From an uncultured Actinomycetes bacterium (lineage in GTDB: Bacteria > Actinomycetota > Thermoleophilia > Gaiellales > JAICJC01), in NCBI GenBank assembly GCA_963757605.1, contig CAVWSF010000005.1, positions 1,587,667 through 1,651,666 on the forward strand: a DNA stretch of 64,000 bases, in the 5' to 3' direction. Under the pieces are notes generated by a model, which saw nothing but the letters and a program-made list of their open reading frames with translations, had not been told where the DNA came from and searched no databases. How positions within the stretch are numbered: the first letter of the stretch is position 1; every line of letters begins with the position of its first letter. The position numbers and the translations under genes are program-made. Below, piece by piece: positions 1-64,000 of the stretch.

Positions 1-161
1 TCGACATGCCTGTGCGACCGCCGGGGACGCTCCGCATGCGCGCGCGGGCGGTCGGGGTCGCGGCGCTCGGGCAGCCTCGGGCGCCGCGGGGACGCGGGGA
101 CGCGGCGATCGTCCTCGCCTACGCGGCCGCGGCGGCCGTGCTCGTCTCGAGCGGAGCCTGA
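1..161 (+). CDS. 3' end of an unidentified CDS (partial; hydrophobic C-terminal tail)
   Basis: The frame ending at TGA 159-161 is open from the window edge and has very high third-position GC. It ends '...AIVLAYAAAAAVLVSSGA'. No start lies in the window and no family was recognised. Confidence 0.25.
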   Translation, partial: DMPVRPPGTLRMRARAVGVAALGQPRAPRGRGDAAIVLAYAAAAAVLVSSGA

Positions 162-162
162 C

Positions 163-789
163 TCAGGTCACGGCCGCCCCGTGCAGCGCCTCGCTCACCT
201 CGGCGCTCGTCATCGGCTGGGAGAACATCGGGTAGTCGCGCGCGGTTGCGACCCGCTGCTCCTCGTCGCTCGTCGCGGCAGTGCAGTCGGTGAGCGTGAT
301 GACGTCGTAGCCCTTCTCGTAGGCCGAGCGCATCGTGGACTCCACGCAGCAGTTCGTGAGGAACCCGCCCAGGACGACCGTCTCGATGTCGTTGCTTCGC
401 AGCACGAAGTCGAGGTTCGTCGTCGCGAACGTGTCGAGCCCGCGCTTGCCCTCGACCACGATGTCGCCCTCGTGCGGTGCCATCTCGTCGCAGATCTCGA
501 CTCCCCAGGTTCCCTTCACGAACGAGTTGGAGTCGATGACGCCTTTCAGGATGCCGTACACCTTGTCCGCGTCGCCGAGCTCGCCGTAGCCGGGAGCGAA
601 CGAGATCGGGGCGTGGATGATCGTCGCGCCGGCCTTCCGGGCCTCGTCCACGAGCCGGCGCGTGTTCTCGAGCATGCCGGTGTCGTCCATCACCCCTTTG
701 ACCGCGTCGTGGAGGGTCCCGCCCTCCGTCGTGAAGTCGTTCTGGTACTCGATCAAGACCAGAGCCGTCCTCTTTGGATCGACGTCCAT
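163..789 (-). CDS. isochorismatase-family (cysteine) hydrolase
   Basis: ORF 163..858(-). It shows family-like 'TALVLIEYQNDF' and 'VVLGGFLTNCCVEST' segments. The start was moved to the ATG at 789 (MDVDPKRT). Confidence 0.85.
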   Translation of the reverse strand: MDVDPKRTALVLIEYQNDFTTEGGTLHDAVKGVMDDTGMLENTRRLVDEARKAGATIIHAPISFAPGYGELGDADKVYGILKGVIDSNSFVKGTWGVEICDEMAPHEGDIVVEGKRGLDTFATTNLDFVLRSNDIETVVLGGFLTNCCVESTMRSAYEKGYDVITLTDCTAATSDEEQRVATARDYPMFSQPMTSAEVSEALHGAAVT

Positions 790-887
790 CGCGCACCTCG
801 CCCGGTCGGGGATCTGGACCCGCAATGGTACTCCTCGCGCGGGCGAAATTTCGTGCACGTTTTCCAGGCTAAAGCCCGCGTGCGCGC

Positions 888-2207
888 GTGCCGATCTCCT
901 TCCTCGTGGACCCCCTCCGCGAATCCGGAACGCGCCGCGCTGCGCGCGGCGATCGGTGGATCGACCGATGGCTGGCCGCCTGCGCCGATCTCGCCGAGCT
1001 GAAGCGCTCGAACCCGATGACCGACGCGGTCATCGACGAGATCGACGGCCGCATGATCCGGATCGGCGACCAGTGGCTCGCGGACTTCGCGTCGTGCAAC
1101 TACCTCGGTTTCGATCTCGACACCGAGATCATCGAAGCGATCCCGGAGTACCTGCGCCGCTGGGGCACGCACCCCAGCTGGTCGCGGCTCCTCGGAAGCC
1201 CCGTCCTCTACGAGGAGATCGAGGAGCGGCTGACCGCGCTCCTGGGCTGTGAGGACTCGCTCGTCCTGCCCACGATCACCCACATCCACATGTCGGTGAT
1301 CCCGGTGCTGGCCGCCGGGGGCACCATCTTCCTCGACAGCCGGGCCCACAAGACGATCTACGACGGCTGCCAGGTCGCCCGGGCCCGCGGCGCCACGGTG
1401 AAGCGGTTTCGGTTCGAGGATCCCGACGACCTCGAGCGGCAGCTGCGCGACGACCTCTCGCACACCCGCATCGTGTGCATGGACGGCGTGAACAGCATCA
1501 CGGGGAACGCCCCCGACCTGCCCGCGTTCGCCCGGGTGGCCCGCGAGCACGGCGCCCTGCTCTACGTCGACGACGCCCACGGCTTCGGCGTGATCGGCGA
1601 GCGCGGCGAGAAGGAGACGTCGCCCTACGGCCTGCGCGGGAACAGCATCGTCCGCCACTTCGGCGAGTCCTACGACGGGATCGTGCTGGTCGCCGGCTTC
1701 TCGAAGGCGTACTCGTCGCTGGCGGCGTTCATCGCCTGCCCGACCGAGCTCAAGGAGCTGCTCAAGACGGCCGCGCCGCCGTACCTCTACTCGGGCCCGT
1801 CGCCGGTCGCCTCGCTCGCGACCGTGCTCGCAGGCTTCGACGTGAACGACGCCCGCGGCGAGCAGCTGCGCTTCGCGCTCTGGCGCAAGACCGACGCCGT
1901 CCTGCGGCGCCTGGCCGAGCTCGACGTCTACACGCCAAACCATTCCGGATACCCGATCATCGAGGTGCCGCTGCGGCACCACGAGGAGATCGGCGAGGTG
2001 GGCCGCTTCCTGTTCGACCGCGGCGTCTACGTCACCCTGGCCGCCTACCCGCTCGTGCCCAAGCACGAGGTGGGCTTCCGCGTCCAGGTGACCGCCGCAA
2101 ACACCGACGCCGAGATCGAGCGTCTCACAAGCGTCATCGCGGAGCTGGCCGCAGCGGGCAGGCTGCGGCTCCGCTCCGACGCCGAGCGCGCCCGGGAGGC
2201 CGCATGA
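888..2207 (+). CDS. PLP-dependent alpha-oxoamine synthase (serine palmitoyltransferase / KBL / BioF-like)
   Basis: 439-aa ORF with 'ASCNYLGF', 'YVDDAHGFGVIG' and 'GFSKAY' (PLP lysine). The N-terminal helix resembles bacterial SPT. Start is GTG 888; ATG 1017 is an alternative. Confidence 0.85.
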   Translation: MPISFLVDPLRESGTRRAARGDRWIDRWLAACADLAELKRSNPMTDAVIDEIDGRMIRIGDQWLADFASCNYLGFDLDTEIIEAIPEYLRRWGTHPSWSRLLGSPVLYEEIEERLTALLGCEDSLVLPTITHIHMSVIPVLAAGGTIFLDSRAHKTIYDGCQVARARGATVKRFRFEDPDDLERQLRDDLSHTRIVCMDGVNSITGNAPDLPAFARVAREHGALLYVDDAHGFGVIGERGEKETSPYGLRGNSIVRHFGESYDGIVLVAGFSKAYSSLAAFIACPTELKELLKTAAPPYLYSGPSPVASLATVLAGFDVNDARGEQLRFALWRKTDAVLRRLAELDVYTPNHSGYPIIEVPLRHHEEIGEVGRFLFDRGVYVTLAAYPLVPKHEVGFRVQVTAANTDAEIERLTSVIAELAAAGRLRLRSDAERAREAA

Positions 2208-5200
2208 CCGTCTCGCGCGCGCTCTCGTCCGCGAGGCTCTCGCGGCAGACCGCCTGGGCCTGGTACATGGCCGCGGGCGCCTTCGTCACGCTCCTTTACG
2301 CGACGGTCCCGCCGGTCGCCGGCAACGGCCGGGTGATGAACGCGCTCGGGCTCTCGTCCTCGGTGGCGATCGTGCTCGGCATCGTCTACCACCAGCCCAA
2401 GCTGCGGAAGGCGTGGGTGTTCTTCCTGGTCGGGCAGCTCCTCTTCTTCATGGGCGACGTCTACACGTACAGCCCGAACGTCCCGTTCCCGTCGTGGGGG
2501 GACGCGCTCTACCTGACGGTGTATCCGGCGCTCATGGCGGGCCTCGTCCTGCTCGTGCGCCGCCGCAACCCGATCTCCGACTGGGCCAGCCTGATCGACT
2601 CGCTGATCCTGACGCTCGGCATCGCCCTGCTCTCGTGGGTGTTCCTGGTCGCGCCGTACATCGACTTCAGCGGCATGTCCTCCCTCGACAAGGGCATCTC
2701 AATGGCCTACCCGCTCGGCGACGTCCTGCTGCTGGCTGCGGCCATCCGGCTCGCCGTCGACGCCGGCCGCCGCCAGCCCGCCTTCTACCTGCTCGCCTCG
2801 AGCATCGTGTGTCTGCTCGTCACGGACTCGGTCTACAACTACATGCTCCTCAAGGGCACCTACGACCACCAGGTCCTGCTGGACGTGGGCTGGATCGGCT
2901 ACTACCTGCTCTGGGGCGCCGCGGCGCTGCATCCCTCGATGCGCACGCTGGACGAGCCGGCACCCGATCGCTACGTGCGCCTCACCCGCGTCCGGCTCGG
3001 CCTGCTCGCGGTCGCCTGCCTCATCGCGCCGGCGATCCGGATCGTCCAGGCCGACCGCACCGCCGAGATGCTGGTCGTCACCTGCGCGTCGATGCTGCTC
3101 TTCCTGCTCGTGGTCGCTCGCATGGCCGGCCTCGTCCGCCAGGAGGAGCGGGTCGTCGCCCGCGAGCGCGCCCTGCGCCACGTCGGGCTCGCGCTGGTCG
3201 GCGCGACCGGCCTCGACCAGATCTACGCCGCCACGATCGAGGCCGTCCAGTCGCTGGTCGGGAAGGCCGTTCCCGTGTGGGTCGTCGACGTCAAGAACGA
3301 CGGCTGCCGCATCGTCGCGTCATCGGACGGGCACCGAGCCGAGGCCGCCGCACTCGACGTCCTCGCGACGGCGTGGATCGCCCGCCGCACCGCGGTCGGC
3401 TCCGCCCCGCTCGCCGAGGCGCCGCCCGAGCTTCGCGCCGCCCTCGGGATCGCCGAGGACGCCGTCGACGCCGACGACCGGCTCGTCCTCTCGCAGCTCT
3501 CAGGCCGCGGCGAGGCGCTCGGGTACGTCGTCGTCGCCGTGGACAAGGCCGACGTCGCCGTCCTCACGCCCGCCCTCGAGGCGCTCGGCTCGCAGGTGGC
3601 CCTGGCCGTCTCGAGCGCGCTCCTCTCCGAGGACCTCCACCGGCGCCAGAGCGAGGCTCGCTTCCGCTCGCTGGTCGCCCACTCGAGCGATCTGATCACG
3701 GTGCTCGACGCGGGCGGGGAGATCAGCTACCTCAGCCCGTCGATCGAGCGCCTGCTCGGCTACGGGGCGGACGACCTCCACGGCACGAGCTTCCTCTCGC
3801 TCGTCGCGCCGGCCGACCGCGGCCGCATCGCGCACATCCTGGAGCCGGCCGGGCCCGAGATCGACAGCCACACGCTCGAGTGCGCGCTCGTCCATCGCGA
3901 CGGCACCGACCTCGAGTTCGAGATCCGGCACTCGAACCTGATCGACGACGAGCACATCCGCGGCATCGTCTTGAACTCGCGCGACATCAGCGAGCGCAAG
4001 ACCTTCGAGCGCCAGCTCGCCCACCAGGCCTTCCACGACTCCGTGACCGGGCTCGCCAACCGCGCCCTCTTCGCCGATCGCGTCGCCCATGCGCTCTCGC
4101 GGCGGTCCGACGAGCGCTCGCCGATCGGCGTGATGTTCATCGACCTCGACGACTTCAAGACGATCAACGACAGCCTCGGGCACCCCGTCGGCGACTCGGT
4201 GCTGCGCGAGGTCGGAGAGCGGCTGCTCGCGGCGCTCCGGCCCACCGACACGGCCGCCCGGTTCGGCGGCGACGAGTTCGCGGTCCTGCTCGAGGACATC
4301 GAGGGCACCCAGCACGCGGCCGACATCGCCGAGCGCCTCAAGGAGGCCATCGAGCGGCCGGTCACGGTCGAGGAGAAGCAGCTCTTCGTGCGCGCCAGCA
4401 TCGGCATCTGCCTCACGCGCACGGGCGAGGCAACGAGCCCGGAGGACCTGCTCCGAAACGCCGACGTCGCGATGTACATGGCCAAGCGCGATATCAAGGG
4501 CAGCTACCGCATGTTCGAGCCGGCGATGCACGAGAGCGTCGTCGAGCGGCTCGAGCTGCGCGCCGACCTCCAGCGGGCCATCGACGAGCGCCAGCTCGAG
4601 GTGCACTACCAGCCGGTCGTGCGGCTCGACAGGGGCTCGGTGAACGGGCTCGAGGCGCTGCTGCGCTGGCAGCACCCGACCAAGGGCACGATCTCGCCCG
4701 TCCAGTTCATCCCGCTCGCCGAGGAGACCGGCCTCATCATCCCGATCGGCCGCTGGGTGCTGCGCGAAGCCTGCAAGCAGGGCGCCGCCCTCCAGAAGGC
4801 GGTCGGCGACGGCCAGCGCCTGATGATGAGCGTCAACCTGTCGGTGAAGCAGCTCCAGTCCGACACGATCGTCGCCGACGTCGAGTCTGCGCTCGAGGAG
4901 TCCGGGCTCGTCCACGAGAACCTGGTGCTCGAGATCACCGAGTCCGTGATGATGGCCGACACCGACCTCGCGGTGGAGCGGCTGCACGCGCTCAAGGCGC
5001 TGGGCGTGCGGCTTGCGATGGACGACTTCGGCACCGGCTACTCGTCGCTCAGCTACCTCGAGAAGTTCCCGATCGACATCCTGAAGATGGACCGGTCGTT
5101 CCTGCAGTCCGGCAAGGCCGACTCGGGCCTCGCCGCCGCGATCGTGAGCCTCGGCGAGACCTTGAAGCTCCAGGTGGTCGCCGAGGGCATCGAGATGCCC

Positions 5201-5359
5201 GAGCAGCTCGCATCGCTGCTCAACCTCGGCTGCGAGCTCGGCCAGGGCTTCCTGTTCGCGAAGGCGATGCCGCTTCCCTCGGTGGTGGAGTACCTCGAAG
5301 CCGCGGTGGAAGAGCCGCCGGCTGACGAGATCGACCGCCCCGAGCGCGATGCAGCATAG
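2204..5359 (+). CDS. multi-pass membrane sensor with PAS, GGDEF and EAL domains (c-di-GMP turnover protein)
   Basis: The true start ATG 2204 overlaps the upstream TGA (ATGA). The N-terminal region has about 9-10 hydrophobic helices. PAS-like 'ITVLDAGGEISYLSPS', 'RFGGDEFAVL' (GGDEF), and 'EALLRW', 'DDFGTGYSSL', 'KMDRSF' (EAL) are present. The upstream part of ORF 1475..5359 is a shadow. Confidence 0.9.
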   Translation: MTVSRALSSARLSRQTAWAWYMAAGAFVTLLYATVPPVAGNGRVMNALGLSSSVAIVLGIVYHQPKLRKAWVFFLVGQLLFFMGDVYTYSPNVPFPSWGDALYLTVYPALMAGLVLLVRRRNPISDWASLIDSLILTLGIALLSWVFLVAPYIDFSGMSSLDKGISMAYPLGDVLLLAAAIRLAVDAGRRQPAFYLLASSIVCLLVTDSVYNYMLLKGTYDHQVLLDVGWIGYYLLWGAAALHPSMRTLDEPAPDRYVRLTRVRLGLLAVACLIAPAIRIVQADRTAEMLVVTCASMLLFLLVVARMAGLVRQEERVVARERALRHVGLALVGATGLDQIYAATIEAVQSLVGKAVPVWVVDVKNDGCRIVASSDGHRAEAAALDVLATAWIARRTAVGSAPLAEAPPELRAALGIAEDAVDADDRLVLSQLSGRGEALGYVVVAVDKADVAVLTPALEALGSQVALAVSSALLSEDLHRRQSEARFRSLVAHSSDLITVLDAGGEISYLSPSIERLLGYGADDLHGTSFLSLVAPADRGRIAHILEPAGPEIDSHTLECALVHRDGTDLEFEIRHSNLIDDEHIRGIVLNSRDISERKTFERQLAHQAFHDSVTGLANRALFADRVAHALSRRSDERSPIGVMFIDLDDFKTINDSLGHPVGDSVLREVGERLLAALRPTDTAARFGGDEFAVLLEDIEGTQHAADIAERLKEAIERPVTVEEKQLFVRASIGICLTRTGEATSPEDLLRNADVAMYMAKRDIKGSYRMFEPAMHESVVERLELRADLQRAIDERQLEVHYQPVVRLDRGSVNGLEALLRWQHPTKGTISPVQFIPLAEETGLIIPIGRWVLREACKQGAALQKAVGDGQRLMMSVNLSVKQLQSDTIVADVESALEESGLVHENLVLEITESVMMADTDLAVERLHALKALGVRLAMDDFGTGYSSLSYLEKFPIDILKMDRSFLQSGKADSGLAAAIVSLGETLKLQVVAEGIEMPEQLASLLNLGCELGQGFLFAKAMPLPSVVEYLEAAVEEPPADEIDRPERDAA

Positions 5360-6710
5360 TTACGAGGCGCTCGACCGCCCGGGCGGGTTCTCGCGTGTGA
5401 ACCTGCTTCACCCGCTGCGCCACCGGCGCTTCCTGCTCCTGTGGGCGGGGATGACGGTGTCGCTCTTCGGCGACGGCATCTTCCTCGTCGCCATGGCGTG
5501 GCAGGTGTACGAGCTCTGGAACGCGCCGGCGGCGCTCTCGGTCGTCGGGATCGCGATGACCGTGCCCACGATCGCCTGCCTGCTCCCGGGCGGCGTCGTC
5601 AGCGACCGCTTCGACCGGCGCTCCGTGATGCTCGCGGCCGATGCGCTTAGGGCCGTCGTCATCGGCCTCCTCGCCGCCCTCTCGGCCACCGGGTCGCTCA
5701 CCCTCTGGGAGCTGGCCGTCCTGTGCGCCGTCTACGGCGTCGGGACCGCCTTCTTCAACCCCGCCTTCGACGCGGTGGTGCCCGACATCCTGCCGGCCGA
5801 CCAGCTCGCGGCGGCCAACTCGCTCGACCAGTTCGTGCGTCCGCTCGCGCTGCGGCTCGCCGGGCCGGCGGCGGCGGGATGGCTCATCGCGGGCGTCGGT
5901 CTCGGCGCCGCCTTTGCGATCGACGCGGCGACGTTCTGCGTCTCCGCTGCGGCGCTCGTGGCGATCGGGCGGACGCCGCGCCCGCGGCGGGAGCCCGGCC
6001 AGTCGGCGGTCGAGGACGTCCGCCAGGGCTACCGCTTCATCCGCCGGCGGGTGTGGCTGTGGGGCACGCTGCTCTCGGCGGCGGTCGCCTACCTCGTCTT
6101 CCTGGGGCCGACCGAGGTGCTCCTGCCGTACATGGTGAAGAACGTCGTGCACGGCTCGGCGGAGTCGCTCGGCCTGGTGTTCGCCGCGGGCGGCCTGGGC
6201 GCGATCGGCTGCGCGCTCGTCATGGGCCAGCGCGGTCAGCCGCGCCGGGGCGTCGCGTTCATCTACGCCACCTGGACGCTCGCGACCGTCGCCGTCGCCG
6301 GCTACGGGCTCGCGACCGCCACCTGGCAGCTCATGCTGGCGTGCCTGGTGTTCAACATCCTCGAGACCGCGGGGACGATCGTGTGGGCGACGCTCAAGCA
6401 GCAGCACGTGCCGGCCGAGCTTCTGGGCCGGGTGTCGAGCCTGGACTGGCTGATCTCGATCGGCCTCCTGCCGCTGTCGTTCGCGCTGACGGCGCCGGCG
6501 GTGGCGCTCCTGGGCGCTCGCACGACGCTCGTGGCGGCCGGCGTGATCGGCGCTGTGGTGACCGCGTCGGCGCTCCTCCTGCCCGGCATGCTCGACCTCG
6601 ACCGGGCCGCCGAGCCCGAGCCGCAAGCCCCCGATGAGGTGGACGTCGTGGTCACGCGAATCCGCCTTCACGAGAGCGATCCGTCCGCCCTCCCGGGCCC
6701 TCGCGCATAG
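5349..6710 (+). CDS. MFS transporter (EntS/MFS_3-like, 12 TMS)
   Basis: 453-aa hydrophobic ORF with 'FRLLWAG...FGDGIFLVAMAW' and 'VVSDRFDRR'. It overlaps the GGDEF-EAL stop by 11 nt. A paralog-like gene lies at 47176..48432. Confidence 0.8.
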   Translation: MQHSYEALDRPGGFSRVNLLHPLRHRRFLLLWAGMTVSLFGDGIFLVAMAWQVYELWNAPAALSVVGIAMTVPTIACLLPGGVVSDRFDRRSVMLAADALRAVVIGLLAALSATGSLTLWELAVLCAVYGVGTAFFNPAFDAVVPDILPADQLAAANSLDQFVRPLALRLAGPAAAGWLIAGVGLGAAFAIDAATFCVSAAALVAIGRTPRPRREPGQSAVEDVRQGYRFIRRRVWLWGTLLSAAVAYLVFLGPTEVLLPYMVKNVVHGSAESLGLVFAAGGLGAIGCALVMGQRGQPRRGVAFIYATWTLATVAVAGYGLATATWQLMLACLVFNILETAGTIVWATLKQQHVPAELLGRVSSLDWLISIGLLPLSFALTAPAVALLGARTTLVAAGVIGAVVTASALLLPGMLDLDRAAEPEPQAPDEVDVVVTRIRLHESDPSALPGPRA

Positions 6711-6744
6711 CCCGCAGCCGACCGGCGCAAATTTGTGCTCATAG

Positions 6745-6773
6745 TTGCTTGTTGCGTCAGCGACGGCTAGGGT
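6745..6773 (+). promoter_or_regulatory. candidate promoter (TTGCTT - 17 nt - TAGGGT) for the 6876 gene
   Basis: -35-like TTGCTT at 6745-6750, a 17-nt spacer, and -10-like TAGGGT (TANNNT) at 6768-6773 lie in a lower-GC intergenic region. A GGAGG Shine-Dalgarno sits 6 nt before ATG 6876. Confidence 0.3.
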
Positions 6774-6875
6774 CGCGTCTCGACAGGCCGGGGGCCTGAC
6801 CGGTCTGCCGCGGGCCAATGGGCATGGCGGCGGCTTGCAGGAACTCCCGACAACCCGCGATCCGGGAGGAAGACC

Positions 6876-7598
6876 ATGACAAAGAGGATTGTGGCGGCGC
6901 TCGTCGTCGCCCTGGGGATGCTGACCTTCGCCGCGGTCGCTTCGGCCGAGCCGAAGGTCGACTCCAGCCAGCGGCTGCGGGTGCAGGTGGATCCGAACCA
7001 GTCGGGCTGCAACTCCGTCGACTCTGTTGCCGGGTGGGTCATGGGGCCGGATTCCCCGAGCGACTCCAACCAGCGCCTGTTCCATACGGACGTCGGCACA
7101 CCTATCGGCTGCGTCCTCCTGTTCTCGAACGCGAGCTTCAACCGCCACGTCGCGGTCGGGAAACAGAAGAACATCTCGATCCAACTCCGCACGACGTCGG
7201 TCTCACTCGGCCTGAACTACATGGTGGCGGAGGTCTCGACCGACGGGAACAACTCGACGACCGAGGACACGCTGTTCCTCGATCCCGCCGATTGCAACCA
7301 TCCTGTGGGCAGCAGCACAACCTGGGTCCGGGCCGACTTCACGGGCTTCAAGGGCGACAACACGTGCATGATCGTCGTGAACTCCCCGCAGACCGCGATG
7401 TACACGTCCGACGCGGAGCACTCGGCGTTCCAGAACTATGCCGCCGACCACCCCGGGGCACTCGTGATCCATAAGTACGTCGTGATCGCGAAGTCAGGTG
7501 ACAGCCGGTTCGACCGGATCGCCCTCGGCGCCGGGAAGATGTACGACAACGACAGCTCGCACGCCGTGAAATGCACGACCGAGGCAAGCTGCTCGTAG
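6876..7598 (+). CDS. secreted hypothetical protein (signal peptide, 6 Cys), no family recognised
   Basis: N-terminus 'MTKRIVAALVVALGMLTFAAVASA|EP' is a classic signal peptide. A strong SD precedes the start. GC is visibly lower than in the neighbours, and the composition is Asn/Ser/Thr-rich. Confidence 0.7.
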   Translation: MTKRIVAALVVALGMLTFAAVASAEPKVDSSQRLRVQVDPNQSGCNSVDSVAGWVMGPDSPSDSNQRLFHTDVGTPIGCVLLFSNASFNRHVAVGKQKNISIQLRTTSVSLGLNYMVAEVSTDGNNSTTEDTLFLDPADCNHPVGSSTTWVRADFTGFKGDNTCMIVVNSPQTAMYTSDAEHSAFQNYAADHPGALVIHKYVVIAKSGDSRFDRIALGAGKMYDNDSSHAVKCTTEASCS

Positions 7599-7611
7599 CG
7601 ATGCAGGGCTA

Positions 7612-7642
7612 GAGTCGGGGTCGTGTGCCACGACCCCGACTC
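7612..7642 (+). terminator. perfect 14-bp stem hairpin (GAGTCGGGGTCGTG-TGC-CACGACCCCGACTC), probable terminator of the 6876 gene
   Basis: The inverted repeat was read directly, 14 nt after stop 7598. There is no U-tail, which is common in high-GC actinobacteria. It overlaps the GTG 7623 start of the next ORF. Confidence 0.45.
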
Positions 7643-8381
7643 GGGCCCGCCGATCCCGCCGATCGCCGGCGCATCCGTTTCGCACGACGACCTCGTCCTC
7701 GAGTCGGCCGACGGGAACCGGTTCGCGGCGTTCGCGGCCGGGCCGGACACGCCGCCGCGGTGCGGGGTCGTCGTCCTCCCCGACGTCCGCGGCCTGCACC
7801 ACTTCTACGAGGAGGTCGCGCTGCGGCTCGGCGAGCAGGGCGTCGCGGCGGTCGCGGTCGACTACTTCGGGCGCACGGCAGGGATCGCGAAGCGCGACGA
7901 GGACTTCCCGTACACGGACCACGTGCCGCAGACGCGGAGTGCCGGGGTCCAGTCCGACGTCCGGGCCGCGGTCGCGCACCTGCGAGCGACGGCGGGGGCC
8001 GAGACGGTGTTCACGCTGGGCTTCTGCTTCGGCGGCCGTCACTCATGGCTCTCCACGGCCGGCGGCCACAGCATCGCCGGGGCGATCGGCTTCTACGGGT
8101 CGACCGGCCCCCGGAACGGCGAGGACGGCCCGATCCAGCGGGCCGGCGAGTTCCGGGCGCCGATCCTGGCGCTGATGGGCGGCGCGGACCAGGCGATCAC
8201 GGCCGATGACGTCGCGGCGTTCGAGACGGCGCTCGCGGCCGCAGGCGTGGAGCACGAGGTGGTGACCTACGACGGTGCGCCGCACAGCTTCTTCGACCGC
8301 AAGCAGGAGCAGTTCGCCGACGTGTCGGCGGATGCCTGGCGGCGCGTGCTGGCGTTCCTCGACGCCAACACGCCCGGCTGA
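7623..8381 (+). CDS. dienelactone hydrolase family protein
   Basis: 252-aa ORF with 'VVVLPDVRGLHHFYEEVALRLGEQG', 'LGFCFGG' (nucleophile Cys elbow) and 'YDGAPHSF'. The exact start is uncertain because GTG 7623 lies inside the hairpin. Confidence 0.8.
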   Translation: MCHDPDSGPPIPPIAGASVSHDDLVLESADGNRFAAFAAGPDTPPRCGVVVLPDVRGLHHFYEEVALRLGEQGVAAVAVDYFGRTAGIAKRDEDFPYTDHVPQTRSAGVQSDVRAAVAHLRATAGAETVFTLGFCFGGRHSWLSTAGGHSIAGAIGFYGSTGPRNGEDGPIQRAGEFRAPILALMGGADQAITADDVAAFETALAAAGVEHEVVTYDGAPHSFFDRKQEQFADVSADAWRRVLAFLDANTPG

Positions 8382-8396
8382 AGCGCCGGCCCGCGC

Positions 8397-9770
8397 TCAG
8401 CCGAGCATGCGGCGCAGGCGCGCCCATGCCGATGCCGGCTCGGGCTGAGCGGCCTCGGCGGACTGCTCGGGCTCGCCTTTGTCGCCGGGCGCCTCGGCGG
8501 CCTGATCCGCGTCGGCGTCGGCGGTCTCGGCCTCGACGAGCATCTCGGGCTCCGCGGCCATCTCGGCCTCGGGCTCGTCCTCAGGCTCGGGCTCGGTCTC
8601 GGGCTCTGGCTCGGCGACCACCTCGGCCTCCGGCTCCGGCTCCGGCTCGGCGGGCATCTCGGCCTCCGGCTCCGTCTCCACCTCTGGCTCGACCATCTCA
8701 GGCTCCGCCTCCGGCTCGGCGATCATCTCGGCCTCCGGCTCGGGCGCAGCCGTCGTCTCCGCCTCCGGCTCAGCCGTCTCCGCCGCCGGCTCGGCAGCCA
8801 TCACGGGCTCCGGCTCGTCGACGGTCGCAGCCCGGCGCAGCGCCTCCCGGTCGGCCATCCGGCGGACGCGCTCGGAGTAGCGCTGCGCCCGCTCCTCGAG
8901 AACATCGCCCTCGCGCTCGGCGGAGGAGAGGATCTCACCCGCTCGGCGCTCGGCGTCGCGCAGGATCGCCTCGGCCTGGCGCGCGGCGGACTCGCGCTCG
9001 AGGCGCGTGGCCGCTGTGACCTGTGACACCTGGTCGGCCAGCATCCGCTCGAACGACGCCAGCGTGGCCTTCGTCCGGGCCAGGGCCGCGCTCGCGTTCT
9101 CGGCTGGTTCCGCCGCCTCGGCGGCCTCCGGCTCCTCGTCGCCGGCCTGGACGCGGTCGATCGCCGCCACCAGCTCCCCGACCGTCATCGACACGGCGTC
9201 CTCCACGCCGAGGGCGACGGCCATCCGGAAGAGGCGCACGCGGTCGGCCTCAGGATCGGCGGGCTCCTCCTCCTCCTCGACGTCCGTCTCCGGAACCTGA
9301 GGCAGCGGGAGCGTCGCGGCGGACACGACATCCGGCACCGGCTGCTCGGCGACCTCGGCGAGCGCGGTCGGCGCGGTCGACGCCTCGGTGACGCGCCGGA
9401 GTCGCTCGACGATGCCCTGCGCCCAGCCACTCTGCATCGCGGCGTGCTCGGCGGGGGCCTCGGAGTCCGTCTCGGGCTCCTCGTCCGCGGCCGGCTCAGG
9501 CGCGGCGCCGTTGGCCTGGGCCGTCCCGGCGCGCTCGTTCATCCACGCATTGAGCTCGGCCATGTACGAGTCGACGTCCGGCCGCCAGTAGCCGAGCGAC
9601 ACGACGCCGAACGACTGGTGCTTCAGCCGCCGGAGCTCGTCCTGCCAGTCCAGGTCCGCGGACTCCATCCGGTCGGCCAGCTCCCGCAGGTAGCGGTCGA
9701 CGTCGTCCTGGTTGTACCCATGCGCGCCGAACGAGAACGTTCGGTTCCTGATGTCGCTGCTGTCATGCAT
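8397..9770 (-). CDS. DivIVA-domain repeat protein with long acidic Pro/Glu/Ala-rich C-terminal region
   Basis: Two DivIVA-type N-terminal motifs are present: 'FSFGAHGYNQDDVDRYLRELADRM' and 'FGVVSLGYWRPDVDSYMAELNAWM'. A central coiled-coil-like segment follows. Start set to ATG 9770 (MHDSS); the ORF track begins at TTG 9776. Confidence 0.8.
   Translation of the reverse strand: MHDSSDIRNRTFSFGAHGYNQDDVDRYLRELADRMESADLDWQDELRRLKHQSFGVVSLGYWRPDVDSYMAELNAWMNERAGTAQANGAAPEPAADEEPETDSEAPAEHAAMQSGWAQGIVERLRRVTEASTAPTALAEVAEQPVPDVVSAATLPLPQVPETDVEEEEEPADPEADRVRLFRMAVALGVEDAVSMTVGELVAAIDRVQAGDEEPEAAEAAEPAENASAALARTKATLASFERMLADQVSQVTAATRLERESAARQAEAILRDAERRAGEILSSAEREGDVLEERAQRYSERVRRMADREALRRAATVDEPEPVMAAEPAAETAEPEAETTAAPEPEAEMIAEPEAEPEMVEPEVETEPEAEMPAEPEPEPEAEVVAEPEPETEPEPEDEPEAEMAAEPEMLVEAETADADADQAAEAPGDKGEPEQSAEAAQPEPASAWARLRRMLG
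8433..8822 (-). repeat. coding low-complexity region (about 130 aa of EPEAE/EPEPE-type acidic repeats)
   Basis: The protein reads '...EPEAETTAAPEPEAEMIAEPEAEPEMVEPEVETEPEAEMPAEPEPEPEAEVVAEPEPETEPEPEDEPEAEMAAEPE...'. The DNA shows reiterated ggctccggctc/ctcggcctc units. Confidence 0.6.
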
Positions 9771-9911
9771 TCCCAAGCACCGCCCTCACCGATTCCAGGT
9801 TCTTCCTATGGCGACTGTACGGGCGATCTCGACGAGGTCAATCCCGGGCGCGCCTATTGACGGCCGCGGCAACGGCGCGTATTCGTCGAATGACGAGGAG
9901 GGTGAGGCGGT

Positions 9912-11366
9912 ATGTCGGATCAGAGGACAACACTCATGGCGAAGCTCGCAGCGGCTCGGGGCCGGCTGTGGCTGGTCGCCGTTGTAGCGGTTGCCGCAGG
10001 CCTGGCGGCGGCGGCGGTGGCATCGGCGCGCGCGCCGGTCTACGCGGCTGAGGCGCAGGTCGGGTTCGGGACGACGAGCGTCCCCGCGCAGGCGTCGGCG
10101 GGGCTCACACCCGCGATGGCCCACCGGGCGATTCGCCGGGCCGGCATCGACGGGATGTCGCCGCGCCAGCTCCTCGACAACACCAGGATCTCGGTCGACC
10201 CGGGCTCCGGCGTCGCGGTCGTCCGCGTCACCGACTCGAACCGGGCCCAGGCCCGCCGGCTCGCGAACGCCTACGCGCAGACGCTCGTGGTCACCCGCAG
10301 GCATCGGATCGCCGAGGGCGCGGCACGCACCAAGGCCAGCCTTCAGCGCCAGCTCGCCGCCGCGGGCCACGGGCTCAAGACCGCCCACGGATCGACTCGG
10401 ATGTCGCTGCGCGCGCAGTACGGCGCGGTCGTTCGCCAGTGGCAGATCATCGACACTCGCACGACGGTCGCGATGGACGGCGTCCAGGTGATCGGGCGGC
10501 CGGCAGCGACCAGCGAGAACCAGCACGTCGTGCGCGACGGCCTTCTGGCCGCGCTGGTCGCCGCGCTCGCGGCCCTCGCCGTCATCGTCGCCACGACGCG
10601 TCCCGGCCGCGGACGTGTCCGCTCGGCTCGCGAGCTGGGCCGCGCCTTGCGCCTGCCTGTCCTCGGCACCCTGTCCGGGACGGTCTCCGACGCCTGGGAC
10701 GGCATCGGTCAGGTCCGCGCGCGGATCGCGTCGACCGGCCTCCCCCGGCCCGCTGCCATCGCGGTCTCGGGTGCGGACCACGAGGACTCCACGTCGGACA
10801 CCGTCGTCGGCCTCGCGCTGGCGATGGCGCGCCAGGGCCGGCGGGTGACCGTCGTCGACCTCGACGTCGCCCGGCCACGCGTGCACCGCCAGCTCGGCGC
10901 CGACGGGGCCCCGGGTGCGGCGGACGTCGTCGCGGGCCGGGTCCGGATCGACGACGGACTGGTCATGTTCGACGACCGCGGCGTGCCGGTGACCGAGGCG
11001 CCGTTCGCGGCCGGCTGCATCAGCCTGCTGCCGGCTGGTGCGCTGGACGGCAGCCTGTGGGACATGCTGTCCTCGCCGGCGCTCAGGGACGTGTTCCGCC
11101 GGCTGCGGCGCGACTCCGATTTCGTGCTGGTGGCCTGTCCACCGGCGACGGAGCCCGACGCGGTCGCTGCGCTCGCCGACCTGGCCGACGGGCTCGTGAT
11201 CGTCGCCCGGCTCGGGTCGCTGCGGTGGGATGAGGTCGCCGCGCTGCGGGCATCGCTCGAGAGCATCCCGCTTGCGAAGCTCGGCACCGTCGCCGTGGCG
11301 GGCCCGCCGTCCGTCGTGCACCCGGCGCTCACGCCCTCGGGACGGGCCGCGCCCGCGACGTACTGA
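9912..11366 (+). CDS. Wzz-like (two-TM chain-length-determinant topology) protein fused to a ParA/BY-kinase-like domain with degenerate Walker A
   Basis: TM helices lie at about aa 18-38 and about aa 205-225. The C-terminal domain has 'VTVVDLDVARPRVH' (Walker A'-like) and 'FVLVACPP' (Walker B position). The P-loop position reads 'VSGADHEDSTSDT' and lacks the G-K-S/T motif. ATG 9912 is preceded by a GAGGAGGG SD. Confidence 0.7.
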   Translation: MSDQRTTLMAKLAAARGRLWLVAVVAVAAGLAAAAVASARAPVYAAEAQVGFGTTSVPAQASAGLTPAMAHRAIRRAGIDGMSPRQLLDNTRISVDPGSGVAVVRVTDSNRAQARRLANAYAQTLVVTRRHRIAEGAARTKASLQRQLAAAGHGLKTAHGSTRMSLRAQYGAVVRQWQIIDTRTTVAMDGVQVIGRPAATSENQHVVRDGLLAALVAALAALAVIVATTRPGRGRVRSARELGRALRLPVLGTLSGTVSDAWDGIGQVRARIASTGLPRPAAIAVSGADHEDSTSDTVVGLALAMARQGRRVTVVDLDVARPRVHRQLGADGAPGAADVVAGRVRIDDGLVMFDDRGVPVTEAPFAAGCISLLPAGALDGSLWDMLSSPALRDVFRRLRRDSDFVLVACPPATEPDAVAALADLADGLVIVARLGSLRWDEVAALRASLESIPLAKLGTVAVAGPPSVVHPALTPSGRAAPATY

Positions 11367-11381
11367 CCGCCGCGGCCCCGA

Positions 11382-12338
11382 CTACCGAATCGCCGCGAGC
11401 TCGGACGCGATCCGGCTCAAGACGTCGGCCGCGGGCTCGACGGACGTGATTCGGCCGACGCCCCGGCCGGCGTAGAGGCACATCGCCTCGAGCTCGCCGG
11501 TGGTGTCGCGCCGGGGCTCGTCGGCCGCGTACCGCTCGATGTCGATCCGGCCGTGGCGGGCGACCACGTCGCCCTCCCCCGGCCGCGACCCCGACGGCGG
11601 GCGGCCGGCCTCGTCCCAGCGGCGGTAGGTGCTGTTGCGAAGGACGCGATGGGGAGCGCCGGGCCAACCGCCGTCGAAGAGGCCCGTGAGCACCGTGTCG
11701 GCGGCCGAGGCGGCGACGAGACGCGCCGACCACTCGGCGTGCACGTCCGCCTCCTCCGTCGCGACGAAGCGCGTCCCGAGCAGCGCGCCGGCGGCTCCCA
11801 CGGCCATCGCCGCCGCGACGCCCTGGCCGTCGGCGATGCCGCCCGCCGCGAGCACCGGCACGGGCAGCGTGCGGGCCAGCTCCTCGACGAGCGCGAGCAC
11901 GCCGGTGTCGCCCTGGACGTGGCCGCCGGCCTCGACTCCCTGGGCCACGACGACGTCGCAGCCCGCGGCGACCGCCGCCCGGGCCTCGGCCGCCGAGCCG
12001 GCCTGCGCGAGCACCGTGGCCCCGGACGCGTGGGCACGCGCGACCAGGCCGGCGTCGGTCCCCCAGGAGAACGAGATCAGCTCGACCTCCTCGGCGAGCG
12101 CGAGCTCGAGCCGCTCCTCCTGCTCGAACGCGAGGACGAGGTTGACCATGAACGGGCGCTCGGTCCGCCGGCGGATCTCGCGGATCTGCGACCGCATAGT
12201 CTCGGGCTCCGTCCACGACGCGCCCAGCGAGCCGATCCCGCCTGCCTCCGAGACGGCGGCAGCCAGGACCGGGGTGGCGGCCGGCCCGATCGGCGCCTGC
12301 ACCACCGGCACGCGCCACGGAAGCGGGGGGCCATTCAC
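11382..12338 (-). CDS. nitronate monooxygenase (NMO / 2-nitropropane dioxygenase family, FMN TIM barrel)
   Basis: Only the last 318 codons of the 906-aa ORF 11382..14102 look coding. Motifs 'VPVVQAPIGP...AAVSEAGGIGSLG', 'VVAQGVEAGGH' and 'AAGGIADG' are present. Start is GTG 12338. Confidence 0.85.
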   Translation of the reverse strand: MNGPPLPWRVPVVQAPIGPAATPVLAAAVSEAGGIGSLGASWTEPETMRSQIREIRRRTERPFMVNLVLAFEQEERLELALAEEVELISFSWGTDAGLVARAHASGATVLAQAGSAAEARAAVAAGCDVVVAQGVEAGGHVQGDTGVLALVEELARTLPVPVLAAGGIADGQGVAAAMAVGAAGALLGTRFVATEEADVHAEWSARLVAASAADTVLTGLFDGGWPGAPHRVLRNSTYRRWDEAGRPPSGSRPGEGDVVARHGRIDIERYAADEPRRDTTGELEAMCLYAGRGVGRITSVEPAADVLSRIASELAAIR

Positions 12339-12370
12339 TCCGCGATCGTACCGCGGCGCAATTGCGCGAT

Positions 12371-15067
12371 CTACGTCTCGGCCGCGGCGGGCCGCCCCGG
12401 CCGGCGGGCGGCCAGCTCGGCCCGGTTTCGCACGCCGACCTTGCGGTAGATGCGGGACAGATGCGCCTCGACCGTCTTCTCGCTCATCCAGAGCGCCGCG
12501 GCGATCTCTTTGTTCCGCTTGCCCTCCGAGATGAGGCTCGCGACCTCGAGCTCGGCGGGTGTCAGCTCGTCGCGCTGCGCGGGCTCGCGCCGCAGCACCT
12601 TCCCGCTGCGGGCAAGCGCGGAGGCGGCCTGCTCCTCCCACCGCGCCGCCCCCAGGCGCTCGAGCGCCGCCCGGGCCTCCTCGAGCAGCTCGCGCGACTC
12701 GACCCGCTGCCCCGCGCGCCGCAGCGCGTCGCCCCATGCAAGCGCGGTGCGGGCCGCTGCGAATGGGTCGTCCCCGCGCCCGTGGAGCTCCCGGGCGTGC
12801 GCGAAGTGGGCGTCGCTCTCGACGCCGGCGACGGCCAGCGCCCGCTCGGCCACGGCGATCGCCGACTCCCGTCCGGAGCGGCGGGCGTCCTCGTGGAGCT
12901 TGGCGGCGGCCGCGACGGCCTCGTCGGCCCGGCCGGATCGCACGAGCGCCTCGACGAGATCGGCGCCGATCACCGGATGGGTCGTCGCGTCCGCGATCCC
13001 ACATCGCTCCTTGATCGCGAGCGCGGCCGCCAGCTCGGGGGCGGCCTCGTCCGCCTCGCCCGCGGCGAGCGCATGCTGTCCGCGGGCGGCGTGGACGCAC
13101 ATGAGCTGGTAGGGCAGCTCCAGGCGCTCGGACAGGTCCTGCTGGTGGGCGAGGGCCTCCTCGTCGAGGCGGCCCTGCGCGGCCGCCAGCCACGTGAGGA
13201 TGCTGAGCCCCCAGCACTCGTCGTTGGCGCGCCCCAACTGCCGGGAGAGGCGGACCGCGCGCTGGCCGTCGGCCTGGGCGCCCTGCCACGCGCCGGTCGT
13301 CCGCCGCAGCCACGCGCGGCTGATGAGCGGGTAGGTGAGCGCGCCAGGCGCCGACTGCTCGCACTCGTCGATCAGCTCGTCGAGGGTGCGCGACGCGGTC
13401 TCGTTGCGCTCGGCGAAGGCGAGCGTCATCCCCAGGTAGGCACGCAGCTGGAGGTCGCCCCGCACCGAGGGCGTGGCGGCCACGTCGGCCGCCACGGCGT
13501 CGATGTCCCGAACGGCCGTGTCGGCGTCGCCCAGGAAGACGAGCGAGGCGGCGCGGGCGATCCGGGCCAGGAGCTCGAGCGGGTCGCCGGCCGGCGCCAG
13601 CTCGAGCGCGCGGTCGGAGGCGTCGAGCGCCTCCTGCGGACGGCCGGCGCGGATGGACGGGTCGACGCACTCGATGTAGAGGGTGGCCGCGGAGTGCGCG
13701 TCGGCCTCCTCGAGCCGGCGGGCCGCGCGCAGGAGCCGGGATCCCGCGGCCTTGGTGGAGCTGCTGCGGGCCTCGATCCGTCCGCGCAGGAGCTCGACCC
13801 GCGCGACGTCGCCCGGCGGCGGCCCGTCGCGCTCGATCTCCGTCAGGATCGCCCCGGCCGCCGCGGCCTGGCCGCTGGCGTGGGCCGCATCGGCTGCCGC
13901 GAGCAGGCGGCGCACACGGGCCTCCGGCTCGACGCTCAGCGCCGCTGCTCGTTCGTACCACTCGGCCGTCGCGATCGCCCCGCCGCGCAGGCGCACGTCG
14001 GACGCCAGCCGGTCGACGGCTGCGGCCAGCTCCTCGTCCGGCTCCGTGGCAGCCGCCGCCCTGTGGGCGACCTGCTCCCATTCGAGCTCCGGCTCCACGC
14101 ACGCGGCCGCGAGGGCGGCGTGGGCGCGGCGCCGGTCAGGCCCGCTCGCGGCCCCGTAGACGGCCGACCGGATGAGCGGATGCCGAAAGCCCAGCCGCCC
14201 GGGCTCGACGCGCACGAGACCGTCGCGCTCGGCTGGCGCGAAGGCGTCGTCGGTCAGGCCGGCGCCGGCAAGCGCGCGGCGGATGACGAGCGGGCGGTCG
14301 GACCGGCAGGTCGCGAGGAGCAGCAGCGCCTCGCGGCACGACTCCGGCAGCGCCTCGACCATGCGGGCGTAGGCCTCCTCCAGGTTCGTGTGGCCCGGCT
14401 CGGCGCGGCCGTCCCCGCTCGTGGCGAGCTCGAGGAGCGCGAGCGGGTTCCCGGCGGCGACGGAGACCGTGTGCTGGACGGCGTCCGCCACGAGGCCGCG
14501 CTCCTCCAGGAGCTCGCGGGCCTGCTCCGCCGTCAGCGGTTGCGGGCTGATCGACGGCAGGTCGGCATAGCCCTTGGAGCGGGTCGCGATGAGGAGCGCC
14601 ACCCGGTCAGCCGCGATCCGGCGGGCCGCGAAGGCGATCGCCTCGGCAGAGGCCGCGTCGAGCCAGTGCGCGTCGTCGACGAGGGCGAGCACCGGCTGCG
14701 CCACGGCCGCCGCGCAGACCAGGTTGAACGCGCCGACGAGCACGGCCAGCCGGTCGACGGGCTGCGTCGGCCCGAGCGCGAGCGCGCTTCGCAGCGCCTC
14801 GGCCTGGCGGTCGGGGAGCTTCGAGACGAGCGCCGCGAACGGGGTGAGCAGGTCGACGAGGCCGACGAACGGGACCGACGCCTCGGCCTCGACACCCCGG
14901 GCCCGGACGATCGCCATGTCGCCGGCGCCCGCGGCGGCGTGCTCGAGGAGCGACGTCTTGCCGATGCCCGGCTCGCCCGAGACCACCAGCGTCCCGCCGT
15001 GCCCGGAGCGCGCGTCGTCGAGCAGGCGCTCGATGCGCAGGCACTCCTCCCCCCGGCCCACCAGCAT
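12371..15067 (-). CDS. LAL-type LuxR-family regulator (N-terminal AAA/P-loop, TPR-like middle, C-terminal LuxR HTH)
   Basis: 'LVGRGEE...VVSGEPGIGKTSLL' gives the Walker A motif, and a long helical repeat region follows. The C-terminus has 'LTPAELEVASLISEGKRNKEIAAALWMSEKTVEAHLSRIYRKLGV'-type HTH. Start moved to ATG 15067. Confidence 0.85.
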   Translation of the reverse strand: MLVGRGEECLRIERLLDDARSGHGGTLVVSGEPGIGKTSLLEHAAAGAGDMAIVRARGVEAEASVPFVGLVDLLTPFAALVSKLPDRQAEALRSALALGPTQPVDRLAVLVGAFNLVCAAAVAQPVLALVDDAHWLDAASAEAIAFAARRIAADRVALLIATRSKGYADLPSISPQPLTAEQARELLEERGLVADAVQHTVSVAAGNPLALLELATSGDGRAEPGHTNLEEAYARMVEALPESCREALLLLATCRSDRPLVIRRALAGAGLTDDAFAPAERDGLVRVEPGRLGFRHPLIRSAVYGAASGPDRRRAHAALAAACVEPELEWEQVAHRAAAATEPDEELAAAVDRLASDVRLRGGAIATAEWYERAAALSVEPEARVRRLLAAADAAHASGQAAAAGAILTEIERDGPPPGDVARVELLRGRIEARSSSTKAAGSRLLRAARRLEEADAHSAATLYIECVDPSIRAGRPQEALDASDRALELAPAGDPLELLARIARAASLVFLGDADTAVRDIDAVAADVAATPSVRGDLQLRAYLGMTLAFAERNETASRTLDELIDECEQSAPGALTYPLISRAWLRRTTGAWQGAQADGQRAVRLSRQLGRANDECWGLSILTWLAAAQGRLDEEALAHQQDLSERLELPYQLMCVHAARGQHALAAGEADEAAPELAAALAIKERCGIADATTHPVIGADLVEALVRSGRADEAVAAAAKLHEDARRSGRESAIAVAERALAVAGVESDAHFAHARELHGRGDDPFAAARTALAWGDALRRAGQRVESRELLEEARAALERLGAARWEEQAASALARSGKVLRREPAQRDELTPAELEVASLISEGKRNKEIAAALWMSEKTVEAHLSRIYRKVGVRNRAELAARRPGRPAAAET

Positions 15068-15140
15068 GCGGCGAGTGTACCGATCGTCGCAAGCTGCGGC
15101 ACAGTGCGGAACGGGGCGTCCGTGCAAAGCTTTCGGCCGC

Positions 15141-15776
15141 ATGCGGATCGCCATCATCGGTGCGGGCGCGATGGGCTCGGCGCTGGCGCGACGACTCGTC
15201 GCCGCGGGCCACTCGGTCGTCATCGGCTCCCGTGACGCCGGCCGGGCCCGGGCCGCTGCGGCGCGGGTGGGCGCGGCATCGGGGACGAGCTACGCCGAGG
15301 CGGCGGAGGTTGGCGACGTCGTCGTCCTGACCGTGCCGTGGCGGGCTGTTGGCGAGGTCGTGCCCGCGCTGCCGCTCGACGGCAAGATCCTGGTCGACGC
15401 GACGAACCCGTACCTCGACGACACCTTCGACGGCGGCGACGCGACGTGGTCGGCGCGCGACGAGTTCCCGCCCGGCGAGTCAGGCGCGTCGGCGATCCAG
15501 GCCCTCGCCCCCGGGGCCCGCGTCGTGAAGGCCTGGAACCACGTGTGGGCGCGCGCCGCAGAGCGGGGGTTGGGCGAGGTCCGGCCCGCGGTCTTCGTCT
15601 GCGGTGACGACGCCGCGGCCCGAGCCGTCGTCGCCGGCCTGGCCGCGGAGATGGGCTATGACCCGCACGACGCCGGCGGGCTGGAGCGGGCCCGTTGGCT
15701 CGAGGCGCTGACGCCGCTCGTCATCGCGCTCGGGGACTCCGCCTGCGCGCTCACGATGACGCGGACGCCCGGCTAG
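15141..15776 (+). CDS. NAD(P)-binding reductase of the NADPH-dependent F420 reductase (NpdG-like) family
   Basis: 'MRIAIIGAGAMGSALARRL' is a Rossmann GxGxxG motif, and 'LVDATNP' and 'VKAWN' are present. 211 aa. The upstream part of ORF 14574..15776 is a shadow of the LAL gene. Confidence 0.75.
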   Translation: MRIAIIGAGAMGSALARRLVAAGHSVVIGSRDAGRARAAAARVGAASGTSYAEAAEVGDVVVLTVPWRAVGEVVPALPLDGKILVDATNPYLDDTFDGGDATWSARDEFPPGESGASAIQALAPGARVVKAWNHVWARAAERGLGEVRPAVFVCGDDAAARAVVAGLAAEMGYDPHDAGGLERARWLEALTPLVIALGDSACALTMTRTPG

Positions 15777-16034
15777 ATCGTTGATTCCCAAATTGGCGGG
15801 ATGGCCGAGCCGCAAGCCAAAGGCTTGCTGCGGTCATGAGCGACCTGCTACCCAGCAGGTCACTCATGGGCGAGAACCGAGCAGCGCAAGGACACAGGGA
15901 AGCCCAATATCAGGCGATAGTGGGCTGACCGAGGACACAGCGATGCGACGGTTCGCAGCCGCAGCCCCGCCACAGTCGCCACCAGTCCCCAGCTGGACGT
16001 CCAGGCGCGCGGCAATTGGGAATCACCGATCTAG
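15773..16034. mobile_element. MITE-like non-coding element: 254 bp bounded by 18/19-nt imperfect terminal inverted repeats and flanked by CTAG on both sides
   Basis: Left end is CTAG|ATCGTTGATTCCCAAATTG (15773-15795). Right end is CAATTGGGAATCACCGAT|CTAG (16013-16034). The TIRs match at 17 positions with 1 mismatch and 1 indel. Hand-counted GC is about 63%, visibly lower than the flanks. There is no ORF, and internal hairpins lie at 15835-15868 and 15993-16004. Confidence 0.5.
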
Positions 16035-16420
16035 TCACTCCACCAGCCCTGGGTCATCTCGACCTCGCTCGGGTCGTCGCCGGCCCCGAAGGCCAGGTAC
16101 TCGATGCCGTCCGGCCCCGCCTCGACGGCCCGCATCGTGTCCTTGTCCAGGCGGATCGCGTCCCACTGGGCGAGCTCGACGATCTTGTCCTCGACCTTGA
16201 TCCGCCCCGACCCCTTGACCACCACGTACACCTCCTCCTGGCCGGCATGCTTGTGGCCGAAGGGGATGCGCAGATTCGGCGCGAGCCGAAACAGGCTGAG
16301 CCCGAGCTCCTGCCCCTCGATGGACCGGCGCGCGAACCGCGCCTCGAGCCCGTCCGGCATCCCGAAGTTGGGCGCCTGGTTCTCGACGTCGATCAGGTTC
16401 TGCTTGGTGTAGCCGGCCAT
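16031..16420 (-). CDS. cupin-domain protein
   Basis: 129 aa with 'PFGHKHAGQEEVYVVVKGSG' (cupin motif 1 with His) and 'AIRLDKDTMRAVEAG' (motif 2 region). Confidence 0.8.
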   Translation of the reverse strand: MAGYTKQNLIDVENQAPNFGMPDGLEARFARRSIEGQELGLSLFRLAPNLRIPFGHKHAGQEEVYVVVKGSGRIKVEDKIVELAQWDAIRLDKDTMRAVEAGPDGIEYLAFGAGDDPSEVEMTQGWWSD

Positions 16421-16481
16421 CGTTGGACCTCCTCGGTCGAGCCGACCGGAGGCCTACCCGCGAGCCGCGGGTGACAAACGC

Positions 16482-16991
16482 CTACGAGGTCGGCGTGGCG
16501 TCTCGCGGCTTGCAGCGCGGGTCGTGATATGCGGCGAGCCGGACGAGGAGCGCATGAAGGGCGGCGCGCTCGCCTGGATCGAGCGGCGCGAGGAACTTGT
16601 CCTCGAGCTTGACCACGATCGCACGGAGCTTCGCGAGCGCCTTTCGCCCCTCCGGCGTCATCTTGACGACGTGCCGGCGGCGGTCTTCGGGATCGCGCTT
16701 GCGGACGACCAGGTCGCGCTCCTCGAGCTCGTCGAGCAGGCGCACGACATGGCTTCGGTCGTAGCCGAGCGCGTCGGCGATCGCCGCCTGGGTCTCGCGC
16801 GGGTCCTCCTCGAGCAGCGCCAGCACCGCGTAGTGGAACGGGCTGAGGCCGGTGCCCTCGAAGGCGCCATGCGAGTGGTCCTTGGCGGCGAAGCCGAGCC
16901 GCTTGAGGAGGAACGTCGAGCTGGAGAGCAGCTCCTTGGGCGGTCCGGCGAAGACCGCAGACCTCACGATCTGGGGTTCTGTCGCGTTCAC
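16482..16991 (-). CDS. MarR-family transcriptional regulator
   Basis: 169 aa with a winged-helix region 'FHYAVLALLEEDPRETQAAIADALGYDRSHVVRLLDELEERDLVVRKRDPEDRRRHVVKMTPEG'. It is divergent from the MFS gene at 17066. Confidence 0.85.
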   Translation of the reverse strand: MNATEPQIVRSAVFAGPPKELLSSSTFLLKRLGFAAKDHSHGAFEGTGLSPFHYAVLALLEEDPRETQAAIADALGYDRSHVVRLLDELEERDLVVRKRDPEDRRRHVVKMTPEGRKALAKLRAIVVKLEDKFLAPLDPGERAALHALLVRLAAYHDPRCKPRDATPTS

Positions 16992-17065
16992 ATCTAGAAG
17001 TGTAGCGCCTCCAAGCGTTCATGTGTGCTATCGTTGCACTCGTCCACGATTTATTGGAGCAATAG

Positions 17066-18532
17066 ATGACACTACCCTCGATCACACGGCAAGACGGAGC
17101 GCGCAAGTGGCTCGCGCTGGCGGTGATCGTGGCGGCGCAGTTCATGGTCGTGCTCGACATCGCGATCGTGAACGTCGCGCTCCCCTCGATCAAGACTGAC
17201 CTGCACTTCGCAGAAGAGAACCTGCAGTGGGTGGTCAGCGCCTACGCCATCCTCTTCGGCGGCGCGCTGCTCCTCGGCGGCCGCCTGGGCGACATCTTCG
17301 GCCGGCGGCGGTTCTTCATCATCGGCCTCGCGCTCTTCACCGGCGCCTCGCTGCTCGGCGGCTTCGCATGGTCGGAAGGCTCGCTGATCGGCTTTCGCGC
17401 GCTTCAGGGGCTCGGCGGCGCGCTGCTCGCGCCGGCGACGCTCTCGATCCTCATGACGACCTTCGCCGAGGGTGCCGAGCGCAACCGCGCGCTCGGGATC
17501 TGGGGCGCGGCCTCGGGCAGCGGCGCTGCCGTGGGCGTGCTCCTCGGCGGCTTCCTCACGTCCTATCTCAGCTGGCCCTGGGTGTTCTTCATCAACGTGC
17601 CGGTCGGCCTCGCGGTGATCGCCGCGGCGCCGTTCGTCCTCGCCGAGAGCCGCGGCCAGCACGATCATCGCCACTTCGACGTCGCCGGCGCCGTCTCGGT
17701 CACCTCCGGCGTGATGCTGCTCGTCTACGCGATGACGCGCGCGACCCAGGACGGGTGGGGCAGCACGGCCACGATCTCGCTCCTCGCGGGGTCGGTCGCG
17801 CTGATCGCCGCGTTCCTCGTCATCGAGCTGCGCTCGCCGGCGCCGCTCCTGCCGCTTCGGATCTTCCGGCTGCGGTCGGTCGCGGCTGCGAACGCCGCCG
17901 CCGTCATGATCGGCGGCATCGCGTTCTCGCAGTTCTTCCTGCAGACGCTCTACATGCAGGATGTGCTCGGCTACTCCGCGATCCGCACGGGCGCGGGCTT
18001 CGCCACCATGGCGTTCACGATCATCGTCGTGTCGAACGTGGCTCAGCGGCTCGTCACCCGGGTGGGCCCCCGCCCGGTGCTGACCGTCGGGCTGCTTCTG
18101 GACTCGGTCTCACTGGCCCTGTTCACGCAGCTCCCGGTGGATGGGCACTACTTCTGGAACCTCTTCCCGGGGATGCTGATCGGCGGGATCGGGCTCGGGC
18201 TCTCGTTCGTGCCGATGACGATCGCCGGCCTCACCGGCGTCAGCCGGGCCGATGCGGGCATCGCCTCCGGGCTCATCAACACCAGCCGCCAGGTGGGCGG
18301 CGCGGTGGGCCTGGCCGCCGTCTCGACGATCGTGTCGTCCTACGCGGCGACCGGATCGCCGGCCGCGGTGAGCAACGGCCTCACAGACGGCTTCCAGGCG
18401 GGCTTCCTGGCGCTCGCCGGCGTCGCGCTCGCCGGCGCGGCGATCGCCGGCTTCATGCTCGCACCGCGGCCCGATCAGGCCGAGGTCGCGAGCGTTTCCC
18501 ATGACACCCGACCGCTCGAGGAGGCGGCTTGA
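17066..18532 (+). CDS. MFS efflux transporter, DHA2 (EmrB/QacA, 14-TMS) type
   Basis: 488 aa with 'FMVVLDIAIVNVALPSI', 'LQWVVSAYAILFGGALLLGGRLGDIFGRRR' and 'RALQGLGGALLAPATLSIL'. Confidence 0.85.
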   Translation: MTLPSITRQDGARKWLALAVIVAAQFMVVLDIAIVNVALPSIKTDLHFAEENLQWVVSAYAILFGGALLLGGRLGDIFGRRRFFIIGLALFTGASLLGGFAWSEGSLIGFRALQGLGGALLAPATLSILMTTFAEGAERNRALGIWGAASGSGAAVGVLLGGFLTSYLSWPWVFFINVPVGLAVIAAAPFVLAESRGQHDHRHFDVAGAVSVTSGVMLLVYAMTRATQDGWGSTATISLLAGSVALIAAFLVIELRSPAPLLPLRIFRLRSVAAANAAAVMIGGIAFSQFFLQTLYMQDVLGYSAIRTGAGFATMAFTIIVVSNVAQRLVTRVGPRPVLTVGLLLDSVSLALFTQLPVDGHYFWNLFPGMLIGGIGLGLSFVPMTIAGLTGVSRADAGIASGLINTSRQVGGAVGLAAVSTIVSSYAATGSPAAVSNGLTDGFQAGFLALAGVALAGAAIAGFMLAPRPDQAEVASVSHDTRPLEEAA

Positions 18533-18756
18533 TGAACCTGATGCACCTTCCCGGCTCCGGCGACCGCGACGTCCTGCTCGGACGCGAGGTCGACGACCTG
18601 CTCCTGCGCCTGCGCGGTCTCGTCCTCGTGCGCGACCTGCTCGCGCAGCGCGGCGCGACCGCCGCCGAGGTCGCCGAGCACGGCCGCGAGGCCGACCGCG
18701 TCCGGGCGCGGCTCGCGGCGCTGATCGGCGGCAGCGGGGAGGCGGAGGCGGCGTGA
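18529..18756 (+). CDS. small hypothetical protein (75 aa, helical, Arg/Leu/Asp-rich)
   Basis: Its ATG overlaps the MFS stop (ATGA, 18529-18532) and its TGA overlaps the SDR start (GTGA, 18753-18756). Third-position GC is near-uniformly high. Confidence 0.5.
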   Translation: MMNLMHLPGSGDRDVLLGREVDDLLLRLRGLVLVRDLLAQRGATAAEVAEHGREADRVRARLAALIGGSGEAEAA

Positions 18757-19580
18757 CGCCGACCGTGCTCGTGACCGGCGCGACGGACGGCCTGGGCAAG
18801 GCCGTCTCGGTCGAGCTGGCCCGAGCGGGGGCCACCGTCCTCGTCCACGGGCGCAGTCACGAGCGCGCCGAGGCGGCCGCAGCCGAGATCCGAACCGCCT
18901 CGGGAAACGGCCTTCTGCGGACCTGTGCGGGCGACCTCGCGTCGCTCGCACAGGTCCGTTCTCTGGCCGAGACCATCCTCGAGCGCGAGCCGCGGCTCGA
19001 CGTGCTCGTGAACAACGCCGGCATCGGGACGGCCGAGCCCGGCGGCGGCGAGCGGGTCGAGAGCGCCGACGGCCACGAGCTGCGATTCGCCGTCAACTAC
19101 CTCGCGCCGTTCCTCCTCACCGGGCTGCTCGAGCCGCTGCTTCTGGCATCGGCGCCCGCCAGGGTCGTGAACGTCGCCTCCGCCGGCCAGGCGCCGGTCG
19201 ACTTCGACGACGTCATGCTCGAGGAGGGCTACGACGGCAGCCGGGCCTACAGCCAGAGCAAGCTCGCGATGGTGGCGTGGACGTTCGACCTGGCCGAGCG
19301 GCTGGACGGGGCCGGCGTGACGGCGACCGCACTTCACCCCGGCACGTACATGCCGACCAAGATGGTGCTTGCCGCCGGGGTCGAGCCCTTCGACTCGCTC
19401 GAGTCCGGCGTCCGGGCGACGCTGCGGCTGATCGCCGACCCGGAGCTCGAGGCCGTCACCGGCCGCTACTACGACCGGCTGGAGGAGGCCAGTGCCCGGC
19501 CGCAGGCCTACGACCCCGGCGCCCGCCGGCGGCTGCGCGAGCTGAGCGAACGGCTGGTCGGCCTCACCCCTGCGCGGTAG
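18753..19580 (+). CDS. short-chain dehydrogenase/reductase (SDR)
   Basis: 'VLVTGATDGLGKAV' (TGxxxGxG), 'NNAG' and 'YSQSKLA' (YxxxK) are present. Start is GTG 18753, in frame with ORF 18501..19580. Confidence 0.85.
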   Translation: MTPTVLVTGATDGLGKAVSVELARAGATVLVHGRSHERAEAAAAEIRTASGNGLLRTCAGDLASLAQVRSLAETILEREPRLDVLVNNAGIGTAEPGGGERVESADGHELRFAVNYLAPFLLTGLLEPLLLASAPARVVNVASAGQAPVDFDDVMLEEGYDGSRAYSQSKLAMVAWTFDLAERLDGAGVTATALHPGTYMPTKMVLAAGVEPFDSLESGVRATLRLIADPELEAVTGRYYDRLEEASARPQAYDPGARRRLRELSERLVGLTPAR

Positions 19581-19593
19581 CGTCCCGCGGGAA

Positions 19594-20226
19594 ATGAGGC
19601 TGCGCTCGCGGTTCGCCCCCGGGTACGAGGTCTGGGGCCGGTTTCACCTCTACGGCCCGCTCGTGGCGCTGAGCGTCGGGCCAAGTGGCGCCCGCCTGCG
19701 GCACACCGCGGTCGGGAAGCTCGACCTGCGGCCGGGCGGGTCGGTGCTCGACGTCTGCACCGGCACCGGGCTCACCCTCCCGTACCTCGCGGCCGCTGTG
19801 GGACGGGACGGCCGCGTCGCCGGCCTCGACCGCTCGCCCGCGATGCTGGCCGGGGCGGCCGACCGCGCGCCCGCGCCGCCGCTCGAGCTGGTCGAGGGCG
19901 ACGCGACCCGGCTGCCCTTCCCGGATTCCGCCTTCGACGCCGCGATCTCGACCTACGGCCTGACGGCGGTCGCCGACGTGGACGCGGTGCTCGACGAGAT
20001 GGTGCGGGTCGTGCGGCCGGGCGGCCGCCTGGCGGTGGCCGACGTCCACTTCGTGAACTGGCCCGCGCCGGCGGCGTTGAACCGCGCGGTGACCGCCGCC
20101 CTGCGGCCGTTCAACACCTGGTACACCGACCGCGACTTCCCGGCGCTCCTTCGCGCCCGCGGCCTGCGCGTCACTTCGGTGCCCACGCACCGAGCCGCGC
20201 TCAGCCTGACCGTCGCCGAGCGGTGA
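19594..20226 (+). CDS. class I SAM-dependent methyltransferase
   Basis: '[10 protein letters not shown]' (motif I), 'GLDRSPAML' and '[11 protein letters not shown]' are present. 210 aa. Confidence 0.8.
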
Positions 20227-20315
20227 TCCTGCTACGATGTCAGCGTCAAGAACGCTTGTTCGGTTGCGCATACCGCTCTTCCTTACTCGTTCATTCAGGT
20301 GTGGGGGAGGTGTTT

Positions 20316-20522
20316 ATGTCAACTGGAACTGTGAAGTGGTTCAACGACGCGAAGGGCTACGGCTTCATCGCGCCGGACGAGGGGTCGAAGGATCTCTTTG
20401 TCCATCACTCCTCGATCGCCGGCGACGGGTTCAAGTCGCTCGTCGAAGGCTCGAAGGTCGAGTACGAGAGCCGTGAGGGCGCCAAGGGCCCCGAGGCTAC
20501 GAACGTCGTCCCGGTCTCGTAG
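20316..20522 (+). CDS. cspA: cold-shock protein (CspA family)
   Basis: '[15 protein letters not shown]' (RNP1) and 'DLFVHHSSI' (RNP2) are present. ATG 20316 is preceded by GGGGGAGG. 68 aa. Confidence 0.95.
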
Positions 20523-20621
20523 GTGGTAGGCGGCGCGGCCGTGTGAGGAGCCCTTCGCGCGGCCGACCGCCACTCGTTCGAGGACGCGGTTGCCCGGCCA
20601 AGCGCAGCGAAAGAGGAGCGA

Positions 20622-20912
20622 ATGGGCACGAGCCCCGAACACGATCGCAGTCCCGCCGCGGGGGGCGGGGCACCGGCGCGGGCCTCCAACAGCGGCGTCC
20701 GCACGGAGTACGACCTCCGCATGCAGCTGCGTCAGGCGCTCGAGCGGAACACGACCCTCGAGCGCGCGATGCGTGAGTCGGTGGCATACGCCTACGGACC
20801 GCGCGAACTGTCGGATCTCCGAAAGCTGCGGGCCGTCCTGTCTGCCGCAGGGTTCCGTGATCCGAAGGCCGAGCGAGGCGGCGATCCCGACAACGCGAAG
20901 GAGCGCGACTGA
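20622..20912 (+). CDS. hypothetical protein (96 aa)
   Basis: A good SD (AGAGGAG) lies 5 nt upstream of ATG 20622. The composition looks coding, and the stop overlaps the next start (TGATG). No family was recognised. Confidence 0.5.
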   Translation: MGTSPEHDRSPAAGGGAPARASNSGVRTEYDLRMQLRQALERNTTLERAMRESVAYAYGPRELSDLRKLRAVLSAAGFRDPKAERGGDPDNAKERD

Positions 20913-21148
20913 TGGAGTTCACTGTCGAACTGCGCTACAGCAGCGGCTCGTCGACCGTGATGTCGACTGAAGCCGACACTGCGGATGAGGCGCTGCACAA
21001 TGTCCGCGACGAGCGTCGTCCGCTCGTCGGCATCCACATCACCGCACCGAACCTGAACGGCGAGGACGCCCCGCGGGAGCCGCGTGAGTCCACACCCACG
21101 TTCCGCCGGGCACAGGTGCAGCACCGCCCGTCCCGCCGCCGCCGGTAA
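20912..21148 (+). CDS. hypothetical protein (78 aa, basic C-terminal tail)
   Basis: An AAGGAG SD lies 8 nt upstream. It is translationally coupled to 20622..20912. No family was recognised. Confidence 0.45.
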   Translation: MEFTVELRYSSGSSTVMSTEADTADEALHNVRDERRPLVGIHITAPNLNGEDAPREPRESTPTFRRAQVQHRPSRRRR

Positions 21149-21182
21149 GCGGGGCGCGGACACCGCCTGACGCCAACCGCCC

Positions 21183-22145
21183 GTGGCGTGGGGCAAGATA
21201 GCCACCTCGGTGCCGGACCTTCAGCTCTCGAACCTCCCGCGCAAGGCGATCCTGGCCACCGCGACGCATCGCGCACCGCGCGCGTTCATGGACCGCTACG
21301 GCATGCGCCTCGGCGCGGCCCGGTTCGTGGCCGGCGAGACGCTTGACGAGTGCCTCGACGTGCTCGCCGCCCTGAACGAGGACGGCCTCCATGCCAACAC
21401 GACGCTCCTCGGCGAGGACGTCGAGTCGCGCGCGGAGGCCGAGCAGGTGCGAGCCGAGTTCGCCACGGTGCTCGACCGCATCGGCGAGCGGGAGCTGCGC
21501 GCCAACCTGGCCGTCAAGCTGACCCACCTCGGGCTGCTGATCGACGAGGAGCTCGCGTACGCGAGCCTCGCAGCGCTCGTCGACCACGCGGCCGAGCGGG
21601 GGAATTTCGTCCGCATCGACATGGAGCACTCGAGCGTCGTCGAGGCGACGCTGCGCATCTACCGCAGGCTGCGGGAGAGCGACCGCGCCAACGTGGGCTG
21701 CGTGCTCCAGGCCTACCTCTATCGCACGCCGGAGGACCTCGAGCAGCTCCTGCCGCTCGAGCCGAACCTCCGCCTCGTGAAGGGGGCGTACCTCGAGGCG
21801 GCCGAGATCGCCTTCCCCAAGAAGGCCGACGTCGACGCCGCCTACCGCCGGCTGCTCGAGCAGGCCCTCCAGGGCGGGGCCTACCTCGCCGTGGCAACGC
21901 ACGACGAGACGCTGATCGACCACACGATCCGGTTCACCGACGCGCACGGGATCGGCCGCGACCGGTTCGAGTTCCAGATGCTCTACGGGGTGCGCCCGCA
22001 GCTCCAGCGCGACCTGGCCGCCCGCGGGTTCAAGGTGCTCGTGGCGACGCCGTACGGGCCCGAGTGGTACCCGTATCTCATGCGCCGCCTGGCGGAGAGG
22101 CCCGCGAACCTGCTCTTCCTGATGCGGAACCTCTTCGCCAGGTAG
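21183..22145 (+). CDS. proline dehydrogenase (monofunctional PRODH)
   Basis: 'RFVAGETLDE', 'VKLTHLG', 'FVRIDMEHS', 'GCVLQAYLYRT', 'LRLVKGAY', 'ATHDE' and 'FEFQMLYGV' are present. GTG start; 320 aa. Confidence 0.85.
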   Translation: MAWGKIATSVPDLQLSNLPRKAILATATHRAPRAFMDRYGMRLGAARFVAGETLDECLDVLAALNEDGLHANTTLLGEDVESRAEAEQVRAEFATVLDRIGERELRANLAVKLTHLGLLIDEELAYASLAALVDHAAERGNFVRIDMEHSSVVEATLRIYRRLRESDRANVGCVLQAYLYRTPEDLEQLLPLEPNLRLVKGAYLEAAEIAFPKKADVDAAYRRLLEQALQGGAYLAVATHDETLIDHTIRFTDAHGIGRDRFEFQMLYGVRPQLQRDLAARGFKVLVATPYGPEWYPYLMRRLAERPANLLFLMRNLFAR

Positions 22146-22159
22146 CGCGAACGGGTCAT

Positions 22160-22570
22160 CTAGGCCCAGAAGGCGGTGACGACCGGCGGATCGCCGACGT
22201 ACTGGTCGACGGCCGCGACACGGTCGCCCTCGACCCGGAAGAGCAGGATCTGCTGATCGTCGAACGTCCTGCCGTCGGGGCGGGTGGCGCTCACCCGGAC
22301 GCGGACGGCGACGTTCCCCTGGCCATCGCTCATCATCCCGAGCGGCTCGGCGCGCAGAGTGCCGGCGGTCAGCTGCGCCGACTCGCCGATGAACGCCATG
22401 ATCGCGTCGATGCCCTCGTGGATGCCGCCGAGGCGGTCGGGGTTGCGATGGTTCCACGTCGCGTCCGGCGCGAACATGCCGGCGAAGCCCGCGACGTCGC
22501 CGTTCGCGAAGGCCTGGAAGCCGGCGCCGACGACGGCGGCATCGGAGGCAGTGGTGGTCTCAGTGGTCAT
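22160..22570 (-). CDS. SnoaL/NTF2-like fold protein
   Basis: The 136-aa C-terminal part of ORF 22160..24220 starts at ATG 22570. 'GFQAFANGDVAGFAGMFAPDATWNH' is typical of SnoaL-like polyketide cyclase/NTF2 proteins. Confidence 0.75.
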   Translation of the reverse strand: MTTETTTASDAAVVGAGFQAFANGDVAGFAGMFAPDATWNHRNPDRLGGIHEGIDAIMAFIGESAQLTAGTLRAEPLGMMSDGQGNVAVRVRVSATRPDGRTFDDQQILLFRVEGDRVAAVDQYVGDPPVVTAFWA

Positions 22571-22635
22571 GCTGGCTCCTTCGATCGGGTACGGCCCCAC
22601 GGTATGAGGCACGCCGCGACGGAGCCATCGACCGT

Positions 22636-24168
22636 TCAGTCGATCTTGGTCCCGAGAGGGGCGAGCCCGTGCTGCATTGCGAACATCGCCAGGCCGGCCC
22701 GGGTCGAGACCTCGCACTTGCCGTAGATGTGGACGGTGTGGGTGTGCACGGTCGACTGCGAGATCACGAGCTCGGCGGCGATCTCGCGCTTCGTCCGGCC
22801 CGCGACCAGCCGGCGCAGGACCTCCAGCTCGCGCTCGGTGAGCGCGGCCGGGAGCGGCGGCAGCTCGGGCGGCGGTGCGCCGGCGGCATCGAGCACCGCC
22901 CTGATCGCGTCGCGGTCGAGCTGGAGGCCGGAGAGCACCTTCGCAGCCTCGGGGAGCTCGAGCGCCGGCCGGTGCGGTCGGGCCTCGCCGAGCGCGTGGA
23001 GCACGTCGGCGGCGGCGAGCAGGCAGGCGGGGGGGTCGAGCTCGGCGGCGCGGATTCCGGCCGGGTAGCCGGAGCCGTCCACCCGCTCGTGGTGGCGGCT
23101 CGCGACGGGCCCGAGCGGCGCGAGCACCGGGGAGCGGTCGAGGATCCGGCCCGACTGGTACGGGTGCAGGCGCACGAGCTCCCACTCCTCCGGCCGCAGC
23201 GGGCCCGGCCGCTCCCAGATGCCCGTCGGGACGGCGACCCGGCCGAGGTCGTGGAGCAGCCCGGCGCGGTGGACGAGCTCTGCGTCCATGCCCGGCAGCC
23301 GCTCCGCCGCGGCGCGGGCGAGCTGGGCGACGCCGCGGGAGTGGCCCTGGAACCAGGGCGTCTTCAGGTCGGCCGCGTCGCCGAACCCGGCCAGCGCCTC
23401 GTCGAAGGCGGCGTCGTCGCGGAACGTGCGGCCGGAGCCGGGCTCGGCGGCGACGACGGCGGCCCACAGGTCGTCGGGCTCCGAGAGCTCCAGGAGCTCG
23501 TCGGGGGCGTCGGCGTAGATCGCCGCGATGGCCGGGTCGAGCGCCCGCCCCGACCAGCGGGCGACCATCTCGGCCGCGGCGCCGGCACCGCCCACCGCGT
23601 CGAACATGACGGCCGTGTAGGCGGCGGCGGCATACCGGGCCGCCTCGGCGACATCCTCGCCGGCCTTCCCCTCCGGTGCCCCCTTGCCGTCGAAGCGCTC
23701 GAACCCGTCGAGCACCGCCCGGCCCACGGCGGCGGGCAGGTTCAGGCGCCGGGTGAGATCGGCGCCCACCTCGCAGTCGGCCCGCGCCCCGGCGGCGATG
23801 AACTTGGGCATGCTCGGCATCCGGCCGAGGATCCGCAGGCGCTCGGCGCCGTGCCCGAGGCCGGCGAGGAGCCGCAGCGCCTCCGTTGGCCGCGCTCCGT
23901 CGATGAGGTCGCCACGGGAACGCACCGTCACGTCGTCGCCGCCGAGCGCCGCCGCCATCTCGTGCGAGGTGGCGGCACAGCCCGCGTAGCGCATGAGGGC
24001 CGTGTAGTAGACGTCGCAGTGCCGGGGCTCGTCGAGGCCGGCGCGGCGGCCGAGCTCCGTCGCGAGCAGGCAGGCGCGCATGGCCTCCCCGGGCGGATGC
24101 CCCCGGGCGAGGTCGCTCGTCACGGAGAGGGCCGCGACGACGCCGGCGATGCGGATCGGCTCTGGCAC
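22636..24168 (-). CDS. HD-GYP-type phosphohydrolase domain protein with C-terminal LuxR-type HTH (plus N-terminal degenerate HD-like domain)
   Basis: 'AGLLHDLGRVAVP', 'LVRLHPYQSGRIL' and 'HHERVDGSGYPAG' give the HD-GYP signature. The C-terminus has 'LTERELEVLRRLVAGRTKREIAAELVISQSTVHTHTVHIYGK' (LuxR HTH). Confidence 0.8.
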   Translation of the reverse strand: MPEPIRIAGVVAALSVTSDLARGHPPGEAMRACLLATELGRRAGLDEPRHCDVYYTALMRYAGCAATSHEMAAALGGDDVTVRSRGDLIDGARPTEALRLLAGLGHGAERLRILGRMPSMPKFIAAGARADCEVGADLTRRLNLPAAVGRAVLDGFERFDGKGAPEGKAGEDVAEAARYAAAAYTAVMFDAVGGAGAAAEMVARWSGRALDPAIAAIYADAPDELLELSEPDDLWAAVVAAEPGSGRTFRDDAAFDEALAGFGDAADLKTPWFQGHSRGVAQLARAAAERLPGMDAELVHRAGLLHDLGRVAVPTGIWERPGPLRPEEWELVRLHPYQSGRILDRSPVLAPLGPVASRHHERVDGSGYPAGIRAAELDPPACLLAAADVLHALGEARPHRPALELPEAAKVLSGLQLDRDAIRAVLDAAGAPPPELPPLPAALTERELEVLRRLVAGRTKREIAAELVISQSTVHTHTVHIYGKCEVSTRAGLAMFAMQHGLAPLGTKID

Positions 24169-24216
24169 GGCGCAAGTCTACGAGGCGCTGCGACCGATCC
24201 CGGGAGTCGCAGTGGA

Positions 24217-25452
24217 TCACGCGCGGCCCCGCTCGCCCCGGCCGACGATCGCCGCCGTGAGCCAGGGGAACACGAGCACGGAGATCATGCCGGCGGCGAT
24301 GAGCGATGCGCCGACGCCGCCTGAGATCCCGCCGCGCTCGATGCCGATGCCGACGATGGCGACCACCAGCGGGAGGCCCGTGGCCCCGCAGAGCGCCAGG
24401 CCGACAAGCTCACGGGCATCCAGCCGCCCGCGCCAGAGCGCGACTGCGGGAAGATGGAGCAGCACGAGGAGGGCGAGGAACCCGGCGCTCAGCCCGAGGC
24501 CCGACGGTGTGAGCAGGGAGTCGAGGTCGAAGCTCATCCCCGTCTGGACGAAGTAGATCGGGATCAGGAGGCCGAAGCCGATCCCCTCCAGCCGCACCCG
24601 CACCGTGTGGCCCTCGGGCGAGTCGAGCGCGAGGCCGATGACCAGGCCGGCCGCAAACGCTCCGAGGACGAAGTCGAAGCCGGCATGCGTGGCGAGGAGC
24701 ACGAGCAGCGCCAGGACGAAGAGCGACGCCCGCACGGCGGCCTGCCCGCTGGTATTCACGGTCTCCTGAAGGACGCGGACCACCGCCGGCGGGCGCGCGC
24801 TCAGAACGACGATCGCCGCGAGGAGCACGACCACGCCGAACAGCAGCAGGAGCACGACCTCCTCCCAGGCCCCGTACGCGCCGGTCAGGAAGATCGAGAT
24901 GACGACGACGGGCCAGAACTCGCCCGCCATCCCAACGCCGAGGATCGCGGAGCCGAGCCGGGTGGGGAGCAGCTCGGCGTCGGACAGGATGGGCACGAGC
25001 ATGCCGAGCGCCGTTGTCGAGAGCGCGACGCCCAAGAGCCACCAGCGGGCGTCGAGCCCGGCCTGCTCGAGGGCCCAGCCGGCGGCGAGCGACAGCGCGA
25101 GGCACATCAGCCATGCGGCCGTCCCGACCCCCATCAGCTCTCGCGAGACGCGGACCTGGATCACCTCGATCCCGGCGACGAAGAAGAGGAACCCGAGCCC
25201 GAAGTCCGAGAAGACCGTCACGTAGGCGTTCACGTCGGCGAGGTCGAGCACCGGCGGCCCGATGACCATCCCGAGCACGATCTCGACGACGACGGTCGGA
25301 AGCACGACCCGGTAGTGCAGCCGTGCGAGCACGGCCGCCATCATGGACGCGAAGAGGACGAACACGAGCGAGCGCAGGTCTGATCGCGACACCGCCGCCG
25401 CGAGCACGCTTGCGCCGGGCGAGCCGATCGCGACCAGAGGCGCCGGTTCCAT
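24217..25452 (-). CDS. cation:proton antiporter (CPA1/CPA2, Na+/H+ exchanger family)
   Basis: 411 aa, entirely hydrophobic. 'VVEIVLGMVIGPPVL' and 'FGLGFLFFVAGIE' are typical of Kef/NapA-type exchangers. Confidence 0.85.
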   Translation of the reverse strand: MEPAPLVAIGSPGASVLAAAVSRSDLRSLVFVLFASMMAAVLARLHYRVVLPTVVVEIVLGMVIGPPVLDLADVNAYVTVFSDFGLGFLFFVAGIEVIQVRVSRELMGVGTAAWLMCLALSLAAGWALEQAGLDARWWLLGVALSTTALGMLVPILSDAELLPTRLGSAILGVGMAGEFWPVVVISIFLTGAYGAWEEVVLLLLFGVVVLLAAIVVLSARPPAVVRVLQETVNTSGQAAVRASLFVLALLVLLATHAGFDFVLGAFAAGLVIGLALDSPEGHTVRVRLEGIGFGLLIPIYFVQTGMSFDLDSLLTPSGLGLSAGFLALLVLLHLPAVALWRGRLDARELVGLALCGATGLPLVVAIVGIGIERGGISGGVGASLIAAGMISVLVFPWLTAAIVGRGERGRA

Positions 25453-25470
25453 GGGCCCGGGAGGCGACGC

Positions 25471-27723
25471 TCAGGCGGCCGAGGCCGGGCCCGCCTGGGC
25501 GTCGCGGGCGTCGTCGAACACTCCCGCGCCCTCGACGTTCAGGTCCGGCAGGACCCGCGCCAGCCAGGCCGGGAGCCACCAGCTCGCGCGGCCGAGCAGC
25601 TCCATGACAGACGGCACGAGCACGCACCGGACGACGGTCGCGTCGAGCGCGATGGCCACGGCGAGTCCGATGCCGAACTGCTTCACCACCGGATCGCCGT
25701 TCAGCACGAAGCTCGAGAACACGAACACCATGACGAGCGCGGCCGAGGTGATCACGCGGCCGGTGGTCGCCAGGCCCTCGACGACCGCCTCGCGGGCGTC
25801 GCCGGAGGCGTGGTAGTGCTCCTGGATCTGGCTCACCAGGAACACCTCGTAGTCCATGGAGAGCCCGAACAGGATCGCGAACATGAAGAGCGGCGCGAAG
25901 CTGACGATGGGGATGGCGTGCGGCAGGCCCACGACGCCGATCGCGTGACCCTCCTGGAAGATGAACGTCACGATCCCGTAGGCCGCGCCGACCGACAGCA
26001 GGTTCATCGCCGCCGCCTTGACCGGGATCAGGAGCGACCGGAACGCCAGCATCAGCACGATGAAGGTCAGCCCGACGACCAGGGCGATCATCTCCGGGAG
26101 CTTGGCGCTGATCTTCTCGGCCAGGTCGATGTACCCGGCGGTCTGCCCGCCGACGAACGCGGCCGCGTCTGTGCCCGCCACCGCCTTCGGGATGACGGTG
26201 TCGCGCAGGTCGTTCACGAGATCCTCGGTCTGGTTGGCCGACGGGGCGGTCGTGGCGATCGCGGTGAACACGGCCGCCGTGCCGCTCGGTGCGATCGTCG
26301 GCGGGGTGACGCTCTTCACGCCCGGCGTCGTGCTAACCGCCTGAGTCAGCGCCGTCAGGCGCGGGTCGGTGGACGGGTCGCCGCCCGGCTGGGCGGGCTG
26401 CGCCGGGGTCCCCAGCTGCACGGCGATCAGTAGCGGCCCGTTCGCGCCGGCGCCGAAGCCCTGGGTGAGCGCGTCGTACGACTGCCGGACGGTGGTCGAC
26501 TCGGGCATGACGCTCTGATCCGACTGCCCCAGCCGCAGGTGCACGAGCGGAAACGCCAGCACGAGCAGGAGGACGGTGCTGGCAACCAGGTACGGCCAGG
26601 GCTGCCGCCCCACCGCCCGCGCCATCCGCGCCCAGCCGTGCGGCTGCTGGTCGTCAGGATGGGTGCGCCCGATGTGCACGCGCAGCGTGTTGATGCGCCC
26701 GCCCAGCGCGCCGAGCACGGCCGGCAGGAGCGTGGCCGCCGCGAGGGCCGAGACCGCTACCGCGATCGCGGCCGTGAACCCGAGCGTGGACACCAGCGGG
26801 ATCCCCGCAACGACGAGCGAGCACAGCGCGATGACGACCGTCGTCCCGGCGAACACCACGGCGCCGCCCGCGGTCGCCGCCGCCCGCGCGGCGGACTCGT
26901 GCGCGTCGATCCCGTCGGCGAGCTGCAACTTGTGCTTTGTGACGATGAAGAGCGCGTAGTCGATGCCCACGCCCAGCCCGATCATGGTGGCGAGCGTCGG
27001 TGCGACCGTCGGAACCGATGTGATGTGACCGATGGCGGTGATGACCGCGAGCGTGATCAGGAGGCCGAGGATCGCGGTCACGATCGGGATCGCCATCGCG
27101 GTCACGCTTCCGAGCGCGAGCACGAGGATGACGATCGCGGCCCCAATGCCGACCGCCTCGCTGCTCTCCGTCGACGGGCGCGAGAGCTTCTGGCCCACGT
27201 AGCCGCCTACGGCCGGGTGCAGGCCGGCGTCTGCCGCCGGCTGCGCGGCGTCGAGGATCTTCTGCGCCTCGTCCGTGGTCGTCTCGCCCGAGCCGATGTT
27301 CAGCGTCACCGAGATGTAGGCGATCTTGCGGTTCTGGCTGACGAGCCCGGCGGCCGCCGGGTCGAGCGGGCTCACGACCCCCGACACATGGGGCACCGCC
27401 TTCAGGTTGGAGACCGTCGCGTCGATCGCCTTGGTGCTGCCGGGATCGCCGATCGACCCGTTCGGATCGCGCAGCGTGACCGGGATGCTGCCGTAGGCCT
27501 TCTGCGGAAGCTTGTCCTGGAGCAGGTCCGTGGCCCTCGTCGACCCGGTGCCAGGGAGGCTCAGGTTGTCGTTGAACTGCTGCCCCAGCGACGCAGCCCA
27601 CAGATGCAGAACCAGGGCGGCGATCACCCACGCTGCGATCACGAACCACCGGAGCCGGACACACGCCCGTCCGACGGCGTACAGCGCCCGGGTCACCGCG
27701 CGGCTCCCACGGGCTGCGATCAT
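25471..27723 (-). CDS. MMPL-family (RND superfamily) membrane transporter
   Basis: 750 aa with two 6-TM bundles, each preceded by a soluble loop. 'GVGIDYALFIVTKH' and 'GLSMDYEVFLVSQIQEH' are MMPL hallmarks. Start moved to ATG 27723. Confidence 0.85.
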   Translation of the reverse strand: MIAARGSRAVTRALYAVGRACVRLRWFVIAAWVIAALVLHLWAASLGQQFNDNLSLPGTGSTRATDLLQDKLPQKAYGSIPVTLRDPNGSIGDPGSTKAIDATVSNLKAVPHVSGVVSPLDPAAAGLVSQNRKIAYISVTLNIGSGETTTDEAQKILDAAQPAADAGLHPAVGGYVGQKLSRPSTESSEAVGIGAAIVILVLALGSVTAMAIPIVTAILGLLITLAVITAIGHITSVPTVAPTLATMIGLGVGIDYALFIVTKHKLQLADGIDAHESAARAAATAGGAVVFAGTTVVIALCSLVVAGIPLVSTLGFTAAIAVAVSALAAATLLPAVLGALGGRINTLRVHIGRTHPDDQQPHGWARMARAVGRQPWPYLVASTVLLLVLAFPLVHLRLGQSDQSVMPESTTVRQSYDALTQGFGAGANGPLLIAVQLGTPAQPAQPGGDPSTDPRLTALTQAVSTTPGVKSVTPPTIAPSGTAAVFTAIATTAPSANQTEDLVNDLRDTVIPKAVAGTDAAAFVGGQTAGYIDLAEKISAKLPEMIALVVGLTFIVLMLAFRSLLIPVKAAAMNLLSVGAAYGIVTFIFQEGHAIGVVGLPHAIPIVSFAPLFMFAILFGLSMDYEVFLVSQIQEHYHASGDAREAVVEGLATTGRVITSAALVMVFVFSSFVLNGDPVVKQFGIGLAVAIALDATVVRCVLVPSVMELLGRASWWLPAWLARVLPDLNVEGAGVFDDARDAQAGPASAA

Positions 27724-27800
27724 ATACCCTCGGGCCTCGCAGGCCGTGGCCACGACCCGACGGCGGGCCGCGGGCCGGGATCGGGGTAGGCTCAGCGGGC

Positions 27801-29123
27801 GTGACCGAGCTCGCCATAGGTGGGCAGCACTACCTGGCCGAGGCGCGGCAGATGCAGGCGATGTCCTTCGCCGTGCACATCCCGCTGGTCTGCTTCGGCA
27901 TCGCATTCCCGGCGATGGTGCTCACCGCCGAGTGGTTGTACCTCCGCACCGGCGATCCGCTCTACCGGACGCTGGCACGCCGCTGGACGCGCGTCATGGT
28001 GACGCTGTTCGCCGCCGGAGTGGTGACCGGGACCGTGCTGTCGTTCGAGATGGGACTGCTCTGGCCGGAATTCACGAGCGTCTTCGGCAGCGTGTTCGGC
28101 CTCGGCTTCGCCGTCGAGGGCTTCTCGTTCTTCCTGGAGGCCATCTTCATCGGCATCTACGCCTACGGATGGGACGCGCTGCCCCCACGGCTGCATCTGG
28201 CGAGCGGACTGCCGGTGGTGGCTGCCGGCCTCCTCGGGTCGCTCATGGTGATCTCCGTGAACGGCTGGATGAACCATCCGGAAGGCTTCCGGCTCGCGGG
28301 CGGCCGAGCCGTGGACGTGCACCCGTTCGACGCGCTCTTCGCCAACCCGAACTTCTGGCACGAGCTGGTGCACATGTACGTGGCGGGGTACATGGTGACC
28401 GGGTTCGTGGTCGCCGGCTGCTACTCGGCCGCCCGCCTGCGGGGCCGGTACGGCCGCTACGAGCGCACGGCGCTCGCCATCCCGCTCACGATCGCCGCGC
28501 TGGCGACCCTCGTGCAGGCGCCCGTCGGCGACTGGGCGGGACGGACCGTCGCCCGCAACCAGCCGGTCAAGCTGGCGGCGTTCGAGGGCCTCGGCCCCAC
28601 CACGCGGGGCGCGCCGGTCCACATCCTCGGCCTCTACGAGGACGGTGAAGTCAAGTACGGCATCCGGCTCCCCGACATGCTCTCGCTGCTCGCCTACCAC
28701 GACCCGGACGCGCGGGTTACGGGGCTCGAGACGGTCCCGGCCGCGGACCGGCCGCCCGTGAACGTGGTGCGGTTCGCGTTCCAGACGATGGTGGGAATCG
28801 GAACGCTCCTCTTCGGGCTCGCGGCCGTGCTCCTCGCCGTGCGCATCCGTCGTGGGCGCCTGCCGGAGTCGGTGTGGGCCCATCGGGCGGTGGTGCTCGC
28901 CGGGCCCCTATCGGTCGTCGCGCTCATCGCCGGATGGGTCACCACCGAGGTGGGCCGCCAGCCGTGGGTCGTCTACAGGGTCATGCGGACGTCCGAGGCT
29001 GTGACCGGCGCGCACGGCATCCCGGTGGGCTACGCCACCCTCGCCGGCGTCTACGTCGCGCTGGCCTGCGCGGTCGCGTTCGTCCTCGTGCGTCTGGCCA
29101 GGGCGCCCCTGGAGTCGTCGTGA
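27801..29123 (+). CDS. cydA: cytochrome bd ubiquinol oxidase subunit I
   Basis: 'ARQMQAMSFAVHIPLVCFGIAFP', 'GVVTGTVLSFEMGLLWPEF', 'FEG' and 'TTEVGRQPWVVY' are present. 440 aa; GTG start. Confidence 0.9.
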   Translation: MTELAIGGQHYLAEARQMQAMSFAVHIPLVCFGIAFPAMVLTAEWLYLRTGDPLYRTLARRWTRVMVTLFAAGVVTGTVLSFEMGLLWPEFTSVFGSVFGLGFAVEGFSFFLEAIFIGIYAYGWDALPPRLHLASGLPVVAAGLLGSLMVISVNGWMNHPEGFRLAGGRAVDVHPFDALFANPNFWHELVHMYVAGYMVTGFVVAGCYSAARLRGRYGRYERTALAIPLTIAALATLVQAPVGDWAGRTVARNQPVKLAAFEGLGPTTRGAPVHILGLYEDGEVKYGIRLPDMLSLLAYHDPDARVTGLETVPAADRPPVNVVRFAFQTMVGIGTLLFGLAAVLLAVRIRRGRLPESVWAHRAVVLAGPLSVVALIAGWVTTEVGRQPWVVYRVMRTSEAVTGAHGIPVGYATLAGVYVALACAVAFVLVRLARAPLESS

Positions 29124-30337
29124 CCGTGCTCGAGGCGCTGCCCGCGGTCTTCGTCCTGGCCGGGCTCGTGTTCTACGCCGTGCTGGGCGGGGCCGACTTC
29201 GGCGCCGGGCTGTGGCAGCTCACCGCCGGCCGGGGACCGGCCGCCGAGCGGATCCGCGACCATGCCCACCACTCCATGGGCCCAGTGTGGGAGGCCAACC
29301 ACGTCTGGCTCATCTTCGCCCTCACGGTGCTCTGGACCGGCTACCCGCGGATGTTCGGGTCGATCGCCTCGACGCTCACGATCCCGTTCTTCGTCGCGGC
29401 CGTGGGGATCGTGCTCCGGGGCGGGGCCTACGCCCTCCGTTCCGGCACGCGCAGCCCGCGGGAGCGGCGCGCCCAGGAGACCGTGCTCGCCGTCTCGTCG
29501 ATCCTGACCCCGGCTGCGATGGGGCTCATCGTCGGAGCGATCGCCGGCGGTCGCGTGCCGGTCGGCAATGCGGCGGGCGACCTGGTCACGAGCTGGCTCG
29601 ATCCGCTTCCCATCCTGGTCGCCCTGATCTCGGTCGCCTTCGCGGGGTATCTCGCGGCGGTCTTCCTGAGCGGCGACGCCGCCCGGCGCGGCGACGCCGG
29701 CCTGGAGGCGCGGTTCCGGGTGCGGGCGCTCGGCTCCGGCGCCGCCGCCGGAGCCGCCGCCGCCGCCGGGCTCGTCGCCCTGCGAAATGACGCGCCTCAT
29801 CTCTACGACGAGCTCGTCCGAGGGCGGGCGCTGCCCGCCCTCGCGGTCTCGGCGGTCGCCGGCATCGCCACGCTCGTCCTCGTCCACCGGCGCCGGTACG
29901 AGCCGGCCCGCTACTCGGCCGCGGCCGCCGTGGCGGCGGTCGTGGCGGGCTGGGGCCTGGCGCAGGAGCCGCTGCTCCTCCCCGGCCTCACGATCGAGCA
30001 GGCGGCGGCACCGCGGGACACGCTGATCGCGCTCTCGATCGCCGTCGTCGCGGGCGGGGTCGTCGTCTTCCCGGCGCTCGCGCTCCTCTTCCGGCTCGCC
30101 CTCGGCGGCGCCCTGCGGCCCGGCGGGCCCTCCGCACGGGAGCCGCTCGACGGCGGTACCGCCGCGGCCGCCGGCATCGTCGGCCGATCCGCCGTCGCCT
30201 GCCTTCTGGGTGGGGCGGGCATCCTCGTGCTCGGCGACGCCGGCTGGACGCACGCCGTCGGAGCGGGCGCGCTCCTGGCGTTCGTCGTCCTGGGGGCGCG
30301 TGTGCTGATCCCCGTCGAGCCGCCGCGCGACGCCTGA
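29120..30337 (+). CDS. cydB: cytochrome bd ubiquinol oxidase subunit II
   Basis: The start overlaps the cydA stop (GTGA at 29120-29123). 'VLGGADFGAGLW', 'MGPVWEANHVWLI' and eight or more TM helices are present. Confidence 0.85.
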   Translation: MTVLEALPAVFVLAGLVFYAVLGGADFGAGLWQLTAGRGPAAERIRDHAHHSMGPVWEANHVWLIFALTVLWTGYPRMFGSIASTLTIPFFVAAVGIVLRGGAYALRSGTRSPRERRAQETVLAVSSILTPAAMGLIVGAIAGGRVPVGNAAGDLVTSWLDPLPILVALISVAFAGYLAAVFLSGDAARRGDAGLEARFRVRALGSGAAAGAAAAAGLVALRNDAPHLYDELVRGRALPALAVSAVAGIATLVLVHRRRYEPARYSAAAAVAAVVAGWGLAQEPLLLPGLTIEQAAAPRDTLIALSIAVVAGGVVVFPALALLFRLALGGALRPGGPSAREPLDGGTAAAAGIVGRSAVACLLGGAGILVLGDAGWTHAVGAGALLAFVVLGARVLIPVEPPRDA

Positions 30338-30448
30338 CCTTCTCCTCCGCGTCGTCGCCGCTCCCGGCTCGCGATCGGGTTCGCTCCGCCGCCCGCTCCG
30401 GGATAGACTCGCGGTCGAGCCACGCCCGCGACAGGATGGAGTGAGCGA

Positions 30449-30769
30449 ATGCCGGCGATGGACGATCGCCCGCACGACGGGTCGCTGGCCAGGATCGACC
30501 AGGACGACCGCCAGCTCAGCGTCAACCCGGGCGCGCCGCCGACATCCGGCTCGTGCGAGTCCGATCACTGCATCACATGCGCGGACGAGGGCGTGCCGAT
30601 GACGGTGCTGGCGCTCGACGCCCGAAGCGGGCTCGCGGAGTGCGTGGACGCCGCCGGCGGCCGGGTCGATGTCGAGACTGCGATCGTCGCCGGGCTCGAG
30701 CCGGGCGACCGCGTGCTCGTCCACGCCGGCGTGGCCATCGCACCGCTCGGCGCGGAGGACGCCGCGTGA
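30449..30769 (+). CDS. hypC: HypC/HupF-family hydrogenase maturation chaperone, non-canonical N-terminus
   Basis: The C-terminal 65 aa resemble the HypC OB-fold ('VLALDARSGLAECVDAAGGRVDVETAIVAGLEPGDRVLVHAGVAIA'). There is no Met-Cys start. Instead a roughly 40-aa extension precedes 'HCITCADEG'. The gene is coupled to hypD (GTGA). Confidence 0.7.
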   Translation: MPAMDDRPHDGSLARIDQDDRQLSVNPGAPPTSGSCESDHCITCADEGVPMTVLALDARSGLAECVDAAGGRVDVETAIVAGLEPGDRVLVHAGVAIAPLGAEDAA

Positions 30770-31881
30770 AGTTCGTCGACGAGTTCCGGGACGCGGCCCT
30801 CGGCCGCGCGGTCGCCGGCGAGATCCTCTCGCTGGTCGAGCCCGGGCGTCACTACAAGGTGATGGAGGTGTGCGGCGGCCACACGCACTCCATCTACAAG
30901 TACGGCGTCGACGACCTGCTGCCGACGAACGTCGAGCTGGTGCACGGCCCCGGCTGCCCGGTGTGCGTGATCCCGATGGGCCGGGTCGACGACGGGATCG
31001 CGCTCGCCCACATCGAGGGCGTCATCTTCAGCTGCTTCGGCGACATGATGCGCGTGCCCGGCTCGCGGGGGACGCTCCTCGACGCCAAGGCGGCGGGCGC
31101 CGACGTCCGGATGGTGTACTCGCCGCTCGACGCGCTGCGGATCGCGAAGGAGCACCCCGACCGCGAGGTGGTCTTCTATGCGATCGGGTTCGAGACCACC
31201 GCCCCGTCGACCGCGCTGACGCTGAAGCGGGCTCGCGCCGAGGGCGTGACCAACTTCTCGTGCATGTGCAACCACGTGACGATCGTCCCGCCGCTCAGGG
31301 CGCTGCTCGAGTCGCCCGACCTGCGCCTGGACGGGTTCGTCGGCCCCGGCCACGTCTCGACGATCGTGGGGGCCCGGCCGTTCGAGTTCATCCCGGCCGA
31401 CTATGGAAAGCCGGTCGTCATCTCGGGCTTCGAGCCGCTCGACATCCTCCAGTCGGTGGCGATGATCCTGCGCCAGATCGCCGCCGGCAGGTGCGAGGTC
31501 GAGAACCAGTACACCAGGGTCGTCCCGTACGACGGCAATCTGCGGGCGCTCGAGGTCATGGCCGAGGTGTTCGAGCTGCGGCCGCACTTCGAATGGCGCG
31601 GCCTGGGCTTCATCTCGCACAGCGGGCTGCGGCTGTCCGACGCCTACGCCGACCTCGACGCGGAGCGCCGGTTCGGTGTCCCGGGGGTGCGGGTCGCCGA
31701 CCCCAAGGCGTGCCAGTGCGGCGAGGTGCTGAAGGGCGTGATCAAGCCGTGGGAATGCAAGGTGTTCGGGACGGCGTGCACCCCCGAGCGGCCGATCGGG
31801 ACGTGCATGGTCTCCTCGGAGGGAGCCTGCGCGGCCTACTACAACTACGGGCGCTTCGCCCGCGACCGCGAGGTCGTGTGA
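30766..31881 (+). CDS. hypD: hydrogenase maturation protein HypD
   Basis: 'MEVCGGHTH', 'GPGCPVCV', 'AIGFETTAPS', 'FVGPGHVS' and the C-terminal 'CQCGEVL...CTPERPIGTCMVSSEGACAAYY' are present. Confidence 0.95.
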   Translation: MKFVDEFRDAALGRAVAGEILSLVEPGRHYKVMEVCGGHTHSIYKYGVDDLLPTNVELVHGPGCPVCVIPMGRVDDGIALAHIEGVIFSCFGDMMRVPGSRGTLLDAKAAGADVRMVYSPLDALRIAKEHPDREVVFYAIGFETTAPSTALTLKRARAEGVTNFSCMCNHVTIVPPLRALLESPDLRLDGFVGPGHVSTIVGARPFEFIPADYGKPVVISGFEPLDILQSVAMILRQIAAGRCEVENQYTRVVPYDGNLRALEVMAEVFELRPHFEWRGLGFISHSGLRLSDAYADLDAERRFGVPGVRVADPKACQCGEVLKGVIKPWECKVFGTACTPERPIGTCMVSSEGACAAYYNYGRFARDREVV

Positions 31882-32972
31882 TGCCCGACCAGGCCGTCTC
31901 CGACCGTGAGCTCGAGGTCCTCGGCCTGATCGAGAACGTTCGCAGCCGGCGTCCGAAGTTCCGCGACGACCAGATCACGATGGCCCACGGCGCCGGCGGC
32001 AAGGCGAGCCAGACGCTGGTCGAGGGCCTGTTCGTCCCGATCCTCGGCGGGGAAGCGCTCGCTGCGCTGGGCGACGCCGGCGAGGTCGAGGCCGACGGCG
32101 TACCGCTCGCGGTGACGACCGACTCCTACGTGGTGAAGCCGCTGCGCTTCCCGGGCGGGTCGATCGGCGAGCTGGCCGTGAACGGGACGGTGAACGACCT
32201 CGCGGTCTCGGGCGCTCGCGCGCTTGCGCTCACGCTCTCGCTCGTCCTCGAGGAGGGGCTCGCGGCCGACGACCTGCGCGCCGAGATCGAGGCCGTGGCC
32301 GCGGCCGCCGAGGCGGCGGGCGTGCGGATCGTCGCCGGCGACACCAAGGTCGTCGAGCGGGGCCATGCCGACGGAATGTATGTCTGCACCACCGGGCTGG
32401 GACGGCGCGACCCGCGCTCCCGGGTGTCGCCGGCGGCCGTTTGCCCCGGCGACCGTGTGCTCCTGTCGGGGTCGATCGGCGAGCACGGGACGGCGATCAT
32501 GCTCGCGCGGGGCGAGTTCGAGCTCGACGCGGCGATCGAGTCGGACACCCGCTCGCTCTGGCCTGCCGTGGACGCGCTCCTGGAGGCGGCGGGACCGAGC
32601 CTGCGGTGCATGCGCGATGCCACCCGCGGGGGGATCGCCTCCGTCCTGAACGAGATCGCCCGCTCGTCCGCCGTGGCCCTGATCGTCCAGGAGCGGGCGG
32701 TGCCGGTGCTGCCCGCCGTCGCAGGCGCCGCCGAGATCCTGGGGATCGACCCGATGTACGTCGCCAACGAGGGCAAGCTTGTCGCGTTCGTCGCCCCCGA
32801 GGCCGCCGACGCCGCGCTCGCGGCGCTCCGCGAGGTGCCCGGCTGCGAGCAGGCGGCGGAGATCGGCGAGGTGCGCATGACGCCGCAGGGGATGGTGCTC
32901 GTCGAGACGAGCTTCGGCGGCCGCAGGGTGATGGACCAGCTGGTCGGCGACCCGTTGCCGAGGATCTGCTGA
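31881..32972 (+). CDS. hypE: hydrogenase maturation carbamoyl dehydratase HypE
   Basis: 'MAHGAGGK', 'GELAVNGTVNDLAVSGA', 'GDTKV', 'MRDATRGG' and the invariant C-terminal 'PRIC' are present. Confidence 0.95.
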   Translation: MPDQAVSDRELEVLGLIENVRSRRPKFRDDQITMAHGAGGKASQTLVEGLFVPILGGEALAALGDAGEVEADGVPLAVTTDSYVVKPLRFPGGSIGELAVNGTVNDLAVSGARALALTLSLVLEEGLAADDLRAEIEAVAAAAEAAGVRIVAGDTKVVERGHADGMYVCTTGLGRRDPRSRVSPAAVCPGDRVLLSGSIGEHGTAIMLARGEFELDAAIESDTRSLWPAVDALLEAAGPSLRCMRDATRGGIASVLNEIARSSAVALIVQERAVPVLPAVAGAAEILGIDPMYVANEGKLVAFVAPEAADAALAALREVPGCEQAAEIGEVRMTPQGMVLVETSFGGRRVMDQLVGDPLPRIC

Positions 32973-32978
32973 GGGCGC

Positions 32979-33335
32979 GTGCACGAGCTTTCGCTGAGCC
33001 GCGCCGTCGTCGCCACCGTCGAGAAGCACGCGGCCGGCCGGCGTGTCGCGGTCGTCCACCTGCGGATCGGGCGGATGCGCCAGGTCGTGCCCGAGACGCT
33101 CGGCTTCTACTTCGAGTTCGCCGCGCGCGACACGGTCTGCGACGGGGCGCGGCTCGAGATGGAGCTCGTCGAGGTGCAGCTTCGCTGCACGGCGTGCGAT
33201 CATTCCTGGGCCATCGAGGTCCCGTCGTTCCGATGCCCGGCCTGCTCGAGCTCCCGCGCCGAGGTCACGTCCGGCAACGAGCTCGAGGTCGAGTCGATCG
33301 ACGTCGAGGAGGATGCATGCATCGGACAAAGGTGA
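32979..33335 (+). CDS. hypA: hydrogenase nickel-insertion protein HypA
   Basis: The N-terminus is 'MHELS', and two CxxC pairs are present ('RCTACDHSW', 'FRCPACSS'). 118 aa. Confidence 0.9.
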   Translation: MHELSLSRAVVATVEKHAAGRRVAVVHLRIGRMRQVVPETLGFYFEFAARDTVCDGARLEMELVEVQLRCTACDHSWAIEVPSFRCPACSSSRAEVTSGNELEVESIDVEEDACIGQR

Positions 33336-33997
33336 CGATCGTCGAGGAGGCGCTCGACGCCAACAACACGATCGCCCAGGCCAATCGGGCCGACTTCGAC
33401 CGGGCCGGCGTCACGGTCGTCAACTTCATGAGCGCGCCGGGGGCGGGCAAGACGGCGCTGCTCGAGCGGGTCGTCGCCGATCTGACGGGCGTGCGCGCCG
33501 GCGTCCTCGAGGGCGACGTCCAGGGCTCGCTGGACGCCGACCGGCTGGCGGCGAAGCACATCCCCGTGACCCAGCTCAACACGGACTCCGGCTTCGGCGG
33601 CGAGTGCCATCTCGACGCGAACATGGTGCGAAGCGCTCTGCCGCAGCTGCCGCTCGACGACATCGACCTGCTCGTGGTCGAGAACGTCGGGAACCTCGTC
33701 TGCCCGGCGGAGTTCCGGATCGGCGAGGACGTCCGGGTGATGGTGTCGTCGGTGACCGAGGGCGAGGACAAGCCGCTCAAGTACCCGCTCATGTTCCGCA
33801 CGTGCGACCTCGTGCTCGTGAACAAGATCGACCTGCTCCCGCACCTCGAGTACGACCTCGAGAAGTTCCTCCACCACCTGGACCACGTCCACCCCGACGT
33901 GGAGCGGATGCTCGTGAGCGCGCGCACCGGGGAGGGCGTCGACGCGTGGCGTGACTGGCTGGTGCGTGTCGCCGGGCGCGAGCGCGCGCTGGCCTAG
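33317..33997 (+). CDS. hypB: hydrogenase nickel-incorporation GTPase HypB
   Basis: 'SAPGAGKT' (P-loop), 'ECHLDA', 'VENVGNLVCPA' and 'LVNKIDL' are present. ATG 33317 overlaps the hypA end. There is no His-rich N-terminal stretch. Confidence 0.9.
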   Translation: MHRTKVTIVEEALDANNTIAQANRADFDRAGVTVVNFMSAPGAGKTALLERVVADLTGVRAGVLEGDVQGSLDADRLAAKHIPVTQLNTDSGFGGECHLDANMVRSALPQLPLDDIDLLVVENVGNLVCPAEFRIGEDVRVMVSSVTEGEDKPLKYPLMFRTCDLVLVNKIDLLPHLEYDLEKFLHHLDHVHPDVERMLVSARTGEGVDAWRDWLVRVAGRERALA

Positions 33998-34002
33998 GGA
34001 CG

Positions 34003-35187
34003 ATGCCGCGGGCCGAGCCGGTCACCACCGTCGAGGACCTGCTGGCTGTGCGCACCGACGCCAACCGGCGGTTCTTCGACGACATCGCCGCCGACCTGGC
34101 CCGGCTGTGCCATGCGATGGCCGAGCGGTTCGCCCGCGGAGGGCGGCTGATCGCTGTCGGCCGCACGCCGGCCGCCCGCTCGGACGTCCGCCACGTCGCG
34201 GTCGAGTTCGTGCACCCGGTGATCGTCGGCAAGCGAGCGCTGCCGGCGATCGGCCTCGCCGGCGAGGAGGGCGACCTGCCGGGCCGGGTCGACGTGCTCG
34301 CGCGCCCGGACGACATTGCGATCGCGTTCGGCGCCGGGGAGGATGGAGGCGAGGCGGCCCGCGCGCTCGCCGTGGCCCGCGCCCGCGGCTGCCTGACGAT
34401 GGCGTTCTGCCCCGCCGGGGCCGAGTGGGAGCTCGTGCCGCCGGGTGACGACCCGGACATCGGCCAGGAGCTCGCCGAGACGGCCTACCACCTCCTCTGG
34501 GAGCTCGTGCACGTCTTCTTCGACCACCGCGGGCTCCTGGCCGGGCGCGACGCGCGGCCCCGCCACGATGCCGGCGCCTCCGCCTTCCTCTACCCCTTCC
34601 TCGACGAGCGCGAGGACGCCCTCGAGCCGCTCCTCGCCGACGTCCGCCGTTCGGTGCTGGCGAAGGCCGCCGAGATCGGCGCGCTCCGCGACCAGACGCT
34701 GACCGAGAACCGGGCGACGCTCGAGGCGGCGGCTGCCGCGCTGCGGGCGGCCCTCGACGGCGGGGGGACGCTGCTTGCGCTCGGGAACGGCGGCTCCGCC
34801 ACCGATGCGATGGACGCCGTCGCCGACTTCCAGGAGGCGTGGCCGGCGATCGACCTGACCGCCGACTCAGCGATCCTGACCGCGATCGCAAACGACATCG
34901 GCGTCGAGGCGGTCTTCAGCCGCCAGGTGATCGCCTACGGCCGCCCGGGCGACGTGCTGCTCGCCCTCTCGACCTCGGGCGACTCGCGAAACGTCGTCCA
35001 GGCTCTGGCCGAGGCGCGCTCGCGCGGCCTCGCGACCATCGCGATGGTCGGGTACGACGGCGGGCGGATCGCCGCCGACGGCCTGGCCGACCACGTCGTC
35101 GTCACCCGCTCCGAGCACATCCCGCGCATCCAGGAGGCGCAGGCGAGCGCCTACCACGCGCTGCGGCGCCTGGTCGGCTCGCCGTGA
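34003..35187 (+). CDS. tandem SIS-domain protein (GmhA/DiaA-like); N-terminal half degenerate, C-terminal half canonical
   Basis: The C-terminal half has 'LLALGNGGSATDAMD', 'TAIANDIG...FSRQV' and 'LLALSTSGDSRNV'. The N-terminal half aligns by eye ('RLIAVGRTPAARSDVRHVAVEF') but lacks the GNGGS and STSG motifs. It is coupled to hypF (GTGA). Confidence 0.75.
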   Translation: MPRAEPVTTVEDLLAVRTDANRRFFDDIAADLARLCHAMAERFARGGRLIAVGRTPAARSDVRHVAVEFVHPVIVGKRALPAIGLAGEEGDLPGRVDVLARPDDIAIAFGAGEDGGEAARALAVARARGCLTMAFCPAGAEWELVPPGDDPDIGQELAETAYHLLWELVHVFFDHRGLLAGRDARPRHDAGASAFLYPFLDEREDALEPLLADVRRSVLAKAAEIGALRDQTLTENRATLEAAAAALRAALDGGGTLLALGNGGSATDAMDAVADFQEAWPAIDLTADSAILTAIANDIGVEAVFSRQVIAYGRPGDVLLALSTSGDSRNVVQALAEARSRGLATIAMVGYDGGRIAADGLADHVVVTRSEHIPRIQEAQASAYHALRRLVGSP

Positions 35188-37502
35188 GCGTCGCGACCCT
35201 GCGGCGGGCGCGGCTGCGCGTCGAGGGCACGGTGCAGGGTGTGGGCTTCCGGCCGTACGTCTACCGCCTGGCGCACGAGCTCGACCTGGCCGGGTTTGTC
35301 TTGAACGACTCGCGCGGCGTCCTGCTCGAGGTCGAGGGGGCGGCCGACGCGGTCGAGCGGTTCATCGCCCGCCTCGGCCCCGACGCCCCGCCGCTCGCCG
35401 CGGTCGAGCGGGTGAGCGCCGAGGCTCGCGAGCCGGCCCACGAGCGCGGCTTTCGGATCCTCGAGAGCCCGCCCGGGGGCGTTCCCGACGCGGCCGTCAC
35501 CCCCGACACCGCCACCTGCGCCGACTGCCTGTGCGAGCTCTTCGACCCCCGCGACCGCCGGTACCGCTATCCCTTCGTCAACTGCACGAGCTGCGGCCCG
35601 CGGTTCACGATCGTCCGCGGGGTCCCCTACGACCGGCCGCGGACGACGATGGCCGGCTTCGAGATGTGCGCCGCGTGCTTCGCCGAGTACCGCGACCCTC
35701 GCAGCCGGCGGTTCCACGCCCAGCCGAACGCGTGCCCGGCCTGCGGCCCCTCCGCCGTGCTGATCCGGCCCGACGGGAGCCCGGCGGGCGAGGCCGGAGA
35801 CGACCCGGTGCGCGCCGCCGCGGAGGCGCTTCTGGTCGGGGCGATCGTGGCGGTCAAGGGCCTCGGCGGCTACCACCTCGCCTGCCGCGGCGACGACGAG
35901 GCGGCAGTGGCGGCGCTCCGCGGCCGCAAGCACCGCGAGGACAAGCCGTTCGCCCTGATGGTGGCGTCGGTCGCGAAGGCCCGCCGGCTGGCCCGGGTGA
36001 CGGCGGTCGAGCGGGCGCTCCTCCTCGGGCCGGAACGGCCGATCGTCCTGTGCCGGCGCCTCGAGGGCGCGCCGGTGGCCCGGTCGGTGGCTCCGCGGGC
36101 GGGCGAGCTCGGTCTGATGCTCCCGTACACGCCGCTTCACCACCTGCTGCTCGCGGACGTCGGCGATGTGCCCGCCCTCGTCATGACGAGCGGCAACGCC
36201 GCGGACGAGCCGATCGCCTACCTGGACGGCGACGCGCTCGAGCGGCTGGCGCCGATCGCCGACCTGCTGCTGGTCCACGACCGGCCGATCCACACCCGCA
36301 CCGACGACAGCGTGATGCGCGCGATCGCGCGGCGGGGCGGGCGGCGGCCGGCGTTCCTGCGCCGCGCGCGCGGCCACGTCCCGGGGACGATCCACCTCCC
36401 CGACCCCGCCGACCCGGCGCTCCTGGCCTGCGGGGCCGAGCTCAAGAGCACGTTCTGCCTGGCCAGGGGCGATCGGGCGTGGGTGGGGCACCACATCGGC
36501 GACCTCGAGAACTACGAGACCTACCGGTCGTTCGTCGAGGGCATCGAGCATTTCCAGCGGCTCTTCGCCGTCGCGCCCGAGGTCGTCGTCCATGACCTGC
36601 ATCCGGAGTACCTCGCGACGAAGTACGCGCTCGACCGCAGCGAGCTGCGCGCGGTCGGGGTGCAGCACCACCACGCCCACCTCGCCGCCGTGCTTGCCGA
36701 GCACGGCGAGACCGGCCCTGCGGTCGGCGCGATCTACGACGGCACCGGGTACGGCACCGACGGCACGATCTGGGGCGGCGAGCTCCTCGTCGGCGACCTG
36801 GCCGGGTTCCGGCGGGCCGGGGCGCTCACGCCCGTCCGCCTGCCGGGCGGAAGCCAGGCCATCCGCCAGCCGTGGCGGATGGCGTGCGCGTGGATGCAGG
36901 CGGCCGGGCTCGCTGTGGACCGGCCGCCGTCCCGACTCGCCGCGGCAGTCGACGAGGGGATCTGGAGCCGGGTCGCCGGGCTGGCACGCACCGGCATCGC
37001 GTCGCCGGCGACGACGAGCATGGGCCGGCTCTTCGACGCCGTCGCCGCGCTCTGCGGCATCTGCCCGGTGGCCCGCTACGACGGCCAGGCCGCGATCGAG
37101 CTCGAGGCGCTGTGCGACCCCTACGAGCGCCGCCGCTATCCCCTTCCGGTCGGGCGCTCCGGCGGACTCATCGAGATCGACCCGCGGCCGGCCGTCGCCG
37201 CGGCTGCGGCCGACGCGGCGGCGGGAGCGGCGCCGGGCCTGATCGCGCGCCGCTTCCACAACGGCGTCGCGCACGCGACCGTGCGGGCGTGCGCGGATGC
37301 GGCCGGGGAGGCGGGGACGGAGGTCGTCGTGCTCTCAGGCGGCGTCTTCCAGAACCGGCGCCTGGCCGAGTCGGTGGCCGCCGGGGTCGAGCGCAGGGGT
37401 CTGCGCGTGCTCATGCCGGAACGGCTCCCGGCCAACGACGGCGGCATCTCCTACGGCCAGGCGGCCGTGGCGGCCCGCCATCTCAGTGAGGGCCGAGCCT
37501 AG
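35184..37502 (+). CDS. hypF: carbamoyltransferase HypF
   Basis: An acylphosphatase domain ('VEGTVQGVGFRPYVYRLA') is present. Zn-finger motifs ('CADCLCELFDPRDRRYRYPFVNCTSCGPRF', 'CAACFAEYRDPRSRRFHAQPNACPACGP'), a YrdC-like region and a Kae1-like C-terminus follow. 772 aa. Confidence 0.95.
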   Translation: MSVATLRRARLRVEGTVQGVGFRPYVYRLAHELDLAGFVLNDSRGVLLEVEGAADAVERFIARLGPDAPPLAAVERVSAEAREPAHERGFRILESPPGGVPDAAVTPDTATCADCLCELFDPRDRRYRYPFVNCTSCGPRFTIVRGVPYDRPRTTMAGFEMCAACFAEYRDPRSRRFHAQPNACPACGPSAVLIRPDGSPAGEAGDDPVRAAAEALLVGAIVAVKGLGGYHLACRGDDEAAVAALRGRKHREDKPFALMVASVAKARRLARVTAVERALLLGPERPIVLCRRLEGAPVARSVAPRAGELGLMLPYTPLHHLLLADVGDVPALVMTSGNAADEPIAYLDGDALERLAPIADLLLVHDRPIHTRTDDSVMRAIARRGGRRPAFLRRARGHVPGTIHLPDPADPALLACGAELKSTFCLARGDRAWVGHHIGDLENYETYRSFVEGIEHFQRLFAVAPEVVVHDLHPEYLATKYALDRSELRAVGVQHHHAHLAAVLAEHGETGPAVGAIYDGTGYGTDGTIWGGELLVGDLAGFRRAGALTPVRLPGGSQAIRQPWRMACAWMQAAGLAVDRPPSRLAAAVDEGIWSRVAGLARTGIASPATTSMGRLFDAVAALCGICPVARYDGQAAIELEALCDPYERRRYPLPVGRSGGLIEIDPRPAVAAAAADAAAGAAPGLIARRFHNGVAHATVRACADAAGEAGTEVVVLSGGVFQNRRLAESVAAGVERRGLRVLMPERLPANDGGISYGQAAVAARHLSEGRA

Positions 37503-37543
37503 CGCTGTCGAGGCTTCCCTCCGGGCGTGCAACCATTGGGGCG

Positions 37544-37753
37544 ATGCGAAAGGACGTCCGTGAATTCATCCGCCACCTCGAGGCCGCGGGGCTCACGGTC
37601 GAGTCGACCCCTGGCCACTACCACGTGTATCGCGACGGGAAGCCGCTGCGGAAGGCCAACGGCATGCCGGTGACGCTGCCCTTCTCACCCGGCACGACGC
37701 GGTGGCGTCGCACCGCGATCCTCGACCTGCGGAAGCTCGGGATCGATGTCTAG
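37544..37753 (+). CDS. small basic protein, possibly HicA-like fold (weak call)
   Basis: 69 aa. 'IRHLEAAGLTVESTPGHYHVY' resembles the HicA 'LeadGw...GSHh' pattern. Its 3' end overlaps the start of the next gene by 8 nt. No HicB partner was seen. Confidence 0.4.
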   Translation: MRKDVREFIRHLEAAGLTVESTPGHYHVYRDGKPLRKANGMPVTLPFSPGTTRWRRTAILDLRKLGIDV

Positions 37754-38819
37754 GTCCGCGCTCACGGGAACCGCAGCCTCGATCGCCGCGCTTCTCGGCA
37801 CGCTCGTCCTGCCCACGAGCGGCTGGACCGCGCCCACCACCGCCCAGATGGTCGGGCAGCGCATGGTCGTCGCCTTCAGCGGCACGACGGCCAAGGCGCC
37901 GCTCCTGGCCCGCATCCGCGCGGGCCAGATCGGCGGCGTCATCCTCTTCTCGAAGAACATCCGAAGCGCCGCTCAGCTCAGGCGACTGACCGCGCGGCTC
38001 CAGAAGGCCGCGAGGGCCGGCGGCCGGCCGCGGCTCGTGATCGCGACCGACCAGGAGGGAGGGCTCGTACGGCGGCTGCCGTGGGCGCCGCCGAAGGCGT
38101 CGGCCCAGGAGCTGGGAGCGACGAGCGCCGCCCACATCCAGGCGGTCGGCCACCGGGCGGGCACCGCGCTGCGCGCAGCCGGCGTCAACCTCGACCTGGC
38201 ACCGGTCGCCGACGTCCCGAGCTCGCCGGCGAACTTCCTCCAGGCCCAGCGGCGGGCCTTCTCGGCCAGCCGCTTCGCGGTCGCCACCGACACGGCCGCC
38301 TTCGCGCAGGGGCTCGAGGCGGGTCGCGTCGAGCCGGCGTTCAAGCACTTCCCCGGCCTCGGCCGCGCGGGCGCCATCTCGACCGACGAAGGGCTCGTCG
38401 AGATCGGCGCGAGCCGGAAGCAGATCATCCGCGGCCTCCTCCCCTACCAGGTCGCACGGCGCCGGTCGCTCCACCCGGTCGTGATGCTGTCGACGGCGGT
38501 CTACCCGGCCTACTCGCCGCGGGCGGCCGCCTGGTCGAAGGCGATCGCGGGCACGCTCCTTCGCCACGACCTCGGGTTCAAGGGGCCGACGATCACCGAC
38601 TCGCTCACGACCGCGGCCGCAGTCCGCAGGACGAGCGTGAGCGTGCTGGCCGTGAAGAGCGCGAAGGTCGGCGTCGACCTCCTGCTCGTCACCGGGCCGG
38701 CCTCGACCTCGCGGGCGGCCTACGCCGCGGTGCTGCGCGAGGCCCGCGCCGGCGCGATCCGGCTGGCGAGCCTCAAGGCGTCCTACGCGCGCATCCTCAA
38801 GCTGAAGTCGCGGTTCTGA
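37746..38819 (+). CDS. secreted glycoside hydrolase family 3 N-terminal-domain protein (NagZ-like beta-N-acetylhexosaminidase)
   Basis: It has a signal-peptide-like N-terminus, plus 'IGGVILF', 'ATDQEGG', 'VNLDLAPVADV' and 'KHFPGLG'. 357 aa. Confidence 0.8.
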   Translation: MSRSALTGTAASIAALLGTLVLPTSGWTAPTTAQMVGQRMVVAFSGTTAKAPLLARIRAGQIGGVILFSKNIRSAAQLRRLTARLQKAARAGGRPRLVIATDQEGGLVRRLPWAPPKASAQELGATSAAHIQAVGHRAGTALRAAGVNLDLAPVADVPSSPANFLQAQRRAFSASRFAVATDTAAFAQGLEAGRVEPAFKHFPGLGRAGAISTDEGLVEIGASRKQIIRGLLPYQVARRRSLHPVVMLSTAVYPAYSPRAAAWSKAIAGTLLRHDLGFKGPTITDSLTTAAAVRRTSVSVLAVKSAKVGVDLLLVTGPASTSRAAYAAVLREARAGAIRLASLKASYARILKLKSRF

Positions 38820-38824
38820 TCGAG

Positions 38825-39334
38825 TCAGAGCTCGCGCGGCACGACGTACTCGACCAGCTTGGCCTCTCCCCACGCGAGCCGCGCCCACGGCCCCCCGAAC
38901 GTCAGCGTCGCGAGGCCCCCGGTCGGGTACTTCTCGGCCATCCGCTCGAGGGCGTCGCCGTTCGCCGACCCGGCCAGCCCTGCCGCGAGGTCGCCGATCC
39001 CCGGGTTGTGGGCGACGAGCAGGGCCGTCGCGACCGGATCCGGCACGTCGTTCAGCCGCGAGAGGAGCGACTCCGAGCTCGCCGCGTAGAGGCCGTCCTC
39101 GATCTCGAGCTCCAGGTCGCCCGGCAGGGCGCCGCGCACGGCTTCCCAGGTCTGCACCGCCCGCACCGCCGACGAGCACAGGACGAGCTGGGGCGAGATC
39201 CCCGCCGCGTCGAGGTGCGCGCGAATGCGCTCGCCGGCCCGGTGCCCGCGCGGCGCGAGCGGCCGCTCGTGGTCCTCGAGCCCCGGCTCGTCCCAGGCCG
39301 ACTTCAGGTGCCGGAGGAGGACGAGCGTCCTCAC
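38825..39334 (-). CDS. histidine phosphatase family protein (SixA-like)
   Basis: 'LVLLRHLKS' (RH motif), 'RPLAPRG', 'VLCSSAVRAVQT' and 'LVAHNPG' are present. 169 aa. Confidence 0.8.
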   Translation of the reverse strand: MRTLVLLRHLKSAWDEPGLEDHERPLAPRGHRAGERIRAHLDAAGISPQLVLCSSAVRAVQTWEAVRGALPGDLELEIEDGLYAASSESLLSRLNDVPDPVATALLVAHNPGIGDLAAGLAGSANGDALERMAEKYPTGGLATLTFGGPWARLAWGEAKLVEYVVPREL

Positions 39335-40068
39335 TATCGCCTGAGGCGGATCGCGTTCAGGTCCTGCTCGCGCACCGCGTCGATGCGGGAGAGCAGGTCG
39401 TCGAGATCGTCGTGCTCGGCGTGGAGGTAGCGGCCGGCGAGCGCGTCGTAGCGGCCGGTCGCGAGCGCGGCGACGAGCTGCGGCGCCAGCTCCGGAGGAG
39501 TCCAGGGGAGGTCGTCAGGCCCCCACGAGGTCATCTCGGTGCGCACAAGCCCCGGGCTGAAGAAGAAGACCGGGATCCGGCCGGCGAGCTCCGCCGCCAG
39601 CGTCTCGCCGTAGCGGCAGACCGCAGCCTTGCTCGCGGGATAGGCGGTGCGGCCCCCGGATCCGGACGGCAGATAGGCCGCGCCGCTGCCGGTGATCACG
39701 ATCCGGCCCGAGCCGCGCTCCAGCATCCCCGGGATCACCGCGCGGCAGCAGAGGTGGACGCCGAGCACGTTGACCTCGAACACCCGCCACCAGTCGTCCG
39801 GCTCCATCTCCCACGTGGGGGCGCCCTGGTTCGCAACGCCCGCGTTGGCGACGAGCAGATCGATGGGCTCGGCATCGGCGACGACGCGCTCGACGGCCTC
39901 GCGGTCTGTGACGTCGAGCGCGACGGCGCGGCCGCCGGTCTCGTTCGCCACCGCCTCGACCTGCTCGCGCGTGCGGGCGGCGACGACGACGTCCCAGCCG
40001 TCCTCGGCGAGCTTGCGGGCGATGTTCGCCCCGATCCCTCGCCCTCCGCCTGTCACAAGCGCGAGCAT
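39334..40068 (-). CDS. short-chain dehydrogenase/reductase (SDR)
   Basis: 'ALVTGGGRGIG', 'ANAG' and 'YPASKAA' are present. Start moved to ATG 40068 (MLALV). Confidence 0.85.
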   Translation of the reverse strand: MLALVTGGGRGIGANIARKLAEDGWDVVVAARTREQVEAVANETGGRAVALDVTDREAVERVVADAEPIDLLVANAGVANQGAPTWEMEPDDWWRVFEVNVLGVHLCCRAVIPGMLERGSGRIVITGSGAAYLPSGSGGRTAYPASKAAVCRYGETLAAELAGRIPVFFFSPGLVRTEMTSWGPDDLPWTPPELAPQLVAALATGRYDALAGRYLHAEHDDLDDLLSRIDAVREQDLNAIRLRR

Positions 40069-40105
40069 GCGAGAACCGTAGCGCGAGGGTGCATCATTCT
40101 CTGCG

Positions 40106-40390
40106 GTGGCGAAGCTGGACAAGGCGCGATGGTGGGCGATCCGCCCGGCGCAGAACATGAAGCCGGCGACGTACCGCTGCCCCTTGTGCGGCTACCACCT
40201 GCACGCCATGACGAGCCATGTGCTGATCGCGCCCGAGGGCGATGCTCGCCGCAGGCGGCACGCGCACACGGAGTGCGTCCAGGCGGCACGCCAGGCGGGG
40301 CGGTTGCCGCTCTTCGACGAGTGGCGCAAGTCCCAGCCGCGGGAACCGTCGCTCCTCCGGCGGATCCTCAGGATGAGGAGCCGAGCCTGA
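40106..40390 (+). CDS. small conserved-looking Cys/His protein (hypothetical)
   Basis: 94 aa. 'YRCPLCGYHL...HVLIAPEGD...RRHAHTEC' suggests a 3Cys/1His metal site. The start is uncertain (GTG 40106 or ATG 40157). The 3' end overlaps the convergent AI-2E gene by 23 nt. Confidence 0.5.
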   Translation: MAKLDKARWWAIRPAQNMKPATYRCPLCGYHLHAMTSHVLIAPEGDARRRRHAHTECVQAARQAGRLPLFDEWRKSQPREPSLLRRILRMRSRA

Positions 40391-41477
40391 GCCGCTCCGC
40401 CCGCTCGTCGAGAAGCTCCTTCGCCACGGCGTGGATCGTGCCCGCAATGGGGATCGCGAGCAGCGCACCTACGAGGCCGAGCACCGCCCCTCCACACAAG
40501 ACGGCGATCAGCACGATGAGCGACGGGATCTGGACCGTGCGTCCGTAGATCAGCGGCTGGAGGATGTGATTCTCGACCTGCTGGTAGACCATCACGATCA
40601 CGAACATGGCGATCCCGGCGGTCGTATCCACGAAGATGAACGCCGCCGCGACCACCACGACCGAGCCGATGGTCGCGCCGACCAGCGGGATGATGTCGAA
40701 CACCGCCATGAACACGCCGAGCGCGAGGGAGTAGGGCACGTCGAGGAGGTACAGGGCGAGCGTCGTGACGGCGCCGCAGATCACCGAGATGACCAGGTTG
40801 CCGGCGACGTAGCCGCCGACGTTCCTGTTCATATGGTGTGCGGCGGCCACGATCCTGGGCCGGCGTTCGGGCGCCATCTGCGCGAGCGTCACCCGCGCGA
40901 TCCCCGGAAGCTCGTAGAGCAGGAAGAGCGTCAGGAAGAAGATCGTCGAGACGGCGACAGCGCCGCCCAGAACTGTGCCCGCGGCGCCGAACACGACACC
41001 CGGAAGCGAGTCCAGGTGCTGCTTGGCGTGCTCGGCGATGTGATAGCGGTTGTCGAGGCGCTTGATCGTGCTGTCCTGGCGGGCTTCGGAGATGGCCTGC
41101 GGAACCGCGGTGGTCAGCGAGTCGACCTGGGACACAAACGGCATCACGAGCGCCGCCACGACGGCGAGGAACGCGACGACCGATGCCAGCACCACGAACG
41201 TGGCTGCAGCGCGGCGACCGAGGCGCGGCGCGAGCCGCTCGACGAGCGGGTTGAGCGCGATCGCGAGGAATGTCGCTGCCAGGATCCAGACGACGACATC
41301 CTGAAGCTGCGCTGCAATGTTGGCGACGAACGCGAGGATCAGAAGGCCGACGACGATCTTCGCAACCCCGCCCGCGCTGATGTCGAACGTCTCGGTGCGG
41401 CGCACGGCAGGGGCGTCGCCGCGCAGGCGGACCTCCGGCTCCAGCTCGTCGATCCTGTCTTCGGACACTCTGGTCAC
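40368..41477 (-). CDS. AI-2E family transporter (UPF0118/PerM-like)
   Basis: 369 aa with about 8 TMS. The 'NRNVGGYVAGNLVISVICG' and 'DIIPLVGATIGSVVV' regions are typical of the family. Confidence 0.85.
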   Translation of the reverse strand: MTRVSEDRIDELEPEVRLRGDAPAVRRTETFDISAGGVAKIVVGLLILAFVANIAAQLQDVVVWILAATFLAIALNPLVERLAPRLGRRAAATFVVLASVVAFLAVVAALVMPFVSQVDSLTTAVPQAISEARQDSTIKRLDNRYHIAEHAKQHLDSLPGVVFGAAGTVLGGAVAVSTIFFLTLFLLYELPGIARVTLAQMAPERRPRIVAAAHHMNRNVGGYVAGNLVISVICGAVTTLALYLLDVPYSLALGVFMAVFDIIPLVGATIGSVVVVAAAFIFVDTTAGIAMFVIVMVYQQVENHILQPLIYGRTVQIPSLIVLIAVLCGGAVLGLVGALLAIPIAGTIHAVAKELLDERAERLRLGSSS

Positions 41478-41743
41478 GGCAGATCAGCCGCCTCCAGCAC
41501 GACCCCGTGTTTGCGCCACGTCAGCCCGAACGCGGCGATTGCGAGCGCGGCGACCTCGAACGGGTTGAGCGTCGTCACCACGGCCCACACGTCGCCGTAG
41601 TCGGCGACCTGCGGAAGGAGCTCCACGAAGCCGACGGCGAGGACCCCGAGCGCCAGCCCGGCGCCGGCGAGGTGCCGGCCCCGGGATCCGCGGCGGGCAG
41701 CCTGGTGAACGAGTGGCGCTGTCCGGCTCATCGCGCGGATCAT
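41474..41743 (-). CDS. small membrane protein (hypothetical)
   Basis: This is the C-terminal about 89 codons of ORF 41474..42484, with two hydrophobic helices. Its stop overlaps the AI-2E start. The upstream part of the ORF is a shadow of the SDR on the other strand. Confidence 0.35.
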   Translation of the reverse strand: MIRAMSRTAPLVHQAARRGSRGRHLAGAGLALGVLAVGFVELLPQVADYGDVWAVVTTLNPFEVAALAIAAFGLTWRKHGVVLEAADLP

Positions 41744-41845
41744 TCCCGTGAGCGCGTTGCGCGAATCTGCCGGACGAGGAGACGAGGAGACGAGGAGACG
41801 AGGAGCGCCGTTTGCAGCGCTCGTGCCGCGGGTATCGCGGCGCCC

Positions 41846-42618
41846 ATGGCGGTCGCGGTGGGGACGGGCTCCGACTCCGGCATCGGCCGAGCGACGGCGG
41901 TGGCGCTCGCGGAGGATGGGTTCGACGTCGGCGTCACGTGGCACTCCGACGAGGAGGGCGCTGAGGGAACCGCCCGCGAGGTCTCGAAACGAGGTCGTCG
42001 GGTGGAGACGCGCCGGCTCGACCTCACTGCGCTCCCGGACGCCGCAGACCAGATCGACGACCTGTGCGAGGCGCTCGGCGGGATCGACGTGCTCGTGAAC
42101 TGCGCCGGCGCCGCGGCCAGCACGCCGTTCGTCGACGCCGAGTGGGACGCGTGGCGATCGGTGCTCGACGTCGACCTGAACGGCGCGTTTCTGTGCAGCC
42201 AGCGCGCTGCGCGGCGGATGCTCGCCCAGGGTCGCGGCGGGCGCATCGTGAACGTCACCTCGGTCCACGAGCACGTCCCGCTGCGCGGATCGGCCGCGTA
42301 CTGCGCGGCGAAGGGCGGCCTCGGCATGTTGACCACGGTGATGGCGCTCGAGCTCGCAGAGCATGGGATCACCGTCAACTCGGTCGCGCCTGGCGAGATC
42401 GCAACGCCGATGACGGGCAACGAGGACGTCGACCCGAGCCGGTTCGGCGCCCCGGCATTCCGATGGGCCGGCCGGGCGACGCACGGGAGATCGCCGCGGT
42501 GGTCGCGTTTCTCGCCGCTCCCGGAGCGAGCTACGTCACCGGGGCCTCGCTGGTCGCCGACGGCGGGCTGCTGCTGATGGCCGCGATCGGAAACCAGGAT
42601 CAGAAGCCGGAGCGCTGA
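41846..42618 (+). pseudogene. SDR oxidoreductase interrupted by a single frameshift (about 42450)
   Basis: Frame A (from ATG 41846) carries 'GTGSDSGIGRA', 'NCAG', 'YCAAKGG' and 'PGEIATPM'. The family C-terminus 'IPMGRPGDAREIAAVVAFLAAPGASYVTGASLVADGG' continues in the frame of ORF 42064..42618. The switch maps to the C-run at 42450-42453. Confidence 0.7.
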
Positions 42619-42731
42619 CCGAGCGGGGCTGCCGTTCGGCTGAGGGAGGTCGGCTAGTCTGGAGGCCACCGCCCCGGGAAGTCGAGCTGGTCCCCCACTC
42701 TGGACTCCGTCCCTCCCGGCGGAGTCTCCCG

Positions 42732-44490
42732 ATGAACCCGTTCGACCCCGACGACTATCCCCTGCGCCCGACCGTTCGCCGTCTGTCCCACCTGTGGTGG
42801 GGCGAGCGCCGCCTGGTGGTGATCGGGCTCGTGTGTGCGCTCGCCTACACGACGCTCACGCTCACCATCTCGGTCCTGATCCAGCGGGCGATCGACCACG
42901 CGATCGTGCCCAAGGACGTCGGAGCGCTCTGGCCGTACGTGCTCGCCCTGCTGGGGCTCTCCCTGGCGCGGTTCTGGATCAACTTCACCCGGCGCTTCGC
43001 CACCGCGCGGGTCGGCGTGCGCCTCGAGGCCCGGCTGCGGCAGATGCTGTACGAGGGCTACCTGGGCTTCCCGCGCGCCTTCTACGACCTGCATCCGACG
43101 GGCCAGGTCGTGTCGCGGGCGACGAACGACCTCTTCCCGATCCGCTACTTCATCGGCTGGGGCGTCGTGCAGGGGTTCCAGAGCGCGATGATGATCACCG
43201 GCGGGGTGATCGTGCTCGCGCTCGTGAACCCGCGGCTCACGCTCTACTCCGCGGTCGCGACACCGCTGATCGGCTTCGTCGCCTGGCGGTTCGCCCACCT
43301 CGTCATGCCGATCTCGCGCCGCGTCCAGGCGGCCAAGGGCGACGTCACGGAGGCCGCCGACGAGGCGGTCGTCGGCATCGAGATGGTGCAGGCCTTCGGG
43401 CGCGAGGACGACGTGCGCGGGCGGTTCGGCGCCAAGGCGGCGTCGGTCCGCAACATCGTCGTCCAGCAGGCGGGAGTCGAGGCCCAGCACCTGCCGGCGC
43501 TCTTCTACCTGCCCACGCTGTCGATCGCCGCCGTCGTCTTCTTCGGCGGCCGCGACGTGATCGAGGGCCGGCTCACCATCGGCCAGTTCGTCCTCTTCAA
43601 CACGATTCTCCTGCAGCTGACGTGGCCGCTCGAGGCGCTCGGCTGGATCCTGAACCTGGCGCAGCGCGCGCTCGCGTCGGCGGGGCGCACGTTCGCCTGG
43701 CTCGAGCTCGTCGAGCGGCTGCCCGAGCCCGAGCACCCTCAGGCGCTGCCCGCCGGGCGGCTCTCCGTCACGTTCGAGGGCGTCCACTTCGCCTATCCGG
43801 GCGAGGAGGAGGTGCTGACCGGCGTCGAGCTCGCGCTCGATCCGGGCGAGATCGTGGCCGTCTGCGGCTCCACCGGCTCCGGGAAGAGCACGCTCCTCAA
43901 CCTGCTCCCCCGCTTCTACGACCCGACCGCCGGGCGCGTGCTCGTTGGCGGGGTCGACCTGCGCGACGTCGCGCCTGGCCGAGGTGCGCGCGAACGTCGC
44001 CGTCATCACCCAGCGGCCGATCCTGTTCTCGATCACCCTGCGCGAGAACCTGATCGCCGGCCGCCCGGACGTGCCCTGGGACGAGGTGGAGGCGATGTGC
44101 GCCGCCGCCGGCGTGGCGGACTTCGTGCCGGACCTCCCCAACGGGTACGACACGCTGATCGGCGAGCGCGGCGTGAACCTCTCCGGCGGCCAGCGCCAGC
44201 GCGTGGCGCTCGCCCGCGCCCTGATCGCAGGCGCCCCGGTGATCGTCCTCGACGATCCGCTCTCGGCCGTCGACACGCACACCGAGCACGACCTCGTCGG
44301 GCGGCTGCGTCCCGCCCTCGCGGGCCGCACGGTCATCGTCGCCGCCCAGCGCCTGTCCACCCTCGCCCTGGCCGACCGCGCCGCAGTGCTGTTCGACGGG
44401 CGCGTCGCCGAGGAGGGCCGTCCCGCCGCCCTCTTGGAACGGGGCGCCCTCTTCGCCGACCTCTTCGGAGACGAGATCGGTGTCGCATAG
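42732..44490 (+). pseudogene. ABC transporter (fused permease + ATPase, exporter type) interrupted by a single frameshift (about 43971)
   Basis: The TMD and Walker A ('GSTGSGKST') lie in the frame of ORF 42732. The Q-loop, 'LSGGQRQRVALARAL', Walker B 'VIVLDDPLSAVD' and H-loop lie in the frame of ORF 43945..44490. The junction reads gac gtc G cgc ctg gcc. Confidence 0.75.
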
Positions 44491-46273
44491 GCGTACCGGG
44501 CTCACCCGCCTCGGCGCGTACCTGACCGGGCGCCGGGCGCTCGTCGGCGGCCTGATCCTCGTCGCAACCGTGAGCGCCGCCGCCCAGTCCGGCGGCTGGC
44601 TGCTCGTACGGGCCGCGATCGATGACGGCATCGCCAAGGCCGACCGGCACACGCTCACGGTCGTCGTCATCCTCTACCTGGCGGTGGCCGCGCTCGGGTG
44701 GATCTGCCAGCTCGTGCTGATCCGCGGCCTTGCGGTCATCGGCCAGGGGATCGTGCTCGGCCTGCGGCGCGACCTCTTCGACCACCTGACCTCGCTCTCG
44801 CTGCGCTACTTCTCGGAGCAGCGGGCGGGATGGATCATCGCCCGCGTGACGAGCGACGTCGACGCCATCTCCGACGCGCTGTCACAGGGTCTCCCGACCC
44901 TGGTCTCGAACATCGTCCTGCTCCCAACGACGGTGATCGTGCTCTTCGTCGTCGACTGGCGGCTGGGTCTCGTGGCCATGGTGATCCTGCCGCCCGCGCT
45001 CATCCTGTCGCGCTGGTTCCAGCGCAAGTCGGCGGTGGCGCAGCTCGACGTGCGAAACCGCATCGCCGCCGTCACGGCCCAGGTGGCCGAGTCGGTGTCG
45101 GGGATGGCGATCGTGCAGGCGTTCAACCGCGAGCGCCAGTTCCAGGGGCAGTTCGACGAGCTGAACAGCGAGAACCGCAGCTCCAACATCTACGCCCAGC
45201 AGCTCTTCTCGGTGTTCTTCCCGTCGATCGAGCTCCTGGGGGCGATCTCGACCTGTGCCGTGCTCGTCGTGGGAGCGCGGTTCCTCTCCGAGGGCACGCT
45301 CACGATCGGCACGCTGATCACCGCCATCTACCTGCTGCAGCTCGTGTTCCAGCCGCTCCAGGAGCTCTCCGACGTGTACGGCCAGCTCCAGGCGGCGGGC
45401 GCGGCGATGGTGAAGATCACCTCGGTGCTCGACGCCGAGCCCGAGATCGGCGATCGCCCCGGCGCCGTGCCGATGCCGCCGATCGCGGGCGCCGTCGACC
45501 TCGACGAGGTCAGCTTCGCGTACGGCGAGACGGACGTGCTGCACGACATCTCGATCCACGTGCCCGCCGGCGGCTGCATCGCGCTCGTGGGCCAGACGGG
45601 CGGCGGCAAGTCGACGCTCGCGAAGCTGATCGCGCGCTTCTACGACCCGCGCACCGGCACCGTGTCGGTCGACGGGACCGATCTGCGCGACGTGCGGCTG
45701 GGCAGCTATCGCCGCCAGCTCGGGGTCGTGCTGCAGGACCCGTTCCTCTTCTCGGGCACCATCGCCGACAATCTGCGCTTCGGGCGGCCGGAGGCGAGCG
45801 ACGACGAGGTGCGCGAGACGGCCGCCGCGATCGGCCTCGACAGGCTCGTCGGCCGCCTCCACGGCGGGCTCGACCACGAGGTGCGCGAGGGCGGCTCCGG
45901 GCTCTCGGCCGGGGAGCGGCAGCTGATCTCGATCGCGCGGGCGCTCCTCGCCGACCCGCGCATCCTGATCCTCGACGAGGCCACGTCGAACATCGACCGG
46001 CCAACGGAGGTCCTGATCGAGCGGGCACTCGACCGGCTCCTGCACGGGCGCAGCTCGGTCATCATCGCCCACCGCCTGGCCACCGTCCGGCGGGCCGACG
46101 AGGTGATGGTCGTCGAGCGCGGCAAGATCGTCCAGCGGGGAGCCCCGGCCGACCTGCTCGCAGCCGACGGCCCGTTTCGGCGGCTGGCCGGGAGCCGCGA
46201 CCTGGCGGGCCGCGCGGCCCGAGACGCGGGGCGGCGCCGGCCGCCGGCCGTCCGGGCGCGACCGTGTTCCTAG
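44480..46273 (+). CDS. ABC transporter (fused permease + ATPase), partner of the upstream gene
   Basis: 597 aa and intact. A six-TM domain, 'GQTGGGKST', 'LSAGERQLISIARAL' and 'ILILDEATSNID' are present. It overlaps the upstream gene end by 11 nt. Confidence 0.85.
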   Translation: MSHRRTGLTRLGAYLTGRRALVGGLILVATVSAAAQSGGWLLVRAAIDDGIAKADRHTLTVVVILYLAVAALGWICQLVLIRGLAVIGQGIVLGLRRDLFDHLTSLSLRYFSEQRAGWIIARVTSDVDAISDALSQGLPTLVSNIVLLPTTVIVLFVVDWRLGLVAMVILPPALILSRWFQRKSAVAQLDVRNRIAAVTAQVAESVSGMAIVQAFNRERQFQGQFDELNSENRSSNIYAQQLFSVFFPSIELLGAISTCAVLVVGARFLSEGTLTIGTLITAIYLLQLVFQPLQELSDVYGQLQAAGAAMVKITSVLDAEPEIGDRPGAVPMPPIAGAVDLDEVSFAYGETDVLHDISIHVPAGGCIALVGQTGGGKSTLAKLIARFYDPRTGTVSVDGTDLRDVRLGSYRRQLGVVLQDPFLFSGTIADNLRFGRPEASDDEVRETAAAIGLDRLVGRLHGGLDHEVREGGSGLSAGERQLISIARALLADPRILILDEATSNIDRPTEVLIERALDRLLHGRSSVIIAHRLATVRRADEVMVVERGKIVQRGAPADLLAADGPFRRLAGSRDLAGRAARDAGRRRPPAVRARPCS

Positions 46274-47102
46274 CCGATCGCTGAGGCGATCTGGCTCTGG
46301 GTCAGCGCGGTGGCGTAGACGAGGAACCGCGACATCGTGCCGTTGAAGAACGCCTCGGCATCCTCGTTCGTGCCGACCCCGCCCGGCGCGTGCCCCTTCC
46401 GGTGCTTGGCGGCGACCACCAGGTTCTCGTCGATGCCGGTGATCGTCGCGCCGGTGTTCAGCGTGCCGGTCCGCGCGACGCTCCTGTCGAGGGCGAGATG
46501 GGTGCCGTCCCCGCGGGCGACGTAGGTGCGCAGATGCGCGCCGTCGTAGGTCGCGACCGCCCACGTCAGGGTGTGGTTCGGGATGACGCGGTTGCCGGTG
46601 AACGTGTCGGCCGAGTGGCCGTTGAAGAACCCGCCCACGCGAAGCCGGTACCTCGGGGTCGTGTCCTCGCGGACGTTGAACCAGAAGCTCCCGGCCTTCT
46701 CCATGAGCTCGTACCGCTGGTGCGCGGGGTCGGTGTCGACCGACTCCTTCAGCGTGAACCGGACGAGGATGGAGAAGTGGTTCACGTCGAGACCGCCCAT
46801 CCGGTTCGGGATCTCGATCCGCTGCTTCTGCCTGCCGGCGAAGACGACCGCCGTCGCGCCCTGGGCATCCGTCGTCGTGGTCGGGCTCCAGCTCGTCTCC
46901 GATCCGACCGGCCCCTTCTTCCCCGCACCGCCGTTTCCGCTCCCTGAGCGATCGGGACGCTCGGGCCGGAGATGTGCGCGAAGTCGAGGTCGATGATCGG
47001 CCCCGGCCCGGTGACGCCGGCGGCGCTCGGCCGCAGGCCCGACGCGCTTGCCGGCACGGCAAGCACCATGCAGGCCGCGACGAACGCGATGACTCGTCTC
47101 AC
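46270..47102 (-). pseudogene. secreted LamG/concanavalin-like domain protein, signal peptide and body in different frames
   Basis: ORF 46782..47102(-) gives 'RRVIAFVAACMVLAVPASASG...' and then degenerates. The LamG-like body ('GATAVVFAGRQKQRIEIPN...HFSILVRFTL...TWAVATYDG...FFNGTMSRFLVYATALT') is the C-terminus of ORF 46270..48510(-). The switch lies somewhere in 46900-46975. Confidence 0.6.
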
Positions 47103-47175
47103 TCGTTCCCTGCCCGGATCGTGGACGCTCTTCGTGACGATCGTAGCACTCGGCCGCTGCCACTAGGCTGGCGGG

Positions 47176-48432
47176 ATGCGCACCTCCCTCGCGCCGCTCG
47201 GCGAGCGGAACTTCCGGCTGCTCTTCTGCGCCCAGGCGGTCTGGCTCCTGGGCTCGTGGATGACGCCGGTCGCGCTGGCGTTCGCGGTCCTCAGCCTGAC
47301 CGACTCGCCGGCCGCGCTCGGCCTGGTGCTCGGCGCCGAGGCGGTGCCGCTCACGCTGCTCCTGCTCGTGGGCGGCGTCTGGGCCGACCGCCTGCCGCGC
47401 GTGCGCGTCATGGTGACGGCGGATCTGGTGAGCGCCGTCTCGCAGGGCACCACCGCCGTCCTGCTCATCGCCGGCTCGGCCGAGGTCTGGCAGCTGGCCG
47501 CCCTGGCCGCGGTCGGCGGCGCCGCCGACGCCTTCCACACGCCGGCCTGGTCGGGCCTTCTGCCCGAGACGGTGCCGCCGTCGATGCTGCAGCGTGCCAA
47601 CGCGCTGCGGCATCTCGAGTCGAACGCCGGCCGGGTGGCCGGGCCGCTGCTCGCCGGCGTCATCATCGCCGCCGCCGGCGCGGGCTGGGCGATCGCCGCC
47701 GACGCGCTCTCGTTCCTGCTGGCGGCGGTCATCCTGGTCGGCATCGAGGTGCCCGGCCGGGCCGTCGCCGAGGCCGCGACGAGCTTCGTGGACGAGCTTC
47801 GGGACGGCTGGCGCGCGGTGCGGTCGCAGTCGTGGCTCCTCCTGATGATGGTCGACACCGCGCTCTGGATGCTCGTGATCTACGCCCCGTACGCGGTACT
47901 CGGCCCGGTCGTCTGCGACCGCCAGCTCGACGGCGCGAGCTCGTGGGCCCTGATCGCGGCCGCCTACGGCCTCGGCAGCGTCGGCGGCGGCGTGCTCGGC
48001 CTGCGCCTGCATCCGCGCCGGCCGCTCCTGGTCGCCGTCGTCATCAACGCCGTCTTCCTCCCGCTCCTGGCCTCGCTGGCGGTGGCGGCTCCGGCGTGGA
48101 CGATCGCCGCCATGGCCGTCCCGGCCGGCGTCTCGACCTCGCTCTACATGGTGCTGTGGGACACCACGCTGCAAGAGCGCGTCCCTCGGGAGGCGCTCTC
48201 CCGCGTGTCGAGCTTCGAGCGGGTCTCGGTCTACGCCCCGCTCCCGATCGGGATGGCGCTGGCCGGCCCGGTCGCGCAGTGGCTGGGCGTCGAGGCGACG
48301 CTGTGGATCTCGGCGGCCTGGCTCGGCGTGTCCACCGTCTTCCTGCTCTCCGTCCCCAGCGTCCGCCGGATGGAGCGGCTCGCGCCCGAGCGCAGCCCCG
48401 CGCCCGGCCCGGCGTATCCTGCGGGGCCATGA
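47176..48432 (+). CDS. MFS transporter (EntS/MFS_3-like)
   Basis: 418 aa and hydrophobic. 'FRLLFCAQAVWLLGSW' and 'GGVWADRLPR' are present. Same subfamily pattern as 5349..6710. Confidence 0.8.
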   Translation: MRTSLAPLGERNFRLLFCAQAVWLLGSWMTPVALAFAVLSLTDSPAALGLVLGAEAVPLTLLLLVGGVWADRLPRVRVMVTADLVSAVSQGTTAVLLIAGSAEVWQLAALAAVGGAADAFHTPAWSGLLPETVPPSMLQRANALRHLESNAGRVAGPLLAGVIIAAAGAGWAIAADALSFLLAAVILVGIEVPGRAVAEAATSFVDELRDGWRAVRSQSWLLLMMVDTALWMLVIYAPYAVLGPVVCDRQLDGASSWALIAAAYGLGSVGGGVLGLRLHPRRPLLVAVVINAVFLPLLASLAVAAPAWTIAAMAVPAGVSTSLYMVLWDTTLQERVPREALSRVSSFERVSVYAPLPIGMALAGPVAQWLGVEATLWISAAWLGVSTVFLLSVPSVRRMERLAPERSPAPGPAYPAGP

Positions 48433-48475
48433 CGGGCGGCGCCCGGGCCCGCTGCGACCAGACCACGGGGCGATC
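48417..48475. repeat. copy A of a ~59-nt dispersed repeat (partner at 53809..53868)
   Basis: Hand alignment of tcctgcggGgccatgacgGgcggcgcccgggcCcgctgcgaccaGaccacg...cgatc against the partner gives 46 identical of the first 50 aligned positions. After that it degrades: 3 mismatches, 1 extra nt in copy B, then a shared cgatc. Confidence 0.5.
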
Positions 48476-48552
48476 TCGTGCACATCCCGCTCGTCGGCAC
48501 GGCGAAGCACGTATCGAGCGGGTCGCGCATGTCATGAGAGACTGGTGCGGCG

Positions 48553-49798
48553 ATGGATGTCGACTGGCACGCCGAGCGCGGCGACCTGCCGGCAGCTGGC
48601 GAGTCTGGACGACTTGGCGCCGGCCGGGATGGACTTCGCGCGCTTCGCCGCTATCGGCTGGGGCGGGTCCGCGAGCAGATGGAGGCGCACGGCCTCGACG
48701 CCTGCGTCCTGGTCGATCCGGTCAACGTCCGCTACGCCACCGGGGCCCGGAACATGCAGGTGTTCCACCTGCGAAACCCGGCCCGGTACCTGTTCCTGCC
48801 GCTCGACGGCCCGGTCGTCCTGCACGAGTTCACGGGCTGCATGCACCTGGCCGACGGCCTGGAGACGATCGCCGAGGTGCGCCCGGCGATCACCGCCAGC
48901 TACGCGGCCGCCGGGCCGGACGTGGAGGCGGCCGAGGCCGGCTGGGCCGGCCAGGTGGGCGATCTGGTGCGTGAGCACTGCGGCGGGCGAGCGCGCGTCG
49001 GCATCGAGCGGGTGAACGCCGGCGCTGCGCTCGCGCTGGCGGCGGAGGGCTTCCGTCTCTCCGACGCCCAGGCTCCGGTCGAGCGGGCGCGGGCGGTCAA
49101 GTCGGCGGAAGAGCTGGCCTGCATCCGAGCCTCGATCGCGGCCACCGAGGCCGGGGTCGCTCGCATGCGGGCAGCGCTCGCCCCGGGGCTGAGCGAGAAC
49201 CGGCTGTGGTCGATCCTGCACGAGAGCGTGATCGCGCTGGGCGGGGAGTACGTCGAGACCCGGCTTCTGTCGTCGGGGCCGCGCACCAACCCGTGGTTCC
49301 AGGAGACGGGCGAGCGGCGCATGGAGCCGGGCGAGCTGGTCGCGCTCGACACCGACGTGGTCGGATGCCACGGCTACTACTGCGACTTCTCGCGCACGTT
49401 CCACGCCGGGCCCGGCGAGCCGACCGCCCGCCAGCGGGAGCTCTACCGGCACGCCCACGAGCAGGTGCACACGAACCTCGAGCTGCTCGAGCCCGGCCTC
49501 TCGTTCCGCGAGTACGCCGAGCGGGCCTGGCCGATCCCCGAGCGGTTCCTGGCCAACCGCTACTTCTGCTCGGCGCACGGCTGCGGCATGACGGGGAGTA
49601 CCCCTACCTGTACCACCTGGTCGACTTCGACGAGTCCGGCTACGACGGCGTGCTCGTGCCGGGAATGACGATCTGCGTCGAGAGCTACGTCGGTGAGGAG
49701 GGCGGCGAGGAGGGCGTGAAGCTCGAGCAGCAGGCGTTGATCCGCGACGACGGTGTCGAGCTCCTGTCGTCTTCCCGTTCGAGCAGGCGCTGCTCTGA
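48553..49798 (+). pseudogene. M24-family metallopeptidase/creatinase-like hydrolase (Xaa-Pro aminopeptidase / ectoine-hydrolase type) with two frameshifts near the 3' end
   Basis: ORF 48553 is intact through 'ALDTDVVGCHGYYCDFSRTF' and 'SAHGCGMTG'. The sequence 'EYPYLYHLVDFDESGYDGVLVPGMTICVESYVGEEGGEEGVKLEQQALI..GVELLS' continues in the ORF 49206 frame (switch about 49593). '..FPFEQALL*' is in the third frame (switch about 49771), with stop 49796-49798. Confidence 0.7.
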
Positions 49799-49816
49799 GC
49801 CGGAGCGGCGGGTGGC

Positions 49817-51868
49817 GTGACGACCGTCCGCACGACCTGCCCGCGGGACTGCTACGACGCCTGCGGCGTCGCTCGTCGTCCAGCGGAACGGCCGCATCAC
49901 GCGGTCCGGGGCGACCCGGACCATCCGGTCAGCCGCGGGCCGCGCTGTGCCGGAAGTGCTCGATCGGCTACAACGGCGCGTTCCTCGACCCGGCCGCGCG
50001 GCTGCTCACGCCCCTGCGTCCGGAGCGGGCCGAAGGGCGCAGGCGCGTTCCGAGACGTCTCGCTGGGACGAGGCGCTCGGCGCTGGTCGCCGAGCGGCTC
50101 GGCGCGGTCGTCGAGGCGGCCGGCGCCGCGAGGCGATCCTCAACACCCACTACACGGGCACGTTCGCGCTGCTCGGCTACGGCTTCCCGCTGCGGTTCTT
50201 CAACCGCCTCGGCGCGACCGAGGTCGACCCCGACACCGTCTGCAACAAGGCGGGCCACGTCGCGCTCGACTACCTCTACGGCACGTCGGAGTCGGGTTCG
50301 ACCCGCGCACCGCGGCGCGACGCCGCCTGCATCCTCGTGTGGGGCGCGAACCCGTCGGCCTCGCGCGCCGCACGCCGACGAGCACTGGCTGGCGGAGGCG
50401 CCCGGCGCGGTCGATCGTCGTCGACCCGATCCGGACCGGGACCGCGGCGCAGGCCGACCTGCACCTGCAGCCGTTCCCCGGCTCGCGACGCCGCGCTCGC
50501 GTTCGCGCTCCTGCACGTGATCCGCGCGCGACGGGCTCGCCGACCGCGCGTTCCTGGCCGCGCACAGCGCTCGGCTGGCGACGAGCTCGAGCCGCTGCTC
50601 GGCGACCGTGCACGCCGGAGTGGGGCGAGCGGACGACCGGCGTCCCCGCGGCCGACATCGAGCGCGCCGCGCATCTCTACGCGCGCGGGCCCGTCGCTGC
50701 TGTGGCTCGGGCAGGGGCTGCAGCGCCAGCCGACGGGCGGCAACGTCATGCGCGCGTGTCGCGCTGCTGCCCGCCGCTCACCGGCAACCTCGGCCGCCGC
50801 GGCGCCGGGTTCCTCTACCTCAACGGCGACGGCCGCGCGGGATCGACGGCGACTAGCTGACCGGCGCCGCACCTGGCGCGGACCCGCCGCCGCCGGTGAG
50901 CCAGATGGACCTCGCCGGCCGCCTCGAGGATCGCCGACCGTTCGCGCGCGCTCGTCTGCTGGAACATCAACATCGCCGCGTCCAACCCGGAGCAGGCGCG
51001 GCTGCGGGCCGCCCTGGCCCGCGAGGACCTGTTCACGGTCGTCGTCGACCTCTTCCCGACGGACACCACCGACTTCGCCGACGTCGTGCTCCCGGCGGCG
51101 AGCTTCCTCGAGTTCGACGACCTCGTCACGCCCTACTTCAACCTCAGCGTCTCCGCCCAGGTGAAGGCGGTCGACCCGCCGGGCGAGGCGCTGCCGAACC
51201 AGGAGATCTTCCGCCGCCTGGCCGAAGCGATGGGCTACACCGAGCCGGAGCTCTTCGAGCCCGACGCCGTCCTCCTGGACGAGATCGTCCGCCAGGCGGG
51301 CGTGGCGGACAGCTTCGACCGGCTCGCCGCGGCCCGCTCGATCCCACTGTCGCCCGAGCCGATCGTCCAGTTCGCCGACCGCCGCTTCCCGACGCCGAGC
51401 GGCCGGGTCGAGATCGCATCGGCCGCCGCCGAGGCCGACGGCCACCCGCGCGTGCCGCTGCCCTGGGCCGACGATCGGCCTGGCCCGGGACGGCTCCGGC
51501 TGCTCTCGCCCGCCTCGGCCTGGCCGCTGAACGACACCTTCGCCAACGACCGCAAGGTGGCGCACGCGATGGGGCAGGCCGCCGTCGCGCTGCACCCCGC
51601 CGACGCGGCCCGGCTCGGCGTCGCCGACGGCGATCTCGTCACCGCCGCGAACGGGCACGGCACGCTCACCGGGCTCGTCGTCCGCGTATCCGACGTCGTG
51701 CCGCGCGGCGTCGCGCTCTCGCCGAAGGGCCGCTGGCCGCGGCGGGAGCCGAGCCGTGCCAACGTGAACGTCCTGAACCCGGGGTCGAAGGCCGACATGG
51801 GCGAGAGCACCGCCGTGCACGGCGTCGAGGTCGAAATCAGGCCACAGGCGGCGACCGCGACCGGCTGA
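49817..51868 (+). pseudogene. molybdopterin (MGD)-dependent oxidoreductase, 5' 1.1 kb riddled with about 21 frame changes and one in-frame TAG; 3' 0.93 kb intact
   Basis: The N-terminus is 'TTCPRDCYDACG' (Fe-S Cys motif). Family sequence can be followed only by hopping between all three frames up to 50936. From there, ORF 51086..51868 and its upstream in-frame extension are continuous ('NINIAASNPEQ...LPAASFLEFDD...' and the C-terminal beta-barrel domain 'VALHPADAARLGVADGDLV'). Confidence 0.8.
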
Positions 51869-51875
51869 GCCGCGG

Positions 51876-53747
51876 TCAGGGCGCGAGCATCCGAAGCCGG
51901 AGCGGACGCCCGCCGGAGGCGGTACCTGTCAGGCGCGCCTCGGCCCGGCGGCCCTGCATGCTCCAGCGCAGGTGCAGGTGCTCGTGGACTGCACCGGGCC
52001 CGGTGACCGTCACCACCCCCCGCACCCAGCCGTGCTTGTACGACCAGCGTACGCGGCCCGACAACCCCACTCCGGGCACGAATGCGGCACCGTGCAGGTG
52101 GAAGGTCGTCAGGTCGCCGATTCCCGTATACGACCAGGTCCCACCGCGCAGGCCGTGGTCGACGCCGCTGTAGTTGACCCACCACCGCTGGAGGGCATCG
52201 GCGACCGACTCGGCGCCCGCGGCCGCGACCCGCCGCTCCTGGAGCGTCGAGCGGTCGCCGGCGGCGGGCGTCGCCGGCGCCACGCCAGACAGGTGGAGCG
52301 GGAAGTCGTCGACGACCCGCACCTCGGGCGTGCTCTGGGAGGCGCAGGAGGTGTCGCCCGGCTTGAGCGTCTCCACGAAGTGGGCGTAGATGTTCTTGGG
52401 GCAGTCGAAGTTGTCGGCAAGCGCGGTCACGTGGATGTCGTTCTGGACGACGACGTAGTGGCTGTTCGGGAACCGCGAGGCCACGACGCTCGCGTCCTCG
52501 AGCGGGGTGATGTTGTCGATGTCCCCGTTCAGGACGAGCGTCGGCACGCCGGGATAGCGGGCGCCGGGGGGATCCGGCGGGTCGGGGAACGCGGGCGACG
52601 GCCAGTGCAGGCACTGAAGGCCACCCTCGTACGGGTAGCCGATCCACGCCAACCCGCCGAACGGGTAGAAGGGGCTCGTCCCGATCTGCCGCAGCCCGGC
52701 GTGCGTGATCGCCAGCCGGTCGGCCATCGGGGCGGAGGACGACCACGGCTGCGGATAGTCGTGGCAGACGACAGCGAGGTAGAGCGCCTCGGAGCTGTAG
52801 ACAGGGTCCTCCTCGGGCCCGTCGGTGGTGAACGTCTCCGCCGCAAGCCGCAGGATCGGCTGGTCGTCGCCGCGCCAGACGGCCCGGATAGCGGCCGGCA
52901 GGTCGCGATACGTCGTCGGGTAGTAGTAGCCCGACCCGGCGAGCTGCACGAGCGCGTCCTCGTCCACCCGCATGAAGACCCGGGTGCCGTCGCCGTTTCG
53001 CGTCCAGCCCGTGATCGGATGGCGGCGGACGCGGTGCACGAGCTGCGCCAGCGCGGCCACCGGGTCGCCGTGGGACATGCAGGGCGGCCGGCGTGCGCAC
53101 GTCAGCCGCAGCGCGATCCGTGTCCGCGCGGCCAGGTCGCGGAAAAACGGGTCCGATCCCGGCAGCTGGTAGGTGCCGTCGAGCACGAGCGATCGCAGCC
53201 GCACCGGGAAGCGCAGCGCAAACGCCTGGGCCGCATACGAGCCGTACGAGTCGCCGTACAGGTCGACCTTGCCCGCGTGGACGGCCTTGAGCACCGCCTC
53301 GACGTCCTGCACCGACTGGGAGGTGTCGTAGAAGTCGCGCTTGGGACCGAGCTGGCGGGCGCAGCGGCCCGCCCGCGGCAGGTAGGGCAGGATGTGGTGC
53401 TTGAAGGCAGGGCAGTCGAGCGCCCCCGACCGCCCGGTGCCCCGCAGGTCGACGAGCAGCAGGCTGCGGCGGGATGCGACGGGCCGCGAGAGGGCCACGC
53501 GGTTTGCCCGGTCGGCGGTGGTCGGGTAGCCGGGCCCGCCCTCGATCGAGACGATCGTGGATATCACCGGGCGGGAGGCGTCGCCCGGCGGGTAGAGCTC
53601 GAAGTAGATCCGGATCCGCCGTCCACGCGGGTCGCGGCGGTCGAGCGGAACAGGCAGATATCCACAGAACGCGCCGTGAGCCGATGCGAAGTGCGGACAG
53701 TGCGCCCGCTGGACCGCCGGCGAGACGACCGGCGGCGGAGCGTGCAT
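51876..53747 (-). CDS. alpha/beta hydrolase, tripeptidyl-aminopeptidase (TAP/S33)-like
   Basis: 623 aa and intact. 'IEGGPGYP', 'LVDLRGTGRSG' and 'LYGDSYGSYAAQ' (GxSxG nucleophile elbow) are present, followed by a long C-terminal domain. Confidence 0.8.
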   Translation of the reverse strand: MHAPPPVVSPAVQRAHCPHFASAHGAFCGYLPVPLDRRDPRGRRIRIYFELYPPGDASRPVISTIVSIEGGPGYPTTADRANRVALSRPVASRRSLLLVDLRGTGRSGALDCPAFKHHILPYLPRAGRCARQLGPKRDFYDTSQSVQDVEAVLKAVHAGKVDLYGDSYGSYAAQAFALRFPVRLRSLVLDGTYQLPGSDPFFRDLAARTRIALRLTCARRPPCMSHGDPVAALAQLVHRVRRHPITGWTRNGDGTRVFMRVDEDALVQLAGSGYYYPTTYRDLPAAIRAVWRGDDQPILRLAAETFTTDGPEEDPVYSSEALYLAVVCHDYPQPWSSSAPMADRLAITHAGLRQIGTSPFYPFGGLAWIGYPYEGGLQCLHWPSPAFPDPPDPPGARYPGVPTLVLNGDIDNITPLEDASVVASRFPNSHYVVVQNDIHVTALADNFDCPKNIYAHFVETLKPGDTSCASQSTPEVRVVDDFPLHLSGVAPATPAAGDRSTLQERRVAAAGAESVADALQRWWVNYSGVDHGLRGGTWSYTGIGDLTTFHLHGAAFVPGVGLSGRVRWSYKHGWVRGVVTVTGPGAVHEHLHLRWSMQGRRAEARLTGTASGGRPLRLRMLAP

Positions 53748-53804
53748 GCGCCAGAGTCTACGGCGACCCGGGGCCGGCTGGCAAGCATTACATGTTCTGC
53801 GACG

Positions 53805-54740
53805 TCACTCCTGCGGCGCCATGACGCGCGGCGCCCGGGCTCGCTGCGACCACACCACGCACGCGATCACCGCGAGGGCGACGAGGACGGTCGTCGGTGT
53901 CACGTCCTCGCCGAGGAACACGGCCGACCACACGAGCGTCAGGAGCGCCTGGAGCTGCTGCACCTGGCCGCCGCGGGCGATCCCCGCCAGCGACAGCCCG
54001 CGGTACCAGGCGAAGAAGCCGAGGTACATGGACGAGATGCCGAGCAGGAGCAGAGAGCCCCACTCGGTGGCGGTCGGCTCGGAGACGCCGCCCGACCACC
54101 AGAGGAGCGCCGAGGCCGGGATGGTCACGGGGAGCGCCAGCACCACGACCCACGAGATCACCTGCCAGCCGGGCATCGCCCGGGTGACCGAGGCGCCCTC
54201 GACATAGCACCACGACGAGGCGAGCACCGCCCCGACGACGAGGCCGTCGGCCACGAGGTCGCCGCCGCCGTCTCTGCCGCCGCGCGAGAGGGCAAAGGCG
54301 ACCAGCGCCGCCGTGCCGGTGCCGGCCGCCGCCCAGAACTGCCAGGTGACGCGCTCGTGCGTGCGAAGGACGGCGACGAGCGCGGTCGTGAGCGGCATGA
54401 AGGCCGCGATCACCGCGACGTGCGCCGAGGTCGTGCGCTCCAGCGCCAGCGCCAGCAGGATCGGCCAGCCGAAGACCGCCCCCAGCATCGTGTAGAAGAG
54501 CGGGCGAAGCTGCTGCGCGGGTGGGAGCGGCGCGCGGGCCGCCGCGAGCAGCCCCGCGGCCAGGACCCCGGCGATCACGGCGCGGCCGGTCGCGGTGAGA
54601 AACGGGCTGAAGCCGCCGACCGCCTCCTTCGTGAGCGGCACGGAGAACGAGAACATGACGACGCCCGCAAGCGCCCAGGCCAAACCCTCGCGGCGCACCG
54701 AGGCCGGTGCGATGACGGCCCCGGTCGTGGTGGCGTCCAT
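53805..54740 (-). CDS. DMT-superfamily EamA-like transporter
   Basis: 311 aa from ATG 54740 (MDATTTG), with ten TM helices in two EamA repeats. The upstream part of ORF 53805..54896 is Arg/Pro-rich junk. Confidence 0.8.
   Translation of the reverse strand: MDATTTGAVIAPASVRREGLAWALAGVVMFSFSVPLTKEAVGGFSPFLTATGRAVIAGVLAAGLLAAARAPLPPAQQLRPLFYTMLGAVFGWPILLALALERTTSAHVAVIAAFMPLTTALVAVLRTHERVTWQFWAAAGTGTAALVAFALSRGGRDGGGDLVADGLVVGAVLASSWCYVEGASVTRAMPGWQVISWVVVLALPVTIPASALLWWSGGVSEPTATEWGSLLLLGISSMYLGFFAWYRGLSLAGIARGGQVQQLQALLTLVWSAVFLGEDVTPTTVLVALAVIACVVWSQRARAPRVMAPQE
53809..53868. repeat. copy B of the ~59-nt dispersed repeat (partner at 48417..48475)
   Basis: Here the repeat encodes the last about 15 codons (VVWSQRARAPRVMAPQE*) of the EamA gene on the minus strand. 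Confidence 0.5.
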
Positions 54741-54832
54741 CGGCCCAGAGCGTAGCGACCACCCCGAGGGCGGCCGCTTCACTATGCTCTCCGCCGGCGG
54801 CCGACGGCCGCCGTGACAGGAAGGAGCCTGGC

Positions 54833-56344
54833 GTGTCGGACGAGCTCGCCGCCCGAAGCACCGGCCTAGGGGTGGGGTCATCCGGGTTCGTCGCAACCCA
54901 CGGCCTCCACACCGACGCCCAGCGTGACGCCGCCCGCGAGGTCGTCCGCCAGATCCGGGACGCGGATCTCCGCACGGTGCGGCTGGTGATCGTCGACCAG
55001 CACGGCATCCCGCGCGCGAAGTACCTCTCGGGCGACTCGCTCGCCTCGGCGCTCGAGAACGGCTCGGACTTCTCGGGCGCGATCTTCAGCCTCGACTCGG
55101 CCAACGGCGTCTTCCCGCCGGCGTTCGCGGCGGGCGGCGGGTTCGCCATCGACGAGATGACCGGCTTCCCGGACGTCACGCTCGTCCCCGACCCGGCCAC
55201 GTTCCGGGTGCTGCCGCACGCCGATCGCACGGGCTGGATCCTGTCCGACTCGTACTTCGCAAACGGCAAGCCGATCCCGCTCGACGGACGCGGGCTCCTG
55301 CGCCGCCAGCTCGACCGCCTCGGCGAGCGCGGCCTCGAGCTCTATGCCGGCATCGAGGTCGAGCTCTACGTGACGCGGCCGGTGAACGCCTCGGTCGGGT
55401 TCGACGAGACGGGACAGCCGGGCGCGCCGGGCAAGCCGCTCGAGGTCGAGCCGATCGAGCGCGGCTACCAGTTCCTCTCGGACAGCCGCATGGATGCGTT
55501 CGCCGAGACGGTGGAGGCGATCCGCGACGGGCTCACGGACGTCGGCATCCCGCCGCGCTCGATCGAGAACGAGTGGGGGCCGGGGCAGATCGAGATCACG
55601 TTCAGCCCGATGGAGGGCCTCGCCGCGGCCGACGCCATGATCCTCTTCCGCAGCACCGTGAAGGCGATCTGCGCGCGCCTCGGCCTGCACGCCACGTTCA
55701 TGTGCTGGCCGGCCCTGCCCAACTTCTTCCCGAGCGGCTGGCATCTCCACATGTCGATCCTCGAGCGGGACGGTGGCCGGAACGTCTTCATGGACGAGCG
55801 CGAGCTCCTGTCCCCGTCCGGGCGGCAGTTCGTCGCGGGGCTGCTCGACCACGCGCGCGAGATGGCGGTCTTCGGCGACCCGACGACCAACGCGTATGCG
55901 CGCTTCCGCCCGTACTCCTTCGCGCCGGACCGGATCTGCTGGGGCGGGGACAACCGCGGCGCGCTGATCCGCGTCCAGGGCGGCCCGGGCGACCCCGGCA
56001 CACACGTCGAGAACCGACTCTCCGAGCCGGCCGCGAACCCGTATCTGTGGCTCGCAGCGAACATCGCAGCGGGCCTCGACGGCATCGACCGCGGGGCCGA
56101 GCCGCCCGACCCCGTCGAGGGCGATCCGTACGTGGCCGACGCGCCGCTGCTTCCGCAGTCGCTCGCCGAGGCGGTCGACGAGCTCGAGGGCAGCGCCTTC
56201 TACCGGACGGCGTTCGGCGATCCGCTCCTCGACTACCTCGTGATGATGAAGCGCTTCGAGCTCAACCGCCTGAACGAGGCGGCGGGCGAGGACGGCTCCG
56301 GGCGGAGCGACTGGGAGATGCGCGAGTACTTCGAGTTCTGCTGA
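54833..56344 (+). CDS. glutamine synthetase-family ligase (gamma-glutamyl-amine synthetase type, GlnA3/PuuA-like)
   Basis: 503 aa with 'VRLVIVDQHGIPRAKY' (beta-grasp), 'EVELYV', 'ENEWGPGQIEITF', 'ATFM..P...SGWHLHMS', 'NAYARF' and 'WGGDNRGALIRV'. Confidence 0.85.
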   Translation: MSDELAARSTGLGVGSSGFVATHGLHTDAQRDAAREVVRQIRDADLRTVRLVIVDQHGIPRAKYLSGDSLASALENGSDFSGAIFSLDSANGVFPPAFAAGGGFAIDEMTGFPDVTLVPDPATFRVLPHADRTGWILSDSYFANGKPIPLDGRGLLRRQLDRLGERGLELYAGIEVELYVTRPVNASVGFDETGQPGAPGKPLEVEPIERGYQFLSDSRMDAFAETVEAIRDGLTDVGIPPRSIENEWGPGQIEITFSPMEGLAAADAMILFRSTVKAICARLGLHATFMCWPALPNFFPSGWHLHMSILERDGGRNVFMDERELLSPSGRQFVAGLLDHAREMAVFGDPTTNAYARFRPYSFAPDRICWGGDNRGALIRVQGGPGDPGTHVENRLSEPAANPYLWLAANIAAGLDGIDRGAEPPDPVEGDPYVADAPLLPQSLAEAVDELEGSAFYRTAFGDPLLDYLVMMKRFELNRLNEAAGEDGSGRSDWEMREYFEFC

Positions 56345-57159
56345 TGTGCCGGCTGCTCGCGCACGTGTCCCGCCGGCCGCTCACGGTTGCCGAGGCGGTC
56401 GGCGACGCCGACCTCGCCGCCTTCGCCGACCTGTCGCCGCGCCACCCCGACGGGTGGGGCATGGCGTGGTGGCCGGCGCTCGACGCGATCGCCGACGGCG
56501 CCGTCCCCGAGCGCCGGCGCGCGGTCGGAAGCGCCCGCGAGAACCCGGAGTTCACCGAGACCATGTGCGGCGTCGCCGGCTGCGCGAACGTCGTGCACCT
56601 GCGCGGCGCGACGCCCGGGCTCACGATCGAGCTCGAGAACTGCCACCCGTTCGTGCTTCCCGGGGCGGCCTTCGCGCAGAACGGCGCGATCCACCCCCAG
56701 CACCGCCTGCCCGAGCTCCTGCCGGCGGGCCTCGAGGCGGAGGTCACCGGCTCGACCGACAGCGAGCGCCTGTTCCTCCACCTGTACGACCGGCTCGCGG
56801 GCGGCCGGCCGTTCGCCGAGGTCGTCCGCGAGGCGCTCGCGGAGCTGCTCGAGCACTTCACCTCACCCGTCCTGAACTCGATGTACCTGACGCCGGAGCA
56901 CCTGCACGTCATCAACGCCCACAACCCGACCGCGCTGCCGTATCCCGGCGACCCGCACGACCTCTTCGCCCTTCGCTTCCGGCTGAAGGACGATCTCGTC
57001 GTCGTCGCGTCCTCCGGCTTCGACCAGCCCGAGTCGCGCGGCTGGCACACCCTCGACAACATGACGATCCTGACGGTGGCGCTCGACACGCTCGAGCTTC
57101 GCATCGACGCGCTCGACGGCGTCCCCGTCCCGTCCTACGACTACTCGGAGCGCCGATGA
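56344..57159 (+). CDS. class II (Ntn) glutamine amidotransferase-like hydrolase (YafJ/EgtC type)
   Basis: It starts 'MCRLLAH' (N-terminal nucleophile Cys2). 'DGWGMAW', 'HLRGAT' and 'NCHPF' are present. The ATG overlaps the GS-like stop (TGATG). 271 aa. Confidence 0.8.
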   Translation: MCRLLAHVSRRPLTVAEAVGDADLAAFADLSPRHPDGWGMAWWPALDAIADGAVPERRRAVGSARENPEFTETMCGVAGCANVVHLRGATPGLTIELENCHPFVLPGAAFAQNGAIHPQHRLPELLPAGLEAEVTGSTDSERLFLHLYDRLAGGRPFAEVVREALAELLEHFTSPVLNSMYLTPEHLHVINAHNPTALPYPGDPHDLFALRFRLKDDLVVVASSGFDQPESRGWHTLDNMTILTVALDTLELRIDALDGVPVPSYDYSERR

Positions 57160-57914
57160 GCACCCAGCGCGAGCGCGTCGTCCTCGTCACCGGCGCGGCC
57201 GGCGGCATCGGTGCCGCGTCGGCCCGCACGCTCGCCGCCGAAGGTGCCGCCGTGGTCCTGCACGACCTGCGCCGCGAGGGGCGGCTCGGGGAGCTCGCCG
57301 ACGAGCTGGGCGACGCGGCCCACGCGCTCACGGCCGACCTGACCGATCCGGCGGCGGCCGACGCGCTCTGGCGCGAGGCGGTCGCCTGGCGCGGCCACGT
57401 CGACGTCCTCGTGAACAACGCGGGGATCTACGAGGCGGCGGACCCCGACGGCGACCTCGCGGCGTGGCAGGCGGCGTGGGAGCGGACGCTCGCGATCTGC
57501 CTCGTCTCGCCGGCGGCGCTCTGCCGCGCGGCGATCGCGAGCTTCCGCGAGCAGCCCGGTGGAGGCATTATCGTGAGCCTCGCGAGCCGCGCGGCCTGGC
57601 GCGGCGAGGACGCCGAGTACTGGCACTACGCCGCCGCCAAGGCCGGCGTCGTCGCCATGACGAAGACCATCGCGCGGCAGTACGGCCGCCAGGGGGTGAC
57701 GGCCTTCGCGGTGGCGCCCGGCTTCGTCGACACGCCGTTCAACGCACCGGCCGTCGCGGAGCACGGCATGCAGCTCTTCGTGGACGACACCGCGCTCGGG
57801 GAGGTCGCCCAGCCGCAGGACGTCGCCAACGTGATCGCGTTCCTCGCCTCGGGCAAGGCGCGCCACGCCACAGGCGCCACGATCGACGTCAACACGGCGA
57901 GCTACGTCCGCTGA
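57156..57914 (+). CDS. short-chain dehydrogenase/reductase (SDR)
   Basis: 'VLVTGAAGGIGAA', 'NNAG' and 'YAAAKAG' are present. The ATG overlaps the upstream stop (ATGA). 252 aa. Confidence 0.85.
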   Translation: MSTQRERVVLVTGAAGGIGAASARTLAAEGAAVVLHDLRREGRLGELADELGDAAHALTADLTDPAAADALWREAVAWRGHVDVLVNNAGIYEAADPDGDLAAWQAAWERTLAICLVSPAALCRAAIASFREQPGGGIIVSLASRAAWRGEDAEYWHYAAAKAGVVAMTKTIARQYGRQGVTAFAVAPGFVDTPFNAPAVAEHGMQLFVDDTALGEVAQPQDVANVIAFLASGKARHATGATIDVNTASYVR

Positions 57915-57951
57915 GCCCGGCAGGCGCGCGGCCGCGTTCGCGGCGGGCCCC

Positions 57952-59337
57952 GTGCTCGCCGTCGTCGGCCTGAAGTGCGCGCTGGAGCTGGCCGTGGCCG
58001 GGCGGTACGGGTGGCATCGCGACGAGCTCTACTACGCCGTCGCCGGCATGCATCTGCAGGGCGGGTACGTCGAGTTCCCGCCGGTCACGGCGCTCCTGGC
58101 GGCGCTGGCCCGCGAGCTCTTCGGGTGGTCGCTCGTCGGCTTGCGGGCCTTCACGATCCTCGCGAGCGCGGGGACGGTCGTGGTCGGCGCCCTGGCCGCC
58201 CGCGAGCTGGGCGCGACGCGGCGCGCGCAGACGCTCGCTGCGGTGATCATCGGCTTCTCGCCGGGGATGCTCGCGACGAACCTGCTCTTCCAGCCGGTCG
58301 CCCTCGATCAGCTGGCGACGCTCGTCGTCCTCTGGCTGGCGCTGCGGCTCGCGCTGGGTCGCGGCTCGTGGCCCCTCCTCGGGGTCGCGGCCGGGATCGG
58401 GCTCGAGACGAAGTACACGCTCGCGGTCGTCCTCGTGCTCTTGATCGGGACGTTCCTCGTCTGGCGCCGCGACGTCCTGCGCTCGTGGGGGCTCCCGGTC
58501 GCGGTCGCGATCGCGGCGGCGCTGCTCGTCCCGAACCTCGTCTGGGAGGCGGGCCACGGCTGGGCGAGCGTTCACTGGTTCCTCGATCCCGCGGCGAGCG
58601 CGACCGACGAGTCGAGGCCCGTGTTCATCGTGAACGTGATCCTGCTCGCCGGGGTCGCGGCCCCTGTCGCGTGGGCCGGAGTTACGTCGCTCATCCGCGA
58701 TCGCGCCCTGCGGCCGCTGGGCTGGACGGTCGTGGGCACGGTCGTCGCCTACTTCGTGCTGGGCGGCAAGTCGTACTACGCGCTGCCCGTGGTGGTGTTC
58801 GCGTTCGCCGCGGGCGCGCCGGCGCTCGATCGATGGATCGCCCGCCGCCCGCGCCGGCTCCTGAAAGGCTCTGTCGCATTCGCCGGGGTGAGCATCCTGG
58901 TCCTCCCGATCGCACTGCCGGTGCTGCCGCTGCACACGGCTGTTGCGCACGGAGTCGTGAAGGCGCGCAGCGACTATCAGTCCGAGGTTGGCTGGCCCGA
59001 GTACGTGCGACTCGTGAAGCGGGAGTCCGCGGGCGCGGACGTGATCATCGCGAGCAACTACGGCGAGGCGGGCGCGCTCGAGGTGCTCGGCCACGACCTC
59101 CCACCGATCGCCTCGGCGGACGTGTCGATGCGCTACTGGCGTCCGCCGGTGACGGGGCGCAGTGCGCTCGTGGTCGGCTACTCGCAGGCTGCCGCCAGCT
59201 TCTGCGACGGCTATCGCCTCGTCGCGCGGATCTCATCGGCGAATGACAGCGACGAGGGCGGCGAGCCGATCGCACGCTGCACGCTCCGCGGCACCCTCGC
59301 CAGAGTGTGGCCGGCGATCGTGGCGACGGAGGGGTAG
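57952..59337 (+). CDS. GT-C fold glycosyltransferase (family 39/83, ArnT/PMT-like)
   Basis: 461 aa with about 10 TM helices. 'HRDELYY' (DE/DxD-like loop after TM1) and 'GLETKYT' are present, followed by a soluble C-terminal domain. The GTG 57952 start is uncertain. Confidence 0.75.
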   Translation: MLAVVGLKCALELAVAGRYGWHRDELYYAVAGMHLQGGYVEFPPVTALLAALARELFGWSLVGLRAFTILASAGTVVVGALAARELGATRRAQTLAAVIIGFSPGMLATNLLFQPVALDQLATLVVLWLALRLALGRGSWPLLGVAAGIGLETKYTLAVVLVLLIGTFLVWRRDVLRSWGLPVAVAIAAALLVPNLVWEAGHGWASVHWFLDPAASATDESRPVFIVNVILLAGVAAPVAWAGVTSLIRDRALRPLGWTVVGTVVAYFVLGGKSYYALPVVVFAFAAGAPALDRWIARRPRRLLKGSVAFAGVSILVLPIALPVLPLHTAVAHGVVKARSDYQSEVGWPEYVRLVKRESAGADVIIASNYGEAGALEVLGHDLPPIASADVSMRYWRPPVTGRSALVVGYSQAAASFCDGYRLVARISSANDSDEGGEPIARCTLRGTLARVWPAIVATEG

Positions 59338-59479
59338 TCGGGCGGAGAGGGCACCGAGATCGCCTCGAAGGTGACAACAACGCCCGTACCGCGCTCCGCA
59401 ACCACAAACCGCCAAGCGGCTACGAAGGCGGCGCTGGTGGCGGCGGCGGAACCTCGCGCGGCGCGGTGATGGTCCGCGT

Positions 59480-60543
59480 CTACGCTTTCCAGCGGAAGCC
59501 GGTGACGTCCGGGCGGGCCGCCAACGGACTACAGGGCAGGGTCCCCTGTGGGTCGTCCTCGTTGTAGGCGCTCGGCGCGACGTCGTTGGGTGCATCGGCG
59601 TGGAACAACGCCGCGAGCAGCTCGATCTGCCCGCGGCCCACGCCCAGCTCTCCGAAGCCGCCGCCGTACATCGGCCGCCGCTCCCGCGCGCAGCGCGCGT
59701 ACACCTCGAACAGCATGGGCAAGTTCCCGATCCGCCCCGGCTGACGTTCACCACGCGCCCGGCCAGCGGCGTCGCGCCGATGTCCTCGGCGCTTCGGATC
59801 GGCGCGTCTTAGGACACGCGCTCGAGGTGATCGGCGAGCCGCGGCGCGATCCCGGGCAGGTCGTGCGGGTCCTCCAGGAACGCGTCCGGGAACGCCGCGA
59901 GCACATGGTCGTACAGCGCGCCCAGCGCCTGGGGATCCTTGACCTCCAGGTTGTACTGACCCTTGAAGTCGATCGTGTCGACCGCGCCCGTTGCCGCGAC
60001 CTCGTCGACGAGCGCCGCCGGCCAGGTCGCCTCCGCGTCGAGCTTGAAGCGCACGCCGGGCGAGCGGGCGATCCGCCGTCGCAGCGGCTCGATCGAGGGC
60101 ACCTCGCCGAGGCCGAGCGAGTTGACGAAGCGCACCGGCTGAGGCTCCACCCCGAGCACATCGTGCAGCGATCTGCCCGCCTGGCGCAGCGCGAGGTCGA
60201 GCGCCGCGGCCTCGAACGCCCAGTTGCGCAGGCGCAGCGCTACGTCCCACTCCGGAGGCTCCGGCCACAGCTCGAGCGTGGCCAGATGCGAGGAGAAGCC
60301 CGCGAGCGTCCACTCGCCCTCGAGCGGCAGCGACGGCCGGGCCTCGTGCAGCGTGGTGCAGTCCTCGGCGAACACCGCGACGTCCTCGCCCAGCCCGTCG
60401 GCCCCGGCGCCGACGAGCCGCACCTGCGTCGTCGTGCGGTCGAAGTCGTACGCGAGGACGGCGTGGAGGCGGTCGTACTCGCACGCCTCGATCACGAGCG
60501 GCAGCTCCGCGAGCCGGGGCCATAGCGACTCGCTGCGACTCAA
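59480..60543 (-). pseudogene. enolase-superfamily-like TIM-barrel protein (weak family call) interrupted by an in-frame TAA (59809-59811) and a frameshift (about 59751)
   Basis: ORF 59809..60543 ends '...FLEDPHDLPGIAPRLADHLERVS*'. The same frame continues 'DAPIRSAEDIGATPLAGRVVNV'. Then 'PGRIGNLPMLFEVYARCARERRPMYGGGFGELGVGRGQIELLAALF...' continues in the frame of ORF 59480..60523. Confidence 0.55.
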
Positions 60544-61955
60544 GCGTGCGCCTCGGCCGTGCGGCGTGCGGTCGCCTCGGCCCAGCGTGTCGTGGAGACG
60601 AACGCGAGCACGAGAACGGCGGCGACCTCAGCGAGGATCATCCACCACGCCGGCCCTGCCGCGGTTGTGAAAGCGATCCCGCCGTCGAGGGCGGCGCTCC
60701 CGCCGGCGATCGCGCCCGCGAGCGCCACTCCCATCGTCAGGCCAACCTGGCGGCTGGTCGAAGCCACGGCGGCGGCGACGCCGGCCTGCGAGGCGGGCAT
60801 GCCGGAGACGGCGGTGTTGGTGATCGGCGGGTTCACGAGGCCGAAGCCGACCCCGAACACCGCGTAGGCGACGAGCACGTAGGCGATCGCGCTGTCCGCC
60901 CGAAGCTGGGTCAGCATCGCCGCGGAGGCGGTCAGCCCGACGCCGGCCGCGAGCAGCGGCGGCCGCGGGCCGCGGGAGCCGACGAGGCGGCCCGAGAGCG
61001 GTGCGAAGATCAGCACCATCGCGGCCATCGGCAGCATGCACAGGCCGGCCCGAAACGGCGAGAGCCCGCGCACGTCCTGCAGGTAGAGCGTGTTCAGGAA
61101 CAGGAACGCCCCGAGCGCCGCGAACGCGCACACGGCGATCGCGCTGGCGCCGGAGAACGGGGCGCTGCGGAACCAGCGCACCTCGAGCAGCGGCTCGCGC
61201 CGCCGCAGCTCGTACGGGATAAGGGTGGCGATTGCCAGCGCCGCCACGGCGAGCGCCGCCACGATCTCGGGTGAGGCCCAGCCGTGGTCGGGCCCCTCGA
61301 TGGTTCCGTACGTGAGCGACGCCAGGCCGACGATCACGAGGAGCTGACCGACGAGATCGACCCGGCGCGGCCGCTCGGCGCGCGACTCGGGCACGAACCG
61401 GCGGGTGGCGAGGAAGGCCAGCGCGCCGACCGGCACGTTCACCAGGAAGACGGCCCGCCAGCCGACGGCGCCGACCAGGGCGCCCCCGAGCACGGGCCCG
61501 AGCGCGATGCTGAGCCCGAACATCGCCGCGTAGACGCCGATCGCGCGGGCTCGCTCGGCCGGATCGACGAACACGTTTCGGATGATCGACATCGCCACCG
61601 GGCTCAGCATCGAGCCGCCGATCGCCTGAAGCACCCGAGCGGCGATCAGCACACCCTGCGTGGGCGCCGCCGCACACAGCAGCGACCCGAGCGCGAACAC
61701 GAGCAGGCCGACCTGGAACACGCGCTTTCGCCCGACGCGGTCGGCGGTGGACCCGGCCAGCATGAGCAGGCTCGCCAGAACGAGGGTGTACGCGTCGACC
61801 GTCCACTGCAGCCCTGCCAGCGAGGAGCCCAGGGAGCGGTGGATGGCAGGCAGCGCGATGTTCACGATCGTCGCGTCGAGCCCGACCATCAAGAGGCCGG
61901 TGGAGCAGATCACCAGCACCAGGTGGCGACGGCGCTTCGAGTTGATGTCAGTCAC
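60540..61955 (-). CDS. MFS efflux transporter, DHA2 (EmrB/QacA) type
   Basis: 471 aa with 'LMVGLDATIVNIALPAI', 'LQWTVDAYTLVLASLLMLAGSTADRVGRKR' and 'RVLQAIGGSMLSPVAMSII'. GTG start at 61955. Confidence 0.85.
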   Translation of the reverse strand: MTDINSKRRRHLVLVICSTGLLMVGLDATIVNIALPAIHRSLGSSLAGLQWTVDAYTLVLASLLMLAGSTADRVGRKRVFQVGLLVFALGSLLCAAAPTQGVLIAARVLQAIGGSMLSPVAMSIIRNVFVDPAERARAIGVYAAMFGLSIALGPVLGGALVGAVGWRAVFLVNVPVGALAFLATRRFVPESRAERPRRVDLVGQLLVIVGLASLTYGTIEGPDHGWASPEIVAALAVAALAIATLIPYELRRREPLLEVRWFRSAPFSGASAIAVCAFAALGAFLFLNTLYLQDVRGLSPFRAGLCMLPMAAMVLIFAPLSGRLVGSRGPRPPLLAAGVGLTASAAMLTQLRADSAIAYVLVAYAVFGVGFGLVNPPITNTAVSGMPASQAGVAAAVASTSRQVGLTMGVALAGAIAGGSAALDGGIAFTTAAGPAWWMILAEVAAVLVLAFVSTTRWAEATARRTAEAHA

Positions 61956-61990
61956 TGTCGTAGTGTAGCATGTCGATGACAGTCACTGTC
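61948..61990. promoter_or_regulatory. candidate TetR operator: two copies of CAGTCACTG-core palindrome in the divergent MFS/TetR intergenic region
   Basis: TCAGTCACTGTCG lies at 61948-61960 and overlaps the MFS GTG start. GACAGTCACTGTC at 61978-61990 is a perfect 6+1+6 palindrome, 20 nt upstream of the TetR ATG. Confidence 0.4.
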
Positions 61991-62009
61991 GTCACGAGAA
62001 TCGAGATCC

Positions 62010-62567
62010 ATGGCCCGCTGGCAACCCGACGCACGCGGCCGCCTCCGGCAGGCGGCCCTCGAGCTCTACGGCGAGCACGGCTTCGACCAGACCACGGTGG
62101 CGCAGATCGCCGAGCGGGCGGGCCTCACGGAGCGGACGTTCTACCGCCACTTCGCCGACAAGCGCGAGGTCGTGTTCGCGGGCGAGGTGCGGCGCGTGCT
62201 CGTGAGCACAGTCGCCGACGCGCCCGCGGAGATGACCGCGATCGAGGCGGTCACGGCCGCCCTCGACGCAGCCGGAACCGTGCTCGGCGAGCGCCGTGAG
62301 ATGACTCGCCGCCGCCAAGCCGTCATCGCCGCGAACCCCAGCCTGCAGCAAGGGGAGCAGATCAAGTACGCGGTGCTTGCCGACGACCTGGCTGAAGCCT
62401 TGCGCGGACGGGGCGTCGAGCCCCTTGCCGCCCGCCTGGCCGCCGACGCCGGCGTGGCCGTCTTCCGGGCCGCGTTCGAGCGCTGGCTCGACGAGGACGA
62501 GCACCGTGATTTCGGTCGGCTCGTCCGCGAAACGCTGGACCGGCTCGCCGCCGTCGTCAGCACCTGA
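62010..62567 (+). CDS. TetR-family transcriptional regulator
   Basis: 'LRQAALELYGEHGFDQTTVAQIAERAGLTERTFYRHFADK' is the canonical TetR HTH. 185 aa. Divergent from the MFS gene. Confidence 0.85.
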   Translation: MARWQPDARGRLRQAALELYGEHGFDQTTVAQIAERAGLTERTFYRHFADKREVVFAGEVRRVLVSTVADAPAEMTAIEAVTAALDAAGTVLGERREMTRRRQAVIAANPSLQQGEQIKYAVLADDLAEALRGRGVEPLAARLAADAGVAVFRAAFERWLDEDEHRDFGRLVRETLDRLAAVVST

Positions 62568-62628
62568 CGACGCAGAATCGTCACCCATGCAGCACGGTGT
62601 TCCCGCTGACAAGTGACGCGGAAGCTGG

Positions 62629-63045
62629 TTGGCTGTGTGCATGCCCTCCCGCTTCCCACAGTCCCGCGCTGACGCGTTCGCCGACCGGCTCGACGTCGGG
62701 CTTGACACCGGTGTCTGCCTCGCCTGCCTCGGCATGGTCTGCATGGCGATGGACGGCGGCGATCCGGCCGAGATTCGGCGGCAGCTGCGGGTGATGAGTC
62801 CCGAGCTCTGGATGGATGGGCTGGCCGAGCCCGCCCTGGCTGCGGTGCGGGCGGCGCATGGTCGCGGTGATCCTGACGCCCAGGCGGCGCTCGAGGAGCT
62901 CGAGCGCCGAGGCGGTCGCAGCACGGTTGCGCAGGCGATCGTGCGGCATCTGGCGGAGAAGCTGCGACGGCAGGTTCGCACGGAGTTGCGCGTCGAGGAG
63001 CTGGCCCGGCCGCGGCTGCGGCAGTCGCCACCGGAGTGGAACTGA
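62629..63045 (+). CDS. hypothetical protein (138 aa or shorter)
   Basis: The composition and codon bias look coding. No family was recognised, and the start is uncertain (several in-frame Met). It ends 10 nt before the tRNA-fragment repeat. Confidence 0.45.
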   Translation: MAVCMPSRFPQSRADAFADRLDVGLDTGVCLACLGMVCMAMDGGDPAEIRRQLRVMSPELWMDGLAEPALAAVRAAHGRGDPDAQAALEELERRGGRSTVAQAIVRHLAEKLRRQVRTELRVEELARPRLRQSPPEWN

Positions 63046-63055
63046 GGCCGGGCGG

Positions 63056-63092
63056 GCGGAGCGGCGCAGGAGTCGAACCTACCAACCATGGG
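63056..63092 (-). repeat. orphan copy of a tRNA 3' end (att-like direct repeat), 36/37 identical to 63964..64000
   Basis: The minus strand reads CCCATGGTTGGTAGGTTCGACTCCTGCGCCGCTCCGC. The upstream sequence (63093-63150) has no D-arm, anticodon arm or matching 5' acceptor strand, so this is not a complete tRNA. Confidence 0.6.
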
Positions 63093-63134
63093 GTTACCAA
63101 CAGCAAACAAGTGGTGACGCCGACTCTGGATAGG

Positions 63135-63335
63135 ATGACCAGCATGAGGCAGGTTCAACTCAGCCGACCCGAGGCAGACGCATTGGTGCAGGCCATGGGC
63201 AGGCTGCCTGACAGCGCTACGTTCGAGCGGGACTTGATCTCCAAGATCCTGAAGCGGGCTGAAGTACCAGAGGGCAAGCCGGACAGGAAACGGCCGAGCA
63301 ACTACGACAGGTGGCTCAGGGATCAAGCGGAGTAA
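63135..63335 (+). CDS. small hypothetical protein (66 aa)
   Basis: This is the internal ATG of ORF 63036..63335. It lies in a lower-GC region, has a weak SD, and no family was recognised. Confidence 0.3.
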   Translation: MTSMRQVQLSRPEADALVQAMGRLPDSATFERDLISKILKRAEVPEGKPDRKRPSNYDRWLRDQAE

Positions 63336-63341
63336 CGACTG

Positions 63342-63782
63342 CTAGGTGTCGCGATCGCCGAGCATCTGGTAGACGCTTAGGAGCATCGCGTTGGCTGCGA
63401 GCATCGTGACGATCAGGGCGACGATCTCGAGAAAGCTGCCGAGTTCGACGTTGTCTCCGAACACGAAGTTGACGGCCTCGAGGATCACGAACTTGCTCAG
63501 GAACAGGATGAGCCACACGGCGATGAAACGACCGAGCGTCCACGCTGTCCCTTGCCTCGCCGCAAAATAGGCCGAGACGCGCTGCTCGACGCCTTTGACA
63601 GCATCGACCATCAGTTTCAGCAGGACAGCGGTCAGAACCGAGATGTAGAACGAGTCGATGACGACCGTGTGGACGAACTCGACGAACAAGTTCAGCACGA
63701 CGATGTCCACCAGCACCTCCGACACCCAAGAGGTAAAGCGGGCTTGGGCCGGCGTGATCGTCCGTCGGTCGGCGCCCCTCAC
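63342..63782 (-). CDS. small integral membrane protein (about 146 aa, 3-4 TM), family not recognised
   Basis: The hydrophobic core is 'VLVDIVVLNLFVEFVHTVVIDSFYISVLTAVLLKLMV...FIAVWLILFLSKFVILEAV...FLEIVALIVTMLAANAMLL'. GTG 63782 is preceded by AGGAGG 4 nt upstream. The upstream Arg/Pro-rich part of ORF 63342..63947 was rejected. Confidence 0.55.
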   Translation of the reverse strand: MRGADRRTITPAQARFTSWVSEVLVDIVVLNLFVEFVHTVVIDSFYISVLTAVLLKLMVDAVKGVEQRVSAYFAARQGTAWTLGRFIAVWLILFLSKFVILEAVNFVFGDNVELGSFLEIVALIVTMLAANAMLLSVYQMLGDRDT

Positions 63783-63963
63783 CAGCCCTCCTGGCGATCC
63801 TCCACATGCGGCGGCAGGTACCGCTGAGGCCGACCCGGCTCGTGGCGCTGCAGCCGCATCGAGCGCGGGTCGCGGTGGTCGAGCACCGTCACCGCGCCAG
63901 TCTAGGCCCCTGTCCCGCTGGAGCCCCGACCGCCGCGGGGAGGGCATACGGCTCTGCGTCGTA

Positions 63964-64000
63964 GCGGAGCGGCGCAGGAGTCGAACCTACCAACCGTGGG
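63964..64000 (-). tRNA. 3' end of a tRNA gene running off the window; architecture fits tRNA-Sec (possible selC)
   Basis: The minus strand reads GTAGG-TTCGACT-CCTGC (T arm), then 8 nt GCCGCTCC, then G. This is an 8-bp acceptor with discriminator G and a CAGG/TTCGACT/CCTG-type T arm, as in my recollection of E. coli selC (...GCAGGTTCGACTCCTGTGATCTTCCGCCA). The 5' part lies beyond position 64000. Confidence 0.5.

Follow-up and report, generated by a model that had tools for sequence, protein, structure and literature searches.

What is a spacer of 254-256 bp doing between two convergent genes, if the same tetranucleotide, CTAG, stands at both of its edges (15773-15776 and 16031-16034) and the TAG stop codon of each gene lies within one of them? 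The question arose in a 64-kb stretch of DNA, the whole of which is called the window hereafter. A first-pass annotation regarded the spacer as a MITE candidate that had been inserted into a CTAG once shared by the two stop codons. From the copies and the empty sites described below, we regard 15776-16031 as very probably a non-autonomous DNA transposon (MITE), a member of a family spread through soil actinobacteria of the Gaiellales/Thermoleophilia type.

Anatomy of the spacer and its boundaries

Both genes that border the spacer are confirmed as modelled. The predicted reductase is 100% identical over its full length to a 211-aa database protein (P0121), and the cupin is likewise 100% identical, full-length, to another (P0001). 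With these gene models and identical proteins, the first-pass claim that the flanking CTAGs contain the TAG stops of both convergent genes is confirmed: the reductase gene ends with the TAG at 15774-15776, inside the left CTAG. P0001 and P0121 are both encoded on one contig. The features of the locus are listed below, in which L148 and L149 are relatives with an empty site.

15141-15776, + strand: NADPH-dependent F420 reductase-like gene (F420_oxidored), 211 aa; Pfam PF03807, E=2.7e-23
15773-15776, no strand: left target duplicate, CTAG, or its central TA at 15774-15775; the single CTAG of L148/L149 aligns here
15776-15795, + strand: left terminal inverted repeat (TIR), GATCGTTGATTCCCAAATTG; family consensus GATCGTTGATTCCCAATTCC
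15809-15868, + strand: optional two-hairpin cassette; hairpin 1 with arms 15809-15818/15822-15831, hairpin 2 with arms 15835-15849/15854-15868
15901-15926, + strand: central hairpin of the core, AGCCCAATATC / GATAGTGGGCT; a hairpin in 18/18 aligned copies
15934-15968, + strand: most conserved internal block, ...GATGCGACGGTTCGCAGCCGCAGCCCC..., with invariant alignment columns; short hairpin, alignment pairs 289-312
15993-16004, no strand: 12-bp palindrome, CTGGACGTCCAG; CCGTACGTCCAG in other copies
16012-16031, - strand: right TIR, reverse complement GATCGGTGATTCCCAATTGC
16031-16034, no strand: right target duplicate, CTAG, or its central TA at 16032-16033; the single CTAG of L148/L149 aligns here
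16031-16420, - strand: cupin gene, 129 aa; TAG stop at 16031-16033 (- strand), within the right CTAG

Just inside the left CTAG lies the repeat ATCGTTGATTCCCAAATTG (15777-15795), and its counterpart on the right is CAATTGGGAATCACCGAT (16013-16030), whose reverse complement is ATCGGTGATTCCCAATTG. An inverted-repeat search returned arms at 15773-15791 and 16016-16034, 19 nt long and 95% complementary. The 19-nt TIRs of the window copy differ by one mismatch and, in addition, one indel; the coordinates of the CTAGs and of the repeats, as well as the one mismatch and one indel, had all been given correctly at the first reading. The 15-mer core of the TIR occurs at two sites only in the 64 kb, both at the element ends, against 0.08 expected by chance. 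The element also differs from its surroundings in composition: its GC content, first put at about 63% and below that of the flanks, is 0.630 (15777-16030), to be compared with 0.76 and 0.68 in the flanking genes and 0.724 in the 64-kb window. As had been stated, there is no plausible ORF in any of the six frames; five of them are interrupted by stop codons, and the sixth, open throughout, is continuous with neither flanking gene. Two internal features that the first-pass annotation pointed out are real, and each has its own distribution among the copies to be described: the 15-bp hairpin with one mismatch at 15835-15868 belongs to the optional cassette, not to the 196-bp core, and the palindrome at 15993-16004 is confined to the lineage of the window copy and one close relative (L033) rather than being family-wide.

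Copies at unrelated loci and empty sites in relatives

If the spacer is a mobile element, where are its other copies? The window itself has only this one. A scan with TAGATCGNTGATTCCCAA of 185,579 genomes, one per species, returned 30 loci, of which nine proved to be true relatives by whole-element BLASTN and a look at their ends (L001, L004, L007, L009, L015, L017, L022, L023, and L024). Their hosts are Gaiellales, Solirubrobacterales and soil MAGs labelled "uncultured Actinomycetes," and their lengths range from 159 to 374 bp. The L009 copy is 82% identical to that of the window over the full length, and at least four copies are carried by a single MAG, MFD06085.bin.1.163. A metagenome scan, for which the query was ATCGNTGATTCCCAATTSC, gave about 19 further copies, all from soil contigs with a GC content of 0.68-0.75; of these contigs, five terminate within the element, as assemblies do at repeats. 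The closest match to the window copy is L033 (93.8% over 162 nt), and its flanks are different. In total, the family comprises about 30 copies at unrelated loci, which have a common 20-nt TIR and an internal identity of 75-95%, and this is what turned the initial MITE candidate into a member of a family. When 18 complete copies were aligned, a core of 194-201 bp (the 196-bp core) emerged, with the 20-nt TIR GATCGTTGATTCCCAATTCC, a long-range stem, the central hairpin and a near-invariant block, GATGCGACGGTTCGCAGCCGCAGCC. The TIR columns pair in 15-18 of these 18 copies, and in the central hairpin three covarying pairs set one sub-lineage apart.

It is to be noted that matches to the TIR pattern are found far outside these hosts as well. 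Single-ended matches in cyanobacteria, Firmicutes, Bacteroidota and others lie in coding-like sequence with no second end within 4 kb, and they are taken as chance matches because there is no similarity beyond the pattern. The 25 matches to a 16-nt TIR in IMG/VR, with neither a TA flank nor internal similarity, were likewise put down to chance, and the whole element found no match among the plasmids of PLSDB in the distant mode of blastn. Literature searches with the TIR string, and with the taxon plus MITE, retrieved no description of the family. We take the spacer for one member of an as yet undescribed group of small, non-coding mobile elements in soil actinobacteria of the Gaiellales type. 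Of the features by which bacterial MITEs are defined and that were examined here, it has TIRs, target duplication, a length below ~500 bp without a transposase ORF, dispersed copies and presence/absence polymorphism, in short all except a known autonomous partner.

The presence/absence polymorphism is seen at this very locus. The first-pass annotation predicted that removal of the element plus one CTAG would leave the empty site ggCTAGtc, in which two convergent stops share one CTAG, and exactly this site (...acgcccggCTAGtcactcc...) exists in seven relatives with the same reductase/cupin pair (L148-L154), in all of which the two convergent genes overlap by 4 nt. In L148, whose junction reads ...ggacgcCTAGtcgctcc..., the left flank is 92.5% identical over 2.26 kb; by BLASTN its positions 1-2259 correspond to 13517-15776 of the window and its positions 2256-2362 to 16031-16137. 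L149-L154 form a second group, distinct from L148, and their junction, ...acgcccggCTAGtcactccaccagccctggg..., equals the window flanks joined via one CTAG; the site acgcccggCTAGtcactccaccag is identical to the window flanks, and the C-terminus of the reductase (...TPG*) is also the same. In both groups the single CTAG aligns to both copies in the window. The site is thus polymorphic for the insertion, which is present in the window and missing from L148 and L149-L154. In a further relative, L122, the element is missing and the stops of the reductase and cupin genes abut. Relatives L110-L120 are of another kind: they have a sigma-ECF gene after the cupin gene, and their homology to the window ends at the cupin stop. 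We considered whether the element marks a rearrangement breakpoint, and this idea was dropped since L121 (described below) and L148-L154 have the reductase/cupin arrangement without any element. The difference between sigma-ECF and reductase is a separate polymorphism in gene content.

Comparison of the filled and empty sites shows that the MITE evidently landed in the single CTAG through which the reductase and cupin genes, being convergent, had overlapping TAG stops. Neither protein was altered and no codon was changed, because the duplicated target leaves each gene with a TAG of its own. How unusual is such a landing site? CTAG is four-fold under-represented in the 64-kb window (16 sites, where 67 are expected), about half of the 16 sites terminate long ORFs, and TA in general is also rare in this 72%-GC genome. 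One of these sites, at 46270-46273, is an intact CTAG that closes long ORFs on both strands, as the first-pass annotation had pointed out. Among about 21 family copies, at least 10 have a flanking TAG that ends an ORF whose GC3 is 0.89 or higher. The family would often land at gene ends because CTAG is rare and many CTAG sites are TAG stops of long ORFs; from these counts we infer that it tends to insert on stop codons.

Target, possible footprint and the likely type of transposase

By which kind of transposase might such an element be moved? CTAG precedes 41 of the 50 element ends, and the others are variants one or two bases off, e.g., CGAG, CCAG, TTAG and GGAG. All flanks fit C-TA-[G...C]-TA-G, that is, a duplication of TA, and a CTAG duplication fits equally. 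The first-pass annotation had called the two alternatives, CTAG of the IS5 type and TA of the IS630 type, equally compatible, and this holds for the flanks as a whole; one copy (L001) and one junction (L121) lean towards TA and IS630. The case for TA rests on these two, because nearly all copies sit in CTAG.

The junction is that of L121, the closest relative of the window, which is collinear with 11776-15779 and 16028-17987 at 94.3-94.5% identity. It has no element, and its junction, ...gcCGAGATCTAGtcgc..., is the empty site plus six bases. The site itself, CGAGATCTAG, matches CTAGATCTAG at 9 of 10 positions, a sequence in which the two target copies are separated by GA and TC, the terminal dinucleotides of the two element ends; L121 reads as C-TA-GA|TC-TA-G with one T>G change. 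Owing to this change the first TAG becomes GAG, and the reductase gains two residues to be 213 aa. The 10-mer CTAGATCTAG with up to one mismatch is expected 0.34 times per 64 kb. Cleavage by ISY100 falls precisely at the 3' ends of the element but 2 nt inward of the 5' ends, and TA is duplicated (PMC2170065); the L121 junction is consistent with the 2-nt staggered excision of ISY100. It may well be an excision footprint of a Tc1/IS630-type cut. A deletion between the terminal GATC direct repeats, carried out without transposase, could equally account for the junction, since it would yield the same product as CTAGATCTAG; an unrelated 6-nt in-frame indel could do so, too. Other CTAGATCTAG footprints were found neither in the window nor at any of the loci.

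The same MITE might instead be derived from, or mobilised by, an IS5-like or IS701-like transposase, in which case the duplication would be 4 bp of the YTAR type (CTAG) and the TIR would start from ATCG. Such a scheme fits the flanks equally well; CTAG is perfect on both sides in 12 of the 21 complete copies, and there is a precedent in MITEPsy1, which is related to IS5 and duplicates CTAG or YTAA (PMC3189936). Several details do not go along with it. CTAA or TTAA was seen at none of the 50 ends, and the base adjoining ATCG is always G at these 50 ends, as expected if this G belongs to the TIR. The flanks of the L001 copy are TTAG and CTAG, which fits duplication of TA in a TTAG target and is no exact 4-bp repeat. 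In L121, an IS5-type excision would have kept 1 nt per end, which corresponds to no known cleavage pattern, whereas duplication of TA implies 2 nt, the same as in ISY100/Tc1. Nor has any IS5-like partner been found. We therefore consider mobilisation of the IS5 or IS701 type somewhat unlikely, and the evidence leans towards TA (IS630-like) rather than CTAG (IS5-like) duplication.

The TA-in-CTAG target, the TTAG/CTAG flanks of L001 and the probable 2-nt footprint together suggest that the MITE is mobilised in trans by a transposase of the IS630/Tc1-mariner type. IS630 itself prefers TA within CTAG (Tenzen and Ohtsubo, 1991, as cited in PMC2170065). A DDE transposase of this type would bind the TIRs in trans and integrate the element at the TA inside CTAG, with duplication of this TA, and excision would proceed by double-strand cuts with a 2-nt stagger. 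Who provides the transposase? The first-pass annotation proposed a search for a full-length IS with the same TIR, and this search came out negative: no autonomous IS with the TIRs of the family was found in the 185,579 representative genomes, the JGI metagenome set, IMG/VR or PLSDB, and among the matches in these genome, metagenome, viral and plasmid collections there was neither a TIR pair 0.7-3 kb apart nor a transposase adjoining a TIR. The family of the transposase is therefore read solely from the target and the footprint. The partner may be missing because MAGs lack assembled IS copies.

The cassette, other identities and known elements

The window copy is longer than the core because it has a two-hairpin cassette of about 60 nt (58-62 nt) at 15809-15868, which is missing from the 196-bp core copies. 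Its pattern is GCNGCAAGSC-loop-GSCTTGCNGC-N8-12-GACCTGCT-loop-AGCAGGTC. At the same position as in the window (alignment columns 35-92), the cassette is present only in the window copy, L009, L099, L079 and L015; a second position is occupied in L015, and a third in L079 and L015, and the orientation is constant across these three alternative positions. The core of the window copy groups with the L004/L053/L106 sub-lineage, which is otherwise cassette-free. The cassette is found in two different core lineages. Over eight cassette instances, pairing is kept in 92.5% of the stem cells, and compensatory changes on both sides are seen in 10 of the 25 pairs; none of 500 shuffles and no slid register come close to this pairing. 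As judged from these eight related sequences, this shows that the cassette hairpins are maintained, whatever the cause.

Can a cassette be a mobile element by itself? Three positions, one orientation, two core lineages and compensated stems are what one would look for in a distinct site-selective module, mobile or copy-pasted, that has made the MITE its host, one hitch-hiker riding in another. We think this rather improbable. If true, it would imply either a hairpin-recognising mechanism, such as a single-strand transposase of the HUH/Y1 type or hairpin-templated duplication, or selection for a function at the level of transcripts, e.g., termination or RNA stability.

A similar idea can be extended to the element as a whole. 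Being hairpin-rich, and having a 60-nt cassette that occurs at three positions in one orientation with covarying stems, the spacer might be a hairpin element, REP/BIME-like or of the IS200/IS605 type, for which a Y1 (HUH) transposase would mobilise a single DNA strand. Yet its long TIRs and duplicated target are hallmarks of DDE transposition and are absent from IS200/IS605 and REP, and in the DNA fetched here no solitary cassette was found outside MITE copies, so that this reading, hardly credible for the element, could fit at most the cassette alone. Or is the spacer not mobile DNA at all but a structured RNA or regulatory element specific to this locus, such as a bidirectional terminator or an sRNA? 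The predicted folds are very stable compared with shuffled controls (z = -9.0 and -7.3 for the + and - strands, respectively), and the central and cassette hairpins retain pairing through compensatory changes. However, L121, L122 and L148-L154 lack the sequence at this junction, and other genomes have it at many junctions that are unrelated to this one. In a search of Rfam 15 at a permissive E-value the best match was a 26-nt leader model with only 15 bits (E=4.6), below the gathering score, and a scan of the element with consensus patterns detected no sigma-70-like promoter and no terminator-like U tract. The first-pass annotation had reasoned that a single copy conserved at this locus would speak for such an RNA; what was found is a dispersed family, and the nearest relative, L121 (94.3%), is without the element. 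A locus-specific RNA is thus very improbable as the identity of the spacer, which we continue to regard as a MITE. A secondary, exapted role of transcribed hairpins is possible and would not change what the element is. One may speculate that a self-paired transcript, or the DNA itself, with its TIR stem and internal hairpins, might keep the two convergent genes apart as a spacer or act as their terminator.

What are the known counterparts of this family? Its sequence has no similarity to described elements, and the comparison is therefore one of architecture. In its mechanism it would be like RUP of Streptococcus pneumoniae, a MITE mobilised by IS630-Spn1. Like MITEs mobilised by IS630/Tc1-mariner transposases in general, the element in the window is small and ORF-less, has TIRs of ~20 nt and is inserted at TA, here within CTAG; unlike them, it has an optional hairpin cassette and uncultured Gaiellales/Thermoleophilia hosts, and no IS630-family partner was found for it. 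Correia elements (CREE) of Neisseria are an orphan MITE family, highly palindromic and with TA duplication, whose short and long variants differ by an internal segment; they often lie beside genes and are co-transcribed with them, and experiments have demonstrated their processing by RNase III and the presence of promoter and IHF sites. The window family is likewise orphan and strongly palindromic and has short and long variants. However, its sequence and hosts are unrelated, and it is known here from sequence alone. As to actinobacteria, mycobacterial MIRUs are intergenic repeats that reside at overlapping stop and start codons and keep the termination codons of their neighbours, just as the element in the window is an actinobacterial repeat located exactly at a gene boundary with the stops of both neighbours kept. 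MIRUs are, however, direct repeats in tandem and have neither TIRs nor a duplicated target, both of which the window element has, and the mechanism is a different one. A resemblance in the target is offered by MITEPsy1 of Pseudomonas syringae, derived from IS5/ISPsy2, which is non-coding, 100-250 nt long, and has 18-nt TIRs with CTAG on both sides (PMC3189936). The element in the window is also small and non-coding, uses a CTAG target and has CTAG on either side. MITEPsy1, in contrast, uses YTAA too, and its TIR (GGAAGGTC...) matches that of a known IS5-family partner, whereas the window family has only CTAG-type flanks, an unrelated TIR and no known partner.

As a kind of element, then, the one described here is ordinary, a bacterial MITE; the family is new, and the site is unusually well documented. 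In practical terms, the element breaks assemblies, can be used as a strain-level marker, and is to be masked in searches for non-coding RNAs. A filled site, an exact empty site and a possible footprint at one locus make up a natural record of cut-and-paste transposition that is rarely seen outside experiments. For Gaiellales/Thermoleophilia, an abundant and almost uncultured soil lineage whose mobile elements are not described in the literature searched, the element provides a MITE family with clean documentation. The family also illustrates a rule that would apply to high-GC genomes in general: a transposon that requires TA or CTAG is funnelled to TAG stop codons. Here, two overlapping convergent genes were split and both proteins stayed unchanged, because the target is regenerated on both sides.

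CTAG sites and changed flanks

The tetranucleotide CTAG, which flanks the MITE on both sides, is about 4-fold rarer in the window than expected from dinucleotide shuffles (16 observed against 67 expected), and about half of these 16 sites form the end of a long ORF. At 46270-46273, long ORFs on both strands end in one CTAG, as at the pre-insertion site of the MITE. Among loci fetched from other genomes and metagenomes (L-numbers, with positions in the locus after the colon), CTAG has changed to CGAG at a MITE flank or junction in the following places.

Changes of CTAG to CGAG
L082:222-225
L092:687-690
L024:1775-1778
L121:3996-3999

The L092 and L024 loci look orthologous to each other, and the changes apparently represent three independent cases. 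In L121, the closest relative, the change lengthens the reductase by two codons.

Gene content and neighboring elements

Comparison of window positions 12371-16420 with L110-L122 and L148-L154 shows a polymorphism in which genes lie between the AAA_16/GerE regulator and the cupin gene. This interval carries a sigma-ECF and anti-sigma pair in L110-L120, the F420 reductase in the window, L121 and L148, and both of them in L149 and one 13.7-kb JGI contig.

A probable MarR operator lies at 16985-17003 of the window: the imperfect palindrome CACATCTAGAAGTG, with CTAG at its center, in the divergent intergenic region (57% GC) that separates the MarR-type gene from the MFS gene. In L056:1040-1280, a MITE copy sits at the exact center of a perfect 36-bp palindrome, GAGTAACAAAGTCCTA-CTAG-TAGGACTTTGTTACTC. 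The palindrome could consist of the ends of a different element; an operator is another possibility.

Repeated palindromic sequences are known targets of IS110-type elements. In L039:1-1365 (metagenome contig Ga0066809_10006787), an IS110-family element, whose transposase ORF of 344 aa matches Pfam PF01548 and PF02371, splits a MITE copy just 3′ of the central hairpin.

The two-hairpin cassette and mini-derivatives

Some MITE copies contain an optional two-hairpin cassette of 58-62 nt.

Places where the two-hairpin cassette occurs
Window 15809-15868
L015:267-640
L079:1073-1387

It takes three alternative positions within the copies, always in a single orientation, and is found in two different core lineages; compensatory changes occur in 10 of the 25 pairs of its stems. 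No cassette was seen outside the MITE among the DNA fetched.

MITE mini-derivatives
L023:1492-1564, 73 bp
L037:3091-3135, 44 bp

These two have hardly anything beyond the two TIRs, and show that internal deletion products of the MITE persist.

Follow-up and report, generated by a model that had tools for sequence, protein, structure and literature searches.

A frameshift cluster spanning an M24 peptidase gene and a molybdopterin oxidoreductase gene is probably a collapsed two-variant consensus

We found that a 1.3-kb zone of the window, by which we mean the whole 64-kb stretch of DNA analysed here, carries a dense cluster of frame-breaking lesions across two adjacent genes, one encoding an M24-family peptidase and the other a molybdopterin oxidoreductase. 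Comparison with related sequences indicates that this zone is almost certainly an error of assembly, probably a consensus in which two variants were collapsed, and that it does not imply gene loss. We favour a two-variant consensus because the edges of the zone match a deletion breakpoint (49594) and a divergence boundary (~50936), because the zone is hybrid in composition and because insertions fall at allele differences. The organism or organisms concerned most likely carry open copies of both genes. Read literally, the record would count as the loss of a two-gene unit in which the molybdopterin oxidoreductase and the M24 hydrolase have both been pseudogenized, and the zone thus serves as a warning about sequence quality.

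Lesions in the two genes

A preliminary description of this DNA had reported about 24 reading-frame lesions in a sharply bounded zone (49593–50935), and alignment to intact homologues confirmed that the lesions are present as described in the deposited sequence. We counted 22 frame-breaking lesions and one stop codon in 1343 nt, close to that estimate; if the 26 frame lesions found in the window were evenly spread over 64 kb, ~0.55 would be expected in the zone. Frameshift-aware alignment to three homologues placed 19–20 shifts within 49871–50936 and none in 50937–51868, in agreement with the continuous frame described after ~50936. The sharp boundary holds on the right side only, as on the left the M24 gene also has a +1/−1 pair (48592/~48640). 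All 20 peptide fragments listed earlier were found, 19 of them where they had been placed; the remaining fragment, which begins TTCPRDC, starts at 49832, inside the open reading frame (ORF) beginning at 49817.

Indels were typed by DNA alignment to the gene copies L081, L082, L083 and L092. Compared with either allele type, the molybdopterin oxidoreductase (Mo-enzyme) gene has, in its 5′ half, 17 insertion events (13 of 1 nt and 4 of 2 nt) and three single-base deletions (~49898, 50288 and ~50835). Most of the −1 events, previously taken for base losses in G or C runs, proved to be +2 insertions in the DNA alignment. At the position of the in-frame TAG, 13 of 120 homologues have Trp (TGG) and 101 have Tyr (TAC), and the stop may be a mixture of the two alleles' codons or, equally, a single TGG>TAG change. 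The lesions of the zone lie mostly outside homopolymers and consist of an extra C or G, or of GC dinucleotides, at allele-variable sites.

Table 1. Positions of the two genes and of their lesions in the window
Feature	Position	Strand	Remarks
M24 peptidase-family gene (Creatinase_N + Peptidase_M24; Xaa-Pro peptidase / DddP-like)	48553..49799	+	Four single-base lesions
Compensated pair in the 5′ part of the M24 gene, outside the zone described earlier	48592..48640	+	+1 (CCGG[C]AGC) at 48592, −1 at ~48640
First zone lesion, one G absent	49591..49597	+	ACGGGGAG vs expected ACG GGG GAG; frameshift-aware alignment
Second M24 lesion in the zone, 1-nt deletion	49770..49771	+	TCG-TC-TTC vs relatives' TCG TCC TTC
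Molybdopterin (Mo/W-bis-PGD) oxidoreductase gene, ~675 codons	49817..51868	+	Only the 3′ 311 codons in one frame
Core lesion zone	49871..50936	+	20 frame-breaking indels and one TAG; hybrid of two alleles
In-frame TAG	50854..50856	+	One allele type TGG, other TAC
Lesion-free 3′ half of the Mo-enzyme gene	50937..51868	+	DNA 94.8% identical to L081, no indels

The repaired M24 protein matched PF00557 (99.8 bits) and PF01321 (39.2 bits) in Pfam and has homologues of 415–418 aa at 88–89% identity, from which we predict an M24 metallopeptidase (Xaa-Pro peptidase / creatinase fold). DddP was its best NCBIfam match, at 321 bits under a cut-off of 600 bits. The two shifts placed earlier at about 49593 and 49771 were both recovered as −1 lesions, at 49591–49597 and ~49770. 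Frameshift-aware alignment to P0121–P0123 and P0127, together with DNA alignment to L090 and L091, revealed the upstream compensated pair, which garbles ~15 codons and leaves the ORF open. The public record calls the M24 gene solely as a truncated 371-aa ORF (48553–49668); the database protein P0124 is the exact translation of window positions 48553–49665, and the truncated ORF occurs only in the source record (a protein cluster of one member), on a public contig of 1,657,801 bp present in NCBI and ENA.

The Mo-enzyme protein, stitched together from its fragments as in the preliminary description, matched intact homologues of 654–690 aa over its full length, with 82–85% identity to the best of them. 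Homologues at 70–85% identity carry PF04879, PF00384 and PF01568, and a Cys cluster motif (CPRDCYDACG) is encoded from 49832, at the N terminus of the product of the window gene. These domains and the motif point to a putative Mo/W-bis-PGD oxidoreductase of the DMSO reductase superfamily. No NCBIfam equivalog cut-off was reached for a named enzyme, the best being Fdh-alpha (216 bits against a cut-off of 666). The closest match of the window protein reaches 81% in the N-terminal half compared with 92% in the C-terminal half.

Hybrid composition and edges of the zone

Analysis of the zone DNA revealed that it is a site-by-site hybrid of a P0002/L081-like allele and a P0006/L092-like allele. Here the window shares 85.0% identity with L081 and 81.1% with L092, two copies that are 72.7% identical to each other, and its private branch is ~3.3%, compared with 11.7% and 15.6% for L081 and L092. 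L081 and L092 differ at 296 sites of the zone, and at these the window agrees with L081 at 159, with L092 at 118 and with neither at 19. The parental states are interleaved, forming 121 runs among 277 informative sites (136 expected if random), so that single-parent runs average ~2 informative sites. In the 3′ half, the window agrees with L081 at 244 sites and with L092 at 39. The protein lies at 0.48 of the path from P0002 to P0006 with a private branch of 4.0%, whereas natural sequences projecting mid-path (n = 111) have private branches of at least 9.6% (median 14.7%).

The indels also follow allele differences. In a post hoc test, devised after the data had been viewed, seven of the 13 single-base insertions repeated the base that the other allele has at the neighbouring variant site (null 16.6%, P = 0.002). 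The alleles differ in length by whole codons at two positions, and at each of them the window is of intermediate length (+2/−1 at ~49898 and +5/−1 at ~50835).

Three other analyses of the zone were set aside. Clade-diagnostic amino-acid columns first hinted at a 50:50 mix, but natural sequences of the P0005/P0006 group, used as a control, scored alike because the 'other 110' set is heterogeneous, and the path and private-branch test was substituted for them. A block mosaic, in which the parent would change at the frameshifts, was discarded, as each fragment between lesions holds both parental states. The codon position of the insertions was uninformative, since they would lie next to third positions about two-thirds of the time by chance.

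Both edges of the zone coincide with variant features of the L081-type locus. L081 and L082 lack window positions 48393–49593, a 1.2-kb deletion in the M24 gene, and homology resumes at 49594, where the deletion breakpoint, the left edge and the first zone lesion (49591–49597) fall together. The right edge (~50936) is the last lesion, and beyond it identity to L081 is ~95%, up from ~85%. The Mo-enzyme gene is also mosaic among relatives, P0002 and P0001 being 97% identical in the N-terminal half and 87% in the C-terminal half. Close relatives show modest but real differences, namely the 1.2-kb M24 deletion and an exchanged 5′ half in the Mo-enzyme gene, and the M24/Mo-enzyme locus is therefore a hotspot of strain-level variation. 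Among 80 orthologous loci from species-representative genomes, a single internal frameshift occurs in each of two and clusters occur in none. None of the databases searched contained a P0006-type allele with flanks like those of the window, and L092 lies in a gene neighbourhood unlike that of the window. A scan of genome contigs for a near-identical contig gave only orthologues of at most 71% identity, and a scan of metagenome contigs with the neighbouring hydrolase gene gave only relatives of at most 82% identity.

The zone has the features of mixed alleles, namely a midpoint position with a short private branch, fine interleaving, insertions at allele differences and coincident edges. From these we infer a read pile-up of two variants and a software step behind the lesions. 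Two co-occurring variants would have near-identical flanks and diverge strongly from ~49594 to ~50936. One would be L081/L082-like, lacking 1.2 kb of the 5′ part of the M24 gene and having a Mo-enzyme gene whose 5′ half is P0002-type; in the other, the M24 gene would be intact and the 5′ half of the Mo-enzyme gene P0006-type, with ~73% DNA identity to its counterpart in the first. The shared flanks may anchor reads of both variants, which would pile up on one draft, and the polisher would then pick either allele's base site by site at the differences and often keep both bases in tandem, generating extra bases and hence frameshifts. The consensus would stay near-clean where the alleles are ~95% alike (right of 50936) or where one variant alone has sequence (most of the M24 gene). 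When mixed noisy reads were simulated with a naive majority pileup, the result was a clean single allele unless coverage of the two was exactly tied, and then 1–3 indels; the exact software behaviour was therefore not reproduced.

Rival readings of the zone

The preliminary description had offered a locally poor consensus as one explanation, which the data support in general; the form it gave as an example, a gap closed with one or a few long reads, fits less well than a blend of two divergent variants. A patch built from one or a few noisy long reads of a genuine unsampled allele (low coverage or gap fill), without allele mixing, is unlikely. The ~1.6 indels per 100 nt lie within what poorly polished long-read sequence shows, the isolated frameshifts in other parts of the window point to imperfect polishing, and the naive mixing simulation failed to give the observed pattern. 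However, such a patch leaves unexplained the midpoint position with a private branch under half the length of the shortest among natural mid-path sequences, the inserted bases that equal those of the other allele at adjacent variant sites, and the coincidence of both edges with L081-type variant features.

The other explanation offered earlier, a very recent burst of indels, would mean that the Mo-enzyme gene was destroyed and the M24 gene nicked in a living organism. Frame-disrupting lesions in recognizable coding sequences, as in pseudogenes, are present in the deposited sequence and dense in adjacent genes (20 indels and the TAG in the Mo-enzyme gene and four lesions in the M24 gene), and the closest relatives independently lost most of M24, so the locus is evolutionarily unstable. 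We nevertheless regard real inactivation as very improbable. The Mo-enzyme lesions do not extend over the whole gene but all lie within 49871–50936; the 3′ half would be equally unconstrained if the gene were dead, yet its 932 nt are free of lesions. Relaxed selection is not seen at conserved residues, as in the repaired protein none of 154 near-invariant columns (≥95% conserved) is altered in the zone, compared with 2 of 129 in the clean half, and no substitution load accompanies the indels. Bacterial pseudogenes are usually reported as deletion-biased, which the 17:3 excess of insertions opposes, and the fine-scale hybrid composition is left unexplained. The earlier statement that little substitution decay has occurred is borne out at the conserved residues, but the zone DNA is 15% diverged from its nearest relative, compared with 5% just downstream. 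Neutral decay since the split from L081 is contradicted by the unaltered conserved residues. Programmed frameshifting, RNA elements and DGR-type variation were also considered, none of which fits 20 shifts within 1 kb; no Rfam family matched anywhere in the 64-kb window.

A hybrid zone in a gene that is demonstrably mosaic among relatives could also have arisen in vivo, by recombination or gene conversion between ~73% identical alleles or paralogues with patchy mismatch repair and error-prone synthesis. We consider this the most improbable of the readings. Parent runs of ~2 informative sites are far below the lengths of known conversion tracts, sequences that differ by 27% recombine very inefficiently, and we know of no repair outcome that keeps both parental bases in tandem. 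If the deposited sequence were nevertheless a real molecule, its ~20 small insertions in a 1.1-kb tract would represent localized insertion-biased mutagenesis, which to our knowledge is undescribed in bacteria.

Comparison with known errors and the rest of the window

A collapsed two-variant consensus resembles the errors of collapsed-strain consensus in long-read metagenomes, which likewise form a local cluster of indels with fragmented gene calls in an otherwise contiguous megabase-scale contig, are restricted to the segment where variants diverge and give a sequence between two natural alleles. The zone differs in being extreme, with 22 lesions in 1.3 kb and a near-50:50 blend of ~73% identical alleles, and in that simple simulation did not yield its pattern. 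Multi-frameshift bacterial pseudogenes of reductive evolution share several frameshifts and a stop in a recognizable coding sequence, with adjacent genes hit, but the zone lacks missense decay, is insertion-biased, covers half of one gene and is a two-allele hybrid. PCR chimeras, formed by template mixing, also join two parental sequences and have no natural close relative; however, they switch parent in long blocks without indels, whereas the zone alternates every few informative sites. A mixed-variant consensus has a recognizable signature, shown here, that can be detected from the sequence alone: insertion-biased frameshifts, undamaged conserved residues, a midpoint hybrid and edges at variant breakpoints.

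The source assembly is probably a long-read metagenome-assembled genome. Microdiversity affects soil long-read genomes of this kind, which have been built with Flye followed by a single round of Medaka (PMC12313526), and frameshift-causing consensus indels are a known weak point of Nanopore-only assemblies at modest coverage (PMC9262707). The homopolymer and low-coverage errors of such assemblies (PMC9262707) resemble the zone in that single-base indels frameshift gene calls, but differ in that the zone lesions are mostly outside homopolymers. The isolated lesions of the window (~43970, ~46958, 48592, ~48640 and the G run at 49591–49597) fit this Nanopore homopolymer/low-coverage class. Those at ~46958 and ~43970 contradict the earlier statement that the genes on both sides of the zone are intact, and the interval 54833–59337, given there as a single gene, comprises four ORFs.

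Frame lesions across the M24 and oxidoreductase genes

The lesion-dense zone (49593–50936) spans the 3′ end of a gene predicted to encode an M24 Xaa-Pro-peptidase/creatinase-fold protein and the 5′ half of the next gene, whose domains (PF04879, PF00384 and PF01568) and CPRDCYDACG cluster motif identify its predicted product as a cytoplasmic-type Mo/W-bis-PGD oxidoreductase that attained no NCBIfam equivalog cut-off. For P0121, an M24 homologue with 89% identity to the protein encoded in the window, the top NCBIfam match was DddP (321 bits, cut-off 600), and the M24 protein may be a DddP (DMSP lyase)-like lyase or hydrolase instead of a peptidase. No Rfam family matched anywhere within the 64-kb window.

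Features of the window around the lesion-dense zone
Feature	Coordinates	Strand	Remarks
ABC transporter gene (ABC_membrane + ABC_tran)	42727–44490	+	Split by +1 at ~43970, GAC GTC [G] CGC CTG
LamG_3-like secreted protein gene	46273–47069	−	1-nt deletion at ~46958 relative to intact 267-aa L081 orthologue (93% identity)
MFS transporter	47176–48432		Flanks M24/oxidoreductase pair
M24 gene	48553–49799	+	Directly upstream of oxidoreductase gene
Mo-oxidoreductase gene	49817–51868	+	Core of zone, 49871–50936
Alpha/beta hydrolase	51876–53747	−	Flanks M24/oxidoreductase pair

Three-frame translation recovered every peptide fragment listed in the preliminary description, and the lesions claimed there do exist in the sequence as deposited. 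Once stitched together, the 676-aa protein had matches to thousands of intact molybdopterin oxidoreductases (654–690 aa), the best being P0002 (85%) and P0001 (82%), from uncultured Gaiellales/Thermoleophilia-like metagenome contigs. Frameshift-aware protein-to-DNA alignment against P0001–P0003 required 19–20 frame changes over 49871–50936 and no change at all over 50937–51868, the stretch up to the stop codon, in line with the continuous frame described from 50936. The two further M24 shifts proposed near 49593 and 49771 were found as single-base deletions at 49591–49597 and ~49770; the public record's own gene call there is a shortened 371-aa open reading frame (ORF). Trained on genes of the window itself (GC3 ~94%), an HMM of codon composition gave long single-frame segments ending at stops over nearly all 64 kb and failed only at 49590–50946. 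In total, the zone holds 22 frame-breaking lesions and one TAG in 1343 nt, where ~0.55 lesions would be expected if the 26 frame lesions of the window were evenly spread.

The indels were called by DNA alignment to the gene copies at related loci on other contigs: L081 and L082 (encoding P0002), L083 (P0001) and L092 (P0006). Relative to both allele types, L081-like and L092-like, the oxidoreductase gene carries 17 insertion events (13 single-base, 4 two-base) and three single-base deletions, so that most −1 shifts previously read as one-base losses are +2 insertions. Most of the added sequence is C, G or the dinucleotide GC, and it does not lengthen homopolymers.

Zone edges and allelic composition

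Loci L081 and L082, from two different JGI samples, are ~94–95% identical to the window over 45151–48392 and 50936–52940. Both lack window positions 48393–49593 (at L081 3251–3507 and L082 1–22) and with them the first 83% of the M24 gene, of which a 3′ remnant of 70 codons survives in frame immediately ahead of an intact oxidoreductase gene. Homology restarts at 49594, the exact site of the first lesion of the zone, and identity stays at ~85% up to ~50936, the site of the last lesion, beyond which it is ~95%. By these alignments, the edges of the zone are explained by the known L081/L082 variant. Between P0002 and P0001, identity is 97.4% in the N-terminal half vs 87.4% in the C-terminal half, which indicates that natural relatives exchange the 5′ half of this gene; the switch in identity falls near the position equivalent to window 50817–50936.

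Within the zone, DNA identity is 85.0% between the window and L081, 81.1% between the window and L092 and 72.7% between L081 and L092, and by three-point distances the private branch is only ~3.3% for the window, against 11.7% for L081 and 15.6% for L092. L081 and L092 disagree at 296 sites of the zone, of which the window shares 159 with L081 and 118 with L092, leaving 19 that fit neither; L081-like and L092-like sites follow one another almost at random (121 runs, 136 expected), and both parental states occur in every inter-lesion fragment. In protein terms, the window falls at 0.48 along the P0002–P0006 path, and its private branch is 4.0%; among the 111 natural sequences projecting mid-path, this branch never falls below 9.6% (median 14.7%). 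Among database proteins nothing exceeds 81% for the zone protein, compared with a 92% match for the C-terminal half and 91–95% matches on L081 for neighbouring genes; right of 50936, the window is a plain close relative of L081 (94.7–94.8% identity, no indels). Its composition marks the zone as a hybrid between two naturally occurring alleles. A clade-diagnostic-column test of mixing was confounded and was discarded.

The lesions themselves follow the differences between the alleles. Of the 13 single-base insertions, seven equal the other allele's base at the adjoining variant site (null 16.6%, P = 0.002, in a test devised post hoc, after the data had been seen), as in GTC|CTC and GCG|CTC giving GTC-G-CTC, or TC-C-GAC and TC-G-GAC giving TC-GC-GAC. 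Where one allele has whole codons that the other lacks, the length in the window falls between the two and breaks the frame (+2/−1 at ~49898; +5/−1 at ~50835). The TAG at 50854–50856, where TGG stands in one allele type and TAC in the other, is consistent with a mixed codon and equally with a plain TGG>TAG change.

Origin of the lesions

The preliminary description had offered a recent indel burst with gene loss, or a poor local consensus. Little substitution decay, as it claimed, was found: at alignment columns with at least 95% conservation across 120 homologues, 0 of 154 are altered in the repaired N-terminal half and 2 of 129 in the lesion-free C-terminal half. Some 20 indels arising by ordinary mutation should be accompanied by many substitutions, and the remaining 3′ half of that gene, equally free to decay, is clean. 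Bacterial pseudogenes are generally reported to show a deletion bias, opposite to the 17:3 insertion bias here. Together these observations argue against decay of the oxidoreductase gene, and with the hybrid composition, allele-tracking insertions and variant-matched edges they make an indel burst in the living organism very improbable; the zone should not be taken for gene loss. An in vivo mosaic of alleles 73% identical is harder still to credit, as it needs gene conversion over only a few bases at a time, with both parental bases persisting in tandem, neither of which is known. The indels would also follow from a noisy, low-coverage stretch of a single genuine allele, but we consider this unlikely because it leaves unexplained the midpoint-hybrid position, the allele-matched insertions and the coincidence of both edges. 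Of the two options first offered, poor consensus is the one supported, in a form more specific than a few-read gap fill.

The zone is best explained, on sequence evidence, as a mixed-variant consensus artefact. The source is a 1,657,801-bp contig in NCBI and ENA, a length that, for an uncultured soil-type actinobacterium, points to a long-read metagenome-assembled genome (MAG). Two locus variants would have shared flanks but differed in whether M24 was deleted and in which 5′ half the oxidoreductase gene carried. Long reads from both would have entered one pile-up, and from breakpoint to convergence point the consensus step would have blended the alleles and retained extra bases; the M24 part found in one variant only would have had lower depth, which would fit the two extra lesions within that part. 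We hypothesize a software step behind the lesions; a naive pile-up simulation of mixed reads did not reproduce the pattern. Consensus indels causing frameshifts are documented for Nanopore-only assemblies below ~40× coverage (PMC9262707), and soil long-read MAGs, assembled with Flye and one Medaka round, show strong microdiversity (PMC12313526). Among 80 representative orthologue loci, from a set including many long-read MAGs (Microflora Danica set), none has a lesion cluster and 78 have no internal frameshift. The other two have one each: L052 at ~10091 (MFD05684.bin.2.31) and L072 at ~10208 (MFD03975.bin.2.246). The biology of note here would be limited to strain-level structural and allelic variation at the locus.

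Lesions elsewhere in the window

The zone is less isolated than described: further lesions lie to its left, at 48592, ~48640, ~46958 and ~43970, and no comparable ones were found right of 50936 in the window. At the 5′ end of the M24 gene, 48592 and ~48640 form a compensated +1/−1 pair that scrambles ~15 codons and keeps the ORF open, hiding it from ORF inspection. The signal-peptide part of the LamG_3-like gene is out of frame with the remainder, and the ABC transporter regains a complete ABC_tran domain once both frames are joined. The stretch 54833–59337, previously taken for one intact gene, comprises four consecutive ORFs in different frames (ends 56344, 57159, 57914 and 59337), the first encoding a glutamine-synthetase-family protein.

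Follow-up and report, generated by a model that had tools for sequence, protein, structure and literature searches.

At the end of the window (the whole 64,000-nucleotide stretch of DNA analysed here), two copies of what indirect but strong sequence evidence identifies as the 3' end of a selenocysteine tRNA (tRNA-Sec) gene bracket an insert of 0.87 kb. With a probability of roughly 0.6, we interpret these copies as the attL- and attR-side scars of an insertion into tRNA-Sec by a tyrosine (lambda-type) integrase, and the unit between them as a deletion remnant. An insert without a recombinase at tRNA-Sec is an ordinary kind of genomic-island remnant, and for the window itself the result is a routine gain in annotation that marks the tRNA-Sec 3' end and a small accessory insert.

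The repeat pair and its identity as tRNA-Sec

The direct repeats at 63056-63092 and 63964-64000 share the same orientation and are identical at 36 of 37 positions, the single mismatch being A at 63088 versus G at 63996. Within the 64-kb window a 32-mer taken from the repeat has exactly two occurrences, and it had 0 matches in 100 dinucleotide-preserving shuffles with 3 mismatches allowed. Read on the minus strand, each copy gives ...GGTTG GTAGG TTCGACT CCTGC GCCGCTCC G, in which a T arm is followed by the acceptor 3' strand of 8 nt and the discriminator G. The 8/5 3' strands visible in the window are CCACGG of the variable arm, the T arm GTAGG-TTCGACT-CCTGC and the 8-nt GCCGCTCC, followed by G. 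Both the 36/37 direct repeat of 37 nt and its reading as T arm, 8-nt acceptor strand and discriminator had been part of the original prediction, and both were borne out, the former by the absence of chance matches in the shuffles and the latter by the sequence itself.

The tRNA species was assigned through related genomes. A 30-mer from the repeat is the 3' end of a tRNA-SeC (tca) called by ARAGORN in about 28 of them, and the same sequence forms the tRNA-Sec 3' end, with anticodon TCA, in 52 loci of related Gaiellales/Thermoleophilia MAGs. Full tRNA-Sec genes of these relatives score 65-70 bits (65.2-70.2) against Rfam RF01852, for which the gathering score is 47. Their acceptor stem has 8 bp and their T stem 5 bp, the variable arm is long, and the RF01852 alignment displays the complete acceptor pairing GGAGUGGC/GCCGCUCC in genes with the same 3' half. 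The proximal copy, which spans part of the variable-arm 3' strand, the T arm, the 8-nt acceptor 3' strand and the discriminator G, is identical to the 3' ends of relatives' tRNA-SeC genes (37/37 to 39/39), and the distal copy is 97.7% identical to their genuine tRNA-Sec genes over 44 nt. These matches and scores support the predicted assignment to tRNA-Sec. ARAGORN also called tRNA-SeC on several arm-plus-orphan copies in relatives (L019, L039, L005, L052); we rejected these calls, as the copies reached 33-36 bits with Rfam or went undetected.

Because the distal copy matches relatives' tRNA-Sec genes over 44 nt (63056-63099), the full repeat probably extends over 44 nt or more, of which the window edge leaves only 37 nt visible. 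This orphan fragment begins in the variable arm, runs to the tRNA 3' end and directly adjoins the conserved chromosomal flank. Homology between the window and two loci of relatives, L048 and L006, ends exactly at 63099, and an nhmmer profile of the relatives' orphans matched the distal copy only in its tRNA part (positions 94-137, E = 4e-13). As predicted, no tRNA includes the distal copy: ARAGORN called none there, and the Rfam tRNA-Sec score of the distal region is 18.1 bits (E = 2.7) against the gathering score of 47.

Table 1. Features at the end of the window, with the basis for each (strand "." for an unstranded feature).
Feature	Position	Strand	Basis
138-aa ORF, chromosomal flank, outside the insert	62629..63045	+	homologs adjoin the terminal orphan in L006 and L048
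Distal orphan fragment of tRNA-Sec, attR-like scar, 44 nt	63056..63099	-	97.7% identity to tRNA-Sec genes
63-aa protein gene	63144..63335	+	P0121 is the exact 63-aa product
146-aa predicted membrane protein gene	63342..63782	-	P0001 identical over 146 aa
GC-rich (0.74) non-coding spacer, 181 nt	63783..63963	.	composition
Proximal copy of the tRNA-Sec 3' end	63964..64000	-	repeat; identity to relatives' tRNA-SeC 3' ends

The tRNA-Sec locus in related genomes

A genome scan with the window locus returned only relatives, at ≤89-94% identity. In these relatives about 40 orphan fragments lie 3' of tRNA-Sec and bracket units of 1.1-57 kb, and the neighbours upstream of tRNA-Sec are rpsF-ssb-rpsR-rplI-dnaB. 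The orphans usually measure 62 nt and begin in the anticodon loop. They are preceded by a conserved arm in which 9-nt direct repeats are paired, and each copy is also followed by conserved arms. In all 12 contigs that hold both, the orphans lie 3' of the tRNA and in the same orientation, and the window has the same polarity. On our main reading, this arrangement arises when a circle that bears the tRNA 3' segment recombines with the tRNA-Sec gene: the element's copy restores the gene, and the displaced original 3' segment becomes an orphan at the opposite end of the insert. Repeated insertions of this kind in the lineage give polar arrays, with tRNA-Sec first and then units each ending in an orphan.

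Since array polarity is alike in the 12 contigs, we place the tRNA on the proximal side of the window insert, and the proximal copy presumably forms the 3' terminus of an intact tRNA-Sec gene, or else belongs to an orphan of a longer array. Under the latter arrangement tRNA-Sec would lie further on and the 0.87-kb unit would be internal or terminal, which we consider somewhat unlikely. Relatives often have arrays of 3-5 copies, with three copies each at the nearest syntenic loci (L006 and CAWHWC, the latter comprising L004/L022), and the 37 nt visible of the proximal copy is a stretch over which orphans and tRNAs are identical. No specific observation speaks against this arrangement; of the relatives' copies, some 66 in all, about 26 are true tRNAs, and each array has a tRNA as its outermost copy, counted from the chromosomal flank. 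A longer array would be compatible with the main explanation and would alter the copy count only.

Synteny with the relatives is anchored by the 138-aa ORF of the flank, whose homologs in L006 (6181-6585) and L048 share 82-88% DNA identity with it and which had no family match in Pfam, PHROG, NCBIfam or PADLOC. Beside this same gene, L006 carries a full-length orphan (62-nt class) together with its arm, and the L048 copy reaches the anticodon loop; we take this as the ancestral condition of the flank. Relatives with the same flank genes (L006, L004/L022, L016/L009, L048) contain different islands of 1.1-12 kb, among them inserts of 1.1 + 2.1 kb in L006, 8.1 + 1.8 kb in CAWHWC and 12.4 kb in CAWCOL, and no strictly empty site was found among the syntenic relatives.

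Three of the relatives' islands carry tyrosine integrases, encoded as Phage_integrase proteins (L023:501-1955, about 360 nt 3' of a copy; L050:1261-2397; L001:205-855). Six species-level MAGs, with flanks ≤85-92% identical, have in common a 4.7-kb MMPL/RR/HK unit at 98-99.8% identity; in L028 and L049 all that this unit keeps of an integrase is a remnant of ~40 aa, ~300 nt from the tRNA. Units also undergo internal deletion, the L021 unit corresponding to the L002 unit minus an internal 1.6 kb. Because relatives hold islands with integrases, polar orphans and a unit shared across species, tRNA-Sec is an active integration hotspot in this Gaiellales/Thermoleophilia lineage, and the attL/attR reading of the window repeats is supported. 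The original prediction had advanced that reading and proposed a comparison of the locus with relatives; the comparison revealed both integrase-bearing islands and site content that varies among relatives sharing the flank genes.

Lying by the rpsF-dnaB operon, tRNA-Sec is a major site of gene flux in abundant uncultured soil actinobacteria, with units that have well-defined att arms and a clear spread across species. It offers a tractable place for studying how recombinase-less islands persist and move in a lineage without genetic tools, and the orphan tRNA-Sec fragments are a practical marker for delimiting accessory DNA in these MAGs.

The relatives' arrays also bear on an origin of the window repeats without site-specific recombination, that is, by segmental duplication, by decay of a second tRNA-Sec, or by homologous or illegitimate insertion via short tRNA-derived identity. 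Such an origin would fit the absence of arms and integrase from the window, a weak end-to-end Rfam alignment (18 bits) in which GAGTCGGCG (63118-63126) lies opposite the acceptor 3' strand, and a terminal orphan in L035 that keeps the tRNA 5'-acceptor-like GGGAGTGGCA upstream. Yet the 18-bit match is far under threshold (E = 2.7), the similarity to tRNA stops abruptly at 63099, and the same chromosomal position in relatives has a canonical arm-plus-orphan junction. Lineage-wide polar arrays with integrases, moreover, provide a mechanism that is both sufficient and specific, and we regard an origin of the other kind as highly improbable.

The insert, its genes and its missing recombination functions

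At 0.87 kb, the window insert is the smallest unit seen among the window and the relatives. It contains two small genes that are intact, conserved and convergent, with 6 nt between their stop codons, and that encode a 146-aa predicted membrane protein (P0001; 1445 homologs) and a 63-aa protein (P0121; 14 homologs at 59-92% identity). Neither protein had a match in Pfam, PHROG, NCBIfam or PADLOC. For the membrane-protein gene, homology is confined to the CDS (63332-63770) and GC3 is 0.85. For the 63-aa gene it covers only 63118-63330, the homologous RBS region beginning only ~18 nt from the orphan fragment, and the GC1/2/3 values of 0.58/0.45/0.78 are coding-like. The original prediction had listed a small membrane protein and a doubtful 66-aa ORF; the doubt did not hold, this ORF being the conserved 63-aa gene. 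The spacer between the membrane-protein gene and the proximal copy presumably holds the promoter of that gene; nhmmer with both downstream-arm profiles detected no recognisable att arm in it, and of the trailer GCTACGACG only the first 6-8 nt agree with family-1 arms.

Homologs of the two genes were found in seven independent contexts, without tRNA-Sec fragments and without the partner gene. The idea of the insert as a travelling module was therefore left unsupported, since elsewhere the homologs are separate, in unrelated contexts and never together at a tRNA-Sec site. The insert is indeed lower in GC, as had been noted from the sequence, but we rejected this dip as a sign of foreign DNA: because homologs elsewhere dip equally, with host-like GC3, the low GC is a property of the two genes and no evidence of foreign origin or of an island. 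A 903-bp Logan contig corresponds to window positions 63960-63058, exactly the insert, and the 37-44-nt repeat breaks short-read assemblies at this place.

The bracketed DNA encodes no recombinase, in agreement with the original prediction, and jackhmmer and tblastn gave no tyrosine-recombinase signal in the whole 64-kb window. The search was extended to a Pfam batch of 99 ORFs from the small units in relatives' arrays, where no recombinase was present among the 25 families listed (of 30). With three arm profiles, nhmmer found no conserved att arm in the window insert, and the best matches of the downstream-arm profiles anywhere in the window had E > 1. The motif TCCAGAG (63119-63125) was considered as a vestige of an arm and dismissed as not significant, being a 7-mer noticed post hoc in a region where nhmmer made no significant arm alignment. 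Of the traits of an island bounded by attL and attR, the window has the tRNA 3' repeat in the same orientation, with integrase and att arms absent; of those of a CIME, it has the core repeat and the lack of recombination and transfer genes, with arms absent. Because the arms are absent, function of the window unit as a pair of att sites is doubtful, and the unit is probably no longer mobile by itself.

According to the reading as a deletion remnant, the 0.87-kb unit would be the leftover of one insertion, or of an array, after deletions in which the integrase, the att arms on both sides and ~18 nt from the start of an ancestral 62-nt orphan were lost and the two intact cargo genes stayed. We infer an intact tRNA completed by the proximal copy, the action of a tyrosine integrase at this junction, and deletion, as opposed to a different mode of insertion, as the cause of the missing arms. 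Several observations speak against a deletion remnant. Both genes are intact and conserved, with boundaries ~18 nt from an RBS and 181 nt from a start codon, and at least two deletions would be needed, ending precisely at or within tRNA-derived segments and leaving the tRNA 3' end perfect. No vestige of an arm or integrase lies inside the insert, the 44-nt fragment is 97.7% identical to tRNA-Sec beside dissimilar sequence, a pattern that uniform decay would not produce, and homologs of the insert genes elsewhere have no association with tRNA-Sec sites.

The insert could instead be a complete minimal unit of the CIME or satellite type, recombinase-less and with a short core site, namely the T-arm region within the 44-nt repeat, on which an integrase from the genome or from a co-resident element would act in trans. 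Consistent with this, two intact genes fill a compact unit whose boundaries lie near the gene ends; relatives' arrays often include small units (1.1-3.6 kb) without a recombinase, and at least one recombinase-free unit has spread between species. The T arm, furthermore, is by nature an inverted repeat whose halves stand 7 nt apart, which is how the core sites of tyrosine recombinases are built, in line with what is established for tRNA sublocation II (cited in PMC3146451). Against these points, the mobile-looking units of relatives keep conserved arms of about 100 nt on both sides and the window unit has none, no integrase lies within the 64-kb window, and the two genes occur apart elsewhere. 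The spreading MMPL unit, with its integrase remnant in L028 and L049, is a decayed element and not a designed cassette. Neither the unit nor its junction occurred a second time in the genome, metagenome and viral collections: exact metagenome scans across the proximal and distal junctions gave no match, and viral contigs, sequenced phages and plasmids contained no matching attP. We judge a complete minimal unit unlikely. The original prediction had offered a decayed stump or a tiny satellite-like cargo; the evidence leans toward the stump without settling the choice.

Comparison with known systems

In enterobacteria, selC (tRNA-Sec) is a hotspot for the LEE, SHI-2 and PAI-I islands (e.g. PMC6174562, PMC2704930). 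The locus described here resembles it in the tRNA species (Sec), in the direct repeat of the tRNA 3' end around foreign DNA, with the gene rebuilt at one end and an orphan at the other, in occupancy that varies among relatives, and in the Phage_integrase genes of some relatives' islands. It differs in that the host belongs to another phylum, being a soil actinobacterium of the Gaiellales/Thermoleophilia type, and in that the window insert is only 0.87 kb long and lacks an integrase and arm sites.

Islands at ssrA in Dehalococcoides are arranged in tandem downstream of one small-RNA gene and bounded by direct repeats of its 3' end (McMurdie et al. 2011, PMC3146451). A conserved motif adjoins these repeats, about half of the islands have no integration module, and the authors read the module-less islands as possible cis-mobilizable elements or fixed remnants (PMC3146451). 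The array architecture is the same in this Gaiellales/Thermoleophilia lineage, although the ssrA islands involve a tmRNA, a 20-bp repeat and a serine recombinase, as opposed to tRNA-Sec, repeats of 44-62 nt and tyrosine recombinases here.

CIMEs and site-specific accretion have been named for streptococcal ICEs (PMC3146451, PMC5704250, PMC6323972). Like CIMEs, the window unit has att-like boundaries at the 3' end of a tRNA, carries no genes for recombination or transfer and is of a kind that stands in tandem with related elements; both may be products of the decay of integrase-bearing elements, and by analogy a neighbour's integrase could in principle mobilise the unit. CIMEs, however, keep a functional attL and attR with integrase-binding sequences, whereas the window unit is without the arms of its relatives, and no helper element is visible in the window.

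The likeness to integron cassettes is superficial. The relatives' arrays, as distinct from the window, include small, promoter-poor units of 1-3 varied accessory genes in a polar array by a fixed site. In contrast to integrons, the site consists of a directly repeated tRNA segment with arms and not of a structured attC, the genes beside the primary site are rpsF-ssb-rpsR-rplI-dnaB with no intI-type gene, and at least one unit has an integrase remnant. With no intI, no attC and an integrase remnant inside a 'cassette', we did not adopt an integron-like reading. A broader proposal, that tRNA-Sec is a cassette-accreting locus into which small recombinase-free units of 1-3 accessory genes are inserted serially by an integrase acting in trans and from which they spread between species, is in our estimate quite doubtful. 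If it were true, tRNA-Sec would be a tRNA-based functional analogue of the integron, and the arm-less window unit a minimal or degenerate member. The attP-like site of each unit would then consist of an arm with the paired 9-nt repeats, 62 nt of tRNA-Sec and a second arm.

The tRNA-Sec repeat

The direct repeats at 63056-63092 (distal copy) and 63964-64000 (proximal copy) are 36/37 identical and share the same orientation, just as originally predicted, and differ only at 63088 (A) versus 63996 (G). With up to three mismatches allowed, a 32-mer of the repeat occurred exactly twice in the window and not once in 100 dinucleotide-preserving shuffles, and a profile built from related copies matched only these two places across all 64 kb. 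Read on the minus strand, both copies give GGTTG-GTAGG-TTCGACT-CCTGC-GCCGCTCC-G, which is the predicted succession of T arm, acceptor 3' strand (8 nt) and discriminator G. The distal copy resembles genuine tRNA genes over 44 nt (63056-63099) and reaches only 18 bits against the Rfam tRNA-Sec model (E = 2.7; gathering score 47), in keeping with the prediction that it lacks the rest of a tRNA. ARAGORN called no tRNA at either copy, at the proximal one because the window edge cuts it. The sole complete tRNA in the window is an ordinary tRNA-Ser (CGA) at 7028-7099.

Because the window stops short of the anticodon, assignment to tRNA-Sec rests on relatives. An exact scan with a 30-mer of the repeat against one genome per species, a set without the window's source genome, returned 52 loci, every one from Gaiellales, Thermoleophilia or 'uncultured Actinomycetes' soil MAGs, the closest being 88-94% identical in flanking genes. 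At ~28 of the 52 loci a 92-95-nt gene has the 30-mer as its 3' end and is called tRNA-SeC by ARAGORN (anticodon TCA), and the relatives' tRNA-Sec genes score 65.2-70.2 bits against Rfam RF01852 (threshold 47). Their alignment shows the bacterial Sec architecture: an 8-bp acceptor (GGAGUGGC/GCCGCUCC), a 5-bp T stem (GUAGG/CCUGC), a 6-bp D stem and a long variable arm. The window's repeat equals the last 42 nt of this gene in three relatives (L006, L022 and L029). The relatives' genes thus support the predicted tRNA-Sec assignment well, and we infer that the proximal copy belongs to an intact tRNA-Sec in the window's genome.

ARAGORN tRNA-SeC calls at four arm-plus-orphan junctions (L019 1559-1650, L039 6542-6651, L005 5377-5464 and L052 5608-5700) were rejected as false, with Rfam scores of 33-36 bits or no match (threshold 47); such calls could inflate tRNA-Sec counts in MAG annotations. 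Sub-threshold Rfam matches to Hammerhead_II (16.5 bits; threshold 37) and the ALIL pseudoknot (32.7 bits; threshold 50), located at window 62525-62581 and L039 2997-3107, are probably chance.

Genes and spacers inside the insert

Between the copies lie two convergent genes, 6 nt apart.

Features of the insert between the two tRNA-Sec copies
Feature	Position	Strand	Description
Membrane-protein gene	63342-63782	minus	146-aa predicted membrane protein
Small gene	63144-63335	plus	63-aa protein P0121
GC-rich spacer	63783-63963		181 nt, membrane gene's start to proximal copy

The membrane-gene product is identical to a database protein, P0001, encoded on a 1,657,801-bp contig; none of its 1445 homologs carries a Pfam domain. 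The small ORF, at first called a doubtful 66-aa frame, is a real gene with a 63-aa product, since P0121 is called on P0001's contig, has 14 homologs at 59-92% identity and shows coding-like GC1/2/3 (0.58/0.45/0.78). Its conserved RBS region lies only ~18 nt from the orphan fragment. Neither protein matched Pfam, PHROGs, NCBIfam or PADLOC, and the membrane-protein family (1445 matches; homologs L054-L063) has no Pfam, NCBIfam or PADLOC model. As anticipated for the integrase, the insert yielded no recombinase, and the whole window no tyrosine-recombinase signal.

The insert is indeed lower in GC (0.60 versus 0.73), but we rejected this dip as a sign of foreign origin: five membrane-gene homologs in other genomes dip likewise (GC 0.57-0.61; flanks 0.66-0.72) with host-like GC3 (0.79-0.88). 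The membrane gene has a different neighbourhood in every genome examined, the dip with high GC3 being always present. Seven independent contexts of homologs of one or the other gene all differ from one another, tRNA-Sec fragments and the partner gene were absent from all seven, and homology to the insert genes' homologs ends at gene boundaries.

Homologs of both genes often lie on contigs of about 0.6-1.8 kb. A 903-bp Logan contig from the same sample (L053; ERR11718635, short-read assembly) equals window 63960-63058, a stand-alone insert ending at the repeats; the duplication breaks assemblies at this point. Elsewhere, a pair of direct repeats of 21 nt at 61941-61992 (GTYGATGWCAGTCACTGTCGT; 90% identical, 31 nt apart) surrounds the start codon of the MFS gene, within and next to the divergent MFS-TetR intergenic region, and has the look of a TetR operator.

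Arrays at tRNA-Sec in relatives

Among the 52 loci are ~26 full tRNA-Sec genes and ~40 orphans, that is, 3' fragments without the rest of the gene. On every contig with both (12/12), the tRNA comes first and is trailed 3' by 1-4 orphans that share its orientation, at copy spacings of 1.1 to 57 kb; the window has the same polarity. The proximal copy might itself be another orphan, in an array running past the window, a minority case to which we allow a real chance and which is independent of the other readings. A conserved rpsF-ssb-rpsR-rplI-dnaB cluster lies 5' of the relatives' tRNA-Sec.

A typical orphan in relatives measures 62 nt and begins in the anticodon loop (TCTTCAAAACCGG...), and on its island side stands a conserved arm with paired 9-nt direct repeats of three flavours (GGTCACTCA twice; GGGCGCG...GGGCGCAGA; TGCCACTC twice), then ...CCAGAGCCAAA... 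The pairs, ~45-70 nt from the crossover (e.g. L004 minus strand ~6290-6400; L026 ~4373-4480), are probably arm-type sites bound by the integrase or by Xis. At least two conserved families can be told apart in the DNA that comes after each copy: GCTAGGCCGAA..GCATGGTTGRGCGG, with TCCGC-type repeats behind it, and GCTCACGAATCACCTGCAAATACC; downstream arms carry TCCGC/TTCGC repeats. To judge from sequence, this junction anatomy is that of attL/attR made by an arm-binding tyrosine integrase with crossover in the anticodon loop. Relatives also carry genes of the Phage_integrase family, at L023:501-1955 (~360 nt after a copy), L050:1261-2397 and L001:205-855.

Most small units in relatives have no recombinase. 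Pfam, run on 99 ORFs of at least 110 aa from units of at most 3.7 kb, identified GT4, GNAT, SnoaL, MarR, ion channel, Na/H exchanger, GGDEF, dodecin, cupin and amidase families, with no integrase or transposase among the 25 families listed of 30 found. Directly 3' of tRNA-Sec, a 4.7-kb unit encoding an MMPL transporter, a LuxR-type response regulator and a histidine kinase (L008, L009 (4438-8000), L011, L017/L026, L025 and L049) is shared at 98-99.8% identity by six species-level MAGs, against at most 85-92% for their chromosomal flanks, indicating horizontal spread. In L028 and L049 the unit still contains ~40 aa of an L001-type integrase, a remnant lying ~300 nt from the tRNA. Internal DNA is lost from units as well, the 1.4-kb unit of L021 being the 3.0-kb unit of L002 without an internal 1.6 kb.

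Many inter-copy units measure only 1.1-3.6 kb, with 1-3 varied accessory genes and without a recombinase. Arrays reach five copies of the tRNA-Sec 3' segment (five in L005/L052, four in L015/L025; L006 at 2835/3997/6095). A GT4 glycosyltransferase gene, 93-96% identical among L048 (3703-5175), L006 (4501-5973) and L004 (1935-3375), falls within the att-bounded terminal unit of both L006 and L004; in L048 it lies ~3.6 kb outside the terminal orphan, past the TetR-MFS genes. The array boundary has therefore been rearranged.

Origin and classification of the window's unit

At 0.87 kb the window's unit is the smallest seen, its 44-nt orphan, starting in the variable arm, is the shortest, and neither the upstream nor the downstream arm was found in it. 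A homolog of the 138-aa flank ORF (62629-63045) adjoins a full-length (62-nt class) orphan with arm in L006 and a copy reaching the anticodon loop in L048. Since the same flank adjoins these longer copies, and window homology to both loci ends exactly at 63099, the window's junction is most simply read as derived. We favour, at a probability of roughly 0.6, an integration scar with a deletion remnant: a deletion would have taken the DNA lying between the small gene and the ancestral orphan's middle, and the tRNA-side arm would also have been lost. Against this, both genes are intact and closely framed by the copies, two precise deletions are required, and the 44 nt are still 97.7% identical to the tRNA while the adjoining bases have no similarity. 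That the insert is instead a minimal unit, mobilised in trans via a T-arm core, seems to us unlikely, and an origin of the duplication without site-specific recombination highly improbable.

Islands inserting at tRNA genes, selC included, are textbook (PMC2704930, PMC6174562), and a 2026 preprint places selC within a hypervariable region in 32/84 Actinomarina genomes; the literature searched holds no prior description of such insertion at tRNA-Sec in this lineage. In architecture the nearest precedent is the ssrA locus of Dehalococcoides, where every one of the tandem islands has as its boundary a repeat of the 3' end of the small-RNA gene with a conserved motif beside it, and where 15/31 islands have no integration module; the authors discuss the latter as possible cis-mobilizable elements or fixed remnants (PMC3146451). 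The window's feature differs from an autonomous integrative element in two defining characters, integrase and arms, is a doubtful candidate for a CIME and does not qualify as an integron cassette; its best place is among the tRNA-integrating islands, as a decayed member.

Short stretches like the tRNA 5' acceptor strand (GGAGTGGCA) lie upstream of the window's orphan (63118-63126; minus strand GAGTCGGCG) and of one relative's terminal orphan (L035 ~4530-4545), and TCCAGAG at 63119-63125 matches the arm motif; either likeness may be vestige or chance.
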